From Candidatus Poribacteria bacterium (GTDB lineage: Bacteria > Poribacteria > WGA-4E > PCPOR2b), in the NCBI GenBank assembly GCA_965215015.1, contig OZ244042.1, positions 2,688,001-2,752,000 on the forward strand: a DNA stretch of 64,000 nucleotides, written 5' to 3'. Position 1 is the stretch's first letter; each line of letters opens with the position of its first letter. The translations under genes were made by a program, and so were the position numbers. Below the pieces are notes generated by a model. It worked only from the letters and a program-made list of their open reading frames with translations. It ran no database searches and was not told the origin of the DNA. Shown one piece after another: positions 1-64,000 of the stretch.

Positions 1-117
1 GGACTTCATCGATCGCTATCAACTCCGTACCTCGTCAGAAGCAAATTGACGGGGTCATCGTAACAACCCAATTTTTGTGCCGATACAGATTTTTCCCCTT
101 GATCACAGGGTAGAAAC

Positions 118-160
118 AAAAGAAGCCAAGCCACATCAATAATTCGACGCGACTTGGCAC
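118..160 (-). terminator. Probable intrinsic terminator on the minus strand
   Basis: Minus strand reads GCCAAGTCGC...GTGGCTTGGC followed by TTCTTTT. Confidence 0.55.
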
Positions 161-162
161 TG

Positions 163-391
163 GGTGATTTTCATCAACTTTATAGCACTAAACAAGGAGT
201 AGTTGAAACTGCTTACTCTCAATTTAACAAATCTGTACGACTACAGTTTCATTAAATTTCAAGGGTTATTTCACCTGCTGCCTTAACACAGGTGATTTTC
301 ATCAACTTTATGAGACTATACAAGGAGTGGTTAAATCTAGTTACGCTAATCTTAACGAATCTGTACAGCTATAGTTTCATCAATTTTTAAG
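163..391. repeat. Two diverged 101-nt direct repeats (163-263 and 291-391), period 128 nt
   Basis: Hand alignment is ungapped with 20 mismatches in 101 nt; the first 21 nt (GGTGATTTTCATCAACTTTAT) are identical. Confidence 0.9.
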
Positions 392-401
392 AGATGCTAC
401 A

Positions 402-693
402 TTGACGAACTCCCAAACCGAAAGGGTTGGGAGTCTTCACTATCCCTTTAGGAGTGGAACTGTGCACTCAACGAGGTCAGCCCACTTGTATTTACAACGG
501 GACTTGAAACGGGGACGACCGCACTTTTTACCTTTATTAGGGGGAGGATTTATAACATTCATGTCTCCAACGTGAATATTAACAAATCTCACCTGCCTAA
601 CAATCAGACAATTTCAACTGTTTTTTGACTGAATACCGTTTGCCAATCTGTATCCCCGTCTGAAAAGACGGGGTTTTAGATCGGAAGATTCTG
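402..693 (-). mobile_element. Non-autonomous IS200/IS605-family mini-element (both ends, no ORF; probable omegaRNA)
   Basis: Left end TTAT^CAG...AAAA-CCCCGTC-TTTTCA-GACGGGG-AT; right end GACTCCCAACCCTTTCGGTTTGGGAGTTCGTCAA. Confidence 0.85.
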
Positions 694-754
694 ATAAGCA
701 GCCCATCCGTTATCAAATCGTATTGCGAAACGCAAGCCCGCAGCAACCTTGCAA

Positions 755-1981
755 TTAATAGCTCGCCTGAAGCGTCAATGATGCAATATTGTGGGTATAA
801 TTCAAGAAGTCAAAGATTTCATTATCCTCATTGGTATCGTTGCGCGTGAGTTGATAATCCGCAAGAATCGTCAAGACATTACTAACCTGCCAATTGATTT
901 GGAAATTCAGACCGTATTGATTATCCTGTCGTTTCTCTGCGTTCTCACTGACGAAGCCATCGGCACCCCGTACCCGGCGCCCATCGAAGGTGATGCCCAA
1001 TCGCGACAACCGCAGCCGCGCCCAACTCTCACCGTTGATTTTGTAAAATGCTCCAACCGCCGCCTCAATCGTTGAAAAGTCGTAGAAACCGACATTTGAG
1101 TCACTCAGAAATAGATTTAACTCTTGTTGTAAGAGGATTCGACTCGCCGGAATTTGAATCAGTTTCGCCGACACGAAGTTTCGCAGATCGGTTCGAGATT
1201 CCCCTCGTTCAATCCCGGTGATACCCAACACAAGATTATTCAGATTGTCCTTATAATTTTCCCGTTCGAGCGAATACTCTAATTTCGCCAATAAAGCCTT
1301 GAGAACTCCCAACTGTATCTTTGCGCGTCCTTGATGCATTGTCGAACCTACAAGTAGGAAATCTTCACGTCGTGTTGTTTCATCATCAAAACGATTGATG
1401 TATAGGTTATATGCCAGCAGCCTGCCGAATCGAAAACTGATTTGGCGTTGGAGACCGTCAAACGCATCGTCTCTCCGATCCAATCGCTGCAGCTGATGCG
1501 ATACGCTCAAGGTCGGTAACTGCGCTGTCGGACGGAAACTGAGCTCGGTAGAAAAGAGATCGGTGAACGCATCGAATTCGTTGAGTTTCCCGTTTTCGCC
1601 GATATAGTTTTCCAATTGTGGATAATATTGTAAGGTGAGTCCGAAACGTTTCCCAAGCGGTAAAGTTCCTCGAAGGTTGACACCAGTACGGTTAATGACA
1701 CCTTCAAGTTGTGGGTCTTCACGGCTAGCAAGGCTACTTGTATTCGGATCAATGCTCAATCCAAATTCGACATGGTTGTTAAAGATATTGCTCACCTGAT
1801 AGTCAATAGTGAGATCAGATTCAAAGGCTGCCGGTGCTTCTGTCTGCTGTTGGAACAATTCCTGACCGTATTCCCGTCGGAGTTGAGCGGATGCGACCGA
1901 AACCTCAATCAGCAATAGGACGGCTGCCACGCATGTCCAGTGAACCCCGCCGAATGGAAATTGATGGAACCGTTGTTGCAA
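755..1981 (-). CDS. Putative outer-membrane beta-barrel protein
   Basis: Signal peptide (..VSVASA/Q), alternating amphipathic strands, C-terminal LTLQASY; TTG start at 1981 after GAAAGGG preferred because the ORF-track start at 2032 lies inside a hairpin. Confidence 0.75.
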   Translation of the reverse strand: MQQRFHQFPFGGVHWTCVAAVLLLIEVSVASAQLRREYGQELFQQQTEAPAAFESDLTIDYQVSNIFNNHVEFGLSIDPNTSSLASREDPQLEGVINRTGVNLRGTLPLGKRFGLTLQYYPQLENYIGENGKLNEFDAFTDLFSTELSFRPTAQLPTLSVSHQLQRLDRRDDAFDGLQRQISFRFGRLLAYNLYINRFDDETTRREDFLLVGSTMHQGRAKIQLGVLKALLAKLEYSLERENYKDNLNNLVLGITGIERGESRTDLRNFVSAKLIQIPASRILLQQELNLFLSDSNVGFYDFSTIEAAVGAFYKINGESWARLRLSRLGITFDGRRVRGADGFVSENAEKRQDNQYGLNFQINWQVSNVLTILADYQLTRNDTNEDNEIFDFLNYTHNIASLTLQASY

Positions 1982-1996
1982 TTTCTGTTCCCTTTC

Positions 1997-2050
1997 AAAA
2001 AAATAGGGGCACGGCTCCCAAAGTCGTTCCATAGGATAGCGTGCCCCTAT
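1997..2050 (-). terminator. Intrinsic terminator/attenuator between the small lipoprotein gene and the beta-barrel gene
   Basis: ATAGGGGCACG...CGTGCCCCTAT stem followed by a T run on the minus strand. Confidence 0.6.
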
Positions 2051-2052
2051 GA

Positions 2053-2728
2053 TTGAGATGCTCTCCGCCCTAAAGGACAGAGATTCCTTTGATTGCCCTT
2101 CAGCTGGAAATTGTGCTATCGGGCTTGTTAAGCAATGCCTAACTAGCTGCGAGATTAGCCAGCCGCAGATGGTCTGACAACCTCTCCTGCAAGGGTTGAG
2201 GCCCCAACCCTATAGATATTGACCGTCGCGTTGCGGTCCCTATCCAACTGTGTATCGCAGCTTAGACACTGCCATGTCTTGTGGTGCTTGCGAGCCAAAT
2301 CCAACCGCGCACGTTCGCGGTTGTTTGAACCTTTTCGCTTGGTGTTGTGCTTGCGACTTGATTGTTTGAGAGCGTTGAAACAACATAAAAAAAATAAAGA
2401 CGATTCTATATCGTGCCCGTTGGAACCCGTCAGATACCGTTTCAGACCCAAATCGAAGCCTGCGATGGGCCCGTCATGACTCGGTTAAGGTCTCCATCTA
2501 CATGGTCCGTTAGGATATAGACCTCGCCAATAGCATCCCGTTTGATAGTACAACGCTTGGAAGTGCTAAAAATATCACGGGACTTGAAATACGGATAGAT
2601 ACGCTTGCCAATACCAATCTTGTTACCGGGGAGAAGTAGCCAACCCCCTTGAAGCAACGTGAACGATTTATATTTACGGCGAGGCTTAAACGGGGGCTGC
2701 CCGATGCTTTGGTTTGGGAGTATGTCAA
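2053..2728 (-). mobile_element. tnpB: Degenerate IS605-family tnpB element (frameshifted, internally deleted)
   Basis: Fragments FKPRRKYKSFTL, FDLGLKRYLT (RuvC-I) and WQCLSCDTQLDRDRNA (Zn finger/RuvC-III); right end GAATCTCTGTCCTTTAGGGCGGAGAGCATCTCAA ends at 2053. Confidence 0.9.
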
Positions 2729-2964
2729 TAGATTATACAAGCTCCACCCGCACAGATGCTGCCCGCTTTTTTTGTGACATCTCCGGCAACTGTACTCGCT
2801 TCGCTTGCTTCAAAATCCGCAAGGATTTCCGCGGTTTCGTTTGCCGATGCAGACAACCCAATCTGCAATTGCCCGCTCGATGTAAAAGTTGGGACGCAGC
2901 CTGAGAGACTAATTAATCCCAAAAGTATAACTAAAACCGTACAACTCAACCAGAATCTTTTCAT
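2725..2964 (-). CDS. Small lipoprotein with C-terminal C-A-G-G-A-C motif (79 aa)
   Basis: RBS AGGAG; lipobox LSGC; the stop codon lies within the adjacent IS end. Confidence 0.75.
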   Translation of the reverse strand: MKRFWLSCTVLVILLGLISLSGCVPTFTSSGQLQIGLSASANETAEILADFEASEASTVAGDVTKKAGSICAGGACIIY

Positions 2965-3019
2965 GATGTCGATCTCCTGTTACCTCAAATGTGAAACGGA
3001 TTCTTCCCTTCCTTCTCAA

Positions 3020-4189
3020 TTATACCTTCACCTCTTTATAATCCACCTCATCGAGATCGTTAGTGCCCAAATCCATTCTCGACGCTGAGCGGATATATTT
3101 CGACAATCGAGAGAGGGACGATAGATTAAGTTCCTTTCGTTTTTCCTCGATTGTTTGATAAACAATCTGATCTAATGCAACCGGATCTTGACTCACCAGG
3201 AGGCCGCCGTACTGCCACACCCCGTCGGGATCATACGTCGGGCCTCCATCGAACGCGGCGAGCAACCCATCGATGATGTTCAAAACAACCTTATCTTTGA
3301 GGACGGTATGCGCGAAGATATCAGCGATAGCAGGGTTACAGTTCAGTGGATTTGAGTGGAAGCGGTAGGTATTATCGACGCTGCCGAAGGCAAGGTTTTT
3401 CAGACAACCACTCACGCCAGCAATCCCATGATGCTTCATCACCGGAACATTAATAACCACTGTCAACTCTTTGGTGAGGAGGTTTGTATATCGGGAGCGG
3501 ATGCTGCCACTCTCGCGGCGCTCCACAACATCCTTTTCAGTTTCATAGAAGACTTCATCGTCGTAGCCAACTCCTTCACTATCCGATGCAAAGCAACGCA
3601 CCCCTCGACTGCTTTGATTAATCTCGTACCCTGCATCAATCAGATGCGATTCAAACCGATCCCATATAATAATCTGATTTGCGAGGACGCCCACCCCGTA
3701 CAACCCATCGATAATTTTATCAACGATAATCCGATGGGTGCTCAATCGCTTTCCGGCGAGTGGATTTATTTTTATTCCAACGATGTCGGTCGGCAAAATA
3801 AAATCCTTCCATGCCTCTTTCGCCGAATTAAGCCCAGTGAGCGTCATCATTGCGCGGTCGATCATTTCACTGACAATCTGCTCGTCAAGCCTTTCGCCAA
3901 CCCAAACCTTTTCGCTTCTGGCTTCGACAAGCGGCGTAAGTTGCTCTTCGACCACCTCTCCCGGAGCTCCACCGGGCTGACGCCGCAATTGAGCGATGGC
4001 GTTCTTGGTTGCTGAAGTTACGCCCCCCAACGCGAGTCCCAACCCAACAACGCCTTGAGATGCCTGACGCAGAAATCGGCGCCGACTCACCGGTTGTGGT
4101 AGGACTGTTTTTGTGCGCGAAATCTGGTCGCAATCCGCTTGAATTTGTGCAACTATAGGATCTGATGTGGGGAGGGGTCTATTTGTCAT
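3020..4189 (-). CDS. Tat-exported DUF362 domain protein
   Basis: Twin-arginine SRRRFL; DUF362-type motifs VGIKIN, INVPVMKHH..AGVSGCLKNL.FG, GGP and SQDPVALD. Confidence 0.85.
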   Translation of the reverse strand: MTNRPLPTSDPIVAQIQADCDQISRTKTVLPQPVSRRRFLRQASQGVVGLGLALGGVTSATKNAIAQLRRQPGGAPGEVVEEQLTPLVEARSEKVWVGERLDEQIVSEMIDRAMMTLTGLNSAKEAWKDFILPTDIVGIKINPLAGKRLSTHRIIVDKIIDGLYGVGVLANQIIIWDRFESHLIDAGYEINQSSRGVRCFASDSEGVGYDDEVFYETEKDVVERRESGSIRSRYTNLLTKELTVVINVPVMKHHGIAGVSGCLKNLAFGSVDNTYRFHSNPLNCNPAIADIFAHTVLKDKVVLNIIDGLLAAFDGGPTYDPDGVWQYGGLLVSQDPVALDQIVYQTIEEKRKELNLSSLSRLSKYIRSASRMDLGTNDLDEVDYKEVKV

Positions 4190-4456
4190 TGAATGGATTC
4201 ACTGAGTTTACCAAATCGTATTTACAACCTTACTTTGAGTAATTGTCTATGAAATACCAGATGATTGTGTGCGCGTCAGCTACATTATTCAATTTCATCA
4301 ACTTGGCTAGCGAACTGGATCAGTTTTTCCAGAGTCCCCTTAGGTATTAAGACACGATTTTCGGAGACACTTTCAAATTGAACACTTAACAACATTGTTT
4401 GCTTCTCGCCTTAAAAACTCGACAATAACCGTTTACGTTATCTGCACTTTGACTGT

Positions 4457-5461
4457 TTACAAACCTTTCAACTCCGCAACAATCCTGTCGCCCTTTAGCC
4501 GATTCCCAACGCGAACATCAAGGAATTTCCAGCGGATAACCCCGTTTTCATCGATGATGTAGGTCGTGGGGCGTGCGATTCGAGGATTTAGCGGATCCCT
4601 CGCGTTGTACGCATCAATTGTTTTCAGCTCCGGGTCTCCAAGCAGGGGAAATTCAATTTCAACATTATCCTGCCGTTTGACCTTCTCAATTGATTCCTTT
4701 GCCTGTGCTGGATTATCTACACTGATCGCGAGAAGTTCAGCACCTGCCGCTTGAATCGCTTCGTAATCTGGCTGCAACTCACCGAGTTGCCCAATGCAGA
4801 ATGGTCACCAGCTCCCTCGATAAAAAATCAACACAACCTTTTTCTTAGCTGCGTAATCTGCGAGGGCTATTTTTTTTCCATCTTTATCAGGTAAGCTGAA
4901 GTCCGGAGCTTTCACGCCGACTGCCAATCCATCGCCTTCTGGAAGTTGTGCAGGTTCGAGAGGGATAAGCTCGACCTCCAATTTTACTGTTTCGCCGACT
5001 AGAATGGGGTCAACAGTGAACTCCTGTTTCTCGTATTCATCAGAATCAATGGCGATCGTGAGTTGCTGGTCCGTGGTAACGCCTTCAAACTCAAAAACGC
5101 CCGATGTAGCCGTTGGTGTTTCCAAGACAACCCCTGCTTCATCGGTCAGTTGAACGCGTACATCGATGAGAGGAGTTTTCGTTACCTGATCCAATACGAG
5201 TCCGCGAATAGTCGCCGATACGTCCTCAACTTCTTCAACCTCAACTTCTTCAACCACCTCTTTCGGCACGTCTTTCGGGCTCTCGGTTGGAGGAACGGGA
5301 TCTGGTTCGTCGGTTGATACATCTGGTGCCACGGCTGGTACCACGGCTGTATCCGGCTCCACAATAGATTCCTCATCGCTGCCACAACCAAACAATAACA
5401 TGCAGGCAGACGCCAAAACTATCAGTAATTGAATTTTAGTTAATCTATCTCTTATAACCAT
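4457..5461 (-). CDS. Probable selenoprotein: lipoprotein with a carboxypeptidase-regulatory-like domain fused to an AhpC/TSA peroxiredoxin-like domain, U-P-F-C active site (334 aa, Sec219)
   Basis: ORFs 4805-5461 and 4457-4777 are in frame; reading through TGA at 4807-4805 gives FYRGSW-U-PFCIGQLGELQ, the CxxC position of the redoxin fold; lipobox LFGC. Confidence 0.9.
4774..4804 (-). promoter_or_regulatory. Putative bacterial SECIS element
   Basis: GCAACTC-GGT-GAGTTGC perfect 7-bp stem with a G-initiated loop, 21 nt after the UGA. Confidence 0.8.
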
Positions 5462-6018
5462 TTTTCCAACTCGCTTTCGTAGATTGCCTTATCTTCTTGT
5501 GCACCGCTAAATACCTTTACAATTTCTCCGTTACGATTGATGAGATACGCGGATGGTAGTACCGGCACCTGGTATCTTTGAATAGTTTCGGACTCTGCCA
5601 GAAGAATCGGGTAGTTGATGTCAAACCCTCTTTTGCTGAGATCCTGAAAAAAAAGTTCAATATTTTCTAGCCGTCCATCCACATCATCCGCTGAAATACC
5701 AATCATCTCAAATCCTTGCCCTCGATATTCGTCGTAGAGTTCTATGAAGCGTGGAATCTCCTCTTGGCACGGTTTACACCATGTCGCCCAAAAATCAACG
5801 ATGACAACTTTGCCCTGATAATCCGAGAGGCTTACTTCCTCCAGTTCTGTGTTGAGCAGCGTGAAGAGCGGGGCAGGCTGAAACGATGGATCTCCATTTA
5901 CATCACCAGTATTTGTCATTTTGTCACTTGTATCATTGTCACTTGTATCATCCGAACAACCCAGAAATGGTAGCAAGCAGAGGATGAGACTAAATAGGCA
6001 AAACAATTTCCAATACAT
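5452..6018 (-). CDS. TlpA/ResA-family thioredoxin-like lipoprotein
   Basis: GKVVIVDFWATWCKPC motif, cis-Pro (VLPS), lipobox FLGC; overlaps the start of the downstream gene. Confidence 0.92.
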   Translation of the reverse strand: MYWKLFCLFSLILCLLPFLGCSDDTSDNDTSDKMTNTGDVNGDPSFQPAPLFTLLNTELEEVSLSDYQGKVVIVDFWATWCKPCQEEIPRFIELYDEYRGQGFEMIGISADDVDGRLENIELFFQDLSKRGFDINYPILLAESETIQRYQVPVLPSAYLINRNGEIVKVFSGAQEDKAIYESELEKWL

Positions 6019-6123
6019 ATATGCCTCCTGAGATTCAAGGAAATGGGTGTTGCTGTTAAGACTACTTTCAGCACAGTTTAGTCAGATTTTGAACATGGAC
6101 ATTGCACCATATCGGGCAAAAAT

Positions 6124-7062
6124 TTAACCGAGACGTAAAATGGTGCCCTTTGATCCAACAATCCAAGCGTGCGTCTTATACAGATAGATGTCCAAAAGGT
6201 GCCATGCCGCCTCATTCGGTTGAGGCGACCACGTCCCCCCGGCATCGGTGGTATGCAGAATCAGGCCATCTTCACCAACCGCCCAACCCTGTTTGGAATC
6301 TCGGAATGCAACGCCGCGCAAGGTTTTCGGTGTACCACTTTTCTGGGAATTCCAGTTTGCACCACCATCAATCGTGTGTAAAATCAACCCATCCGTTCCA
6401 ACGATCCAACCGTTTTGTGGGTTGACAAAATAGACGCCGAGCAGCGATTGTTCAGTATCGGCCTGCTGTTCACGCCAGATCTCGCCGCCGTTATTCGTGT
6501 GGAGGATCGTCCCCTCCTTACCGACAGCCCAGCCGTACTTAGCATCAGCAAAATGGACAGCCCACAGATGCGGTGCCGGCGGTGAATTTTGGCGACTCCA
6601 CGAACCCCCACCGTTATTTGTGTGAAGGATGACGCCCCCGCCGCCCACTGCCCAACCCTCTGTTTCATCTACGAAATGAATGTCGAGCAAACCACTGTCC
6701 GTGTGGCTTTTTTGCGCTGTCCACGATTTGCCCCCGCTGCCCGTATAGTGGATCTGCCCTCTGATACTGACCGCCCAACCATTGTTGGGGGTGGAGAAGT
6801 GCACCTTATTGAGCGCGTTTGGAGTAATCGCTTTTTGCGGCGAGCGTACCTGCCACTTCAAACCACCATCCTCTGTGAATAGCACCAAACCATCCGTACC
6901 AACTGCCCAACCGCGTTTGGAATCTACAAAGTGAACACCGTACAGGTGTGCCTCTGTTCCCGATTCGATCTGTTGCCAACCCGTCGGCGTCTTGTCGCCG
7001 TCACAACCGAAGTAGCTGACAATACAGACGCAGGTAATGAGTGTATGAATGTATTTCCTCAA
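6124..7062 (-). CDS. YCF48-like/BNR-repeat beta-propeller lipoprotein
   Basis: Repeated L..VHF.D...GWAVG..G.ILHT.DGG..W units; lipobox YFGC; RBS GAGGAGG. Confidence 0.9.
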   Translation of the reverse strand: MRKYIHTLITCVCIVSYFGCDGDKTPTGWQQIESGTEAHLYGVHFVDSKRGWAVGTDGLVLFTEDGGLKWQVRSPQKAITPNALNKVHFSTPNNGWAVSIRGQIHYTGSGGKSWTAQKSHTDSGLLDIHFVDETEGWAVGGGGVILHTNNGGGSWSRQNSPPAPHLWAVHFADAKYGWAVGKEGTILHTNNGGEIWREQQADTEQSLLGVYFVNPQNGWIVGTDGLILHTIDGGANWNSQKSGTPKTLRGVAFRDSKQGWAVGEDGLILHTTDAGGTWSPQPNEAAWHLLDIYLYKTHAWIVGSKGTILRLG

Positions 7063-7126
7063 GATCTCTCCTCCTCAATTTTATAGAATTGAGTTTATAC
7101 CCGTGCAAATTTCGTGACAACTTCGA

Positions 7127-7363
7127 TAGGTTCCGTTGATATTTGACGGATTGGACTAATCCTAATACTTAAGATGATTTCGTACTGCTGGCGGTTGATT
7201 TTCCAAAATCGACAATACCTAGAACATAACGCGATAGCATTTTGTCGAGATATGAATCTGGACATACAGGTTCTGTTACCATGACAGATTGAGCCAGTCT
7301 CCGTTCCGAGAGTCTACGACCCAATGGGCTTGGACTGATTAACGAGATGTCAACACTCCCTAG
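7127..7363. mobile_element. MITE-like element (TAGGTTCCGTTGA...TGTCAACAC..CTAG family) with a nested repeat
   Basis: Same terminal inverted motifs at 30010-30079 and 36477-36784; the internal TTTTGTCGAGATATGAATCT module recurs near 27742, 35281, 36637 and 55841. Confidence 0.7.
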
Positions 7364-7565
7364 TAACGTCCGGTCCAAGCTATCCTGTGATGTGGCGCAT
7401 GACTCATTCCAGTGGGCCTCGGCTGAATCGTTTTATCGAAATAATGAGAGAATATGGCTGCGTATATACAAAATATATCGGTTACGGCTACCCGTGGACC
7501 GGCGCGCCTCATTCGTTAATTGAACCAGAACTAAAAAAATCTTCTGTGTCATCTGGCGTTTTCGC

Positions 7566-7883
7566 TTATGCTTTACGAGTTGAATCCAAATCAAGCCTAT
7601 CGTCCCCTTTGACGTTTTGCATGGCGCGAGAGCCAGTTTCAGGTATAACCACCCTCTGTTTCGGTGGATCAGGAAGTAAATATACCTTTTCAGACTTAGT
7701 TTCAGACCTAGTGCACAGATAAGGTCGCGAAAAGCAGAAATACACAATCCCCGAAGTTACCAATACCAAAAATAAAACGATTCCCATTGCGATAAACAGA
7801 GGAGAACGAAGCTCCTTTATTTCTTCTCGCCAAGGTTTCCAACCCTTCCCTGTTCTATCCCGCCAATCGTAGAAGATAGGCAT
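7566..7883 (-). CDS. Hypothetical single-TM membrane protein, possibly truncated
   Basis: Strong RBS AAGGAGG before ATG 7883; one hydrophobic helix. Confidence 0.5.
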   Translation of the reverse strand: MPIFYDWRDRTGKGWKPWREEIKELRSPLFIAMGIVLFLVLVTSGIVYFCFSRPYLCTRSETKSEKVYLLPDPPKQRVVIPETGSRAMQNVKGDDRLDLDSTRKA

Positions 7884-8174
7884 TTTATACCTCCTTTTAA
7901 TATCACCAAATGTTGTAGAGTTTTTCGATAGGCGCGGTTTTCCAACGGGACAAAACACGTTTGATCGCATTGCTTCAGGACAGACACACCGATTCCAATC
8001 AGCACTATAAAGGTTAGGGTAACCCTTTCCTAAAAAAATAGTGTGGCGAATGGAAGCCAGCTTTTTTAGTACCTATGCTAAAATTGACGCCAACACCATT
8101 CCAAACACCGAAAGTGATTGAGCAAAATCGTAACCGGCGATACGTGTGCTCGTCCGATTGTTCCCGTCTGAACA

Positions 8175-9383
8175 CTAAATCTTTTCCCCAATTCGCATCA
8201 ATCTATCGGCTGCCTCACGTAATGTCGCTTCGTCTTTGCTAAACATAAATCGCAGCTTCGTTCGGCCAAGTTCCGGACGACTATAGAAACTTGACCCAGG
8301 CACTCCACCTACCCCAATCTCCTTCACAAGCCAATGTGCACATTCGGTATCATCTGAAAAGCCAAAATTGCTGATGTCGGTCATGATATAGTACGCGCCT
8401 TCGGGAATATAGCACTGAAACCCCGCTTTCCTCAACAGCGTTGAAAACAGTTTGCGATTGTCATCATACCTTTTGACCAGTTCCCGGTAGTATTTCTGCC
8501 CCAATTGAAGCGCAACCACCCCCGCCCGCTGTAACGGGTGTGGTGCACCAACCGTCAAGAAATCGTGCATCTTGCGGATGGCGTTTGCCAGATATTCGGG
8601 CGCGATCACGTAGCCGAGTCGCCAGCCGGTCATTGAGTAGGTTTTGCTCAATCCTGAAACGGTGATTGTTCGATTTCGCATCTCTGGCAGAGAGCCAATG
8701 CTGATATGCGGACGTTCGTCGTAGATCATATGTTCATAGATCTCGTCCGTCACAGCGAGGCAGTCAAACTCACAGCATAGCGCAGCGATTTCTTTCAATT
8801 CTTCGTGGGTGAACACTTTTCCGATCGGATTACTGGGTGTATTCAAAACAATCGCCTTCGTGTTTTTGCTGAAGGCGGCCCGCAGCTCATCGGGATCGTA
8901 GGTGAAAATATCGCCCCTTCCCGGACAGCGTGTCTCTCGCAACGGCACGTAGATGGGTGTCGCCCCAGAGATAATCGTATCGGGTCCGTAGTTCTCATAG
9001 AACGGCTCAAAGATTACGATTTCATCGCCCGGATTGATAATTGCCAGCAGCGACGCCATCATCCCCTCTGTTGAGCCACAGGTGACGGTGACGTTTCGAT
9101 CCGGATCCGTCGGAATGCCGTTAAACGTTGTGACCTTGTGAGCAATTGCCTCACGGAATCTCGGCGTCCCCCAAGTGATACTGTATTGGTTGTAGCCAGC
9201 GTGGATGGCGTCAATTGCGGCTGCCTTGACTTCATCGGGCGGTTCAAATCCGGGTGTCCCTTGCGACAGATTAATTGCATCATAACGGTTGCAGAGCTGC
9301 GTCATGCCCCGGATAACCGACTCAGTAAACAGAGTCGATTTGTGTGAGAGCATCGGTTTTGAAGTTGAGAATCCGTTTTCCAT
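8175..9383 (-). CDS. PLP-dependent class I/II aminotransferase
   Basis: INLSQG.P, NTPSNPIG, DEIYE and SGLSKTYSMTGWRLG motifs. Confidence 0.95.
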   Translation of the reverse strand: MENGFSTSKPMLSHKSTLFTESVIRGMTQLCNRYDAINLSQGTPGFEPPDEVKAAAIDAIHAGYNQYSITWGTPRFREAIAHKVTTFNGIPTDPDRNVTVTCGSTEGMMASLLAIINPGDEIVIFEPFYENYGPDTIISGATPIYVPLRETRCPGRGDIFTYDPDELRAAFSKNTKAIVLNTPSNPIGKVFTHEELKEIAALCCEFDCLAVTDEIYEHMIYDERPHISIGSLPEMRNRTITVSGLSKTYSMTGWRLGYVIAPEYLANAIRKMHDFLTVGAPHPLQRAGVVALQLGQKYYRELVKRYDDNRKLFSTLLRKAGFQCYIPEGAYYIMTDISNFGFSDDTECAHWLVKEIGVGGVPGSSFYSRPELGRTKLRFMFSKDEATLREAADRLMRIGEKI

Positions 9384-9398
9384 GTTAATCCCACCGCC

Positions 9399-10457
9399 CT
9401 ATGGCTGCATTGACTCGCCACGAAGTAAGAACGCGCGGATGTCATATCTGCCCGGACGTTCAACCGGCAAGTCGCCGCTCTCAATCATCGCTTCAAGGGG
9501 TGAGGCGTGGGTACGGACCGGCATCTGCACCACTTCGTGCAGCCGTGCGGAGTCGTAGATTGCCATGATAATCTCCACAGCGGCACGTCCGTTTATCGCT
9601 TCGCCGCGATGGCCGCTTCTCCCTTCGATCCACGAGATCAGCTCCCGTACTTGTGCCACGGAAGGATTTTCTCCCTCCGCTCGGCGGTCTTCCCACTCTG
9701 TCCGCTTGCTGTTGAGCAGGAGGACTCGTTGTTCGGTCAAATCTATAATACCGTCGGAACCGTAGATAATCCCACCTTGATAATTGGGGCCCGCAATCTC
9801 CTGAAGCAGCAGTCCGATACAACCGCCTTGGAAGCCAATAATCCCCGCACTCCGGTCCTCAATCGGTATATCTCGCTCGTAACGTTCCGTCTTGCGTTCA
9901 ATGTTGCCAATGACCCACTCGGCATCTGGATCACCGAGGACATAGCGCATCATGTCGAACAGATGCGAGCAGTCGTTCAGGAGACCTTGACCCCCTTTGC
10001 ACACAATTTGGCGAGGCTCCCCTATCGCACCGTTGGCAATGAGCTGACGGGCATCTGTCCAAACCGGGTTGAACCGGCGTTGATGTGCGATCGCAACCTT
10101 GACATTGTTTCGCTGTGCTGCAATCAGCATCTCGTCACAATCGCCGAGATTGGTTGCCATCGGTTTCTCGCAGAGCACCGCTCTCGGTTTCCGGGCGCAG
10201 GCGGCGATTGTCATGGGGGCGTGGAGCCTGTGCCATGTCGCAACACTCACAATATCAAGATTCTCCTTGTCGAGCATCTCGCGGACGTCGAGATAACGGG
10301 TCTGGATGTTATGGCGTTCCCCGAAATCGTTCAACGCATCTTCAACGGGATCGGCAATAGCGACGATTTCGACTTCCTCAACACCTCGATAGCCGTGTAC
10401 ATGCAGCCCTGCGATGCTGCCACAACCGATAATTCCAACACGATATTTATCTGACAT
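9399..10457 (-). CDS. Gfo/Idh/MocA family oxidoreductase
   Basis: VGIIGCGSIA and CEKPMA motifs; start moved to the ATG after RBS AGGAAGG. Confidence 0.92.
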   Translation of the reverse strand: MSDKYRVGIIGCGSIAGLHVHGYRGVEEVEIVAIADPVEDALNDFGERHNIQTRYLDVREMLDKENLDIVSVATWHRLHAPMTIAACARKPRAVLCEKPMATNLGDCDEMLIAAQRNNVKVAIAHQRRFNPVWTDARQLIANGAIGEPRQIVCKGGQGLLNDCSHLFDMMRYVLGDPDAEWVIGNIERKTERYERDIPIEDRSAGIIGFQGGCIGLLLQEIAGPNYQGGIIYGSDGIIDLTEQRVLLLNSKRTEWEDRRAEGENPSVAQVRELISWIEGRSGHRGEAINGRAAVEIIMAIYDSARLHEVVQMPVRTHASPLEAMIESGDLPVERPGRYDIRAFLLRGESMQP

Positions 10458-10478
10458 ATTGTTGATTCCTTCCTGAAT

Positions 10479-10709
10479 TAGCACGAGTTGCTACTTGTTG
10501 TTTCGATGCCTGTCTGAATCATGAAACGTAAGAAGTGCATTAGGGGTTCATTGGTTCATTTAACCCCAATGAGGTAAGCAGCTTGCACTATCAATGGGCA
10601 AATAGTAGGTACACTGCACCGTGTCATAATTTGCACAAGGGTTGCGGCACATAACTTTGAATTCCGATCCATCGGGACGGGACATGCCTACTACTAGCAA
10701 CTTGGGTTA
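10479..10709. mobile_element. Composite MITE/REP element (..AAGTTGCTAG / CTAGCAACTTGGGTTA family)
   Basis: Same terminal motifs at 36463-36962 and 55533-55982; same internal module order as 36789-36962. Confidence 0.65.
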
Positions 10710-10710
10710 A

Positions 10711-11718
10711 TTAGGTGACTTTGACCAGTTGCTTGCCAATATTGCTTCCCTTCAACATCCCGATAAATGCGGCGGGGGCGTTCTCAAATCCTTCCGTAAT
10801 CTCCTCTCTGTATTTCAGTTTTCCAGCCTGAATCCACTCCGCCATCTGTCGAAGCCCGTCGTCGTGTTTGTCCGCAAACTCAAAGACGAGAAATCCCTCT
10901 ATCTTCGCCCGTTTGACGATGAGGTGCCACAGAAAACGCGGCCCCATTTCCGGATTTTCCAGATTATACTGGGAAATCTGACCGCAGATTGCCACCCGCG
11001 CTTTCACGTTGATCAACGGAAAGACCGCATCGGTAATCGTACCACCGACGTTGTCAAAATAAGTGTCAATCCCGCCCGGACACTGCTCGGCTAGCTTTGC
11101 GCCGTAATCCTCGACCGCCTTATAGTTGAATGCAGCATCAAAGCCGAGTTCGTCCACGACGTAATCCACCTTCTCATCGCTGCCGGTGCTGCCTACTGCG
11201 CGGCAACCCTTTATCTTGGCGATCTGCCCCACCAAAGAACCGACCGCTCCTGCTGCTGCGGACACAAAAACCGTTTCCCCCGGCTGTGGATCACAGATCT
11301 CCAATAAGCCGAAGTATGCGGTCAGCCCCGGCATACCGAGAATCCCTAAAGCTGTCGATATAGGGGCGAGGGTTGGATCTACTTTCCGGAGATTGCTCCC
11401 GTTGGATACTCCGTACTCTTGCCAGCCTAATCCGCCGGCAGCGATATCTCCCACTTGAAAGTCTGAGTTATTAGAAGCGACAACTTCGCCAACAATGCTG
11501 CCGACCATCACTTCGCCGATCTGTACGTTTGGGGCATAAGAGGCTCTGTCGTTCATCCGGCCGCGCATGTATGGGTCCACAGACAGGTAATTGGTATGTA
11601 CAAGCACCTCCCCATCTTTGGGAACCGGAATCGGCTCGGTCACTAGGTCAAAATCTGACGGTTTTGGATAGCCAACGGGCCTTGCAGCTAAAGTGAATTT
11701 TCGATTGATGTTTGACAT
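10711..11718 (-). CDS. NADP-dependent oxidoreductase (MDR, CurA/PTGR1-like)
   Basis: LSVDPYMRGRM, LGMPGLTAYFGL, VSAAAGAVGS and YFDNVGG motifs. Confidence 0.95.
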   Translation of the reverse strand: MSNINRKFTLAARPVGYPKPSDFDLVTEPIPVPKDGEVLVHTNYLSVDPYMRGRMNDRASYAPNVQIGEVMVGSIVGEVVASNNSDFQVGDIAAGGLGWQEYGVSNGSNLRKVDPTLAPISTALGILGMPGLTAYFGLLEICDPQPGETVFVSAAAGAVGSLVGQIAKIKGCRAVGSTGSDEKVDYVVDELGFDAAFNYKAVEDYGAKLAEQCPGGIDTYFDNVGGTITDAVFPLINVKARVAICGQISQYNLENPEMGPRFLWHLIVKRAKIEGFLVFEFADKHDDGLRQMAEWIQAGKLKYREEITEGFENAPAAFIGMLKGSNIGKQLVKVT

Positions 11719-11747
11719 TGAAATAATTTCCTCCGAAAAAGGGGTTC

Positions 11748-11898
11748 GCTCATATTAAGAAATCGTGTAAAGCCCCCGAATTTTGCCGAAAAAACTCAAG
11801 GGCAAATACCAATCGTGTTGGACTCTGGTGTTTAGTGAATTGAGCCAAGACGGTTGCGCGATGTCCCGGGTATCTTTGCACTCTCTTTTCACATGAGC
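11748..11898. mobile_element. MITE-like repeat (GCTCATRTTAAG...CATGAGC family)
   Basis: Related copies at 21017-21104, about 39786-39852, 51233-51360, 57238-57325 and 58458-58547, each with an internal CCGAGTTTT..AAAACTCGG-type hairpin. Confidence 0.65.
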
Positions 11899-11919
11899 CA
11901 AGGGATTTTGGGGAATCGT

Positions 11920-12381
11920 TCAGATGCCGTCCTTTTGGCACTCGGCACAGTATCCCAAAATCTCATTTCTATATTTTACCGGCTTGAACTGGTGTGTTTT
12001 GCAAACGTCTTCTTGGAGCGCGTCAATCTCCAGGCTTTCAAACTCAATGATACTGCTACATCGCAGGCAGATTAGATGGGCGTGCTCTTGGCGTGAATGG
12101 ATGTGTTCATAATGCGACTGTTTCTGTGCATCAATCACCTCCGTCAGCAGCCCACTTTTGACAAGAAGCGGTAACGTCCGATAGATCGTCGCACGCGAAG
12201 CTGTATATCCATTTTGGCGCATCCGCATCAACAGATCATCCGCACGGAAATGATCATCGTAAGCGAAGACCTGTTCGAGGATGTTGCGCCGCTCCGCTGT
12301 GAGTCGGAGCGCATTGCTTTCAAGGTATTTGCTGAATTTTTGAATAATCTGTGATTGAATTGTTTGCTTGTTTTCTTGCAT
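11920..12381 (-). CDS. Fur family transcriptional regulator
   Basis: LRLTAERR, SRATIYRTL, HAHLICLRC and C-terminal CAEC; RBS AAGGAG before ATG 12381. Confidence 0.93.
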   Translation of the reverse strand: MQENKQTIQSQIIQKFSKYLESNALRLTAERRNILEQVFAYDDHFRADDLLMRMRQNGYTASRATIYRTLPLLVKSGLLTEVIDAQKQSHYEHIHSRQEHAHLICLRCSSIIEFESLEIDALQEDVCKTHQFKPVKYRNEILGYCAECQKDGI

Positions 12382-12613
12382 AATAAAGATCTCCTTACTT
12401 ATTAGTGAGGAATGCTTTCGGAACAAATGAGATTTGCCCTTGTCGTTAGAGTTGACGGTACAGATGATCTTCTTTGCCTATCAAGAATCGACTTGGGGAT
12501 TGCTGGTTGTTCTTCTGGATATCGCTCGACGAGTGCCTTAGCGACCCATAGTCATGAGCAACCCTTTTTGATAGTTTCGACGGATTGTTTAGGTAATTAG
12601 TTGTTCCGAACAT

Positions 12614-12631
12614 GAATAATAATCGTTATTC
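12614..12631. promoter_or_regulatory. Fur-box-like palindrome upstream of the Fur-family gene
   Basis: GAATAATAATCGTTATTC; core matches AATGATAATCATT at 11 of 13 positions. Confidence 0.45.
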
Positions 12632-12677
12632 CCCACTAAGGACAGGTATCTCTAGTTAACTATAGATATTATTCTAA

Positions 12678-12760
12678 CTGTCTGAATCAGGATTCTCAGG
12701 ATTTGAAGATTTTGAGGATTTAGGGTGTTCATTTGAACCCCTAATCCTGAGAATCCTGAT
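12678..12760. repeat. TGTCTGAATCAGGATT-family inverted repeat element
   Basis: Same end as 30472-30680; internal AGGATT/AATCCT iterations. Confidence 0.7.
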
Positions 12761-12821
12761 GCACCTTCTGGTTCTGAAACGCACAGGCTTTGAATGTTGA
12801 CAAATCCCAAAGGAGACCATC

Positions 12822-13406
12822 ATGAATCCATTAGCAGTGAAACATAACACGATTGTAAACTCTCGGGCGGCAGGCGTCTGCCGCCACAAGGACACGCTTG
12901 ATGAAAAGGGGCGCATCCGTATCGTTGTGGCGTGGGATGCACTCTCGGAAAACACCAAGACAGCTTATCAGAAGGCGTATAAACGGTTTGATAGCCGTGG
13001 CGTGGTGGTTGAATCGCTTGATGATGAATCGCTTGCCCTGTGCATCTCGCAACTGGACACTGAAGGGCTGTCGCCTGCCACGCTCTCTCTTACTGTCGCT
13101 TCGGTCAAGTGGTATTTCAAACATATCATGCGCTCTCCAGCCAGATGGACAACCACTGATAAGCGGCTGATCACCATCAAGCGTGATACTCAGAACAGGG
13201 GCAATGGTCAAGTCGACGGTCTTTCGTGGGCGGATGTGGATTTCGTGTGCAGGTTCGCTGAATCATCAAAAAGCATCAAGGGCTATCGGGATTCTGCATT
13301 GATACGGCTCATGAGTGATTGCTTACTTCGTATCAGTGAAGCGGTGGCGGTCAACGTCGAGGATATCCAAGAAAATGCCTTAATCGTCCAGTCGAGTAAC
13401 TTGTAG
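12822..13406 (+). pseudogene. Truncated tyrosine recombinase/integrase
   Basis: SENTKTAY, GLSPATL and RDSALIRLMSDCLLRISEAV (catalytic Arg box); the HxxR and Tyr boxes are missing. Confidence 0.85.
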
Positions 13407-13580
13407 TAATTGTCTCATCAACTTGACCCCTCCCCTATGTTCCCATTCACTTCTAAATTTCTCGGTATCAGAGTAAACAATTTTGCCGTTTTTTCGATGC
13501 AACCAATACCACACAGGCTCCATATCTTCGTCTCGATCTTTAAATTTAGTGAGACTGTTAGCATCCAAAATAAGACACAT
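13380..13580 (-). pseudogene. Truncated PIN-like protein (partner of the AAA ATPase)
   Basis: N-terminal CLILDAN; 3' end collides with the integrase remnant. Confidence 0.5.
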
Positions 13581-13582
13581 AA

Positions 13583-14254
13583 CTAATCCTCAAAACCCAT
13601 GAGGTGGCTGGTTTCTTTCATGAAAAATTCTCCGTAATGCACCGGGAACCCCTTCATATTAGCCATCTTATCAAAACTGATATTATGCACCTTGACAACA
13701 CGCCCCTTTGGTTCCAAATATATCAACGATACATCTTCGGGGCAGATATTACCTTTCCTGATTTCAATCCGCGCCCGGTCAATCATATAGTCGCTGTGTG
13801 TTTCAACGATGAACGCCAACCTCAGCTTACTCGATCTAGCCAGTAAAGAGGAGAGTGCCGCCTGTGCCCTCGGGTGTAGATGGACTTCGGGCTGTTGTAA
13901 TAAGAAGAAAGGCTTTTCCATCAGCGGCCCGCGAGGAATAGGCGGATCTAAACTATTCACTAAAATTGGCAGAATTTGACTGACACCGTAACCGACATCA
14001 ACAATATTAGAATTAGGTCCCCTCACCTTGACCTTCAGTTGAAATGGGTTGCCCATAGATCCACCAAGGTTTTTAACCTCTATGTTCTGAAACAGACCCG
14101 AATGCTTACCAAATTCGACCAACTGCGTTTTTAGACCTTCCCACCTCTCTTTGTCAGTCGCTTGCATCTGCATTAACAGCATTGGTACATCACTCCCCTC
14201 AGGAGCATAAAATTCCCTCGTCGGGTCATACGTCCGTTTCGGGCGTGAGCGAAG
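13583..14254 (-). pseudogene. C-terminal half of an AAA_21/DUF3696-type ABC-like ATPase
   Basis: DVGYGVSQILP, LLQQPEVHLHP and IVETHSDY motifs; frame extends upstream to LRSRPKRTYDP; no Walker A. Confidence 0.8.
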
Positions 14255-14628
14255 TTGTGTGCTGGACTTTAATCCAGGGTTCTGCTTTAATTTGCTGGCT
14301 TATACTAACATCTCCAACTTGTCTCGTAACAGCCCTTCCATTTACCAAAGCTCGTCGCAATTTTACGTCTTTTAACCATTCATCACGATACCTAGTAACT
14401 ACTGAAGCGGTCAACTGGCACCCAAAGCCACCTTTGATTTGTGTGTCGTTATGGCACACAAGACAAAGAACGGCCAGATTTTCAACAACGTTGTTACTTG
14501 GATTCGCATCAATGTGATGAATTTGTACTGGTTTTCCTCTTTCTCTACAATACACAACAAATTCGATCTGATATAAATAATACTTCTGCCCTTAAGTTAT
14601 CGGGGATGGCGGTTCGTTGTTTTGCCAT
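14255..14628 (-). pseudogene. Frameshifted/truncated HNH endonuclease
   Basis: MAKQRTAIP..SDRICCV, then a frameshift, then CRERGKPVQIHHID.NPSNN..NLAVLCLVCHND. Confidence 0.8.
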
Positions 14629-14732
14629 AAGCATCGCAGAAATGTTATAACTTTTCACTCTGCTGCCCCTCAATGAAGGCTCCAGCGATACTGTTTACCT
14701 TCGTCTTTTCGGTTCTTAATTTTCCGGGACAT

Positions 14733-15257
14733 TCAAACCGCTTCAGTTTTCCGCTCCATAGCGAGCAGTTTCCGTTTCCAGTGCAACCCACCCGCATAAC
14801 CGCCGAGCCCCCCGTCGCTACGGACGACACGATGGCATGGCACAATAATCGCCAGTGGATTGGCACCCATCGCCCCGCCAACCGCTCGCACTGCGTTCGG
14901 CTTGCCAATCTCCCGCGCAATCCAACCGTAGCTTTGGACTTGACCGTAAGGAATCTGAAGAGCCGTCTCCCAAACGCGCTGCTGAAACGGCGTCCCGGCA
15001 CCTAAATCAAGTTTGATGTCAAAATCAACTGGAGCCCTATCGAAGTATTGTGTCAGCAACTCTGCCGTGTTCAATAGTTCCGGATCAGAGGGGTTGGGCG
15101 TGAGTGGATGTAACCCCCGTTTGCCGTGCGAGCCATTGCGGAGGCGATCTGTTATAGCTGCGTCTGTTGGCGCACCAAAGGTAACGCGAGCAATCCCTCG
15201 GTCAGATCTCGCAATACCGACCCAGCCGAACTTCGATTCAAAGCAGGTATAGTTCAT
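14733..15257 (-). CDS. ogt: Methylated-DNA--protein-cysteine methyltransferase
   Basis: GTPFQQRVW, IPYG, RAVGGA and PCHRV active site. Confidence 0.95.
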   Translation of the reverse strand: MNYTCFESKFGWVGIARSDRGIARVTFGAPTDAAITDRLRNGSHGKRGLHPLTPNPSDPELLNTAELLTQYFDRAPVDFDIKLDLGAGTPFQQRVWETALQIPYGQVQSYGWIAREIGKPNAVRAVGGAMGANPLAIIVPCHRVVRSDGGLGGYAGGLHWKRKLLAMERKTEAV

Positions 15258-15262
15258 AGCGG

Positions 15263-15496
15263 TTATACAGCCGTCCCAAGCTCGGCACCTTCGCCTGTTG
15301 GAATCGACTCTCCTTCAACTTCAATCCTCACCCATTCACGACTGAGGAGATCAAATAGAGCCATCACCTCCTGCCGCTGCGTGAGACTATCAAGCGGCAC
15401 CTCAAAGGTGAGTGTCGCAAACTCCTCCTTCTGTACATCGCCCTCCTTGTTGAATTTAACAGGAGTAATCTGAATCTTTTTTAACTTTGCATCCAT
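15263..15496 (-). CDS. Hypothetical protein (77 aa)
   Basis: RBS AAGGAGG; tightly spaced with ogt. Confidence 0.7.
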   Translation of the reverse strand: MDAKLKKIQITPVKFNKEGDVQKEEFATLTFEVPLDSLTQRQEVMALFDLLSREWVRIEVEGESIPTGEGAELGTAV

Positions 15497-15527
15497 AGGC
15501 TTGTTGCCTCCTTAAAAATTTGGTTTT

Positions 15528-15634
15528 AGGACTTACGCAGTTGAATACCTCAATGCTTGCAATGGTGATTCATCCTCCGTAATTCGTACGGAACGCAGAT
15601 CTGCGTTCCCTACAACCTGAAGTGCGTAAGTCCT
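15528..15634. mobile_element. MITE with AGGACTTACGCA inverted ends enclosing a GTAG-type REP hairpin
   Basis: Perfect 12-bp TIR; related ends at about 28971-29020, 48661-49011 and 57061-57230; the inner GGAACGCAGATCTGCGTTCCCTAC recurs at about 30092-30119. Confidence 0.75.
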
Positions 15635-15650
15635 GGTCTGTTATTCAAAG

Positions 15651-16864
15651 AGCTCGGTAACGGGACACTGAAAACCCGGAATCACATCGGCACCAGTCAA
15701 GGGATTCTCTTCGGAAAGGACTTCAACGGAAGAATTAGATTTTTACCATACTCCCCAACCTAAAGGGTTAGGATTCTTACTTATTCCTTATAGACTTAGA
15801 ATTGCTCTATCTTGTCTGTTAGCCGCTGTTAGATTCTACCTAACAGACGTCAAGGTTCGCTCCAATTCTATCGGAGACTGAGGCCCTTTTCTGAGAAGGT
15901 AGATGTCCTCACCCAATGGATATTAACCGCAGCATTGCGGTCTCTATCCAACTGTGTATCGCAACTTGGACATTGCCAGGTTCCATCACGAAGGTTTAGG
16001 GTTGGATTGACTGCGCCACAGACATAACAAGTCTTTGATGAAGGATACCACTTGTCTATGAAACGGATGTCTCTATCCTTCTTTTGGGCAATGTGCTTGA
16101 GCTGCTGCACAAAGTCAGAAAAACCCAAGTCAGAGACTTTGCGCCCCCACAGGCTTTTCATCCTTTAAGGTTGAAGATCTCCAGTGAAATCCAATCATAT
16201 CTGTCTGTAAGGTCGGGCAAATTTCCAGTGGAAATCGGCGTGTTGATTGGCTATTTTGCGGTGCTTACGGGCAAGATGAATCCGTGACCGTTGCCGGTTG
16301 ATTGTGCGATAGGGGTGAAAATCTCTCACGAAAAACAAGACAAGTATACCCCATTTCACCGGCGATTTCAAAAAAAATGCTTGGGCTTCACGGGCTAAAG
16401 CCCCTATCAGTAAGCGTAAACCTGACGAGATTTCGGATAAACCACCCAGATACATTTTACACAGGCTTCTAAACATTCGTTGACCTTTTCGAGGATTTCA
16501 CTCGGTCGATCGTATGGCCAGACTACCTCGACTGTCAGATCAGGGACGATTTCTAGATAATCGTCAGAAGGGCTCTCAGGCATCCTATGTTTTGCAATGA
16601 AAGCTGCACCAGCAGCGCGGACCGTATCCGGATTGCGTGCGGTGTAAAATCCCGTTTCTGCTGCGTATACCTTGCCAAGGTCATTCTGCTGAACATATAT
16701 TTCTAGCAGCGATCCAAGAATCATTGCCAACTCGCCCTGAATATCTCCTGCTATACCTATCTATATAATCCCTCCCTTCACCAATTTGACATGTCCAATC
16801 AGCTTGGGGACATCTCAAGCAGTTGTTCTCCTGTGATTCTTTCTTGCGATTGTGTCGCGATCAA
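15651..16864 (-). pseudogene. Uma2 (DUF820) family endonuclease pseudogene split by an IS605 element
   Basis: AETGF...PDTVRA...PDLTVEV..WVVYP; C-terminus KSNSSVEVL..LTGADVIPGFQCPVTELFE lies at 15742-15651; the 5' part has a stop and a frameshift. Confidence 0.88.
15743..16409 (-). mobile_element. tnpB: Internally deleted IS605-family tnpB element inserted 3' of TTAC
   Basis: LWGRKVSDLGF, YPSSKTCYVCG and WQCPSCDTQLDRDRNAA fragments; right end GAATCCTAACCCTTTAGGTTGGGGAGTATGGTAA; no target duplication. Confidence 0.9.
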
Positions 16865-16908
16865 CTCCTTCCAACCAGGTCGAGATTCTACCGTGCCCCT
16901 GTGGTATT

Positions 16909-19233
16909 CTAAAATGGCCCAACCTTGAGTAGCTGTGACAATTTTACAAAGACAATCTGCTCTGTTTCGCCATCTTTTTCGCGATTATTGTTGTAGACCA
17001 CAAAGAACGTGCTTTCAGGCAGATATTCATAAGCGAACAATCCGAAAATTCGTCGCTCATCATCAATCGTAAACTCCGCGCTGGAGCGGAAGAACATCCG
17101 TTGTGCGAATTGATAGTTGATAGCAAAGCGGCGCGTCCACTGTTCCAGTTCACCATCTTCCACCAAACGCTGCAGGGTCAATTCTAAGTCTAGCTTCGCT
17201 GTTGGACGGATTGTTATCTCTGGACGAATGAAGAAAGTATCTTTATCGTCTCGGATGCCGACTGTTCCAAAATTCCGAATCCGCACCCACTTGGGTGGAA
17301 ACCAGCCCGTGAAGAAATTCAGCACTTTATCTGTATAAGCCACACCGTCATCATTGACGTGATAGTACCATTCTGGACCGGTGAAAAGGAAGATATTCTT
17401 AACCCCAATCAACCCACGAATCTGATAGCGTTCGTTGGTCAGTTCACCTGCCTGGTTATACAAGCGGTCATATACGCCTTCGCCGCGCAGGCGTTGTACC
17501 AACCCCGCGTATTGCTTATTGTACCGGGTGGTAAACTCGACCCCCCGCCGATTCGTCCTCGGAATAAAACCGGTCTCCACATCAAAGTTTTCTCCGATAT
17601 CGATATATCGCGCCTCAAAAGAAAACACATTCGCTCGGCGAGAAAATTCGGCAAAGATTATATCATCACCGATGGGGTCATCGCCCTCAGGGCCTGACTT
17701 CCACTCTCTGGCGTATTCAAGGTTGAGATTGACACTGGCGGGCAGCCGAAAACGTGCATCAACTCCCGACGCCCGGTCGTACAGACTCTGCCCCTGTTTG
17801 TTTACCCCCAACAGTCCGATTGCTGAGTTATTGCCAAGTTCCCGTTGCACACGGAAAACGGAGTAGTTGTATTCATCTGCCGGCAGATGATCCGCGTCAA
17901 TCTCGTAAACGCTAAGCCGATCCCCCTGCTCTATGATAGTGTACTGTTTCTCTTCCGCTGCGTCTGTTACCAACCACTTGCTTCCTTTATCCTTGATGCC
18001 AACATAGAGCTCTTCGATTTCGGAAAGCGAGATGTCATTCCTCTCAAAGACTTTGTGCAAATCCCGCGAGAGCATTTCCCGATCGAGATTGCTACTGTAC
18101 CGCGATTTTGTCTTGAAGGCTGCGTTCTCCGGCCCTGCCTGTGCGTTCAGGAAGGCGAAATTATAATCATTCAGCTTGCCAATTACCTTCCCTCCATACA
18201 TGAGATCCTCAACACGGCGACTATAAAACAGCTCAACCGGTGTCTGAAAAAGTTCGTTCCCTTCCAAGAAGAATGGGCGCTTCTCTGGAAAACGGATCGG
18301 GATATCTGATAGGTTAACCAGATCCGGATCCGCCTCAATCTGTGCGAAATCGGGATTGAGCGTGAAGTCGACCGTCACGCTTGAGAAAGGATACCGGACA
18401 TCGATGCCTGCGGCGGTATTCAATTCGGGGGTCTGATCGCCTATTTTCTCCGGCTTTAGGGTCCCGTAAGGTTTAACCTCTAGCGGCCGCTTCGTAACCA
18501 ATTGATCTAACGGCAAGTTGGTCAGATGTCCAAACTGTGAAACAGCGTACTGCCGCCCCCCAAGTTCTACCCACGATAACTCCTCCTGCTGCGACTCATC
18601 ATTCCGCCAAAAATTGATTCCCCAAACTGCATGGGGATTCTTCTTTGGGAAACGGAGTTCCGCAAACGGGATGGAAAACTCCGCTGTCCATCGGTCATCA
18701 TATTTCGCAGTATACCCAGACCAATCACAGTCCCAAGCGATAGCGGAACCGACATTAGAGCTACTCCGCCTCACATTTCCCCCCTCATTTGTTATCCGTC
18801 GATCTGTCTGAGTACTGAGCGGATTCAACGCGAAAGCGTAGCAGTTACGTTGATCGAGGTAAGTATCAATTAAGACTTCAACGTGATCATCGGAGAAGAA
18901 GAAAGAGTCCCGTCGAACGGAATTTGCGGCGAGGACGTGCATGTCACTCTTGAAACATTCAAAACCGACGTACAGCCGGTTCTGATCATAGAGCAGGTAA
19001 ACCCTCGTTTTATGGCTGGCAGGCTCACCTGAATTGGGCTCAAATTGAATAAGGTCGCCGGTCTGTGCCGCCTTTTGCCAACATGGATCGTCTAGTTTTC
19101 CATCAATTTTCGGCGGCGAATCGGTTTCAACGGCTGCGATTTTTCTGAGCATCAGATCCTCTGCAGCGTCAATCGTGCTCAAGGACAACACAAGGGTGCC
19201 CACCACAATTAACTTTAATAAAAGTTTGACCAT
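16909..19233 (-). CDS. CBM9-like plus DUF5916 outer-membrane protein
   Basis: Signal peptide, PKIDGKLDD..W, WTAEFSIPF and TLNPDFAQIEAD..FPEKRPFFLEG motifs; C-terminal barrel. Confidence 0.88.
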   Translation of the reverse strand: MVKLLLKLIVVGTLVLSLSTIDAAEDLMLRKIAAVETDSPPKIDGKLDDPCWQKAAQTGDLIQFEPNSGEPASHKTRVYLLYDQNRLYVGFECFKSDMHVLAANSVRRDSFFFSDDHVEVLIDTYLDQRNCYAFALNPLSTQTDRRITNEGGNVRRSSSNVGSAIAWDCDWSGYTAKYDDRWTAEFSIPFAELRFPKKNPHAVWGINFWRNDESQQEELSWVELGGRQYAVSQFGHLTNLPLDQLVTKRPLEVKPYGTLKPEKIGDQTPELNTAAGIDVRYPFSSVTVDFTLNPDFAQIEADPDLVNLSDIPIRFPEKRPFFLEGNELFQTPVELFYSRRVEDLMYGGKVIGKLNDYNFAFLNAQAGPENAAFKTKSRYSSNLDREMLSRDLHKVFERNDISLSEIEELYVGIKDKGSKWLVTDAAEEKQYTIIEQGDRLSVYEIDADHLPADEYNYSVFRVQRELGNNSAIGLLGVNKQGQSLYDRASGVDARFRLPASVNLNLEYAREWKSGPEGDDPIGDDIIFAEFSRRANVFSFEARYIDIGENFDVETGFIPRTNRRGVEFTTRYNKQYAGLVQRLRGEGVYDRLYNQAGELTNERYQIRGLIGVKNIFLFTGPEWYYHVNDDGVAYTDKVLNFFTGWFPPKWVRIRNFGTVGIRDDKDTFFIRPEITIRPTAKLDLELTLQRLVEDGELEQWTRRFAINYQFAQRMFFRSSAEFTIDDERRIFGLFAYEYLPESTFFVVYNNNREKDGETEQIVFVKLSQLLKVGPF

Positions 19234-19895
19234 CCATTCCTCCAAAATCCTTGTATGATATAACACGCATTATCTCTTTGCTCGGGAGATAACAACAAAA
19301 AATTCGGTTTCTCCAAGGTAGGCAGTAATTTACACTATTATTATAGTGTGTCTTGCTAGTCCATTCAATCTAAATCGTGCCGTTCCCTGAAATAATTTGT
19401 AACTCTATTGACTGAAATACCCCTATCATTTTGTCGTAGATTTTAAGTTGGGCATGTTGTATACTGAACCACATATAGCTTTGTAACCCGAGTTGACGGT
19501 AGTAGACATACTCCGTCCCGATAGATTGGGATTCAAAACACACCATACCCGTAGGTCGGGCATCTTGCCCGACTCCAACGATACAACGTGGCACAGCACC
19601 TGTCCTGGATGAAATTGGGATTTCCTGATCAGCGAAGACTATGTAGATTGGGTTGAACGGGAACCGCGAAATCCAACCCATGTGCAGCTTATTAATTGTT
19701 GGGTTTTGCTATATTCAGGAGGGTTCAATCAGAGTTGTTCTACAATCCAAGTGTAATGCTTGATATCTCTCATCGTTGCGTTTAACCTACGAGCAACTTA
19801 GACTATCGTGTTATTTTCGGCGCAGTGGGTGTTGAGGAACCTGTATCGATCTCTATGTCCACAAAAACTGTTCTCCGTCCACTGAGGAGGAACGA

Positions 19896-20891
19896 ATGCA
19901 AGGCAAAAGAGTCGTTTGGCCCAGCCGGGCGAAGGTTGAAATTGAGGAATTTGAGTTCCCGTCTCTTGGGGATAACGAGATTCTTGTGGCGACCGAATGT
20001 TCGCTCATCAGCCCAGGCACAGAGCGCGCTTTCCTGCTAGCACTTCCCAATGCACAAGGCAGCTACCCGTCATACCCCGGTTACAGCAATATCGGGGTGG
20101 TCATTGATAGAGGTAGAGATGTAGACAGCTTCAATATCGGCGATCGTGTTGTTTCGTCCAAAGGGCATACGAGCCATTTTGTCGCCACATCCGATAGCCT
20201 CCTCAAGGTAACAGAGACGGTACTATCATCAGAAGAAGGGGTCTTCTTCAACCTGTGTGCCATTGCAATGCAAGGAGTTCGGAAGGCCAAGATTGAACTT
20301 GGGGAGCCGGTGCTTGTGTTGGGCGGCGGTTTAATCGGTCTGCTTGGGATGCAACTTGCAAAACTAAGCGGTGGATTCCCTGTGATAACAGCGGATCTGT
20401 CTGATAACCGCTTGCAACTCGCCAAACAGGTTGGGGCGGACTACGCTCTAAACTCAAAGGCTGAAGATTTCAACGATCGGCTTGATAAAATTACCGGCGG
20501 CAAAGGTCCAGCTGTCGTTATTGAAGCAACGGGGCATCCACAGGTGATTAATACCGCTTTTCAATTGGCGGACTGGCATGGACGGGTTGTCCTGCTTGCC
20601 AGCACACGGGGGGAGACGGAGCGTGTGAACTTTTACCACGATATCCATCAAAAAGGCTTGACGGTGTTGGGTGCCCATAATTCCGTGCGTCCGCGTCGCG
20701 AATCCTCACCGAATTTCTGGACACTCCGTGACGATTGGGAACTATCGTTGCAGCTCATCGCCCACCATCGTATCGTCGTCGTCCCATTAATCACCCATCG
20801 ACTGCCGGGGCTTCAAGCTGTGGAGGCATATCAACTGTTGATGGAGTGGGATCAGAATCTATTGGGGGTTGTATTAAACTGGGAAGATTAA
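19896..20891 (+). CDS. Zinc-binding alcohol dehydrogenase-like (MDR) oxidoreductase
   Basis: SLISPGTE, PGYSNIG, VLGGGLIG and IEATG motifs. Confidence 0.9.
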   Translation: MQGKRVVWPSRAKVEIEEFEFPSLGDNEILVATECSLISPGTERAFLLALPNAQGSYPSYPGYSNIGVVIDRGRDVDSFNIGDRVVSSKGHTSHFVATSDSLLKVTETVLSSEEGVFFNLCAIAMQGVRKAKIELGEPVLVLGGGLIGLLGMQLAKLSGGFPVITADLSDNRLQLAKQVGADYALNSKAEDFNDRLDKITGGKGPAVVIEATGHPQVINTAFQLADWHGRVVLLASTRGETERVNFYHDIHQKGLTVLGAHNSVRPRRESSPNFWTLRDDWELSLQLIAHHRIVVVPLITHRLPGLQAVEAYQLLMEWDQNLLGVVLNWED

Positions 20892-21238
20892 TCGTCATTA
20901 GAAATAGGAATAAGTCGTTGGCTTATAAAAAAAGACAGTACAAAACGCAAAGAACGTGAAGCGTGAAAACCATTGGTTCCATTGGTGCAGTCGGGCTAGG
21001 AGGCTCGACCTACGGAGCTCATGTCAAAAGGGAGTCAAAACGCACAGAGCCCCCGAGTTTTTCCGAAAAAACTCGGGTTCTTTGTAAGATTTCTTAACAT
21101 GAGCCAAGTTTTTAATCAACCACGGGGAACCATCTCGCCGGATTCGTCTCTACGCCTTTGGCGTTAAATCTTAACCTATAGCGACTCATTCCGTTAGAAA
21201 TTGTGTTTTGACAAAACGCTGACGTAGAAGGAGATTTC

Positions 21239-22273
21239 ATGATTAACACAGCAGTTATCGGCTATGGCTACGCCGGTCAATCGTTCCACGCCTACCTCGT
21301 TAGTCTGGCAGAAGGGCTTAACCTGTATGCAATTGCGACACGGAGTCCGGAAAGACAGCAAACCGCCGCACAAGCGTACCCCAACGTGAAACTCTACGAG
21401 ACCATTGATCAGGCCATTGCAGACAGCGACGTAGACTTGGTTATCCTTGCCACACCACACGACACACACGCCGAGCTCGCAATTCGAGCGATGGACGCCG
21501 GCAAGCATCTCGTTACGGACAAGGTCATGTGTATGAATGCCGCCGAAGCCGATGCGATGATCCAGGCGAGTCAGCGCAACAATGTTATGTTGAGCGTCTT
21601 TCACAATCGCCGCTGGGATTGGGATTATCTGACTATTAAAAAGGTAATTGCTGAGGGGCTCCTCGGAACGCCGTACCTGTTTCAGGTCGGTATCATGAGA
21701 TACGGCGCACCGAGAGGTTGGCGGGGTGTCAAAAACCAGAGTGGTGGCATCCTCTTTGATTGGCCCGCGCACTTCGTCGATCAAGCCCTGCAACTGGTCT
21801 ACTCACCGGTCAAAACCGTTTTCTGCGACGTGCATTATGGGTCCCGGTGGGATATTAACATTGGCAACTATGCAAACCTGCTGATTAAATTTGAGAACGA
21901 TGTCCGTTATCAGATTGAGGTGGGCAACTTGGCAAAGGTCGGAAAGCCGCGCTGGTACGTCCTTGGGGATCTCGGAGGGTTAATCAAGTACGGGTTAGAC
22001 CCACAGGAAAGACCGATGGTAGCAGGGAACATAGACGCCGCAGAGGAAGATCCCAACACCTACGCAAAGGTCTGGACCGAGGCGGATGGCGCGCAGCGCG
22101 AGCTAGTAGTTGAGAGTGTCAGAGGGTCATGGAAGTCGTATTACCAGAATATCTCCGATGTCCTAAATCAGGGAGCGGAACTCATCGTTAAACCGGAAGA
22201 AATTAAACGGGTGATGCAGGTTTATGACGCTGCGATGCGTTCGTCGGAAACGGGAGAAGCCGTGCAGTTTTGA
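21239..22273 (+). CDS. Gfo/Idh/MocA oxidoreductase (IolW/YdgJ-like)
   Basis: IGYGYAGQSFH, VFHNRRWDWD and HFVDQAL motifs. Confidence 0.92.
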   Translation: MINTAVIGYGYAGQSFHAYLVSLAEGLNLYAIATRSPERQQTAAQAYPNVKLYETIDQAIADSDVDLVILATPHDTHAELAIRAMDAGKHLVTDKVMCMNAAEADAMIQASQRNNVMLSVFHNRRWDWDYLTIKKVIAEGLLGTPYLFQVGIMRYGAPRGWRGVKNQSGGILFDWPAHFVDQALQLVYSPVKTVFCDVHYGSRWDINIGNYANLLIKFENDVRYQIEVGNLAKVGKPRWYVLGDLGGLIKYGLDPQERPMVAGNIDAAEEDPNTYAKVWTEADGAQRELVVESVRGSWKSYYQNISDVLNQGAELIVKPEEIKRVMQVYDAAMRSSETGEAVQF

Positions 22274-22369
22274 GGATGCCTGACCATTTTATGAACACCT
22301 CTGTTCACTTATTGAACACTAGGACAAAGGGTATTGCCGCAAAATTCAGCAGATAGGGTATTTGGTAAT

Positions 22370-22385
22370 TGGCACAAGACTTGCT
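22370..22385 (+). promoter_or_regulatory. Sigma-54 (-24/-12) promoter
   Basis: TGGCAC-AAGAC-TTGCT, exact consensus spacing, 66 nt before the ATG at 22452. Confidence 0.7.
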
Positions 22386-22451
22386 TAAATTTTGATGCAC
22401 TGTTACGAGGTACGCTCACTAATCACTCAAACATAACGGAGATTAGATAAC

Positions 22452-23543
22452 ATGAGATTAACGAATAGCTACAAATACGCAACTATTTTAGTCGCGCTCA
22501 TCCTCTTGGCCCAACCCCTGTATGCAGATAGCCACACCGGCTCTGATTACCAAGATTTGAATCCGAAAGTACTGGCAGCAATCGATCGAGGATTGGAATG
22601 GTTGAAAATGCAGCAGGAGGATACCGGACTGTTTAGGCATCACCCGGGTGTAACAGGATTGGCAGTCGCAGCGTTTCTGCGTCACCCACAAAACCGGTAC
22701 GCGGAAGCTGATCATCCCTTCATCCAGAAATCCATAAAAGCGTTGCTGGCACTGCAGCAGCCCGACGGTGGGATTTATAACGTCAAAATGCAGCCCGCTC
22801 TGCCGAATTATAACACCTCAGTTTCGCTGATGGCACTTTCATCGGCAAAGAATCCGGAGTATGACGCAGTAATCGCCAAAGCACAGGGCTTCATCAAAAG
22901 CCTTCAGATTACAGATGAGAATGATGTCTACTTCGGAGGAATCGGTTACGGGAGCAGGGAAAACGTTCACGACCTATCCAACATGAGTTTCGCTATACAA
23001 GCCCTCAAGGAGAGCGGATCCGATGACCCGGCGGTGTGGGACAAAGCTGTTAAATTCCTCGAAAGATGCCAGAATCGCAGCGAAACCAACGACCAAGATT
23101 GGGCGGGGGACGATGGGGGCTTTATCTATGCCCCTGACGGCGAGAGCAAAGCGGGGGATCACCGATCTTACGCCAGCATGACTTACGCTGGATTGTTGAG
23201 TTTCATCTATGCCAAGGTTGACCGAGATGATCCGCGCGTTCAGGGTGCAATAGACTGGATCACGAAACACTTCACAGTTGAGGAAAATTACGGCATGGAG
23301 CAACAGGGGCTCTTCTACAACTACCATACAATGGCAAAGGCACTCAAGACTTATGGCGAATCTACCATCGTTGATGCCAAAGGGGTTTCTCACGATTGGT
23401 ACAGAGAACTCGCCGAAAAACTGATCAACGAACAAACGCCGGACGGTTTTTGGGTCAATGACAGCAGCCGTTGGATGGAACGAGATCCGGTACTTGTCAC
23501 CTCATATGCGGTGATAGCCCTTGCGACTGCTTATCCTGAATAA
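22452..23543 (+). CDS. Secreted prenyltransferase/squalene-oxidase repeat (alpha/alpha barrel) protein
   Basis: Signal peptide; IDRGLEWL..QQ, LQQPDGG, DGGFIY and QTPDGFW repeats. Confidence 0.85.
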   Translation: MRLTNSYKYATILVALILLAQPLYADSHTGSDYQDLNPKVLAAIDRGLEWLKMQQEDTGLFRHHPGVTGLAVAAFLRHPQNRYAEADHPFIQKSIKALLALQQPDGGIYNVKMQPALPNYNTSVSLMALSSAKNPEYDAVIAKAQGFIKSLQITDENDVYFGGIGYGSRENVHDLSNMSFAIQALKESGSDDPAVWDKAVKFLERCQNRSETNDQDWAGDDGGFIYAPDGESKAGDHRSYASMTYAGLLSFIYAKVDRDDPRVQGAIDWITKHFTVEENYGMEQQGLFYNYHTMAKALKTYGESTIVDAKGVSHDWYRELAEKLINEQTPDGFWVNDSSRWMERDPVLVTSYAVIALATAYPE

Positions 23544-23738
23544 CTGAGGGATGCTCATAAATAGGTTTTGATGTGTTTATCTCTTAACACCTCTCCATGT
23601 GTAGGGGTTGGATCGCCCAACCTATCAGGCTTGGGAACCAAGCCCCTACGATTGACCCAGGTGTCCTCGCTTGAATTCAGCTATAATGCGTCTCCAATTA
23701 TGTACACCCTTCAACTAACCTGAACCGACCTTCATCAC

Positions 23739-23767
23739 AGCCCGAGTGATATGCTCGGGCTTTTTTT
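23739..23767 (+). terminator. Intrinsic terminator
   Basis: AGCCCGAG-TGATATG-CTCGGGCT followed by a T run. Confidence 0.8.
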
Positions 23768-23973
23768 ATGTTTGCTTCAGATTCAATTTCAAAAGATTCA
23801 CTAATCTATCAACTGGGGAAAATTTTTCTACACATCCCAATGAAGAATTGGTATAATATTGATAGGGACTGGCATTCGTTAGTCCTGACAGGGCACAATA
23901 ACAGGCAAGGACAGTTTACCAACGACATAACATGAGGGCACACCCGTGACCCATAACATGCAAGGAGATAGTT

Positions 23974-24294
23974 ATGTTTTTTGAGCTTCGGCAATATCGC
24001 ATGAGACCCGGGCAGGAGGAGAACTGGGTTAATTTTATGGAGAAGATAATCATTCCCTTTCAGATCTCGAAAGGGATGGTAATTTTGGGAAGCTTTGTCG
24101 GCGAGGAAGAAAAAGATTTGTACGTTTGGATTCGCCGATTTGAGAGTGAGGAGCAGCGGGAACAGTTGTATGAAGCTGTCTATGAAAGTGACACATGGAA
24201 AAATGAAATCGCTCCCAAAATTCCTGACATGATGGATCGTGCGCAGATCAAAGTCACACGCCTTGAAGCAACTCCTCGATCGGTTATCCAGTAG
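23974..24294 (+). CDS. NIPSNAP family protein
   Basis: FFELRQY..PG and YVWIRRF motifs; RBS AAGGAG; extended -10 TGGTATAAT at 23849-23857. Confidence 0.88.
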   Translation: MFFELRQYRMRPGQEENWVNFMEKIIIPFQISKGMVILGSFVGEEEKDLYVWIRRFESEEQREQLYEAVYESDTWKNEIAPKIPDMMDRAQIKVTRLEATPRSVIQ

Positions 24295-24542
24295 AGATAC
24301 ACCGATCCAAGCCTCTTAAGAGAGCAGTTAAAATCGCTGCTATCACTGGAAGTAATCCTATCGCTTCAGATTTCGTTGAACAAGATGATAAGAAATTTTG
24401 CGTTTCAATTCTTCGCAAAAAGATACTATCAGCTTGAACAACGACATCCAAACAAACAAAGACGTAGATGAAATAAGATTCCCAATTTCGTCTCTTGGGA
24501 TAGATTTAACTATACCCGATAAGGGAAAAGGAGAAAATTTTC

Positions 24543-24977
24543 ATGGATGTCTTAAAGCGAGTTGTAGGTGTTGCTCTGATTCTGATTGCGGCAATAGTTG
24601 CCATCCACACAGTCCTCGAGCCGGTTTACCACACTTCCAGCGACGCCCAACCTTACAGCAGTGCTTGGAATTGGATTAACTGGCTATCCGCTATCTCGAT
24701 AATACTGGGATTGATATTCGGCTACATTCGCATGAGCCGTGCCGGCGAGAGTTCGAGCGGTCCAGAGTTTATAGCTGCCAACACCCTATTCTACGGATTT
24801 CTGTTCACAGCCATACTCTTCTTTTGGAACTGGTTCGGCATCAGCGGCGTCGGGGAAGATTTTACCGCTGTCAGTGCCGACGTTCGATCGCTGGTATGGA
24901 TTATCTTTAACGCTTTACACCCATTATTGAGCGGTGCGATGGGTGCTCACCTGCTGCGCGTCAGTGCTAGCGAATAA
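24543..24977 (+). CDS. Hypothetical 4-TM membrane protein
   Basis: RBS AAGGAG; four hydrophobic segments. Confidence 0.8.
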   Translation: MDVLKRVVGVALILIAAIVAIHTVLEPVYHTSSDAQPYSSAWNWINWLSAISIILGLIFGYIRMSRAGESSSGPEFIAANTLFYGFLFTAILFFWNWFGISGVGEDFTAVSADVRSLVWIIFNALHPLLSGAMGAHLLRVSASE

Positions 24978-25177
24978 CCACTTGCCGGGTGCAGAAATCT
25001 TACAAGGAAATGATATCCCCCGACACTTCGCCGAGTTGCCCATAGCTATTGGCCTTCGGTACAAGTGGGTGAAGATATTAAGTTCATTAATGAACCAATT
25101 ACGTTTCACGATCGGTATCAACAGTTGCGAACTCGCACCATTTGTTAATACGATTCATGTCATATTAGGAGAGATTT

Positions 25178-25525
25178 ATGGCAGTTAATGTCCGTCATCG
25201 AGAAGGTGTTGTCATTTTGGAACTGAGCGGTAAGATTTTTGGGCCCGTTGCCCTTGAATTCAAAAGGGTATTTGATGAACAGATTGCTAGTTTCACAGGA
25301 GCTCCCAAATTCTTGGTCGACTTTGCCCGTGTCACAATCATGGGAAGCTCGGGGCTCGGTGCCTTAACGGGGGCATACGTATCTGTTGAACAGAAAGGGG
25401 GGCTGGTTGCACTGGTCAACGTCGGTACGAACATCCAGAATCTCATGATTCGGAGCAGGCTGGTTAAGCAATTTGAACCGTTCGAGAACGAAGATGAGGC
25501 AATAGAAGCCCTCAACGCGGGGTGA
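25178..25525 (+). CDS. STAS domain anti-sigma factor antagonist
   Basis: VDFARVTIMGSSGLGAL phosphoacceptor motif; about 115 aa. Confidence 0.88.
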   Translation: MAVNVRHREGVVILELSGKIFGPVALEFKRVFDEQIASFTGAPKFLVDFARVTIMGSSGLGALTGAYVSVEQKGGLVALVNVGTNIQNLMIRSRLVKQFEPFENEDEAIEALNAG

Positions 25526-25540
25526 AGCCTCCGAACCTTG

Positions 25541-26356
25541 TTACCTGACCCAATGCCGATAGAGCGGTTTGACATTCCCCGGTAGTGCTTCATAAATTGC
25601 CGGGGAAATAGAAGCAACCTCATTCTCATTCCCACCGGTTTCGTCCACGATTCGAGCGCGCTCATCCGACCCTGGCATCAATACGTCAAGATTCAGCCAC
25701 CACGGCGCATAGCGTACCGCCATCCCGACGCGCGGCTGATCGGTTTTGTTCGGCGCAGTTGCATGCCATGTCCGGCTGTCAAGTATCAACACACTGCCCG
25801 CAGCACCTATTGCCTGCATCTCGGTGGGATAAGGTTTCAGTGGATCAACGCCGTTGTCCCCTGAGGGATTGTTTGGGGACCGGTGGCTGCCCGGCACAAC
25901 CAGTGTGCCGCCGGTTTCATGCGTAAATGGGGAGAGCATCCACAATGTGGTCAGGTGTATGACCGCATCGGGATAGGGGGCAGGTATATGCCCAGCGTTG
26001 TGTTGATTGAAGGGCCAATCTGCGTGTAGCGCACCACGCACATTTCCCGGGTAGTTGATATGTGCCGTTGTAAAAGAGATACGCACATGCGGTCCGAATA
26101 ACGCTTCTGCAATTCCTAACACGCGCTTGTCGGCAAGGTAAGGGGCAAATGATTGATTGAAGGCAAGCAAGCCTTTCCGAGTCCCTACCCCTTTGACGCC
26201 GGTGTAAGTTCCATGGACTTCGACCGTTTTCTCGACGCTTCCCTGTATCGCATCCACTTTACCTTCGGGAATCACACCGTCAACCACGCACCAACCGTTG
26301 ATTTCTAAGTGTAACAGTGCTGATTCGATGGTCCTGGCTGCCTTCTGATCGGTCAT
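25541..26356 (-). CDS. Phytanoyl-CoA dioxygenase (PhyH) family protein
   Basis: LHAD, GGTLVVPGSH and WHAT..N facial triad. Confidence 0.92.
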   Translation of the reverse strand: MTDQKAARTIESALLHLEINGWCVVDGVIPEGKVDAIQGSVEKTVEVHGTYTGVKGVGTRKGLLAFNQSFAPYLADKRVLGIAEALFGPHVRISFTTAHINYPGNVRGALHADWPFNQHNAGHIPAPYPDAVIHLTTLWMLSPFTHETGGTLVVPGSHRSPNNPSGDNGVDPLKPYPTEMQAIGAAGSVLILDSRTWHATAPNKTDQPRVGMAVRYAPWWLNLDVLMPGSDERARIVDETGGNENEVASISPAIYEALPGNVKPLYRHWVR

Positions 26357-26358
26357 CT

Positions 26359-27120
26359 TTATACCTCCTCCTTACGTGCGGTAAAATTAATCCGATCCGA
26401 ATGTCGATTCCACCGGTTAAAAGTGTACATATCATACGCACTGAGCATTTTGTATCCGGTCTGTCTCAGCAACTTTTTGACAGTGCTGACCTCAAATATC
26501 TTCTGGATGTGAATTTCTTCAAAACGGCGAAACAACTCCCCTTCACGGATAAAAAAAGTGAGTGCTGTCCGGCAAATCTTATCGTGATAGGTGTACATAT
26601 TTTTCCACGTATAGGAGTAGTCGGGGTGATTCTCTGCAAATGTCTGCCCATGAAAGTGCTGAACGATATTCCGCTCAGTAGTTACATCGAAAATGAACAG
26701 CCCGGACGGAATTAAATGCTTTGAAACCGCCCGGAAAACCGCCTCAAGTTCGGCTTCATCAACCGCATAGTTAATACTATCGTAGATACAAAGCACCGCA
26801 TCAAACTGTTCCTGAAGATCGAAATCACGCATGTCTCCACGAGTAAATGGGATATCTAGCTGATGCTCCGCCGCCTTTTGACGCGCAACCGTTAGCATTC
26901 CTTCGGCGCGGTCTAAGCCGTACATTTCATAGCCCTGTTCTTCCATGAGCACCGTCAACGCTCCGGTGCCGCAGGCAACCTCTAAAATCTTCCGGGGTTC
27001 AGATTTATAATGCCTGAAAAGCTCCTTAATATAGGTCGCCCAACGGAGATAATTAACATTCGCCATCATGCGGTCGTAGGGATACGCAAATTTTTCGTAA
27101 GGGTCTATCCATTCTTTCAT
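26359..27120 (-). CDS. Class I SAM-dependent methyltransferase
   Basis: ILEVACGTG, GDMRDF and DSINY motifs. Confidence 0.92.
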   Translation of the reverse strand: MKEWIDPYEKFAYPYDRMMANVNYLRWATYIKELFRHYKSEPRKILEVACGTGALTVLMEEQGYEMYGLDRAEGMLTVARQKAAEHQLDIPFTRGDMRDFDLQEQFDAVLCIYDSINYAVDEAELEAVFRAVSKHLIPSGLFIFDVTTERNIVQHFHGQTFAENHPDYSYTWKNMYTYHDKICRTALTFFIREGELFRRFEEIHIQKIFEVSTVKKLLRQTGYKMLSAYDMYTFNRWNRHSDRINFTARKEEV

Positions 27121-27123
27121 CCA

Positions 27124-27537
27124 CTACTGTCCCTTCCCTTTGAATCCCACAGCCGCATCAGTCATTTTCAGCAGCGTATTAATCTCCTCTGCACTCCACA
27201 ACCCATCTTCGTTGGCCTTCGACGCATAGTCTATCGCAATTTTAACTTTTCTTAGGCGCACCTGTCCCCGCAGATAACTTAACGGCATAGCCCGCATCGT
27301 TCGTTCAACTCGATCGAATGTCGTCCTGATTGCTTCTGCATCCACACCGTCGGGGGCTTGCTGTATCAGCTGACTCTTCATGAGACCTGCAGCAAACTTG
27401 AATAATTCTGTTATCAAATACCACTGTAAAAAAAAGAGGATAAACATAAAGACGAGGAGAATCGCGAGCACTTTGGCGATGAGCGGCATTCGCTTGTGCA
27501 ATGCCCCTCGAAGCAAACCAGTTGAATTTTTTGCCAT
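27124..27537 (-). CDS. Hypothetical membrane-anchored protein
   Basis: One TM helix; operon-like spacing with the methyltransferase; start uncertain. Confidence 0.65.
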   Translation of the reverse strand: MAKNSTGLLRGALHKRMPLIAKVLAILLVFMFILFFLQWYLITELFKFAAGLMKSQLIQQAPDGVDAEAIRTTFDRVERTMRAMPLSYLRGQVRLRKVKIAIDYASKANEDGLWSAEEINTLLKMTDAAVGFKGKGQ

Positions 27538-28018
27538 GTTTTCCCTCTCTGCCATCAATAATCCAGTGCTCGCAAAATCAAGAGAACCTTCGCGACATAA
27601 TAGCACCAGTGGAGCGGCTTGTCAACTGAAAATTTCTGTTGCCTTTTCTTTTAAGTGTGTTACAATCTCTTTAACCGATAGCAAAACGGATCGGCACAAA
27701 AATCCGATAGATCTAAGCAGAAGCTTAAGATAACTCAAGTATTTTGTCGAGATATGAATCTCGACCTACAGACTGAGCCAACATCCGTAGGTCAAGTGTC
27801 CTTGCTCAACTCTCAAAGCACCAGCGGGGGGGATGTGTATAGAACAACCGAATCACCATAAATAACCCAAAGCCCCAAATACCCAGTGGGTCGTCCGTCA
27901 ATTCTTGGTCCATTGAGCCTAGAACGGTTTGGTGAGTTTTCGGGTATCTTGCGACAGATAGTAACTTAAGTTAAGATAAAGTTTCAAAGGTCAACAGACT
28001 AAATTAAGGAGTGACATA

Positions 28019-28876
28019 ATGCCTGATTTTCCAATCGTCGATACACACATTCATCTCTGGGATCCGAGCGTTCTGAGATATCCATGGCTTGAAGATGTTC
28101 CATTTCTAAACAAGCCCTATCTATTAGAAAATTATCGAAACGCTTGTGGGATGATTGATGTTGAAACAATGATTTTTGTGCAATGTGATCCCCATCCCGA
28201 CGAAAATCTGAAAGAGGCAGAGTGGATTACATCGTTATCAAAAGAAGACCCAAGAATCCGAGGGATCGTGGCAGGTGCACCGCTTGAAAAAGGGAATGGT
28301 GCGAGAGAACTTCTTGAACAACTCTCTGAAAATCCAATGGTCAAAGGGATTCGTCGTCTAATTCAATCGGAAAGCCTCGAATTTTGTGTACAACCCGATT
28401 TTATCAGAGGCATACAGTCGCTTGAAGAGTTCGGATTGAGCTTTGATATCTGCATTTACCATCCGCATCTTGCCAATACCATTGAGTTTGTCAAGCAGTG
28501 TCCGAACATCCAGTTTATATTAGACCATATCGGCAAGCCTAACATCAAGGAGCAGCTCTTTGAACCGTGGAAACGTGAACTTAAAGAGTTATCGGAATTT
28601 CCCAACGTGTTTTGTAAGGTTTCCGGGCTCGTGACTGAAGCTGATTTTGAGAAATGGACACGAGAGGATTTGAAGCCTTACATAGATCATGTAATTGAGT
28701 GCTTCGGTTTTGATCGCGCAATCTATGGCAGTGATTGGCCCGTCGCAGCACAGGCGACCGAATATCCGAGATGGGTCGAAACCTTGGAGTGGGCGGTCAG
28801 TGGTTGTTCGGATGATGAATTAAGAAAGCTGTTCCATGACAACGCGCTTCAATTTTACAGGGTCTCCGCCGATTGA
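28019..28876 (+). CDS. Amidohydrolase_2 family (L-fuconolactonase-like) hydrolase
   Basis: IVDTHIHLW, LDHIGKP, CKVSGLVTE and GSDWPV motifs. Confidence 0.92.
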   Translation: MPDFPIVDTHIHLWDPSVLRYPWLEDVPFLNKPYLLENYRNACGMIDVETMIFVQCDPHPDENLKEAEWITSLSKEDPRIRGIVAGAPLEKGNGARELLEQLSENPMVKGIRRLIQSESLEFCVQPDFIRGIQSLEEFGLSFDICIYHPHLANTIEFVKQCPNIQFILDHIGKPNIKEQLFEPWKRELKELSEFPNVFCKVSGLVTEADFEKWTREDLKPYIDHVIECFGFDRAIYGSDWPVAAQATEYPRWVETLEWAVSGCSDDELRKLFHDNALQFYRVSAD

Positions 28877-29042
28877 TCTGCAATATATGACAGAAGGGCA
28901 ACGTATAGCACATCTCGTGGCGCAGGCTTCCTAACCTGCGCCATGAGGGGATTGGCATTGTCGTATGTCCAGAGTCATACGCAATAGGCGAGGATTTTCG
29001 CAACCGAAGTGCGTAAGTCTTACTATTGGGACGGCTTATCCG

Positions 29043-29804
29043 TCACGGGCGATAGTCCTCCGCTGCATCCTCCGGCGCATATCCAACCACCTCACGGGCA
29101 TGTGAAATATCGCGATAAGTCCACTTGTTATCAGACACGACATCGAAGATATCGAACTTCACGTGGTCAGGTGCTTCAATGCACTTTTCGACCATCTGTG
29201 CAACGTCCCGCTGACTGCACCAGACGGAAAACATACGTGGTTCTGTTGGCCGGTTTTCACGGGTGACCGCGCCGATGCGTAGAGAGATTATTGATATGTC
29301 GCAAGTGTCCGTAAAATGTCTCGCCAATGCCTCACCGAAAACTTTGGAACATCCATAGAGTCCCCCGGGCCACGTCGGCGTTTCATGATCCACTTTCTTC
29401 CATGTCTCGGGGACTTCATCGTAACGTCCTTCAACGATTGCATTGTAGGGAAATTCCCGATCCCAATTTCTGACGGTTGCCCCACTGCTAGCGAAGACAA
29501 CTCGTTTAACACCCGCCTGCTGTGATGCCTCAAAAACGTTGTAACACCCCACGATATTTGCACTTAACAATTCTTCCCATGTCACACCCGGTTGTGCCAT
29601 TGCCGCCAGATGCACGACGACATCAATCCCCTCAAAAGCGGGGCGAATGGCGTCCAAGTCAGCGATATCGGCTTGATGACATTCTACTCCCGGTACAGCC
29701 CGCCGGTTCAGCGCACTCAAAGTATACTTGCTCTCTATACGTTCTCGCACGAGGCCGCCAATTAATCCGCTCATCCCGGTGACAAGCACCTTTTTTTGTG
29801 CCAT
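29043..29804 (-). CDS. NAD-dependent epimerase/dehydrogenase (uronate dehydrogenase-like)
   Basis: VTGMSGLIG, VVHLAA and YGCSK motifs. Confidence 0.9.
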   Translation of the reverse strand: MAQKKVLVTGMSGLIGGLVRERIESKYTLSALNRRAVPGVECHQADIADLDAIRPAFEGIDVVVHLAAMAQPGVTWEELLSANIVGCYNVFEASQQAGVKRVVFASSGATVRNWDREFPYNAIVEGRYDEVPETWKKVDHETPTWPGGLYGCSKVFGEALARHFTDTCDISIISLRIGAVTRENRPTEPRMFSVWCSQRDVAQMVEKCIEAPDHVKFDIFDVVSDNKWTYRDISHAREVVGYAPEDAAEDYRP

Positions 29805-30204
29805 GATTTCCCTCCGTCTTCAGGTTATATTTTTGATGGAAATTAACCCCTTCTTAATCAACTCCGGTTTATCTCTGCCGGTTTGTTCGATTATACATTA
29901 CCTTCGACAAGCTGTCAAACTTTCGAGTGCCTGAAACAGATACAAGGGTGGAAACTTCAGAGACATACTGTTACCCATTTTTTATCTTAACCCAAGTTCC
30001 TACCTTGATTAGGTTCCGTTGACATTTGACGAATCAAATCAATCTCGAATTGGCAACAACAAAATGTCAACACGCCTAGGAAAGGATTCTCGTAGGGAAC
30101 GTAGATCTGCGTTCCCTACACACAAGCTGACATCCATATAATTCACACGCTCTGTTCACCAATTTATCAAAAGCACAAGCAGCCACAGACAACGGAGGAT
30201 AAAA

Positions 30205-30468
30205 ATGGTTACCGAAGAACAAGCAAGATTTTTCGATGAAAACGGTTATCTCAAATATGGAAAGATTTTAGAGCCAAGCGAGGTAGAAGCACTTATTGAC
30301 GGTTTGAATCGGATTATCAATATTGAATTAGTAGGAGGAGATGATTCGTCCGTCGAGTTCGCCGTAGGGCACCGTCGTAAAATCAAAGAGGTCCAAGATG
30401 AACCACGAGTCCTCACTCAATACGTCAACATGTGGAAGCGAGATCAGGAGTATGAAAAACAGGATTAA
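30205..30468 (+). pseudogene. 5' fragment of a PhyH-family dioxygenase, copy 1
   Basis: TEEQARFFDENGYL N-terminus typical of PhyH; ends before the HxD motif. Confidence 0.75.
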
Positions 30469-30471
30469 AGA

Positions 30472-30680
30472 TTGTCTGAATCAGGATTCTCAGGATTAAA
30501 GGATTCTCAGGATTCCTAACAAGTCGGAATGTGGTAGATCCTTGTTCTCTTGCTGCCCCTGCCCATCCTGCGCCTGTTAGCGTTCCGCTAACAGAGGGGT
30601 TTCACCTAACAGAGGCCCTTCAAGCCGCCTAACAAGCCGTCCTGAAAATCCTAAAATCTTGAGAATCCTGATTCAGACAA
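30472..30680. mobile_element. MITE with TTGTCTGAATCAGGATTCTCA inverted ends
   Basis: 21-bp perfect terminal inverted repeat; internal CTAACA iterations. Confidence 0.8.
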
Positions 30681-30695
30681 TTAATGAGGATAAAA

Positions 30696-30959
30696 ATGGT
30701 TACCGAAGAACAAGCAAGATTTTTCGATGAAAACGGTTATCTCAAATATGGAAAGATTTTAGAGCCAAGCGAGGTAGAAGCACTTATTGACGGTTTGAAT
30801 CGGATTATCAATATTGAATTAGTAGGAGGAGATGATTCGTCCGTCGAGTTCGCCGTAGGGCACCGTCGTAAAATCAAAGAGGTCCAAGATGAACCACGAG
30901 TCCTCACTCAATACGTCAACATGTGGAAGCGAGATCAGGAATATGAAAAACAGGATTAG
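30696..30959 (+). pseudogene. 5' fragment of a PhyH-family dioxygenase, copy 2
   Basis: Near-identical direct duplicate of 30205-30468. Confidence 0.75.
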
Positions 30960-31470
30960 AGATTGGCTGTCACTCATCTATAGGTCGAAACACCAGAAAT
31001 CCCGACACACCCCCCTGCGCCATATCATGTCCCCCATCCACCAACCGCTGAATCTCCGCCTGAGCCTGCTCCTGCCACCAACACCCTCACCTCATCATAT
31101 TCCGCATCCGTCTTTGTTTCAACGATGCACAAGCATCGCACCATTGCCTGATCCCAACCATCGAAGTCAACAATGGCGACCCCCTCGTTGGGAGTGGATT
31201 TCCAGTCGTGAGTTAGTCGATATTGGCTAATATTAAAAAATCGTGCAGAGGACAATCCCAACTATCACCTAGAGGCAGTGATTGCATCAGAGCTTTAAAA
31301 AAAGGACGCAACACACTGGTTTTCACACTCAAGCCAGCTAGCAAAAAGCCTCCGGGTGTTCTACCTCAGTCGAGTGAAGTTCGGAAGGTGAATCTTGAAC
31401 TCGTGTACCGGGATGAGACCTATCCCTACCAGCTCGCACTACAACTTGACCGGAGTCTCTGAGCATTGTA

Positions 31471-31547
31471 TAAAAAAAACGCCCTGATTCAACCATCGTA
31501 GTTCAGATCGGTCCAAAGTCCGATGGGTTGTGCTATCAAGGCGTTTT
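31471..31547 (-). terminator. Long hairpin terminator downstream of the TonB receptor gene
   Basis: AAAACGCCTTGAT...ATCAGGGCGTTTTTTTT on the minus strand. Confidence 0.6.
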
Positions 31548-31633
31548 CTTAAAGCATTTACACGTTGCTGTCTCCATTGATACACCACCCGCATCTATTT
31601 TAGGTGGCAATGTGAGACATACAACTTGATTTG

Positions 31634-34600
31634 TTAGAATGTTTGTGTCAGGCGCACCATCGACAAACGACCAATTTCCGGGGCACCAATAAATGGTTGA
31701 TGCTCATTGTTCAGCAGATTTTGTACTGTCAACGACAGGCGAGGCCTCGGACCGAATGGCAAGTCATAGCCAGCGTTTAAGTCAATCGTATAATACGATT
31801 CAACCTCACCGATGTAAACCCCCGAATTCACAGGGAAGCCAGCCACAAAATTCATCCGGACACCCGCCCCCAATCCTAGATTGGTATTGAGGTATTGGAC
31901 GTTTGCTCCGAATTTATTCTTAGGTGCGTTCAGGGCAATTTCCCTGAGATCGGTCTCGAATAAATCCTTGCTGACAAACGAGTAATTCCCGCCGAAACTC
32001 CAACTCGGATTGAGGTAATAGGTCAAGCTGCAATCCAGTCCGTTGAGCGAGATGTCCCCGTAGTTGCGATAGGTCAACATAACCGCGTTTGAATCTGCCG
32101 CCTGTTCGGGTGTCACTGTGCCAAAGGGAATGAAAGCGGGGCCGTTGTTCTCAGTGCCAGCTACGAACAGCTTTGTCAACTCATCAATAGCCGTACCGTT
32201 GCCATTGCCGCCCTGAGCTGGAGCGTCAAACGCAAGCAACGCCTGATTGAGTGAAGCATTTTTAGGATCGCTTAACTCCGTCGTGAGGTGCTTTGTGAGG
32301 AACGCCCCTAACGTCTCCGCGTCCAAGAACACATTTGGAGTTTCAACGACCAGGGGACCGATGAAGTCCTTAATTCTTGTGTGATAGACATCGGCAGAAA
32401 AAGCCAACTTGTTCATAAGAATCCCTTTGTAGCCGAACTCATACGTTTGTGTTATCGTTGGCTTAAGCGGGTCAACGTTATTGACCTCTTCAATGTCCGT
32501 AAACTCAGCCGTTTCTGGATTAAGGGTACGTAAAACAGTTTTTACCCCATTTACTTGCTCCGGAATGAGGTTGGCAAACCCATTAAGGATTTCTTCTTCT
32601 GTGGATGCTGCAAGGGAGGCTGCAAGGCCTTCTACCACTTGTGGTGGCAATGCTTGAAGCACTTGTGGCACTATCTGTTGGAGCTGTTGGGGAGGCAGTG
32701 CGGCAATTGCTCCCGGTTGCAGCAATGGAGCTAGCTCCGGTGGCAGTCCTTGAACCACTTGTGGTGGCAGTCCTGAAATCACTTGTGCTGCCAACCCTTG
32801 AAGCTGCTCCGGGGGTAACCCCGCAACAAGCTGTGGCAATGCCTGAGGGGTGAAGGTTTGCTGTATGGTTTGCTGCACGCCTGCTTCAAAAATTGGCTGC
32901 ACGCCACTCATAACGGCACCTCGCCCGATGCCCCACATAACATTGGTAAAAACGGGGTCCTCAAGGGGAATGTGAGTTTCTGCAGGCAGCTCCGCCACCG
33001 GTGAGAAGGGTGAGCGAAATAGTGGACGTCCATCCTCACCTCTTTTGAAGGTGAATCCCGTTTCGCTGTCGGCACCCTGTGCGCGTACGTCAATATTGGG
33101 ACTGAAGCCCAATATAGGTTGAAAACTGGCACCTAACCCAAACGCGTCTTCGACTGACAGAACATCAAGGAACAGGTTCGAGGTTCCCGGGGTACTGAAG
33201 GCACGATTATAGGTGAGCCTCAAGTTATGGTTGTCGTTCGGTTGGAAGGCAAGCGCGGCACGCGGTGAAAGGACCAAATCGCTGAGGTGGTTGTGGTCAT
33301 CAACCCTGGCGGCAGCAATGAACTTTAGCTCTGGCAGAATTTTGGTTTCTGACTGCAAATATGCACCTATCTCATTGATGTTGTCCTTATCCTCATTGCG
33401 CCCATTGATCGACCCTTCCGTATCGGGACGGGTCAGCAACAGATCTACACCGTAGGTAAAGCGTTGACGCTCTCCAAGACTGTAACCGTGCTGAATCTGT
33501 CCGACATACAGGTCGGAATTGTCGATGATTGGTTGGCCCGTTCGCAGGAGATAGGTATCCGCAGCATCGCTACGATTCCAAAAGGCTTGTGCAAAGAGGT
33601 CTTTGTAAATGAACCGGCCTTGGACGTAACCGTAAGTCCAGTTTTTAGCTTGACCGGCACCGATACCAGTCAGTTCAGTGCCGGTGGTTTGTGTGAAACC
33701 GCTGGCAAGGATTGTCGTCAAATCATCGGTGGGACGATAATCAACGCGAAATTCGCCGCCGGCTTTGTACATATCGAATTCCGGTTCCCCTGCGCCTTTG
33801 AGATCTTCCTCCGATCGCCCCTCTTCCCAATCATTTCCTTGAAGATAATTCCCTGAAAACTTATAGCCGATTGTCTCATTGATGACACCGGCATGTCGAA
33901 GCGAACCCATGAGTAAACTTCGCTCACCGCCGCCAATGCTGACAGTTGTTCCTTGAGAGGTAAATGGCGAGCGGGTCAGGATGTGCATGACACCGTTGGC
34001 ACTGTTTGGGCCATACAATGCCGCGCCGGGGCCTGAGACGACTTCAATCTGTTCAATATCTTCGTTTGTGGTCGGGATGAGGCTGTAGGAATTGACACGC
34101 AGGGAGGGAACACGAGCGATGCGATTGTCAACGAGCGACAAAAGAGAGCCCGAAAAAACGTTGTTGAAGCCGCGGACAACAACATGTGATGCACCTAGTC
34201 CGGTATTCACAACATCCACTGCACGCACCGATTTCAAGTGTTCGGTAACATTCGATGAGACACGGTCTCTGATTTGGGAAGCATTAACAAGGGCGACCGA
34301 TGCCGGGGCTTCAAGCACCTTCTCTCGACGCCGCGATGCCGAAACGGAAACCTGATCAAGTTCAATAATCTCTGAAGAGAGTGCAATTTCTACCGATGTG
34401 GTTCCATCGGCGACCAACTCAACGTCTGCCATCATCTTATCGGTATAACCGGGAGCAGACGCGGCTATCGTGTAGACACCCGCCGATAGATCTTCAATTT
34501 CAAGCATGCCGGCTGCATCGCTAACACCTTCAGTGGAAGTACCAGCTTGAGACATAACGGTAATGGAAATATCGCTCAGTTTTTCGCCGGTTTGGGCATC

Positions 34601-34705
34601 CATCACTGTGACATTCAAGGTGGCGGCGTGCACCGACACCACAGCAACAGCCAAAACAGCGACTAAGACTAACAACAAGACGCGGTGTTGGTTCAATTGT
34701 TTCAT
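31634..34705 (-). CDS. TonB-dependent outer-membrane receptor with N-terminal carboxypeptidase-regulatory-like domain
   Basis: Signal peptide, VSVSASR TonB-box region, IEVVSGPGAALYG.N..NGV plug motif, QNLLN and C-terminal Phe; RBS AAGGAG before 34705. Confidence 0.95.
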   Translation of the reverse strand: MKQLNQHRVLLLVLVAVLAVAVVSVHAATLNVTVMDAQTGEKLSDISITVMSQAGTSTEGVSDAAGMLEIEDLSAGVYTIAASAPGYTDKMMADVELVADGTTSVEIALSSEIIELDQVSVSASRRREKVLEAPASVALVNASQIRDRVSSNVTEHLKSVRAVDVVNTGLGASHVVVRGFNNVFSGSLLSLVDNRIARVPSLRVNSYSLIPTTNEDIEQIEVVSGPGAALYGPNSANGVMHILTRSPFTSQGTTVSIGGGERSLLMGSLRHAGVINETIGYKFSGNYLQGNDWEEGRSEEDLKGAGEPEFDMYKAGGEFRVDYRPTDDLTTILASGFTQTTGTELTGIGAGQAKNWTYGYVQGRFIYKDLFAQAFWNRSDAADTYLLRTGQPIIDNSDLYVGQIQHGYSLGERQRFTYGVDLLLTRPDTEGSINGRNEDKDNINEIGAYLQSETKILPELKFIAAARVDDHNHLSDLVLSPRAALAFQPNDNHNLRLTYNRAFSTPGTSNLFLDVLSVEDAFGLGASFQPILGFSPNIDVRAQGADSETGFTFKRGEDGRPLFRSPFSPVAELPAETHIPLEDPVFTNVMWGIGRGAVMSGVQPIFEAGVQQTIQQTFTPQALPQLVAGLPPEQLQGLAAQVISGLPPQVVQGLPPELAPLLQPGAIAALPPQQLQQIVPQVLQALPPQVVEGLAASLAASTEEEILNGFANLIPEQVNGVKTVLRTLNPETAEFTDIEEVNNVDPLKPTITQTYEFGYKGILMNKLAFSADVYHTRIKDFIGPLVVETPNVFLDAETLGAFLTKHLTTELSDPKNASLNQALLAFDAPAQGGNGNGTAIDELTKLFVAGTENNGPAFIPFGTVTPEQAADSNAVMLTYRNYGDISLNGLDCSLTYYLNPSWSFGGNYSFVSKDLFETDLREIALNAPKNKFGANVQYLNTNLGLGAGVRMNFVAGFPVNSGVYIGEVESYYTIDLNAGYDLPFGPRPRLSLTVQNLLNNEHQPFIGAPEIGRLSMVRLTQTF

Positions 34706-35561
34706 TATATTATCTCCTTTATTTGAGAATGTTGTTGGTTGCCGCCTCAATAAGCAGCATGTCAGAAATCAACTGATTAATGCGATTATTAAATAAGGGC
34801 TCAATTCCTCCGTTCCCACTAATATGGCAAATCGGGTTGCATTGTTTATATTAAGGGAAGTTGTCACTTATAGGGTAGGTCGCAGCTTGGGTCAATAAGA
34901 ACCAAAATGAGAAACCCACCGCTCGCAGTGGGTTGATAAATCCCCGCACACCCGCCAAGCAACTTGGATCGGTCTATCCAAGCTGCTTTGAACCCTCGAT
35001 GAAATTGGGGTCGTAGCCTCTCAGTAGAGTCGGAGTCGAACGGGATTGATAAATAGTACGCAACGCAAAACACCTGAATTTTCAAACGGCTCGCCGCTAA
35101 CTAACCTCTCCTAGCCGAGCCATTATGCCGAGTGATTTCTACCAAAATTGACAATATATCAACAACACCTAGAACATAACGCGATAGAATACCAAACACT
35201 ATAGGGCGACAGAATACCAGACAGTGTTGCGTCCCATGATTGGCTCAATCCGCCCGGGACATTGCGCGAGAGTTCGAGTGTTTTGTCGAGATATGAGTCT
35301 TGACCTAGAATAGATAGTAACCTGCGTTATATCGTACACAATGTATCCATTGTTTGCAACATTTAGGGCGATTTGTCAAGGAATAAAGATATTGCTAAGC
35401 CTTTACTACTAATTGTACTAACTAAAGCCTACGATTGCAAGACAGAAACGGTTTCAATCAAATCGGATTGTTCTATATGTCGCACCAATTGGATTACTCG
35501 GCGATTGTCTTCCAGCACCGAGATTGAGGGGAATTCTGAATGCAGCACCAATTGACACCGT

Positions 35562-36434
35562 TCACGCGATAGTGAGTATCTCCGCTGCAACCAACGCTTC
35601 CAGCCGCCAGGCACCCAAGATATGCTCTGCGATGACCGTTGTCATAGTTGCCCCTGTCTGTTTCGCGGCGAGATGCCAACTCTCCTGATGACGGGCAAAC
35701 GCAGCGCGATACCGTTTTTCAGCGGCAGCATCCACGAAAATCTCCTGCACCGCATCCGTCTCCGAATCAACGAGTCGGATGTTGCCGTGTTCGGTCGGAT
35801 TCACGTCAGCCTCTGCCAAGACCTGCACGACCACGACAGCCGTCGCCCGTTCGGTAAATTGAGCCAATACCGTCAATGGATCTCCGGACCAGAACAGGTC
35901 ACTGAGCAGCACGCGCAATCCAAACGGACGCCACGCCGGGGGGCGTTTGACAAATGACCTTGATAGCTCCTCGCGATATGTTAAATCGAGCCCGTCCCAA
36001 ATTGATGGTCGGTCTGCACCATTGTCCACTTGTCGACACCCATCTCCTGCTATCCAAGCGGTATGGGAGTATCCGACATTTGATGCCGCAGTCGCGAAGA
36101 CCGCCGCCAACCCGAGCGTCGCTTGTGCCTTGGGACCATCTTCAAGTGCCATAGAGCGCGAGCCATCAATGACAACATCCAGATGCGGACTGACTTCGTC
36201 CCGGTATAACTTGACGGTTAATTTATCGCTCCGTGCGAAGCCCCCCCAGTCAATTCGGCGCAGGTCGTCCCCCGGTTGGTACTCGCGGTGATCGATAAAC
36301 TCCAGTGAACTCCCCGGACGCTTTCCCATCTGACTGCCGGCAATTCCGAAAGGAACATTGCGCGGTGCTGCCAAGGTGTACCGTGCACCTGCGCGTTCAC
36401 CATCTATGAGATATTGGCGGTAGGTTTCGTTCAT
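35562..36434 (-). CDS. DUF58 domain protein (MoxR-associated VWA-like)
   Basis: GSSLEFIDHREYQPGDDLRRIDW and DGSRSM motifs. Confidence 0.95.
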   Translation of the reverse strand: MNETYRQYLIDGERAGARYTLAAPRNVPFGIAGSQMGKRPGSSLEFIDHREYQPGDDLRRIDWGGFARSDKLTVKLYRDEVSPHLDVVIDGSRSMALEDGPKAQATLGLAAVFATAASNVGYSHTAWIAGDGCRQVDNGADRPSIWDGLDLTYREELSRSFVKRPPAWRPFGLRVLLSDLFWSGDPLTVLAQFTERATAVVVVQVLAEADVNPTEHGNIRLVDSETDAVQEIFVDAAAEKRYRAAFARHQESWHLAAKQTGATMTTVIAEHILGAWRLEALVAAEILTIA

Positions 36435-36462
36435 ACGGTTTTGAGCCTCCTATTATTTGATT

Positions 36463-36962
36463 TAATCTAAGTTGCTAGGTTCTGTTGACATTTGAGCGCA
36501 ACCAGATAATCAAGGGGGTGCACAGATACATAGCCCTTCGTAGGGGTTGGGTCTTGTTCACATATCAGAAACGATTTCGGACTTCTGTCGGTTGATTTTC
36601 CAAAATCGAAAATACCGAGAACATTGCGCTATAGTGTTTTGTCAAGATATGAATCTCGACCTACAATTGACTCAACCTTTATGCCTTTATGGTTGTGGGT
36701 TTCCAACTCGGACTAGCCAAGGGGCGAGGAGACCTTGCCTCTACTATGACGGACACGCCTCGCATAAATGTCAACACGCTCTAGTTATTGTTCCGGTGCC
36801 TGCCTGAATACGGAAGGGGGAACTCAATGCGTAAGAAGTTCATTATGGGTTCATTCGTTCATTGACCTGCTGAACGCTATACATACAGAAATAGGTCAAT
36901 GAATAAGTAAAAAATAGGGGTTACAGCATACGGAGTATGTCTACTACTAGCAACCTGCGTTA
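36463..36962. mobile_element. Nested MITE/REP composite
   Basis: Outer AAGTTGCTAG/CTAGCAAC ends, inner TAGGTTCTGTTGAC/TGTCAACAC ends, inner GTAGGGG REP and GATATGAATCTCGACCTAC module. Confidence 0.7.
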
Positions 36963-36998
36963 CTATAAAAAAAGCGGTGCTCCTGATGCGCCTTACCT

Positions 36999-39767
36999 CT
37001 AACGTCCCGTCCGTCCGCTGGCACGCCTGCGCGCCTGACTTAAGGCATCAAGCATCCCCTCCCGATCGGAAGAGACTTCGGGCTTTTCCGGTTCCTCCGG
37101 TGTAGACGGTACTGTTTTTCCTACGGAGGGAGGCACGGCGACCTGAGTCTTTATGCGTTCTTTCCGCGGGATACGTTGCGAAATTGTTTCCATAAACTGT
37201 CGCCCACGTCTCATAGAGAGCAACCCTGTGCGGCGTTCCAAGGTTTCGAGAAGCAGCAGGAGAAGTGCCGCAATCAGTAACCACGGCTGAAGCGACATCA
37301 AGCGTGGTTGTCGCGGCAAATCATCCCAGATGCCTCCCAGATTAATCCGTTGTTTTCCGTCAGTCGCTTTTGCCAGTTGTTCCATTGTTGTAAGCCCTGA
37401 TACGGTGTGAGTAGGCTTAAATTCCGGTGAATACGGCAAGCAGACAGGAGGCAGCGATATATTCCCAACCCCCGGCACCTCCACTGTCGTCAGTATCGTT
37501 TCACTACCGTGGATTGGGATATCGACTGAGAGCATGTCGGCAGATAGCCAAGACAGCTCGGTTCTGTCAATAGTTGGCGTTTCTCCAACAACGCCCCGGA
37601 GTACCGTCACGGTAGGCAGTTCCCTGAAAACCTCCCCCTCTCGCCCGGGGTCAAGATGAAGTTCCACCACATTGACTCCATTCTTGACCTTCTGTGTCAG
37701 TAACATCTCGCCGGGCAGATTCCCAGAATCACCCGCTGTCCAGCGGACCAAACTTGTGAGAAGGTTACCAACCCCCTCCCAACTCGCAATGGGACCCGTA
37801 TGTGCCCCATCTGCTTCACCCGTATAGCAGAGTACCCGTCCAATTCCCGCCTGCCACGCCGCCACGACCGGTGCTTTGTACTCGTCCACCGTCACAGCGG
37901 CGAGGTTCGCATCAGGACGGATGTAACAGAGATTGTACCCGCCGATTGGAGACGGTATCTGATATTGTTTGCCGGTCAGCGAGACCATGCCGCCTGTTGT
38001 CCGAACTGTGGTCGGTTCGTCAATAAATGTGCTACGCGCTACAACGAAGGTATCTTGGGCAAATAGACGCGGCAACTCTTCGGCATTCTCGGTAAAAAAG
38101 CAACGTCCATTGCCACGATAGGCTATATCGCGCAGCAACCCGGCGTCAACGTCATGGGGAGTGCCTAGACCAACGACACTGACAGTGATATTGGCTTTTC
38201 GGCATTCCTCAAGCAGTTCGCGGTATCGTCCAGGTTGCTCCGAATCGGCCGCGTCCGCAAAGAGAATAATGTGCCGAGTACCAGCTTGAGCGTTCAAGAG
38301 CATTTTAGCTGCAGCGGAAAGTGCCTCGTAGACGAAGATCCCGCCGCCCTGTGAACCGATGTGCAGGATGTGACTGCGGACGTGTGATTGATTTTCGACC
38401 GGCGCGAGTTTGGTGATGATGTGCGGCGAGCTATCGACCGCAACTACACCAAACTCATCCATCGGCGATAGCATATCAAATACCTCCACCGTAGCAAGGT
38501 TTGCGAGGTGCATCTTAGTTCTGCCGCTGCCCACCGGCATTGACATACTCCCGGACCTGTCCATCGCCACTACGATAGCGAGTGATAGCTTCCGGTGCTC
38601 TTGCCGCAACTCCATTGAGACTGGCATAATCGGTTCAAGTGGTGATCGGAAATAGCCTCCCGGTCCGTAAGCGTGCTTTCCACCCGTCATCATGAACCCC
38701 GCTCCGGCCTCTTTGACCCAAACAGCGAGGTTTTCCATACCGAGGAGACCAATCTCCGCCGCCAATACATTCTCAACTAGCACGGCGGCATACCCTGACA
38801 ACTCATCGAGCGACCAGGGGTAAGCCGACGGAGAGACGGTTTTTACATCCAATCCGCCCGCCTGTAGCAGACGAGTAAGCCCGGAACCAGAAGCAGTAGT
38901 GACGTGCAGAATCGGGCGTGCTCCCTCAATACCGACTAGAATCTTTGCCGTATTATTCTCTGGTACAGGGTCGGCTTCAGTCCCCTCAATCCGCAAGGTG
39001 TATTGATGCGTGCCCGGCTGCGCTGCCTTGTCCCGAAAGATAAGACGGTTCAACCCGGACGGCACTTTTCGCTTACCAATCGCCAATCGTTGGTTTCCGC
39101 GGAACAACTCAAATGAGATTTCGCCCGGAACTGGCACCTGTACCCATGCAGCGAGCATGAAGGATTCACCGGGGTTGACCGTCTCCGGCGAATCTATATG
39201 GGAAATGGCAATATCATTTGTCGAAGCCCGCTGTATGGGGCGGTAATCGAGAGGGATGCCTCGCGCTGCAGCTTGAGCCGTTGTACTTGATGGGTCTTTT
39301 CCCGTCCATCTCCCATCCGATAGCAGGAGCACTCTGCCGGGTGCCCCTTGCGGGATGAGTGCCATCGCTTTCTCAATGGCATCATTCAGGTCAGAGGCGT
39401 CACCGTGCACCTCATTGACAAATCCGGCGAATTTTCCACTCTGGGGTGATTGTTCAATGGCAATACCCCTGCCAAAGGAAACCACGGCCAGGTTAGAATC
39501 GCTTCCTATAACACCTTGAATTAAATCGATTGCTTCCTTCTGCTTTGCCTCACTGTCAGGAGGCATCGACCGGCTTCTATCCGCCACGACGACAAGCGTA
39601 CCCGTCCGGCTCGGCAACTTTACAGCAAGACCACACATCGCCAACAAGATCAAGCACAGTATCGTCAGACGCAGAATCACCAAGAGACGGGAAGGCAGTT
39701 TCCACACGCGCAGGGATACAATCAGGGGAATGAGCAGGAGCAGCCAGATTGGATGGAGGAGTGTCAT
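36999..39767 (-). CDS. Large double-VWA membrane protein with glutamine-amidotransferase-like domain
   Basis: Two MIDAS motifs (DRSRSM, DRSGSM), LLSDG, ENN and GG..AYGPGGY; N- and C-terminal TMs; start moved past a MITE. Confidence 0.9.
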   Translation of the reverse strand: MTLLHPIWLLLLIPLIVSLRVWKLPSRLLVILRLTILCLILLAMCGLAVKLPSRTGTLVVVADRSRSMPPDSEAKQKEAIDLIQGVIGSDSNLAVVSFGRGIAIEQSPQSGKFAGFVNEVHGDASDLNDAIEKAMALIPQGAPGRVLLLSDGRWTGKDPSSTTAQAAARGIPLDYRPIQRASTNDIAISHIDSPETVNPGESFMLAAWVQVPVPGEISFELFRGNQRLAIGKRKVPSGLNRLIFRDKAAQPGTHQYTLRIEGTEADPVPENNTAKILVGIEGARPILHVTTASGSGLTRLLQAGGLDVKTVSPSAYPWSLDELSGYAAVLVENVLAAEIGLLGMENLAVWVKEAGAGFMMTGGKHAYGPGGYFRSPLEPIMPVSMELRQEHRKLSLAIVVAMDRSGSMSMPVGSGRTKMHLANLATVEVFDMLSPMDEFGVVAVDSSPHIITKLAPVENQSHVRSHILHIGSQGGGIFVYEALSAAAKMLLNAQAGTRHIILFADAADSEQPGRYRELLEECRKANITVSVVGLGTPHDVDAGLLRDIAYRGNGRCFFTENAEELPRLFAQDTFVVARSTFIDEPTTVRTTGGMVSLTGKQYQIPSPIGGYNLCYIRPDANLAAVTVDEYKAPVVAAWQAGIGRVLCYTGEADGAHTGPIASWEGVGNLLTSLVRWTAGDSGNLPGEMLLTQKVKNGVNVVELHLDPGREGEVFRELPTVTVLRGVVGETPTIDRTELSWLSADMLSVDIPIHGSETILTTVEVPGVGNISLPPVCLPYSPEFKPTHTVSGLTTMEQLAKATDGKQRINLGGIWDDLPRQPRLMSLQPWLLIAALLLLLLETLERRTGLLSMRRGRQFMETISQRIPRKERIKTQVAVPPSVGKTVPSTPEEPEKPEVSSDREGMLDALSQARRRASGRTGR

Positions 39768-39918
39768 GATGGCTGAATATGGATTGGGGTTAAGAAGTGG
39801 GAAAAAGAAACCGAGTTTTTTCCGCAAAACTCGGTTTCTCTCTGACATAAGCAGACAGACAGTGGGAAACCGCTCAGAGGATGCTTTCGACAACACCCTT
39901 CAAACACGAGATAAAGGT

Positions 39919-41274
39919 TCAGGCATCCGGTGGCGTCAGCATCGCGGCGATGTCTTCCGGTAGCTTCAAGTCGTGTTTCCGCTCAAAATCTGGGACGCTC
40001 TCGTAGTCATTAAGAAATGCCGTGACGATATCTGCCCCCATTGCCTTGGCAACGGTCAAATCTAATTTAGTTTTTTCCCATTCTCCCAAATGTAACCACG
40101 CCTCACCGCGATTTTTATAGGCTTCCGCATAATTGGCTTTCAATTGTATCGCCTTGGTATAATCTTCAATGGCGAGGTTATAATCGCTTTTTTTTCTATA
40201 GACTTCTCCGCGATTTTTATAGGCTTCCGCAAGATTTGGTTTCAGTTCTATCGCCTTGGTATAATCTTCAATGGCGAGGTTATAATCGCTTTTTTTTCTA
40301 TAGACTTCTCCGCGATTTTTATAGGCTTCCGCAAGATTTGGTCTCAGTTCTATCGCCTTGGTATAATCTTCAATGGCGAGGTCATAATCGCTTTTTTTTC
40401 TATAGACTTCTCCGCGATTTTTATAGGCTTCCGCAAGATTTATTCTCAGTTCCATCGGTCTGTTATAATTTTCAATGGCGCAGTCAAACTCTTCTCTATT
40501 ACTGTAAGCTACCCCACGGTTGTAATAGGCCTTAAAATCCGGTTTAAGTTGTATTGCCTTGGTATAGTTTTCAATAGCAAGGTCATAATTACCCTTGCCG
40601 CGGTAAGCAGCTCCTCGATTGTTGTAGGGTTCCGCATAATCGGGCTTGAGTGTTATCGCTCTGTTACAGTCTTCAATAGCAAGATCATAATCACCCTTGC
40701 TGCGGTAGACAGCTCCGCGATTGCTATAGGCGATAGCATAACCTCGTTTTAACTCTATTGCTTTGTTAAGGTCTAAGATAGCCCGTTCATGCTCGCCTTT
40801 GTTGCCGTAAGTCACTCCGCGATTGTTATAGGCTTCAGCATAGTCTGGTTTCAGTTTTATCGCCTCGGTATAGTCTGCGATAGCTAAGTCAACCTCACCT
40901 TTATTGTCGTAGACGATACCACGATTGTTATAAACTTCAGCAAGGTTTGGTTTGATTGTTACGGCTTTATTCAAGTCTGCAATGGCAGGATTAAGCTCCC
41001 CTTTTTTACTGTAAGCCACCCCACGATTACCATAGGCTTCCGCATAATTGCTTTTGAGTTGTATTGCTTTGGTATAGTCTATAATGGCACGATCAATCTT
41101 GCCTTTGAGTTCATAAGCGTAGCCACGAAAGCTATAGATACGCGCGTGGTCCGGTTTCAGCTTAATCGCCTCATCATAGGCTTCGATGGCTTCATCGTAC
41201 TTTTTGGTGACCAATCTAACATTGCCCCGTTGAAAATAACTATAGTAGTCTTTTTCGTTCAATCTCTTGTTCAT
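39919..41274 (-). CDS. Tetratricopeptide repeat protein
   Basis: About eleven 34-aa AEAYNNRG..Y..KG.YD.AI.DY.KAI.LKP repeats. Confidence 0.95.
   Translation of the reverse strand: MNKRLNEKDYYSYFQRGNVRLVTKKYDEAIEAYDEAIKLKPDHARIYSFRGYAYELKGKIDRAIIDYTKAIQLKSNYAEAYGNRGVAYSKKGELNPAIADLNKAVTIKPNLAEVYNNRGIVYDNKGEVDLAIADYTEAIKLKPDYAEAYNNRGVTYGNKGEHERAILDLNKAIELKRGYAIAYSNRGAVYRSKGDYDLAIEDCNRAITLKPDYAEPYNNRGAAYRGKGNYDLAIENYTKAIQLKPDFKAYYNRGVAYSNREEFDCAIENYNRPMELRINLAEAYKNRGEVYRKKSDYDLAIEDYTKAIELRPNLAEAYKNRGEVYRKKSDYNLAIEDYTKAIELKPNLAEAYKNRGEVYRKKSDYNLAIEDYTKAIQLKANYAEAYKNRGEAWLHLGEWEKTKLDLTVAKAMGADIVTAFLNDYESVPDFERKHDLKLPEDIAAMLTPPDA
40107..40441. repeat. Three near-identical 102-bp tandem repeats inside the TPR gene
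   Basis: GATTTTTATAGGCTTCCGCA recurs at 40110, 40212, 40314 and 40416. Confidence 0.9.
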
Positions 41275-42080
41275 GATAGCTTTTCTCCATCGTTGGATGC
41301 AATGAGTCTTAGGTCGTAGGGGTGTTGTTGGGTGTTTCTCTCAAAAAAACCGAGCAGATCAGCAAATAGTGTTTTTTCCGAGATTCCCATTTTTACCAAT
41401 GCCGTTCGTACCTTTTCCTTGCGTATAGCAGGAATAACGATTTCTTGAGCGATCATTTCCCTATCCATTTCAGGTGGGCCAAATAGAAATACCGATTGCT
41501 GCATAGTCAGCCGTTCGGTGTCTACCTTCCGACTGTCCAAAGTCGGTGCCCAAAGATACCACCGCTCTTGATTCGCGTCAAAAAACGCTGCCAGATTATG
41601 CTCAAGCACTTCCATTGTATTTATCGGTTCAATTTTCTGACTATCATTTTCTAATACAATAACCTTGCCATTTATATCCTCATCATTCTCATTAGCGCAG
41701 GCAAACCAAAGTGCAACCAAGGGGCTGAATGTAAAATCGATCAACCCTGTTGCTACCTTGTTATGCTGCAAATGCGCCATACACTCCAACGGGTGCAGGT
41801 CCCTGTATGTAGATGGATACTTTAGTTGAATCTCATCAACGATTTGTAGAAGATAATCCCGGTGATGAGAACGTAATAATTCAGAGAAACGGTTATATTC
41901 CCTTTCCGACTCCTGTTCCAAAGGACTAGTACTAATTTCTAAGCGACGATAAGCACTGCTGTTCACTTGCCACTCTGCATTTCTCTGCCCTCGATAGAGA
42001 TAACCTTTTTCTGAATCAGTTATAGCGTTTATTTGGTTAATGTAATCTGCTAAGTCCGAGATTTCAATTGGTTCATTCAT
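41271..42080 (-). CDS. FRG domain protein
   Basis: YLYRGQ, LQH...TGLIDFTFSPLVALWFAC, R...QQSVF and GISEKTLF.D motifs; ATGA overlap with the TPR gene. Confidence 0.9.
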   Translation of the reverse strand: MNEPIEISDLADYINQINAITDSEKGYLYRGQRNAEWQVNSSAYRRLEISTSPLEQESEREYNRFSELLRSHHRDYLLQIVDEIQLKYPSTYRDLHPLECMAHLQHNKVATGLIDFTFSPLVALWFACANENDEDINGKVIVLENDSQKIEPINTMEVLEHNLAAFFDANQERWYLWAPTLDSRKVDTERLTMQQSVFLFGPPEMDREMIAQEIVIPAIRKEKVRTALVKMGISEKTLFADLLGFFERNTQQHPYDLRLIASNDGEKLS

Positions 42081-42305
42081 ATGAGTCCATCATGCTTCAC
42101 TACCCACAGCTGGTCCGGTGTCAACCTCACCATGTAAAACAGTTTGGGAATATGCAGGGCTAAACTATTGTCCCATTTCTGCACACGAGTTTCCATATCT
42201 TTCCGCCTTCCCAATCGTAGATATAATGGATATACATTGGAAATTAGAATTTGTCAAGACGAATTTTGCGTATGATTCTCCGTTCTTATGCTCCGCTTGG
42301 AGGCG

Positions 42306-43616
42306 TCAATCATCCATAATCGCCGCGTAGACCAACGGTTTAACGGTATGGCTCAGCGCGGAAAAGGGGACGTGCTGTGCCAAAGTAATCGACACCAACT
42401 CATCATCTCGCGGCGAGATCCAAAACTCGGTACTGGTGCCGCCAATCCAGCCGTACTCACCGATCTGTGAAGCTGGCACCCAGTCGGTCTGTTGGACGCG
42501 CACCGAGACACCCAACCCGAAACCGAGTCCTTCATAGCGGTCTTTAGGCTTTTTGTCGAGCGGTATTAAGTGATCGGATAAATGGTTGTGAGTCATCAAC
42601 TCAACGGACTCCGCTTTCATCAAGCGTTTCCCGGACAGAGCTCCCTTGCCTGAAAGCATTAGGCAGAATCGAGCAAAATCGGCTGCTGTCGAGACCAAGC
42701 CTCCGCCGGCGGATAGAAACTTCGGTTTCCTTGTAAAACTGGTCTTGGATATGTGTCCGGTGCCGCCCTCCGGCGCATCAATGGTCTGTAAGCCCCCTGT
42801 TGGCCCTGGACCGTACATGCCTGCCAACCGATCAAGTTTCTCCGCCGGCACATAGACCCCGGTATCTACCATGCCCAACGGTTGGAAAATGCGCTCGGCT
42901 AAAAACTGGTCGAAGGATTGACCGGAAGCGACCTCAATCAGTCGTCCCAAGACATCGGCGGCAATGCTGTAGTGCCATTTTGTACCCGGTTGATACAACA
43001 GCGGAATTGTGTCCAGCCGCTCGACAAGTTCCTGCAGGTTACATTCATGCAAACGGTCTAATCCCGCCTTACGGTAGAGTTTATCGACTGCGGTATTGCC
43101 ATCCATGTACCGGGCAGCACCGGGCAATCCAGCGGTGTGCTGCATCAGATCTTGAATAGTTATTTCCCGATCAGCTTTGACCGGCGTGAACACATCGGCG
43201 TCAGCATCGCGTGCCACTTTCAGTTCACCTAATTTAGGCAGATATATCGAAGCCGGGGCGTCGAGTATTAGTTTTCCCTCCTCACAGAGCATCATCACCC
43301 CCGTGGCAGCGACAGGCTTGGTCATCGAATAGATACGGAAAATTGTATCTTTTTGCATCGGCTTGTTGGCTTGGAGGTCCATCAGTCCGTATGCCTCAAA
43401 GTGAGCCACCTTGCCGCGTCGGGCTACAAGCGTGACCGCCCCGGCGAGCTCTCCCTCGTCAATGAAGCCTTGGACAGTCGAGGAAATGCACTCAAGCCGT
43501 TCCGCCGACAGTCCCACCCCGTGGGGGGCGGCGGTCAAACCGAGGAGGTTGTCATCACGATAGCCACATGATGTCTGTGTTTCAGAGATCGGTTGCTTGT
43601 TCACCAATTCCTCCAA
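42306..43616 (-). CDS. Serine hydrolase, beta-lactamase class C-like family
   Basis: FRIYSMTK (SxxK), QPGTKWHYS and GGGLVST motifs. Confidence 0.93.
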   Translation of the reverse strand: MEELVNKQPISETQTSCGYRDDNLLGLTAAPHGVGLSAERLECISSTVQGFIDEGELAGAVTLVARRGKVAHFEAYGLMDLQANKPMQKDTIFRIYSMTKPVAATGVMMLCEEGKLILDAPASIYLPKLGELKVARDADADVFTPVKADREITIQDLMQHTAGLPGAARYMDGNTAVDKLYRKAGLDRLHECNLQELVERLDTIPLLYQPGTKWHYSIAADVLGRLIEVASGQSFDQFLAERIFQPLGMVDTGVYVPAEKLDRLAGMYGPGPTGGLQTIDAPEGGTGHISKTSFTRKPKFLSAGGGLVSTAADFARFCLMLSGKGALSGKRLMKAESVELMTHNHLSDHLIPLDKKPKDRYEGLGFGLGVSVRVQQTDWVPASQIGEYGWIGGTSTEFWISPRDDELVSITLAQHVPFSALSHTVKPLVYAAIMDD

Positions 43617-43657
43617 ATTCCTCTAGATTCCGATTACTATGATGTCCTTCGGCAGAT

Positions 43658-44119
43658 TCACACCATTTGAGAAGGCTCCCCAAGAAGTTCCTTCAATTTG
43701 GATGCCCGGTAGGCAAAAATTTTCTCTAGATCTGGGGCGACGAAAAACTTTTGCACAAGCCGACCGCCAAGTATAGCGTACTCAACCTCATCTCTTATCA
43801 GCGTACCCTCAGGGATGGGAACAAAGGTGTGTGTATGAATCCAGCGACGGTAGGGCCCCCGACGCTGTTCATCAACAAAGGAGTGAGGTGGATTCCAAGC
43901 TGTTATCTCGGTCTGCCAACGGATGGGGATACCTCGCAGTTTCAGGCGATAGTCGATTAACGTTCCAACTGCTATCCTAATTGGAGTAGGTGTTAGCATC
44001 TGAAAATGGAGCCAAGGGGGCGTTATCTCCGCCAGGTTGTCAACATATGAAAAAAAATTGAATAGCTCGTGTTCCGACTTCTCGACTTTCTGTTCGATTT
44101 TTAGGTGAAATATTTTCAT
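43658..44119 (-). CDS. SRPBCC family protein
   Basis: NLAEITPPWL and FVDEQRRGPYRRWIHTH motifs. Confidence 0.88.
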   Translation of the reverse strand: MKIFHLKIEQKVEKSEHELFNFFSYVDNLAEITPPWLHFQMLTPTPIRIAVGTLIDYRLKLRGIPIRWQTEITAWNPPHSFVDEQRRGPYRRWIHTHTFVPIPEGTLIRDEVEYAILGGRLVQKFFVAPDLEKIFAYRASKLKELLGEPSQMV

Positions 44120-44243
44120 TTTTTTGAGTTGAAAGGAAATGGATTGGATAGTTAAAGGCACTGTTTTGGATTACGTCAAGCCTCAGAGATTAAAGACCAA
44201 GTTTTTTGGAAAATTCGATTTCTCCGTGGGCTGTTTGATAGTG

Positions 44244-46031
44244 CTACGTTTCACGTTTGACAAGAATTAGGTGCAGCGTTAAAATGCCGATCGCGAGCAA
44301 CAGGAAAAACCACGCAAAACTGTGATACCCCCACCACTGCAATGTATCTTTCCCCCAATCGCCCCAACGCCCCGTAGCCTTATTTGTAAGATTTGACTCT
44401 GCTTGGGAGAGCGCATTTGAGGAGAAAGCGTATTTGTCTGTCTCTGTGTGCATCCTATAGATACCGACCGCTTCAGTTTTGAGGTTTATCGTCCTGTCCG
44501 GCACGGGTCGTACCGACACCGCGCCACTGGGTGAAACAATCTCCACAGATTTTGTCCCCAACTTGGTAGTCAGTACGGCGACTTCACCTAACCGCAGATT
44601 GGTGCGTTCTAATCCGGGCGTTTGCGAAGACCGCCACTGGAGGAGATTCCACATCAGGATGGGCCAATTCGGAGAATTTTGGAGTGTTGATAGATCTGGC
44701 TGCAGGCGTAATCGGATTTCATGGATTCCGGTAAACCGCTCGGTGTCAGTTAGCAAAGGCACATTTCCGGCGGTAATAATCGGTGTGCCCATAAACTGCT
44801 CCTTCACGCCAGCTCCCCACACCACGCCGCCGAGTGAAAGCCCTTCGGTCAACGGGTGCGTCAGATCAGTAACAAAGGGACCAAGATAAGCGGAGGCCTC
44901 CGATTCGGTAATAACCCGCATATACCACGCTTCGGAAGAATCATCGGCAGCTGCTGCATCGTCAAGAAACACTAATTCGGGTGCCGCTTTTGCCGCTAAC
45001 GCCCTATCAGTTGACGCCAACGCATTCTCAATGAGCGATCGAAGTCGCGGGTCTTGAACACGAATATCCACATGCACCGGTTTTCGACGTTGTGGCAAGA
45101 GCACAACTTTGTTATCAATTGCAAGAGCATCATCGCCAATCTGTGCTCGCAGCGGCGGCGTCCCAGCTGAAAGATTCAGAAAAATCTGGTGCGTCGCTCT
45201 CGGACCGATTTCAAGGGTCGCACGGCGCAGGGGTGAAGATGAGGTTTGGGAAGCAGAGGTATCAACCTCTACAACCAGCTCGGTACTGTCAGCGTGCGGT
45301 GAGAGATTGGTTATCTCCAACAAGCACCGTTCACCCGAATCGGTAGCGGTTCGGGCGGCATTGACAAATGCAATGTTGGGTTGCGGGATCCCGAACCCCC
45401 ACCACTGCATACGCTCTGCTCCTAGTATTTGCGGCGGAGGTTTATCTGTCAAAACAAGGATGAGTGCTTTCGCACCCCCAATCTCAGCGGCGAGATTTAC
45501 CGCTGCTGCAAGGTCCGCAGCTGGTGAAAAACATTGCCACGCTTCGAGTTGTGTTATTGCCTCACCCGCGGTACGTGCCGCTTCGTTCAACACCTGGGGC
45601 TCTGTGCCCGCCAGTACGTAGCGCACTGCATAGCGGCGGTTAGCGAGTGGATTCAACCCTTGAGGTGCAAGTTCCTCCTCAAGTGCTGCAATCGCTCGGC
45701 TTTTGGGAGTCTCATCAACACCTGCCAACATTGAGAAGGAATCATCGAGCACTACCATCAGTGGCATTGCACCTCGCATCGTCCGAAGGATCGGGGCTGC
45801 CGCTGCGAGGACGAGCAGTATAATGGCAAGTAACTCCAGAAAGAATAACAGGGGTATCCGTAACCGCTCAACGCGCAAGCCGCCTTGGCGTGCCTGCTGC
45901 TGGTTCACCCAAAGCATCAAGCTGGATACGGGATAACGCCGCGATCGGGTACGTAGAAGATAGATGCCGACAAGCCCCGGAATTGCCAAAAATGAGAGGA
46001 AGCCGAGCGGGAGTGTAAAGATGGGAATCAT
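44244..46031 (-). CDS. BatA N-terminal plus VWA domain protein
   Basis: IYLLR..SRRYPVSSLMLW, LDDSFSM MIDAS and DDALAIDN motifs; C-terminal TM. Confidence 0.9.
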   Translation of the reverse strand: MIPIFTLPLGFLSFLAIPGLVGIYLLRTRSRRYPVSSLMLWVNQQQARQGGLRVERLRIPLLFFLELLAIILLVLAAAAPILRTMRGAMPLMVVLDDSFSMLAGVDETPKSRAIAALEEELAPQGLNPLANRRYAVRYVLAGTEPQVLNEAARTAGEAITQLEAWQCFSPAADLAAAVNLAAEIGGAKALILVLTDKPPPQILGAERMQWWGFGIPQPNIAFVNAARTATDSGERCLLEITNLSPHADSTELVVEVDTSASQTSSSPLRRATLEIGPRATHQIFLNLSAGTPPLRAQIGDDALAIDNKVVLLPQRRKPVHVDIRVQDPRLRSLIENALASTDRALAAKAAPELVFLDDAAAADDSSEAWYMRVITESEASAYLGPFVTDLTHPLTEGLSLGGVVWGAGVKEQFMGTPIITAGNVPLLTDTERFTGIHEIRLRLQPDLSTLQNSPNWPILMWNLLQWRSSQTPGLERTNLRLGEVAVLTTKLGTKSVEIVSPSGAVSVRPVPDRTINLKTEAVGIYRMHTETDKYAFSSNALSQAESNLTNKATGRWGDWGKDTLQWWGYHSFAWFFLLLAIGILTLHLILVKRET

Positions 46032-46156
46032 GAATCACCCCCAATGGTCTGGATCTCTTGTATTTCCAATAATTACTAGATTATCAATTTGGCAGCAAGC
46101 GAAACAACGACAGCAATTATCACGCCCCATTGGGCTCAGCCCAAATTCTTGATGCG

Positions 46157-47662
46157 TTATCCGGGCTCATTTATCTGCGAATCACTTGCAGTTTCTTCTT
46201 TGAGGGGTCGAAAGTCTTCAAGCTGCCTCACGAACCACGGCAGGCTTAGCGCACCGGCGAATGCCGCACAAATAGTTGCGATTGTAACACTGTGTAGCAC
46301 AAGACTACTCTCATCACGAAATAGAAGTGGGCCGAGAGGGCTAGCAACAAGCCATTCCTGCTTCCACTTCCCAGAAAGAAAAAAGAGGACGAGCGGGGTG
46401 ATTGTCGTCGTAACACCGAACAGAACCAAAGCAATTACCCACGTATAACCACAGGTAACTCGGTCCGCCAAAAAGCGTCTTCTTATTACCGAGGCACCCA
46501 ACGCGTAACTGAATGCATACAGCCCTAAACCCACCAGAGATCCCAAGGTTTCAAGGGCGTGGTCAAACATATAGGGGAAAATACCCACCCATGCTGTTAG
46601 CGGCAATGAGGTCAGAATTATCATTAAAGATGACCACGCTACGCCGCTGGCAGCACCGCTATAAAAGAGAAATGCCAACAAACGGGGCAATAGTCGGCGC
46701 GGAATATCTTGGCGGACACGCTGTCCTAAATGCTCCCTTTCGCTGACTGCGACAAATAGACCGATGGAATACAACAGGATATGTATGAAGCCCCACGTCC
46801 AGATTGGTTGAAGGTCATTAACTCCTATACTCCAGATTGCTGCACCGACCCCGGTCAAGAGCCACACCGTCGTAACGAAGATACGCACAGGCAGTGCCCG
46901 ATTGGTAGATAAAGGGCTTATAAGCGCGATTGATAGCAGGGCACAGAGACCAATAAGTGCCAACCCGCTACCCAACATACCCAAGGCACCTCGCCAGAAT
47001 CGCCAAGAACCGAGTTGACTCCCTATACCGGAGTCCAGAAGTCCACCGGGCAGAAACATTACCACGATTAATGGAAAAAAAACAGTAACAATTAACCAAA
47101 ACCATCCTATACCGAGAATCACCTTAAAGATCCGATTGGCAGGAAGACAACCGATGAGGATAGCACATTGGACACCCACTGCCACCACGATGAAAACTAG
47201 CGCGAGCAGGATGAAAATTGATGGTAGGTCAACACCCCGCAACAGGTAGGTGAAGGTCATAAATGGCATACAGGCACTATAGAGCATGACAACGAGAATG
47301 AGACTCGCGAAGAATTTACCCCAGATGATTGAGCGCGGCCGGAGGGTTGTGATGAATAGGAGATCGATATTGGCATCCGCTCGCTCGCTCGCTAACCGGA
47401 TGCCGGTATAGGCTGGCACAAACAGTAGGCATGTCCCTAGCAAAATCCCTAGTAAAACCCGACAAATGTTTCGCCCTGCATTGAAAGCCCCAGAAGCGGA
47501 TTCATTTGTTAAGAATAGTGCCATGGTAAGCAATTGAAGGCAGAGAAAACAGATTAACACCACGATCAGGAATTTGCCATGGACAGCTTGACGCAACTCT
47601 TTAATAACGATAGGATTGAGCGTGTCATTAATTTTTTCAAGACTGGCGGCAATCGATTTCAT
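46157..47662 (-). CDS. ABC-2 type transporter permease-like multi-TM protein
   Basis: NPIVIKELRQ and ASER...DLLFIT.L.PRSIIWGK motifs; many TMs. Confidence 0.85.
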   Translation of the reverse strand: MKSIAASLEKINDTLNPIVIKELRQAVHGKFLIVVLICFLCLQLLTMALFLTNESASGAFNAGRNICRVLLGILLGTCLLFVPAYTGIRLASERADANIDLLFITTLRPRSIIWGKFFASLILVVMLYSACMPFMTFTYLLRGVDLPSIFILLALVFIVVAVGVQCAILIGCLPANRIFKVILGIGWFWLIVTVFFPLIVVMFLPGGLLDSGIGSQLGSWRFWRGALGMLGSGLALIGLCALLSIALISPLSTNRALPVRIFVTTVWLLTGVGAAIWSIGVNDLQPIWTWGFIHILLYSIGLFVAVSEREHLGQRVRQDIPRRLLPRLLAFLFYSGAASGVAWSSLMIILTSLPLTAWVGIFPYMFDHALETLGSLVGLGLYAFSYALGASVIRRRFLADRVTCGYTWVIALVLFGVTTTITPLVLFFLSGKWKQEWLVASPLGPLLFRDESSLVLHSVTIATICAAFAGALSLPWFVRQLEDFRPLKEETASDSQINEPG

Positions 47663-48588
47663 TGTACCTCTCCCCTTGTTATGTTCATGAATACCGATTC
47701 CAGATCTCTGCCCTGCTGCCTAAATTCAACGATACGGTATCCATCACGGATCAGGTTTCCGAGGAGGTCACTGCACGTTTCCTCAGAGCCGGTGATTTTC
47801 GCCTCTATCTCATTTTCTAATTGATTGACCGCCGCAACATTTGACATCAACAACAGCGATTTAGACAGGTCATCTTGTTGGTTGAGCGACCGGATGAGGA
47901 CGGTATGCTGCTCAATCTCCGGCTTGGCAATCTCTTGCAACGTTCCGGCGGCAATAATCCGCCCCTGTTCGATAATAACAGTGCCATCGCAGATTTCCGA
48001 GAGTTCGGTAAGGATGTGCGAGCTAATCAGGATAGCTTTCCCTTGCCCTGATAGAACCCTCAGCAACTCCCGCAGCTCGACTCTTGCCCGCGGATCGAGT
48101 CCGGCTGCGGGTTCATCCATTACCAACACCGGCGGATCATGGAGGAGGGCGCGTGCGAGACTCACTCGCTGTTTCATCCCCTTCGAGAGCGCATGCAAGG
48201 TTTTTTCGCGAATGCCTATGAGATTAGTAAATTCTTCGATATTTTCGATCACTTGTCGGCGTTGCGTCCCAGTCAACCCGTAAGCGCGAGCAAAGAAGTC
48301 GAGGTATTCATGCACAGATATATCCCGGTGCATGGGAAGGGCATCGGGCACATATCCAATCAATTGACGTGCCTTCTCCGGCCTCTCCACAATCGAGACA
48401 TCATCAATTTTGGCGTCGCCGTCTGTCGGTTCATCAAGCGTGGCCAAGATTCTCATGGTCGTCGTCTTACCAGCACCGTTGGGACCGACAAAGCCGATGA
48501 TCTGCCCCGATGAAAAGCTAAATGAGATGTCGTCAACCGCTCGCGTTGCGCCAAAGTCTTTTCTGAGATGAATGATATTGACCTGCAT
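47659..48588 (-). CDS. ABC transporter ATP-binding protein
   Basis: GPNGAGKT, LSKGM, VMDEP and SSH motifs. Confidence 0.95.
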   Translation of the reverse strand: MQVNIIHLRKDFGATRAVDDISFSFSSGQIIGFVGPNGAGKTTTMRILATLDEPTDGDAKIDDVSIVERPEKARQLIGYVPDALPMHRDISVHEYLDFFARAYGLTGTQRRQVIENIEEFTNLIGIREKTLHALSKGMKQRVSLARALLHDPPVLVMDEPAAGLDPRARVELRELLRVLSGQGKAILISSHILTELSEICDGTVIIEQGRIIAAGTLQEIAKPEIEQHTVLIRSLNQQDDLSKSLLLMSNVAAVNQLENEIEAKITGSEETCSDLLGNLIRDGYRIVEFRQQGRDLESVFMNITRGEVQ

Positions 48589-48660
48589 GTGGTTGTATGG
48601 TTATCCTGTTCTCAAGATTAACAAAAAATCTGACGCCATTCCAACCAGATTTTTATCTTT

Positions 48661-49011
48661 TAGGAGTTACGCCCTTGAGTTTATCGTAACGTGATTCAAC
48701 CCGTGTCACCATAGACCATAAATCGCCTGACAGGAGTCGGTATACACCGTATGCCGTGCCCCCCTTCCCCACTAAATACCCGGTGGGGTATCCCTAGTCC
48801 CCCGCAAGCAGGGGAATGGCACACGGAGCGTGTCTAATGCTTCGGGATTCACTGTCGCCGCCCGATTCATCGAGCGTTCAGAGGCATCTTCACCGGCGAT
48901 GAATCGCCGAGGATACCATGACTCTTGTGCTATAATCATGGCTCAACCTACCATGAACATTGCGCGCCCTTTTCTGATGTTGGCGTCGAGGGGTTAACTG
49001 CGTAAATCCTA
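48661..49011. mobile_element. Nested MITE/REP composite (TAGGAGTTACGC...GCGTAAATCCTA)
   Basis: Imperfect TIR shared with 57061-57230; both contain CTAAATACCCGGTGGG. Confidence 0.65.
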
Positions 49012-49049
49012 TCTCTTCATTGACACCAAAATCGAAAAGGATTATCCCC

Positions 49050-51239
49050 TTATTCCTCTGCCAAGATGCCGTAAACGACAGAACTATATTGTTTGTCCGT
49101 CACGTTCCGCAACCCCTCCTCAATAAACGGAGAGGTGTCTAAGGACGCGATATAACAGCCGGGGCGGAGATATTCTTCCGGGACACTTTTGAGACGTTCG
49201 ATATTTTCTATCCAATTATCAGAGATAAATATCCCGCGCAAGCCAATCATTTTGCCATCATAGATTCTGAGGTCCGCCGGAAACCCCCCACCCGTAAACT
49301 CATTAATAATTGAAACAGTGTATGTACGCTCTGAAACTTGATCTGTTATCTTCCACTGTTGTTTTCCGCGCTGTGTTTGAGTGGAAACGGTGACATCATT
49401 GGAGAGCAACACACCGTGCTTTCTTAGCTCATTTCTTAACATCGGTGGGATGTTCCCGTCATCCAGCTCCTGATCGACGGAAAGGTTCTGCACCGTAAGC
49501 TGGAAGACTCCGTCAACCCGACCCAGACGTCCCAAACGTAAGTCCGGCCGTGACACTAGCTTTGCTTCCGCTCCCGCGGAAATGCCGGTTGCAAAATAGA
49601 TTGTACCCTTTCTGTCTGCCAACCAGAATTGGCGGATGTCGACACCCAGACCATTGACAATTCTCAAACCAGCATTTGCCCCCCTTCTGACAGTGACGCG
49701 CTCACGTCTCATTTCGCTCTTGCGGACCATAAAATGCGCTGGAACGCGGGAGGCTACCCAACCGCTTGCTAAGTGCTGGTTGTGTGTCCAGTCAACCGTA
49801 CGAACTGTACTTGTGGTCTGGGAGATTTGAGGTGTCAGCTCCGTCTCATAGCCGAAGTGCAATCCGTCGCCTGGGGTCAGTGCTGAATAGAAAGCGGTCC
49901 AGCCAATGGTTGTCGCGCGACGAGCCCTTTCGTCAAGAATCGTCAACCCCATTGTACGGACCTGACGCCTCCACCCTTCGGCAAAGGTTGCGTAGGCAAA
50001 TACAGCAAGACAGGTAATCAGCGAGATGACTGGGGTTGTCCAAAGCATCCAGATGCGCCGCCTTTTGCGAGATAGTACAATCAGGTTCGCCGGACCGATT
50101 GCCACGGCAAAAAGGAGCATCAGCAGAAACAGCCCTCGCACAGGAATCCCTACATTACTTACCACTGGAAACATGCGGTTGGCTTCGTCAACCGATCCCT
50201 TCCATTGCCAAGGAGCCGCGGTTTTCAGCCATGACTCTATAACCCAGCCCCATTGGTTCTGATTCAAACCTCTTGTATCTGTCTCAGTGCTCACGATACA
50301 CTGACCGAAACCGACATCGTATGCGGCAATCCCCACAGAATCGGTGGAAAGTTCAGATTTGAGCGATTCCTGCAATCCCCAGCTTTCAGGGAGCTCTCGA
50401 CCTCCCAACACGAATAGGGCACCGCCACACTCTACGTAACGCCAGAGCGCGGACTGAACATCGGGCGGCATCCGTCGGATATCGTCGCCCGTAACGACAA
50501 CACCATCGTAGCGTGAGAAACCGAGCCAGCTCGTGCTCCACGCCGACACAGGCAACCCGAGATCAACCGTTTGGTAGGCGGCGGCGGAGCCTCCACCGCT
50601 GGAAGGCAAGAATCCACCACTTGAGGGGACGGGACTGCTTGAACCAAAAGGGGTAAGCAACCTATCAGCGTAGGTGTGTAAGTCTGTGGTATCCACATTT
50701 CGACTTATCAGGATTCGGAGTGATACGTAGGAACTTCTCACACGCTTTATTGTACTCATTGGCGCACCCGGTGGTGTACCAATACCTATTGAAGCGTGTC
50801 TTACACCCGATTCGTCCCGACCGTGTTGCCGAATAGGTAACGACACCGTCTCTTTTTGAACTTTGCCGTCAATAGCAACTCCCAAAGCACTGCCATGCAG
50901 TATCACCGGCGGCTGAAGCAAGGAGACATGGCCTGTGGCAGACGGGCCAACAACCACCGAACGGGTAATTTCTCGGATTCGATTTCCAGAAACACCGAAA
51001 CTCGTTCTCGGCAAAATCAATGTCACCCGATGGGCTTTGTCAAGTGAGCGATTCGATACAGCAATCCTATATTCCGCATAGCCGTGGAAACTGTTGCTGC
51101 TTGGTTCGAGTTCGAGCGTGATTGTTATGTCATCAAAATCCTGCTTTGTGAAGGCATTGGATACGGCGCAACACATCCACACGGCGACAAGAAAGGAGGT
51201 AACACGCGGGCCAGCATATCGCATTGTTGATTGCCTCAT
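49050..51239 (-). CDS. Hypothetical exported membrane protein of the MoxR/VWA operon
   Basis: Signal peptide, GATase-like segment (YDGVVV...ALWRYVECGG.L), two TMs (IGPANL..L...LW.TPVIS); start at 51239 or 51224. Confidence 0.8.
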   Translation of the reverse strand: MRQSTMRYAGPRVTSFLVAVWMCCAVSNAFTKQDFDDITITLELEPSSNSFHGYAEYRIAVSNRSLDKAHRVTLILPRTSFGVSGNRIREITRSVVVGPSATGHVSLLQPPVILHGSALGVAIDGKVQKETVSLPIRQHGRDESGVRHASIGIGTPPGAPMSTIKRVRSSYVSLRILISRNVDTTDLHTYADRLLTPFGSSSPVPSSGGFLPSSGGGSAAAYQTVDLGLPVSAWSTSWLGFSRYDGVVVTGDDIRRMPPDVQSALWRYVECGGALFVLGGRELPESWGLQESLKSELSTDSVGIAAYDVGFGQCIVSTETDTRGLNQNQWGWVIESWLKTAAPWQWKGSVDEANRMFPVVSNVGIPVRGLFLLMLLFAVAIGPANLIVLSRKRRRIWMLWTTPVISLITCLAVFAYATFAEGWRRQVRTMGLTILDERARRATTIGWTAFYSALTPGDGLHFGYETELTPQISQTTSTVRTVDWTHNQHLASGWVASRVPAHFMVRKSEMRRERVTVRRGANAGLRIVNGLGVDIRQFWLADRKGTIYFATGISAGAEAKLVSRPDLRLGRLGRVDGVFQLTVQNLSVDQELDDGNIPPMLRNELRKHGVLLSNDVTVSTQTQRGKQQWKITDQVSERTYTVSIINEFTGGGFPADLRIYDGKMIGLRGIFISDNWIENIERLKSVPEEYLRPGCYIASLDTSPFIEEGLRNVTDKQYSSVVYGILAEE

Positions 51240-51604
51240 ATTAAGTCGGGGGCTTATGTTAAGTCGGTGGCTTATGTTAAGAAATCGTACAACAGAAACC
51301 GAGTTTTCAAAAAAAAGCTCGGTTTCTGTTCGCGCCTTACACCTTCTTTTCAGATGAGCCAAGTCGACTATAAATGCCGGTCGTACAAGCCTTCGTGGCT
51401 CACTGCGTAATCAAACAAATAATGGTGGGCAATTAGGCCCAACAGGCACCATAAATTCGTCTGCCAACTGATTGTCCGGGGCTTCAAATTCATCATCAGA
51501 TAGCTGTAGACAGTTATTCATTAATATCTCCACCGCGGCTTCTCTCATTCTTCCTATCTTCCAACCTTTCACCATTTCAACAACCTATCCTCCGTAAAAT
51601 AAAC

Positions 51605-52654
51605 TCACGCCGAACGAATCTCAAGGTCATCGGGCAAATTGAGGTCGGTTTCGTCGAGAAAGGCGAGGAGGGTATCTACAACCGTAAAGGTATCCATACC
51701 GTCAAATCGGGCTTGATAGTTCAGAATTACGCGATGGTTCAGCACAGCTGAAGCGACCGCTTTTACATCCTCGAATCCGACGGTCGGTCGGCCCGCAAGC
51801 AACGCAGAGGCCCGCGACGCCTCTGCCATCGCAATTGCCGCCCGTGGTGAGGCAGCGTATGTGACATATTTCTTTACCTCTTCGGTGGTCTCAGGCGCGT
51901 TTGGATGGGTGGAAGCCGTCAAACGTGAGATGTAACGGGAAACCGGCTTGGGCAGGAAAATCCCATCCATCACATTAAATAGCTGACCTAGTTGCTCGGC
52001 ACTTATCGACCATGTGGGGACGGGCGGTTCGCCGCGTCGGCGTGTTGAGATGATGTCATCAAGGGCCTCCACATCGGCATGGGGGACAATCAGTTTGAAT
52101 AGGAATCGATCCAACTGCGCCTCTGGCAGTGGGTATGTCCCCTCTAATTCAATCGGGTTTTGAGAAGCAAGGACAAAAAAGGGGCTGGGCAGGGAACGAG
52201 TATTGCCAAGCAGGGTAACAGAACGCTCCTGCATCGCCTCAAGCAAGGCGGATTGTGTTTTGGGGGAAGCGCGGTTTATCTCATCGGCGAGCAGAATATT
52301 CGTGAATACCGGACCCGCTTGGAAACTCATCTCGCGTTTTCCCTCCGGAGTTTGCTGCAAGATATGCGTGCCGACAATATCGCCCGGCATCAGATCGGGG
52401 GTAAACTGCACGCGATTAAAGTCAAGGCTGAGTAACTGCCCCAACGCTTTAACGAGCGCGGTTTTACCGACACCCGGGACCCCTTCAAGCAGGATGTGCC
52501 CCTGACTCAGGATGCCGACAAGTACCATGCGATGGAGCGCAGAACGCCCTAGCAAGACGCGATCCAGCTCCGCCAGTACCTTTGCTGTGAGATCAACAGC
52601 GGGATTCAACTCTTCAGGTTGAAGTAGATTCTCAGATTGCTTGTTATCTGGCAT
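51605..52654 (-). CDS. moxR: MoxR family AAA+ ATPase
   Basis: LLEGVPGVGKT, RVQFTPDLMPGD, LADEINRASPKTQSALLEAM and GTYPLPEAQLDRF motifs. Confidence 0.95.
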   Translation of the reverse strand: MPDNKQSENLLQPEELNPAVDLTAKVLAELDRVLLGRSALHRMVLVGILSQGHILLEGVPGVGKTALVKALGQLLSLDFNRVQFTPDLMPGDIVGTHILQQTPEGKREMSFQAGPVFTNILLADEINRASPKTQSALLEAMQERSVTLLGNTRSLPSPFFVLASQNPIELEGTYPLPEAQLDRFLFKLIVPHADVEALDDIISTRRRGEPPVPTWSISAEQLGQLFNVMDGIFLPKPVSRYISRLTASTHPNAPETTEEVKKYVTYAASPRAAIAMAEASRASALLAGRPTVGFEDVKAVASAVLNHRVILNYQARFDGMDTFTVVDTLLAFLDETDLNLPDDLEIRSA

Positions 52655-52704
52655 GATTGTTTAAATGTGGCATAGATGGTGGTGAAGCTACCCAGAGAAA
52701 GCGA

Positions 52705-52950
52705 GTTTTAAGGTGTAAATAGGTTGAGCGAGACAAGCACGCACCGCATCTCTGATAATTGAGGTTTGGCTTCAAACCAACTGATGCCTGTCGAAGAACA
52801 GTGGTGTTCTATGCGGAGAAACGCTCACAATACCAATCCAATACGATTCCGTTGGGCAATTGCCTGGCGTGCCATACACCTTTCAACACCGACCCATTGC
52901 TTGATACCTCGATGATACCCTTCAATTGACCAAGATAACTCGGCATAAGG
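52705..52950 (-). pseudogene. IS701-family transposase C-terminal remnant
   Basis: Hand translation WSIEGYHRGIKQWVGVERC.AR.AIAQRNRIG..*AFLRIE...GISWFEAK..IIRDAVRA.LAQP.Y. Confidence 0.7.
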
Positions 52951-53052
52951 GTTTGGTGAATGGAGTCAGGTGCTGTTGCACGACAGTGTTGGTTATTTCC
53001 AGTTAGGGGTCAAGTATGGAAACTCGCCCTACGGGCTACCTAGCAACTTGCG

Positions 53053-54426
53053 TTAAGGCCTTTCAAAATACCGTTTAACCGCGCCCTTATGACGCGGCAG
53101 AACGGTTTGGGTGAAGGATGAACCCCCCCCAGCGGTCGCGCCGCTGAGTCCACCCGATTCCGGTGGAACGCTAGAGGTCTTGACCGATGGTGCTGCAATG
53201 CTAAGTCTCACGAGTTCACTGTCTTCAAGAGAGGCGATATCTGATAGCGGGAGAGCTTCCGCTTTGAACTTCGCACCCTCCTCTGTGGTGCCATCGCTCC
53301 AAGTCATGGGTGCATGGCCGGGACCGCGACCGATGCCTCGACACCACCCACCGATACATTGGACGATGGACATACTATCTGCGTTCTCGGCGAGAAATGC
53401 AGCAAGTCCATCACTATTACACTCTCCAAGTTTCTCACACGCTTTGAGCGTTTCCAAATCAATCAGGTCGACCTCATGAAGCTTCGCCAACCGGTCGTAG
53501 ATGTCGCTTTTGGTAAAGCGTAACGCAGCGGCAATTTCTTTGAGTTGCTCAAGGGTGAGTGAGATCGCAGCGTCCTGCAGATTGGGAAGCTGTGCTGCGA
53601 GCAACGCATTCTCTTGCGCCGCATCCTGAACCAATCCAGATAACGCTGCCATCGACTCGGCCAAAAGCACTGCATCCATCTCCGATCCCTCGTTTATCAA
53701 CCCCTCGGACAAGGTTTCCGCTTCAGTTAGGCGCTCCGTTTCGTTCAGTGCTTCTTGTGCAGCGTCTGTTGACTCTTGGGAGAGAATGTCTGCTAGATGG
53801 TCAAGGGTTTCCCATGTCTTGACCGGATCTTCGCCCGAAGCCTCCGCTTGGAGTTGAGCCAGTTTTTCTTCAAGCGTCTCAGCTTCGGCTAACTCGATAA
53901 TCTCCTCCTCTTTGAGGGCATCGATCCCAGCAGCCAACTGTTTCACCTCTTCACGAATGTTAAGGGGGTGTGCCTTAGAGATCTCCACAAAACGTTGTGG
54001 TATCAGAAAACTAATACAAACGAATAGAACTGCACCTGCAAAACGTGCCCAAGAAACGCCGCCGTACCAGCGCAAACGAGGAGTATGAATCAATGGCATC
54101 TGTTTTCGCCAGTTACCCAGTTCCACTGTTTCTGCCGCCATCATCAGCCCACCGGCACCACTGTGTTTATCAAGACTAGCTCGGAGGGCAGTTCGTGTCG
54201 GAATTTGACGCAATGCTAACACAATCGCGCAGCCGATGGCGAGTATCAGACCAATACCCCCGACTAATAGGGGCACACGAGGCATCCCAATCGCTGCACG
54301 GAGTATAATGACAACCGTCCCCCAAACAAGCCCCCAAACAGTTACCACAGCGAGTATCTTCTTGAGAATTAGGAGTGCCGCCACTTTGGTCCTGAACTTA
54401 CGGATTGACTTATTGTCAGTGTTCAT
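53053..54426 (-). CDS. Membrane-anchored coiled-coil protein, first gene of the MoxR operon
   Basis: Three N-terminal TMs, acidic helical region, GRGPG and LP.....VKRYF C-terminus; RBS AGGAGG. Confidence 0.85.
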   Translation of the reverse strand: MNTDNKSIRKFRTKVAALLILKKILAVVTVWGLVWGTVVIILRAAIGMPRVPLLVGGIGLILAIGCAIVLALRQIPTRTALRASLDKHSGAGGLMMAAETVELGNWRKQMPLIHTPRLRWYGGVSWARFAGAVLFVCISFLIPQRFVEISKAHPLNIREEVKQLAAGIDALKEEEIIELAEAETLEEKLAQLQAEASGEDPVKTWETLDHLADILSQESTDAAQEALNETERLTEAETLSEGLINEGSEMDAVLLAESMAALSGLVQDAAQENALLAAQLPNLQDAAISLTLEQLKEIAAALRFTKSDIYDRLAKLHEVDLIDLETLKACEKLGECNSDGLAAFLAENADSMSIVQCIGGWCRGIGRGPGHAPMTWSDGTTEEGAKFKAEALPLSDIASLEDSELVRLSIAAPSVKTSSVPPESGGLSGATAGGGSSFTQTVLPRHKGAVKRYFERP

Positions 54427-54455
54427 GAAAACCCTCCTGTTAAGGATATAGCATT

Positions 54456-55012
54456 TTGACATACTCTCAAGCCTAAAGGCTTGGGATTCTTACCTTTAGA
54501 CTTAGAATTGTGCTATCAGCTTGGTCTGCTTCCGATTTATCAGAGACTGACGACCTCCCCTGTAAGGATAGACGTCCCTATCACGTCTTGCAACGATTGA
54601 CTCGGGAGCAGATTCCAATGGGCATAGCGGAGAAGTCTTTTCAACTGTGTTAAGTGTCGCCGGGGTGCTGTCTTACCCGAATATTTGCCATAGATACGGT
54701 AGCACCGACGGCATAAGGCTGACGAAGTGATTCCACACCTCTGCATGGACGTCAATCGCTTTCTGCAATTCACGATTGCTATGATGAGTATACATTTTGA
54801 ACTTGTAGGTTTTCATCAGGTCTCGCTTTCTGGCTCTCATATCCTGTGTCAAAGGATGGGGGAAGCACCACCGAGCCGTGGTGTGACACCTGCCTACGAA
54901 AAACAAGGAAAGTATCTCATATTTCACAGACAAAATCAATAAAAATCTGCTAAAGCGAGTGTGTAACCCCCACAGGTAAACCTTTGGGGGTTAATCCTAA
55001 AGGAGACTATTG
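54456..55012 (-). mobile_element. tnpB: Internally deleted IS605-family tnpB element
   Basis: MKTYKFKMY...VWNHF N-terminus joined to the C-terminal GTSILTGEVV; right end GAATCCCAAGCCTTTAGGCTTGAGAGTATGTCAA; left-end hairpin CCCCCAAAGG-TTTA-CCTGTGGGGG after TTAG. Confidence 0.88.
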
Positions 55013-55084
55013 CTAAGGAAATTGCCGTTATGATTATCGTTAATAACAGGGCACAGTGGGTACATGCATACAATTTCCAAAATT

Positions 55085-55486
55085 TTAGTGGTCGTGAGAT
55101 CCATCCTCTTTGCGTGCTGACGCGATTCGTAAAACGTGCCCATCCAAGTCTTCTACTCTGAATTCGTATGCCCAAGGATAGTTTATTGGCTCCTCTCGAA
55201 TCTTTGCACCGCTCGCTTTGTATTCCTCATAATATTCCTCCGCATCCTCAACACCGATCCAGAGCCATGTGCCCGGGTGCCCCTGTCCATCCTCACAAAG
55301 CATGATGGAGTGGTCATCGCGTGCTACACTTCCTAAATCCGGCGGATCGCCCCAATCCCATTCTTTCCTGAATCCGAGTACGTTCACATAATAATCAATA
55401 CTCGCGGAGAGATTCCTGACATTTAGAATGGGTATAATGAGCTCCACCTTGGCATCTGCTCCCTTTGCCGTGGTTGTACTGGACAT
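55085..55486 (-). CDS. VOC/glyoxalase/bleomycin-resistance family protein
   Basis: PILNVRNL..SIDYY..VLGF and PWAYEFRVEDLDGHVLR motifs. Confidence 0.9.
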   Translation of the reverse strand: MSSTTTAKGADAKVELIIPILNVRNLSASIDYYVNVLGFRKEWDWGDPPDLGSVARDDHSIMLCEDGQGHPGTWLWIGVEDAEEYYEEYKASGAKIREEPINYPWAYEFRVEDLDGHVLRIASARKEDGSHDH

Positions 55487-55532
55487 CTGAAGATTCTCCT
55501 TTCGTTACCAAATGGGTAAAATCAGCTTAATG

Positions 55533-55982
55533 TAACGCAAGTTGCTAGATTCTGTTGACATTTGAAAAATTGAACTCCTCTCCATTCCGAGGGGCCTCAA
55601 TCTGATAGACATGAGGCGATTTGGGATTCGGTAAGGGCAAACCTTTGTGGTTGCCCTGTGATCTGGGTGCTGTCGATGTCTTGGGCAGGACCCCCTTTAA
55701 TCCCCCGCAGGCGGGGGGCCTACATTTGAGCGATTTTCCAAAACCGAAAATACCGAGAATATTGCACTACAGAATACCAGACACTATGGGGCGATAATCC
55801 TGGCTCAATCCGCCCGGAACATTGCACGAGAGTCCGGGGGTTTTGTCGAGATATGAATATCGAGGTGCAGGTATTGGATCAGGTGACTCGCATAGGATTG
55901 ACAAATCTACCGCATATCCACAAATATGGGTTGGAGATGTCTATCCAAGCCGATCGGGTCTATCAACTAGCAACTTAGGTTA
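55533..55982. mobile_element. Nested MITE/REP composite
   Basis: TAACGCAAGTTGCTAG...CTAGCAACTTAGGTTA ends; interior shares modules with 35130-35310 and 36590-36665. Confidence 0.7.
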
Positions 55983-56244
55983 ATGTAAGAATAATGAGAC
56001 ACAAGACAGGGAAGAAATGCAAAATACTTCCTTTCGGAACGCAACACGAAACACTGAATTAACGTTAAAATAATTATGGATACACAAATGTCAACGAGAA
56101 ATGTGCGATAAAGCCGCGAACAGCTCACAGTCCATCATGTCAAGCTCGGGTTAGAAATTGCTAGACGGTTCACTACGATTAAGTTGCCGAATCAGATTAA
56201 CTTCGTCCGCTGCTTTAATAAAAAAGAGTGAAGACGCGTAGAAT

Positions 56245-56260
56245 TGGCAAGTTTCTTGCA
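56245..56260 (+). promoter_or_regulatory. Sigma-54 (-24/-12) promoter
   Basis: TGGCAA-GTTTC-TTGCA with correct GG/GC spacing. Confidence 0.55.
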
Positions 56261-56332
56261 TCTTTTTAGATAACGAAAAACTTGTTAATCAGCTTACAAC
56301 AGAACTTTGAAAATTGTAAAGGAGAAATACAA

Positions 56333-56530
56333 ATGTCTAAACATAAACAGGAAGCGGTAGATGAAACCGAGATTCTACGGCATACGGTCCTATGCTCTCC
56401 GAACCATGATGAGCACCTTAGGGAAGAACTAGAAGAAGCGAAAGCTAGCTCTAGACGAGCGTCCCTCGTCGCCTTATCAAAAGTTGTAAATAAGGCTTTC
56501 ACAGGTTGGACAATCAAGACCCAGAGATAA
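56333..56530 (+). CDS. Small hypothetical protein (65 aa)
   Basis: RBS AAAGGAG 8 nt before the ATG; upstream sigma-54-like promoter. Confidence 0.6.
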   Translation: MSKHKQEAVDETEILRHTVLCSPNHDEHLREELEEAKASSRRASLVALSKVVNKAFTGWTIKTQR

Positions 56531-57353
56531 GCGTAACAGACGCCCTGCTATGCTCAAAGGAACCAACCGAAAAGAATCTTGGCAATTCTGAAAATTCTTC
56601 AACCTCGGTTGATTCCAACCATTGGTACACTAAAAAGAGGAATTGCAATAAAGAGGGAAGTAGGGAAGGACTTCAGCTATTGACCGGATGGAAAGAGGAA
56701 TTAAAAAATCAACGAGACTATGAGTTTCCGCAAAAACTCGACAGGTTTTAACGATTCTCCTGACGAAAAAAGATCTGAGGTACGGAAAGCTTGCGCCATG
56801 TGCAATATGAATCGGGATACCTCAACGATTGCCCCAACAATGAATGGAGTGAGAGCAAATAAAGTCATTGTTACCTCACATTTTATCTTATTTATTTTGA
56901 CAACTGTCCTGACACAAAAAAGGATGACAGGGAGTCTGCAGATCGATAACGATAATATCGTCTATCCAGTTTCAACTGTAATCTAATAAAAACAGAAGTA
57001 AGGCTCGAAAAACTTCTAGACCTCACCTGCTCCGCTGCGTCTAACATTTTTAATTTTCCTTAGGAGTCACGCACTTGAGTTTGGAAGCGCGCTCCGCGTG
57101 CCATCCCCCTGCTAAATACCCGGTGGGTTATCCGTCAGTTCCTGCCTCATTGAACCTAGAACGGTCTGATACCGTGTGGGTATTCGGGATAGAGGGGGGA
57201 CTTGATGAACGTTCAACTGCGTAAGTACTATTTCCTTCTGATGTTAAGACAAAGGGCAAAGAAACCGAGCTCTTAAAAAAACTCGATTTTTCCAAGCATC
57301 TCTGCACTTTCTTTTAACATGAGTCTCCTTTTTATTTTCCGAAAGGTTATCGT

Positions 57354-58382
57354 ATGCGTGTAAAATGTATAATTGGTGTATTTATACTAATTGTCATGAT
57401 AGGTAGTGCTGCATCAGCACAGGACGAGGTGGGAAAATTGGTCTTTGCCATCCGCAAACCGTTGGAACACCGGGACGGTTTCCGAGCGGCAACGAGGACT
57501 CTAGAAAAAGGTCGGGGAACAGCCAAATGGTGGGAATTCTATCAATATAATGTCTGTACAATGAATCCGAACGGAACAGATTTCCGCCAACTCACGGACG
57601 ACGGAGTTTCGCGCAGACCTCGATGGTCACCGGACAGGGAGCACATCGCCTACATATCCGGGGTTGATGGATCGGAATCACTCTATGTCATGCGGAGCGA
57701 TGGCACTGAGAACGAGAGGCTCGTCAAGAAACAGCATCGTATCCACGATTTCTGGTGGTCTCCATTAAGTCACGCGATTCTCGTTGTGGTTGAAATTGAC
57801 CGAGCAAAGGATCGGCTCGAAAATTGGGTCGTAACGATTGACGGTAAATCGGCAAAGCGATGGAGAACCCGCCGGTGGGCAGAGGGCTGGCTTCACTGGG
57901 ATGCAAAAAGCGAAAAGGTCAAAGAACCGAAAAACAAACTGATTGCAGCGTTGCCGGAAGGAATCAGATGGCCCAAGTGGTCCCCGGATCGCAAATGGAT
58001 CGCGTTTAAGACGGATGAGTTCCTCGCGTTGGCAGAACCCGATGTCGTCGGTGTGACCGGATCGTGGTTCCTCCAAAATGACGAGCCGCCGTGCCAAAAG
58101 ATAGAGGAGTGGTCCCCGGATGGCAAGCAAATACTATTTTATACGTCGGGCGAAATCTGCATCGCTATTGTAGAGAAGGGACGGTTTAAGAGCTACCTAA
58201 ATCTGAGCCGTTACAGGGGGTGGGATGCAACGTGGCGTCCGGACAGCAGTCAAGTTGCATTTATCGGGGGCGATACGGGCGGACGTCGAACCAGCGAAAT
58301 CTTCACCTTAGATGTTGCAACAGGCAAAATGAGGCAGATTACCTCGACCAGTCATGATTATTTCGATCTGCATTGGCGGTAA
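57354..58382 (+). CDS. Secreted TolB-like/PD40 beta-propeller protein
   Basis: Signal peptide; PRWSPD, PKWSPD, WSPDGK and WRPD repeats. Confidence 0.88.
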   Translation: MRVKCIIGVFILIVMIGSAASAQDEVGKLVFAIRKPLEHRDGFRAATRTLEKGRGTAKWWEFYQYNVCTMNPNGTDFRQLTDDGVSRRPRWSPDREHIAYISGVDGSESLYVMRSDGTENERLVKKQHRIHDFWWSPLSHAILVVVEIDRAKDRLENWVVTIDGKSAKRWRTRRWAEGWLHWDAKSEKVKEPKNKLIAALPEGIRWPKWSPDRKWIAFKTDEFLALAEPDVVGVTGSWFLQNDEPPCQKIEEWSPDGKQILFYTSGEICIAIVEKGRFKSYLNLSRYRGWDATWRPDSSQVAFIGGDTGGRRTSEIFTLDVATGKMRQITSTSHDYFDLHWR

Positions 58383-58568
58383 TCTGGGAAAATCTGTAGG
58401 AGAGAGCAATCCTGTTCTGAACAGTTGGACGAGCTTGTGCAATAGTCATAACAAAAAGGCTCATGTCAAAAGAAAGTGCAGAGATGCTTAGAGAAACCGA
58501 GCTTTTTCGGAAAAGCCCGGTTCCCTTGCACTCTGTCTTAACATCAGCGAAAAAAAATAGAAATAGGA

Positions 58569-59012
58569 ATGATGAAACACTATAAACATACTCAGATTGG
58601 TTATCTCCTGCTCACCTTGTATAGTATAGTGGTATTGTTTGTAGGTTATTTAAATATTATGACGGATTTTCACCCGTTTGCCTTGACCGGTCTGATCATT
58701 ATCCTAATCGTGCTTTGGATATTTACCCGTTTGACGGTGACAGTTGATGATCGGATGATTAAGATTCAATTTGGGTTGAGAATTATCCGTAAGGTTTTTT
58801 TGCTGAAAGACGTTGAGGCACACCGTGTGGTTAAGAATCCTTGGTATTACGGTTGGGGGATAAGATTTACGCCTCGGGGTTGGCTTTTCAACGTTTCTGG
58901 TTTCTCAGCGATTGAGCTGCGGATGAAGAATGGAAAACAATATCGAATAGGGACAGATGACCCCGATAATTTAGCAAGAGCACTTGACGAAGCCGTAAAC
59001 AAGGAATCTTAG
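58569..59012 (+). CDS. Hypothetical membrane protein (2 TM plus bacterial PH-like domain)
   Basis: Two TMs, then YGWGIR..GWL.NVSG..IGTDDP. Confidence 0.8.
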   Translation: MMKHYKHTQIGYLLLTLYSIVVLFVGYLNIMTDFHPFALTGLIIILIVLWIFTRLTVTVDDRMIKIQFGLRIIRKVFLLKDVEAHRVVKNPWYYGWGIRFTPRGWLFNVSGFSAIELRMKNGKQYRIGTDDPDNLARALDEAVNKES

Positions 59013-59462
59013 CAATTTCAACCGTTGTCTCAACGCAGTGCTGTTATTTGATTGTGCGATTATTATTGACGGTATAATCGGCTAAGCATTGTGTGTGCTT
59101 TCGATGGCAGCCACATATCTTTGTTTTTGTCTAACAGGGTCGGGCACCCTCGGATATAGGTCTGCTGCCCGTAACCTTGCAGCCAGTTCAGGAGGGGCTG
59201 GATTTGTATTCTAGATCACGTCGGAGCTGTCGATAGTAACGGTAATGGTTGTAAAAATGCACGTTTTCTACACCAAACGCCAAAAACATAGCATATTTTA
59301 GGCCCCTTATTTTGCTACCACTATGCAGGATGCGCGGATCAAATTCGATATTACAGAATCATCGCGTTTATATGGCTTTTTTTTAACATTTCACACAAAC
59401 GTATCCGTTAGCAGCCTCCGAATAGTTATACCCCTGTCCGCGAACGATCGAATATTTTGCGC

Positions 59463-59491
59463 TTGATCTAAATTGGAGGGCGTTGTATAAT
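59463..59491 (+). promoter_or_regulatory. Sigma-70-like promoter
   Basis: TTGATC-17 nt-TATAAT upstream of the PhyH gene. Confidence 0.55.
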
Positions 59492-59595
59492 TATTTCATT
59501 CGATTTAAGCTGTTACCGCCGAACACTTCAAGTTGAAAATTCTTTAATCTTTGTTTAACGAAACAAGGATTGGAAGTGAGGGAGGAGATAGTCAA

Positions 59596-60738
59596 ATGAG
59601 CACAAATAAAATAGAAGGTGCAGCGACAATGGCTGATTACGTTCAAGAGGGTGAACGGATGGCTTATGAACTTGGCAATCGGGGGCCCATCCGATTTAAC
59701 TCCGATGGTACGCTACACAAGGACATCGCGGATGCCTATTGGCGTTGTGGGTTCTATATATTTGAAGGGGCATTGAGCGCGGAAGAACTCAAAGACCTAC
59801 AGGAGGATTTTGAGCGCGCGCTTGACCGAGCACCGCACACGAGGGATGCAAAGGTTGATTCAAAGGGTAGACCCGCACTTGGGGCGGAGTTTACGCGATC
59901 CAGTTTCAATTTTGCAAAGCCGTTAAGCGACCCCGTAGGCGGGACATCAAGAAACAACGGTCGCCATCCAGCCAAGATGAACGAGCCCACCCCACCCACT
60001 GACGCCCCGGACTTTGTGATTACCTCTATCTCAGGACCGCTTCAACTGATGGACTCCTGCTTAAGGCTCTATGGTCACCCGCAGCTACTGTCCGTTGCAG
60101 AGCAGATTAACGGGCCGGATTTCACCCCATTCACTGAATCCATAATTGTCAAGCCACCGGGGTTGGGGGCATCTGTGGCATGGCATCAGGACGGAACCAA
60201 ACAGTGGGATCTGCCGGATTGGGACCAAGGCACCCACGGGTTCAATTTCATGGCTCAGCTATACGGCAGCACTGCAGCCAACGGGGTTTGGGTGCTGCCC
60301 GGATCGCACAAACGGGGCAGGCTCAACATCAAAGAGATGGTTGAAGCCAATAACGGTTCTGACCGACTGCCCGGAGCCGTACCGATGGTGTGTGATCCGG
60401 GCGACGTTGTTATGTCCAACCGTCAAGCACTGCACGCGTCTTTCCCAAACACTTCGCAGGACTGGCGGGTGACCATTAACTTTGGGTTTCACCGTCGATC
60501 ATCCGTTATCAACCTTGAAACCACGTACGGTGAGGAACCGGTGATTTACGATGATGAACGTGTCTTTGAAAGGTCACGTTTGATTGCTGTAGGTATCGAC
60601 GCGCGTCAGCAGCGTTTCCCCCACGAACCTCGCTACGTTTACCAACCCATGGTTGGAATGGAAGCCGCCAATCAGTGGAACGAAGCAACAAGACAAAACA
60701 TCGTGAAAGACTATAACTTGAGGGACCTTGGCATTTGA
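59596..60738 (+). CDS. Phytanoyl-CoA dioxygenase family protein
   Basis: VAWHQDG, WVLPGSH and LHASFPN motifs; RBS GGAGG before ATG 59596. Confidence 0.92.
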   Translation: MSTNKIEGAATMADYVQEGERMAYELGNRGPIRFNSDGTLHKDIADAYWRCGFYIFEGALSAEELKDLQEDFERALDRAPHTRDAKVDSKGRPALGAEFTRSSFNFAKPLSDPVGGTSRNNGRHPAKMNEPTPPTDAPDFVITSISGPLQLMDSCLRLYGHPQLLSVAEQINGPDFTPFTESIIVKPPGLGASVAWHQDGTKQWDLPDWDQGTHGFNFMAQLYGSTAANGVWVLPGSHKRGRLNIKEMVEANNGSDRLPGAVPMVCDPGDVVMSNRQALHASFPNTSQDWRVTINFGFHRRSSVINLETTYGEEPVIYDDERVFERSRLIAVGIDARQQRFPHEPRYVYQPMVGMEAANQWNEATRQNIVKDYNLRDLGI

Positions 60739-60775
60739 GATATACGGGACAGGAAAACAGAAATGTAGGAAAGGT

Positions 60776-60812
60776 ATAAGGATACGGCAACAATTTCGTT
60801 GCCGTATCTTAT
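60776..60812. terminator. Hairpin between convergent genes
   Basis: GATACGGCAAC-AATTTC-GTTGCCGTATC. Confidence 0.65.
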
Positions 60813-60824
60813 CGCTATCGGGAG

Positions 60825-61622
60825 CTACTTCACGGACATCCCCATACGTCCACCATCGACATGGAGGGTAGTGCCGGTGATGTAAGAGGCGTCGTCGCTA
60901 AGCAGGAAGGCGATGGCGGAAGCGACTTCTTCTGGTTGTGCACGGCGTTTCATAATACAGGAAGTTATCGGCGTTTCTTCCAATTCCCTTTTCCGTGCCT
61001 GTGGATCTGGGTGGTTGCCAAAGTGCATCTCCGTAACGATCCACCCCGGCGCAACGGCGTTGACTCGAATACCATAGTCAACAAACTCATAAGCCATCGT
61101 CTTGGTGGTTGAAACCAGGCCCGCCTTTATCGCATCATAGACCCATTGTCCCGGTCTGCCGAGAAAACCGCCCTCGGATGAGAGATTGACGATAGCAGCA
61201 CCTTCCTTTTTTAACATAGGCAATAGCACCTGAGTCATCAGGACCCAGCCTCTCAAACCGATCGCCGTTTCCGGATCCCAATTCGCCAACCAACCCCCAT
61301 CCTCAATGCGCCCCTGTCTCAAGATAGCGGCATTATTCACCAGAATATGAAGTGCAGGGAATTGTTCGGCAACAGCACGACCAACCGATTCAACGGCTGC
61401 ATCATCTGCCAAATCGACCTCCATATAGGCCGCAATACCGCCGGACTGTTCTATTTCTGTGACCGCCTTATTTGCCAAGTCTCCATTATTGTCCGCGATG
61501 ATGACCTGTGCACCTTCAGCCGCCAGACGGTTTACCGTTGCTCTGCCGATACCTGAAGCACCACCCGTTACTAAGGCGATTTTATTCTCAAAACGTCTCA
61601 TGCCGTATAAAATTGATGACAT
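60825..61622 (-). CDS. SDR family oxidoreductase
   Basis: TGGASGIG, NNAA, YDAIK and NAVAPG motifs. Confidence 0.95.
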   Translation of the reverse strand: MSSILYGMRRFENKIALVTGGASGIGRATVNRLAAEGAQVIIADNNGDLANKAVTEIEQSGGIAAYMEVDLADDAAVESVGRAVAEQFPALHILVNNAAILRQGRIEDGGWLANWDPETAIGLRGWVLMTQVLLPMLKKEGAAIVNLSSEGGFLGRPGQWVYDAIKAGLVSTTKTMAYEFVDYGIRVNAVAPGWIVTEMHFGNHPDPQARKRELEETPITSCIMKRRAQPEEVASAIAFLLSDDASYITGTTLHVDGGRMGMSVK

Positions 61623-62035
61623 ATTGAATCCTCCCGGTTGACAAACCGTTCACGCCCCGTGATAGTCTTCGCTCATTGGTTCATTAGTACTAGAACCTAC
61701 GCACTTCAGTAAAGCATACCGATCGGTGTTCCCTACGAGCTCCTTAATGGAACCCGTGTTGTAGCTGCCCGATGGATCGGGAGGCGACAGTTCACCCGAC
61801 AGTGGTATGCCTTAATGGTAAGTTCGTAGTAGCGCAATTCATTGCGCGTAAGGCATTGGTTCATTAATGGACTTCTGAACCAATGAACGCACGACTACTG
61901 AACGACATCGGGTTTCCACCCATGGACACAGCGATAGCAAGGATGTTCAAGGGACTAGCGGTTACGCACTACCTTTACCCCACCCTAGCCCTCCCCGCAA
62001 GCAGGGAGGATGTTCAAGGAGCTAGCGGTTACGCA

Positions 62036-63265
62036 CTACCTCCCTGACTTAGGGTCAAATGCTTCTGGCGTGTGATTGCGTTCGAGGAGTGTAAGGTGGG
62101 ATTCGCTCAGTTCAATCCACGGTGCCGGCGGCGGCTCGGTGGTAATAGGCAATTCTCGCCCGTTGACGATAGTCAAGGTGTTACGCACCAACTGTTTACC
62201 TTCCTGCGGATTCATCCGGACATCATAAAAGGTAAAATCTCCAGATTCAATGCGAAACAGTGCCACGTCCGCTAAGGACCCCGGTTTGAGCGTCCCGATT
62301 TCATCTTGCAGCCCCATCACTTGGGCAGGTCGCTCGGTTGAAGCTTGGATAACTTCCTCAAAACTCATCCCCAGCGACATAAATTTGCTCAAGCAGGTTG
62401 GCATGTCAAACATCGGACCGTGAATGCTGACTTGGTGAATATCGGATGAAATGACGTCCGGCTTATAGCCCTCGCTCATCAGCGCGCGTGCGGTTTCAAA
62501 GGAAAAAGAACCCGCTCCATGACCGATGTCCATGACCACACCACTGTCCCAAGCCCGTTTTGCCGCATCTCGCAGCTTGCCCGAATCGTCGATGATTCGC
62601 ATGTTTCCGCCGGTAAAACAGTGGGTCAATATGTCGTTGGGCTTCATATAGTTCAGGACCTCAGTAACCTGTGGCGGGCCATTGCCAACATGCACCATCA
62701 GGGGAAGTTCGCAGCGATCCGCTGCTTCCCGCGCGTAAGTCAGTGGAATGATACCTGTGCCGCGAGTCTGATTTTGATCTATACGGGCTTTTACTCCCAA
62801 TGCTATGTCCCGGTTCAGATTTATTATTTTGCAGCAGAGATCGATATCACAGTAGTCCAAATTGGAGAGCTCCCCTGAACCCGCTGTCAAGCCGATGGAC
62901 GAAATATTGACCAACGCATAAATGCGGGCTTGAGCGGGAGTGACGATGAATTCTCGAAAGCCGGGGAAATTGTACCCGCCTGAAGAGCCTACATCGAGCC
63001 AAGTGGTCACACCGCTACGCGCCGCCACTGTATCCGCATGGATGCCGTAATAGCTGACACCGTGGTAGACATGGGTATGGAGGTCTACCAATCCCGGTGT
63101 CACAAGCTGACCGCTGGCATCAATAACGCGAACAGCAGATTCTGTTGGAATGTCGGCGTCAACCGCTGCAATGTGATTGCGTTTAATAGCAACATCAAGC
63201 TTGCCATTGTAACCACCCCCTCGGTCTACAACATCACCACCTTTGATTAACAGATCAAATTGCAT
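62036..63265 (-). CDS. Amidohydrolase/deacetylase (dihydroorotase-like) metallohydrolase
   Basis: PGLVDLHTH, PLMVH, THCF, DIGHGAGSF and ISSD motifs. Confidence 0.9.
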   Translation of the reverse strand: MQFDLLIKGGDVVDRGGGYNGKLDVAIKRNHIAAVDADIPTESAVRVIDASGQLVTPGLVDLHTHVYHGVSYYGIHADTVAARSGVTTWLDVGSSGGYNFPGFREFIVTPAQARIYALVNISSIGLTAGSGELSNLDYCDIDLCCKIINLNRDIALGVKARIDQNQTRGTGIIPLTYAREAADRCELPLMVHVGNGPPQVTEVLNYMKPNDILTHCFTGGNMRIIDDSGKLRDAAKRAWDSGVVMDIGHGAGSFSFETARALMSEGYKPDVISSDIHQVSIHGPMFDMPTCLSKFMSLGMSFEEVIQASTERPAQVMGLQDEIGTLKPGSLADVALFRIESGDFTFYDVRMNPQEGKQLVRNTLTIVNGRELPITTEPPPAPWIELSESHLTLLERNHTPEAFDPKSGR

Positions 63266-63293
63266 GAATCACCTCGTATACTGTTGATACGCT

Positions 63294-63998
63294 CTAGCGA
63301 TATATCGACATCGCCTTCGATGCCGCTTCCCGCAATAGACTATATTCAGGCCTTCTGAAGCACCCAAAGAGTTGAATGCCACGCTTTCGCTGACATTGAT
63401 ACTCCGCATGGTCCCTCGGATAAATTGCTGGCTCTACGGGTAAGTTCCGGGACAGCGCAATCTCAATGACATGCTCCATCGCAGCAACCACTTGGGGGTG
63501 TTCCCATTCTCCGTGGAATCCCATCTTCGCCGCTAGGTCGCCGGGACCGAATACGACACCATCTACCCATTTGTTGGATAGCATCGCCTCCGCATTTTTG
63601 ACGCCTCGCCAAGATTCGATCTTCAGTATCAGCAGCGTCGCCTCGTTGGCTTCCTTGCAGTATCGAGTGGCATCCGCCTCCGCATAATCTACATTGGCCC
63701 CCATTGCCAGCCCTCGTTCACCTACCGGGGCATACTTCATCCAACGCACCAATTCCTCCACCTGATCCAGGGTCTCGGCATGGGAGAGGCAAATTCCCAG
63801 CGCACCCGCATCAAGCACGCGGGACACGAAGGATCGAGAAGGCTCCAAGAGCGTTACGGTAGGCGAAAGCCCATTGTCCCTTGCTATGACTAAAAAGTTT
63901 GTTAGGGTTTCGTCATTGTGCAGGACATGTTCATTCTCAACGAACAGCATGTTATATCCAGTTTGTGCTGCGATCTTGACAACGGAGGGGCGCAGGGA
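63294..63998 (-). CDS. HpcH/HpaI aldolase family protein (5' end outside the window)
   Basis: VENEH, VLDAGALG, YAPVGERG, KIES and FGPGDL motifs; frame is open to the window edge. Confidence 0.88.
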   Translation of the reverse strand, partial: SLRPSVVKIAAQTGYNMLFVENEHVLHNDETLTNFLVIARDNGLSPTVTLLEPSRSFVSRVLDAGALGICLSHAETLDQVEELVRWMKYAPVGERGLAMGANVDYAEADATRYCKEANEATLLILKIESWRGVKNAEAMLSNKWVDGVVFGPGDLAAKMGFHGEWEHPQVVAAMEHVIEIALSRNLPVEPAIYPRDHAEYQCQRKRGIQLFGCFRRPEYSLLREAASKAMSIYR

Positions 63999-64000
63999 CT

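Follow-up and report, generated by a model that had tools for sequence, protein, structure and literature searches.

A Poribacteria lipoprotein gene whose apparent internal stop almost certainly encodes selenocysteine at the active site of a thioredoxin-like redox enzyme

The gene and the architecture of its product

On the minus strand of the window (viz. the whole stretch of 64,000 nucleotides analysed here), an open reading frame of 218 aa, as read from the sequence, extends from 5461 to 4805 and ends in a TGA codon, which lies in the context ...VVLIFYRGSW-TGA-PFCIGQLGELQ. Past this codon the same frame runs for another 115 codons up to a TAA, and with read-through its total length is 334 aa. 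The initial annotation had placed the TGA at the first Cys position of a redoxin motif (FYRGSW-TGA-PFC), which agrees exactly with the sequence, and if the UGA is decoded the peptide across it will read ...IFYRGSW-U-PFCIGQLGELQPDYEAIQ.... Its further statement that the extended frame completes an AhpC/TSA fold is also borne out, as a single Pfam AhpC-TSA match, scoring far above the cut-off of 26 bits, continues as one unbroken domain over the TGA. The in-frame UGA is flanked on both sides by conserved coding sequence. The features of this locus and of the two neighbouring genes are listed in Table 1.

Table 1. Features of the Sec-redoxin locus and its neighbouring genes (positions in the window)
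Feature	Positions	Strand	Basis or remark
Putative complete selenoprotein gene, 334 codons + TAA	4457..5461	-	ATG 5461-5459, Sec codon 219, TAA 4459-4457; orthologues read through likewise
Lipoprotein-type signal peptide, residues 1-26, lipobox L-F-G-C	5384..5461	-	Cys26 codon 5386-5384; predicted helix 3-23
Acidic Pro-rich tether, residues 27-82	5216..5383	-	Sequence; pLDDT 41-57; length differs between orthologues
CarboxypepD_reg beta-sandwich, residues 84-165	4967..5212	-	Pfam PF13620, 34.0 bits vs cut-off 32.3
AhpC/TSA-fold redoxin, residues 181-311, active site W218-U219-P-F-C222	4529..4921	-	PF00578, 113.5 bits
UGA codon 219, almost certainly read as selenocysteine	4805..4807	-	TGA at this column in 47/47; Cys here in Cys-type relatives
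Cys222 codon, predicted Sec partner in U-x-x-C	4796..4798	-	Aligns with peroxidatic Cys of BCP-type peroxiredoxins
Candidate SECIS core, 7-bp stem GCAACUC/GAGUUGC, loop GGU	4774..4790	-	Also codes (G)QLGELQ
TlpA/ResA-like CxxC (WCKPC) lipoprotein gene, upstream	5452..6018	-	Stop overlaps start of Sec gene (ATGGTTATAA)
DUF362 protein gene, downstream	3020..4189	-	Twin-arginine-type N-terminus SRRRFLRQ...

The order of parts proposed in the initial annotation (a lipid anchor, an acidic Pro-rich linker, a carboxypeptidase-regulatory-like beta-sandwich and a Sec-redoxin) is in accordance with the lipobox, the pLDDT values and the Pfam matches. The lipobox Cys26 is invariant in 30/30 aligned orthologues, G25 and G27 are conserved in at least 90%, and the N-terminus lacks a twin-arginine motif. 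Based on the lipobox and its invariant Cys, the product is predicted to be a bacterial lipoprotein, with Cys26 itself as the probable site of lipid modification. In the structure model the tether is predicted to be disordered due to its low pLDDT, the beta-sandwich consists of seven strands (pLDDT 89-95), and a helix (residues 220-238) begins directly after U219; the number of CarboxypepD_reg domains varies from one to three per orthologue. However, the suggestion that this architecture is unusual for an exported protein needs to be toned down, as exported or lipid-anchored selenoproteins are already in print. Lipoprotein selenoproteins are described in one preprint (bioRxiv 10.1101/2022.07.06.499078) and thiol:disulfide interchange selenoproteins are included in Table 1 of PMC13188914.

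Conservation of the TGA, the downstream hairpin and the Sec machinery

The TGA is present at the U position of the motif xRGxxUxxC in 47/47 inspected sequences (30/30 of the best loci and 16/20 further loci from other families); the other 4 of these 20 loci (L077, L081, L083 and L084) were missed by the motif regular expression, and each of them has a match with one TGA somewhere within it. Among the matches listed, an in-frame TGA is also found in every match from 61 relatives that spans residue 219, and in all matches from a sample of 151 Poribacteria genomes, 140 of which contained one. The residues R215, G216, U219, C222 and Q225 are invariant in the aligned orthologues, and past the TGA the invariant positions (n=30) are C222, Q225, L229, Y233, E242, L274, D276, I282, Y285, G307 and L331. 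In some homologues the Sec position is occupied by Cys, viz. relatives with the motif FYRGxWCPxC (P0126, P0128, P0130, P0134, P0137 and others) and three TlpA-like loci with a TGT or TGC codon at this place, and in a tblastn-guided alignment of 48 non-Sec homologues the codon specifies Thr in 45 and Cys in 3. A TGY codon throughout the homologues, lacking a conserved hairpin, had been foreseen as evidence against selenocysteine; what the inspected sequences contain is TGA, with the hairpin kept. The redoxin lipoprotein family appears to be maintained as Sec instead of Cys in the sampled genomes.

If the TGA were a genuine stop, then the locus would be a split or decaying gene, consisting of a truncated beta-sandwich lipoprotein and a redoxin remnant that is either separately translated or untranslated. 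The output of gene callers gives this impression, since they report a 218-aa stump (P0002) and many others of 199-368 aa, the database also holds C-terminal pieces of 88-113 aa (e.g. P0150 and P0153), and one orthologue (G017) has decayed and contains 7 stops. However, such a stop would have to hit the catalytic residue in all 47 sequences, which come from four families, and the 115 codons that follow it are conserved at the protein level with no conserved start codon; the uninterrupted Pfam domain, the covarying hairpin and the complete Sec machinery of the genome, both described below, likewise argue against it. A genuine stop is thus very improbable, and the 218-aa stump and the separate C-terminal pieces are what was anticipated earlier for one 334-aa Sec protein that gene callers split in two. 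An error of sequencing or assembly that turned TGC or TGT into TGA is less likely still and practically negligible, as the codon recurs in independent genomes; nothing was found in its favour. For two runs of other studies, X5 (7 differences) and X8 (44), the contigs have none at 4805-4807 among the differences listed (14 are unlisted), and the TGC or TGT considered at this site in the initial annotation did not appear among these. One run (X1) is perhaps the source sample, and another (X7) yielded no contig of the same organism over 4422-4604 and only fragmentary contigs around the TGA. Among the sequencing runs listed for this region none was of RNA.

Downstream of the UGA, the perfect hairpin GCAACTC-GGT-GAGTTGC that was originally noticed is found at 4790-4774, with its stem 14 nt and its loop 21 nt from the UGA. 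The bacterial SECIS model, as given in the Fig. 2 legend of PMC13188914, specifies a loop of 3-9 nt, an upper stem of 4-16 bp, a G among the first two nucleotides of the loop, a distance of 16-37 nt between UGA and loop, and a minimum free energy of -7.5 kcal/mol or lower, and the hairpin lies within all four published constraints (a 3-nt GGU loop, 7 bp, 21 nt and -7.7 kcal/mol). The 17-nt element is more stable than expected (z = -3.97; 2/200 shuffles as stable) and its sequence occurs only once in the 5.94-Mb genome. Wider folds showed no extra stability in comparison to shuffles (z = -0.97 for 45 nt and +0.38 for 71 nt), and due to this only the small hairpin stands beyond chance in the single sequence and no lower stem is claimed, though CUGGU and GCCAG pair around the UGA here. 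A search of 4600-4950 against Rfam (E up to 10) retrieved no SECIS family, its only two hits being to lncRNAs and at chance level (E = 6.5 and 8.5). The element is minimal, being a triloop hairpin devoid of a bulged U, and in these respects it differs from the E. coli fdhF SECIS.

The significance of the hairpin comes mainly from its conservation across genomes. The first G of the loop is invariant in 47 sequences and is followed by G or U, and the stem positions are paired in 96.5% of cells as compared to 13-51% when the partners are slid. Compensatory changes affecting both sides occur in 3/7 stem pairs, with a covariation score reached by 0/500 shuffles, although the kinship of the aligned sequences means that such shuffle controls overstate the significance. 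Because the stem also codes for the conserved peptide QLGELQ, its conservation is partly at the protein level; nonetheless, the third codon positions of the stem codons vary little (entropy 0.0-0.54 bit) in comparison to the Gly codon of the loop (1.58 bit), and the second Leu of the stem is encoded by UUG in 41/41 distinct sequences. The hairpin is missing from the 48 non-Sec homologues, in which only 2-6 of the 7 pairs can form at the stem columns. A compact 17-nt SECIS whose stem doubles as a peptide would be a neat case of dual coding.

The machinery for selenocysteine insertion, on whose presence the initial annotation had made its reading depend, is complete in this genome. The gene for tRNA-Sec (76.5 bits, cut-off 47; ARAGORN anticodon tca) lies directly downstream of selA (609.8 bits) and selB (371 bits, model positions 1-581), and selD (369 bits) has one in-frame TGA in its own frame; all four genes, with tRNA-Sec as selC, score above the curated cut-offs. 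At least 6 thioredoxin-fold selenoprotein frames are present in the genome, a TxxU Sec-peroxiredoxin pair occurs elsewhere in it, and the Poribacteria carry a sizeable thioredoxin-fold selenoproteome. In PMC13582414, Poribacteria are included among the phyla with Sec-type Group 4 hydrogenases. Low-level read-through of UGA is generally known to exist in bacteria, and the codon could in principle specify Trp, Cys or Gly instead, through near-cognate or reassigned decoding. However, TGA terminates 13/39 long frames in the window and is therefore not reassigned, the in-frame TGAs that were found occupy redox-active sites in thioredoxin-fold proteins or fall within selD, and the dedicated tRNA-Sec/selA/selB/selD set and the conserved SECIS-type hairpin are those of selenocysteine insertion; decoding as a different amino acid is accordingly highly unlikely. 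Considering these sequence-based observations together, the UGA of codon 219 is very probably decoded as selenocysteine, and the apparent internal stop almost certainly places this residue in the active site of a thioredoxin-like redox enzyme that is tethered to the membrane.

Likely chemistry and gene neighbourhood

The initial description of the protein as peroxiredoxin-like holds for the fold, which is that of AhpC/TSA, but not for the catalytic motif. In the alignment with ResA (3c71), U219 corresponds to the first Cys of GTWCPHC, to which GSW-U-PFC matches, and P298 to the Pro of P-T-T-F, to which P298-T-T-Y matches, so that both the WCxxC site and the Pro loop have their counterparts here. 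As the alignment sets Sec219 opposite the first Cys in the TlpA/ResA WCxxC site, the domain is likelier to be a thiol-disulfide (selenylsulfide) oxidoreductase than a peroxidase, and we consider thiol-disulfide reductase chemistry to be the somewhat favoured assignment. When the explanation is taken loosely as a whole, viz. a Sec gene for an exported lipoprotein that is a thiol-disulfide oxidoreductase, it is well supported and probable.

A genuine selenoprotein could also be a peroxidase that reduces hydroperoxides by means of its U/C pair. Among solved structures, those closest in fold are without exception peroxiredoxins (Bcp4 3hjp, AhpE 4x1u and ApPrx; TM to target 0.59-0.89), with Foldseek TM values of 0.86-0.88 for 3hjp and 4x1u. 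The best PDB sequence match is BCP 2cx3 (E = 1.4e-12), with Cys222 at its peroxidatic Cys; selenols are generally known to react fast with peroxides, and the TxxU pair elsewhere in the genome is a true Sec-peroxiredoxin. However, the peroxiredoxin signature P-x-x-x-T/S-x-x-C(peroxidatic) is lost, as R215 stands at its Pro and Sec219 at the Thr of T-x-x-C, a position held by Thr in 45/48 BCP-type homologues. Further, the Arg of 2cx3 that precedes a strand, presumably the catalytic Arg, is positioned three residues ahead of the F/Y in that strand; the residue opposite it is P298, with R297 one residue earlier. Together with the match of the W-U-P-x-C motif and P-T-T-Y strand to ResA, these differences make a peroxidase unlikely, albeit a more serious contender than the alternatives for the codon itself.

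Under the favoured reading, viz. a Sec-containing thiol-disulfide oxidoreductase, the hairpin (7-bp stem, G-G/U-N triloop) would recruit SelB and Sec-tRNA(Sec) to the ribosome at the UGA, and the product would be exported by means of its lipoprotein signal peptide, with Cys26 as the acylated residue. The disordered acidic tether would then hold the protein at the membrane, followed by the beta-sandwich and, at the end, by the AhpC/TSA domain. The W-U-P-F-C site lies where the predicted helix 220-238 begins; there Sec219 would be the exposed attacking nucleophile, and Cys222 would resolve the intermediate to give a selenylsulfide. The enzyme would thus exchange thiols and disulfides outside the cytoplasm, most likely as a reductant, and would be re-reduced by a membrane electron shuttle of the DsbD/CcdA type encoded elsewhere in the genome, where a DsbD_TM protein (178 bits) is found. 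Electrons from this shuttle may pass by way of the translationally coupled TlpA-like CxxC lipoprotein, whose gene lies just upstream. The redox direction, partner and substrate suggested here are drawn from analogy and gene order.

The TlpA-like gene adjoins the Sec gene in 29/30 orthologous loci, and the DUF362 gene lies downstream in 27/30 orthologous loci and in 7/7 named Poribacteria records. The three-gene module is found across the searched Poribacteria families f1 and f3, with no Cys-type redoxin among the matches listed. That this conserved module (TlpA-like lipoprotein, Sec-redoxin and DUF362 protein with a Tat signal) represents an undescribed, selenium-requiring periplasmic redox pathway is a speculative proposal, which we regard as rather doubtful. 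If true, the module might serve to mature or repair the exported DUF362 protein (possibly a metal or Fe-S protein) or to reduce oxidants at the cell surface, and the supply of selenium would be a determinant of fitness for the Poribacteria.

Relationship to known redoxin families and annotation

Selenoprotein subfamilies are defined by domain and Sec motif in PMC9312934, and based on these characteristics (PF00578 and U219-P-F-C222) the protein matches a class already in print, the 'Prx-like thiol:disulfide oxidoreductase' (PF00578, UxxC/UxxU), which is 'predicted with high confidence' (PMC13188914 Table 1; PMC9312934) and is entered in Table 2 of the GOS survey (PMC2398784) as 'Prx-like 1' (pfam00578, UxxC, 225 sequences). 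The Poribacteria protein and this class, compared by description, share the Pfam domain, the Sec position, the UxxC motif, a downstream bacterial SECIS, the existence of Cys homologues and a function assigned by inference alone. However, the protein described here differs in its occurrence in Poribacteria and in its predicted export as a lipoprotein, with a long acidic tether and, depending on the orthologue, one to three CarboxypepD_reg beta-sandwiches preceding the redoxin.

The predicted product resembles TlpA/ResA proteins (e.g. B. subtilis ResA, PDB 1st9 and 3c71) in having a thioredoxin fold that is anchored to the membrane and faces outwards; a residue-by-residue match is seen at the W-C-x-x-C site and along the P-T-T-F/Y strand, and a TlpA-like CxxC paralogue is encoded upstream. 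In contrast to them the protein has Sec in place of the first Cys and an extra beta-sandwich, its score with the NCBIfam ResA model (NF002854) is 58.6 bits against a cut-off of 170, and no cytochrome-maturation genes form its context within the window. The BCP/PrxQ and AhpE peroxiredoxins (2cx3, 3hjp and 4x1u) are closest in solved fold and sequence and share the placement of Cys222, whereas their P-x-x-x-T-x-x-C is replaced here by R-G-x-x-U-x-x-C and the Arg of the BCP chain is faced by Pro. PrxU (NF040737, TxxU) and the SelL-related redoxins (NF040769) are, like this protein, thioredoxin-fold selenoproteins of the AhpC/TSA superfamily, but the scores with these models lie far under their cut-offs (39.4 vs 270 and 47.7 vs 120, respectively), and in PrxU the Sec is second in the pair whereas here it is first. 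The WAxxUGC_long model (NF041054) likewise gives 22.9 against a cut-off of 300. No curated NCBI model thus covers the Sec-redoxin, which would fit with its missing annotation.

The significance of these results lies chiefly in the correction of annotation, as a Poribacteria lipoprotein family is stored publicly in the form of stumps that end at the active site. The gene is of a real but familiar type, which gene-calling software routinely cuts in two, and the current understanding of selenoproteins is not overturned. Literature searches on Poribacteria with selenocysteine found nothing on the Sec-redoxin lipoprotein family, and those on carboxypeptidase regulatory-like domains with selenocysteine also found nothing. 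What is added to existing knowledge is modest, viz. the combination of a lipoprotein with a beta-sandwich, and a distribution that spans the Poribacteria in Sec form only. The closest 116 database proteins all cover the query only before residue 219, and because such entries end at the Sec codon, functional surveys cannot see the redox domain. The cluster members of six database stumps carry no informative name, one of them being entered as 'hypothetical protein'.

Reading frame, Sec machinery and conservation of the UGA codon

The initial annotation had proposed that the gene at 4457..5461 encodes a hidden Sec-containing lipoprotein, and upon rechecking of the sequence all of its coordinates and counts for this gene and the hairpin were found to be correct. 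The frame is interrupted by a TGA in the context KKKVVLIFYRGSW-TGA-PFCIGQLGELQ; when this codon is read through, 115 further codons are gained before the stop TAA (4459-4457), giving a protein of 334 residues in which an AhpC-TSA domain (Pfam; residues 181-311; 113.5 bits vs a cut-off of 26) is unbroken across the TGA and a CarboxypepD_reg domain (34.0 bits vs 32.3) covers residues 84-165. The Sec machinery in the genome, the conservation of the TGA and a covarying hairpin are all in favour of the proposal, which was correctly made, and it is very probable that this is a genuine selenoprotein gene, with UGA codon 219 decoded as Sec.

The window is part of a single 5.94-Mb contig, and the Sec machinery was looked for in that genome. 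All of the components sought were found, viz. tRNA-Sec (76.5 bits vs a cut-off of 47; tRNA-SeC with anticodon tca in ARAGORN), selA (609.8 bits) and selB (371 bits over the full length of the model), both immediately upstream of the tRNA-Sec gene, and selD (369.1 bits). Elsewhere TGA has its ordinary role as a stop, ending 13 of the 39 window frames of at least 200 codons, not all of which are genes. The selD gene, which lies outside the window, itself contains one in-frame TGA and due to this it is probably also a selenoprotein gene. Counting the gene described here, three AhpC/TSA-like frames with an in-frame TGA and two tandem BCP-type peroxiredoxin genes, the genome has no fewer than six Sec candidates with a thioredoxin fold. 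The sequence FYPKDFTGG-TGA of the two BCP-type genes conforms to the TxxU motif found in true Sec-peroxiredoxins, the Sec being at the peroxidatic position.

Features described in this part; G-numbers denote genomes (G000, that of the window) and L-numbers loci
Feature	Coordinates	Strand	Remarks
Sec gene, frame before TGA	ATG 5461-5459 to TGA 4807-4805	minus	218 codons; from sequence
Hairpin GCAACUC-GGU-GAGUUGC	4790-4774	minus	14 nt from UGA to stem, 21 nt to loop
TlpA/ResA-like lipoprotein gene	5452-6018	minus	WCKPC (CxxC); upstream neighbour
DUF362 protein gene	3020-4189	minus	twin-arginine-type N-terminus (SRRRFLRQASQGVVGLGLALGG); downstream neighbour
Ycf48/BNR-repeat propeller gene	6124-7062	minus	PSII_BNR, 182 bits
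Fur-family regulator gene	11920-12426	minus	95 bits
selD (L023)	G000:C1:3518779-3519699
BCP-type pair (L059, L057)	G000:C1:5599188-5599601, 5599626-5600093
AhpC/TSA-like frame (L056)	G000:C1:2801108-2801566		FFRGTW-U-PNS (UxxS)
AhpC/TSA-like frame (L058)	G000:C1:4567475-4567975		LLQTY-U-PHC (UxxC)
AhpC/TSA-like frame (L063)	G000:C1:5639618-5639980		FWRGAY-U-PKD
Decayed orthologue	G017:C2:3548523-3549215		same genus
Tandem arrays	G044:C4:1672414-1675928, G035:C12:3709-6649, G024:C730:12627-14584

In a read-through search the protein was present in 60 of 61 related genomes, and among the matches listed each one spanning residue 219 carries an in-frame TGA, the matches lacking a stop being limited to the beta-sandwich part. 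The match in G017 (5 TGA, 1 TAG and 1 TAA) and one fragment in G022 contain several stops each and look decayed. The DNA was inspected for the 30 best loci and 20 from other families, of which 30/30 and 16/20 were matched by the motif pattern (L077, L081, L083 and L084, not caught by it, were left out); in all of the 47 resulting sequences, one locus having two genes, the TGA is located exactly at the U of x-R-G-x-x-U-x-x-C. Further, 140 of 151 genomes in a phylum sample gave a match (E <=1e-25), the numbers for the Poribacteria families f1 to f5 being 25/25, 100/100, 9/10, 3/4 and 2/5, and 0/6 for four further families. An in-frame TGA is present in every one of the matches listed for this sample, and no Cys-type copy of the family was seen among them within Poribacteria. 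Cys-type proteins with FYRG-x-W-C-P-x-C are found outside the family, e.g. the database proteins P0128 (a lipoprotein of 238 aa, 48% identity), P0130 and P0134, and thus the Cys/Sec pairing is as expected for a real selenoprotein. Tandem arrays of 2-4 paralogues, all Sec-redoxin lipoprotein genes with a TGA of their own, occur in three related genomes.

The TGA is most unlikely to be a sequencing error. Contigs of sequencing runs X5 and X8 (both from other studies) carry this stretch with 7 and 44 differences, respectively; among the differences listed none falls at 4805-4807. A contig of run X1, which may be the source sample, is identical over the stretch.

The hairpin downstream of the UGA

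The 17-nt hairpin alone has a stability of -7.7 kcal/mol (z = -3.97; 2 of 200 shuffles as stable). However, as the wider stretches are not unusually stable in comparison with shuffles (45 nt, z = -0.97; 71 nt, z = +0.38), the hairpin judged from a single sequence is suggestive, not conclusive. In the alignment of the 47 sequences (41 distinct rows), the stem columns are paired in 96.5% of cells, vs 13-51% when the 3' partners are slid by 1-3 columns. Two-sided changes occur in 3 of the 7 stem pairs (C-G to U-A, C-G to G-C, A-U to G-C), the f4 version being GCAGCUG-GUA-CAGCUGC, and the covariation score was reached by 0 of 500 shuffles. In the loop, G is invariant at the first position, and the second is occupied by G or U. 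The synonymous sites were examined since the stem also codes for Q-L-(G)-E-L-Q: at third positions the four stem codons have entropies of 0.46, 0.54, 0.38 and 0.00 bit, vs 1.58 bit for the Gly/Val codon of the loop and 0.8-1.7 bit for the majority of the codons on either side, and the second Leu is UUG in 41/41 rows despite six codons being available. As a negative control, distant homologues without Sec were taken from other phyla and 48 of the 49 were aligned; these have Thr (45) or Cys (3) codons at the Sec position and 2-6 of 7 chance pairs, with 7 in none. On the evidence of these alignments, the hairpin is to be read as an RNA-level feature, and it is a clear case of a SECIS with dual coding.

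The hairpin agrees with all constraints of the bacterial SECIS model given in one figure legend (loop 3-9 nt with G in its first two positions, stem 4-16 bp, spacing 16-37 nt, MFE of -7.5 kcal/mol or lower; PMC13188914, Fig. 2). Its core sequence occurs once in the 5.94-Mb genome, and no Rfam family matched the region. Other contigs, of 4-11 kb, in runs X7 and X8 match just window 4772-4812 (~40 nt, UxxC plus hairpin) and diverge on both sides; due to this, paralogous genes of other organisms seem to share the conserved SECIS core.

Protein architecture, likely chemistry and gene neighbourhood

In 30 aligned orthologues, a signal peptide ends in a lipobox with an invariant, Gly-flanked C26, followed by an acidic and Pro-rich segment, which varies in length and is predicted to be disordered (pLDDT 41-57), by 1-3 CarboxypepD_reg beta-sandwiches (one in this genome, two in f2 and f4, three in most species of the same genus), and lastly by the redoxin domain. 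In the AlphaFold model (mean pLDDT 83.5, pTM 0.54), U219 immediately precedes helix 220-238, where thioredoxin folds classically have their attacking Cys.

The best solved Foldseek matches are peroxiredoxins, viz. Bcp4 (3hjp; E = 5.5e-14) and AhpE (4x1u; TM to target 0.88), and to this extent the label "peroxiredoxin-like" used earlier holds and peroxidase activity is the leading alternative for the function. However, the label is slightly misplaced, as in alignments with solved chains and with the 48 distant homologues the peroxiredoxin signature P-x-x-x-T-x-x-C gives way to R-G-x-x-U-x-x-C, so that Sec219 occupies the position of the peroxiredoxin Thr and Cys222 that of the peroxidatic Cys. 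The BCP Arg ahead of the next strand, which we take to be the catalytic Arg, is matched by Pro298. In contrast, GTW-C-PHC of ResA aligns residue for residue with GSW-U-PFC, and its P-T-T-F strand with P-T-T-Y. Because of the replaced signature and the ResA match, thioredoxin-type thiol-disulfide (selenylsulfide) exchange is somewhat favoured as the mechanism, and a peroxidase role is rather unlikely.

By the rule of the reviews (same domain and same Sec motif), the protein is a member of the "Prx-like thiol:disulfide oxidoreductase" class (PF00578, UxxC/UxxU), a high-confidence predicted bacterial selenoprotein family (PMC13188914, Table 1; PMC9312934). The GOS survey describes 225 "Prx-like 1" sequences (pfam00578, UxxC) and notes domain fusions in thioredoxin-fold selenoproteins (PMC2398784), and lipoprotein selenoproteins are already published (bioRxiv 10.1101/2022.07.06.499078). 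In comparison with this well-known class, the present protein adds a stalk and a predicted lipid anchor. Searches on Poribacteria with selenocysteine gave no paper on this family or on a Poribacteria selenoproteome, and those on carboxypeptidase regulatory-like with selenocysteine gave nothing, the architecture thus not being found in print, although the supplementary tables of the papers could list such sequences.

The gene is split by gene callers, as had been anticipated. The 116 closest proteins in a 5.8-billion-protein collection, including the window's own 218-aa stump (P0002), extend over 37-65% of the query, in every case before residue 219, and are unnamed or named "hypothetical protein" or "transthyretin family"; C-terminal pieces are called as separate small proteins in the representative library, e.g. 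P0150 (113 aa, query 224-333). No NCBIfam selenoprotein model matched the product at its cut-off, which would fit with the family not being annotated. Identification of the gene corrects a phylum-wide annotation gap.

With its stop, the TlpA/ResA-like gene reaches over the start codon of the Sec gene, the two genes overlapping by 10 nt (ATGGTTATAA), which suggests that they are translationally coupled. Within the short flanks covered, the TlpA-like gene is kept in 29/30 and the DUF362 gene in 27/30 orthologous loci, and the order is also seen in 7/7 named Poribacteria records. The DUF362 gene, directly downstream in both f1 and f3, encodes a protein matched by no NCBIfam model. A DsbD_TM-type membrane electron shuttle (178 bits), encoded elsewhere in the genome, may feed the Sec protein. 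In the genus, the redox genes are preceded by the gene for the Ycf48/BNR-repeat protein, which has a lipoprotein-like N-terminus in this non-photosynthetic lineage, and the Fur-family regulator gene is located ~6 kb upstream of the Sec gene, in the same orientation.
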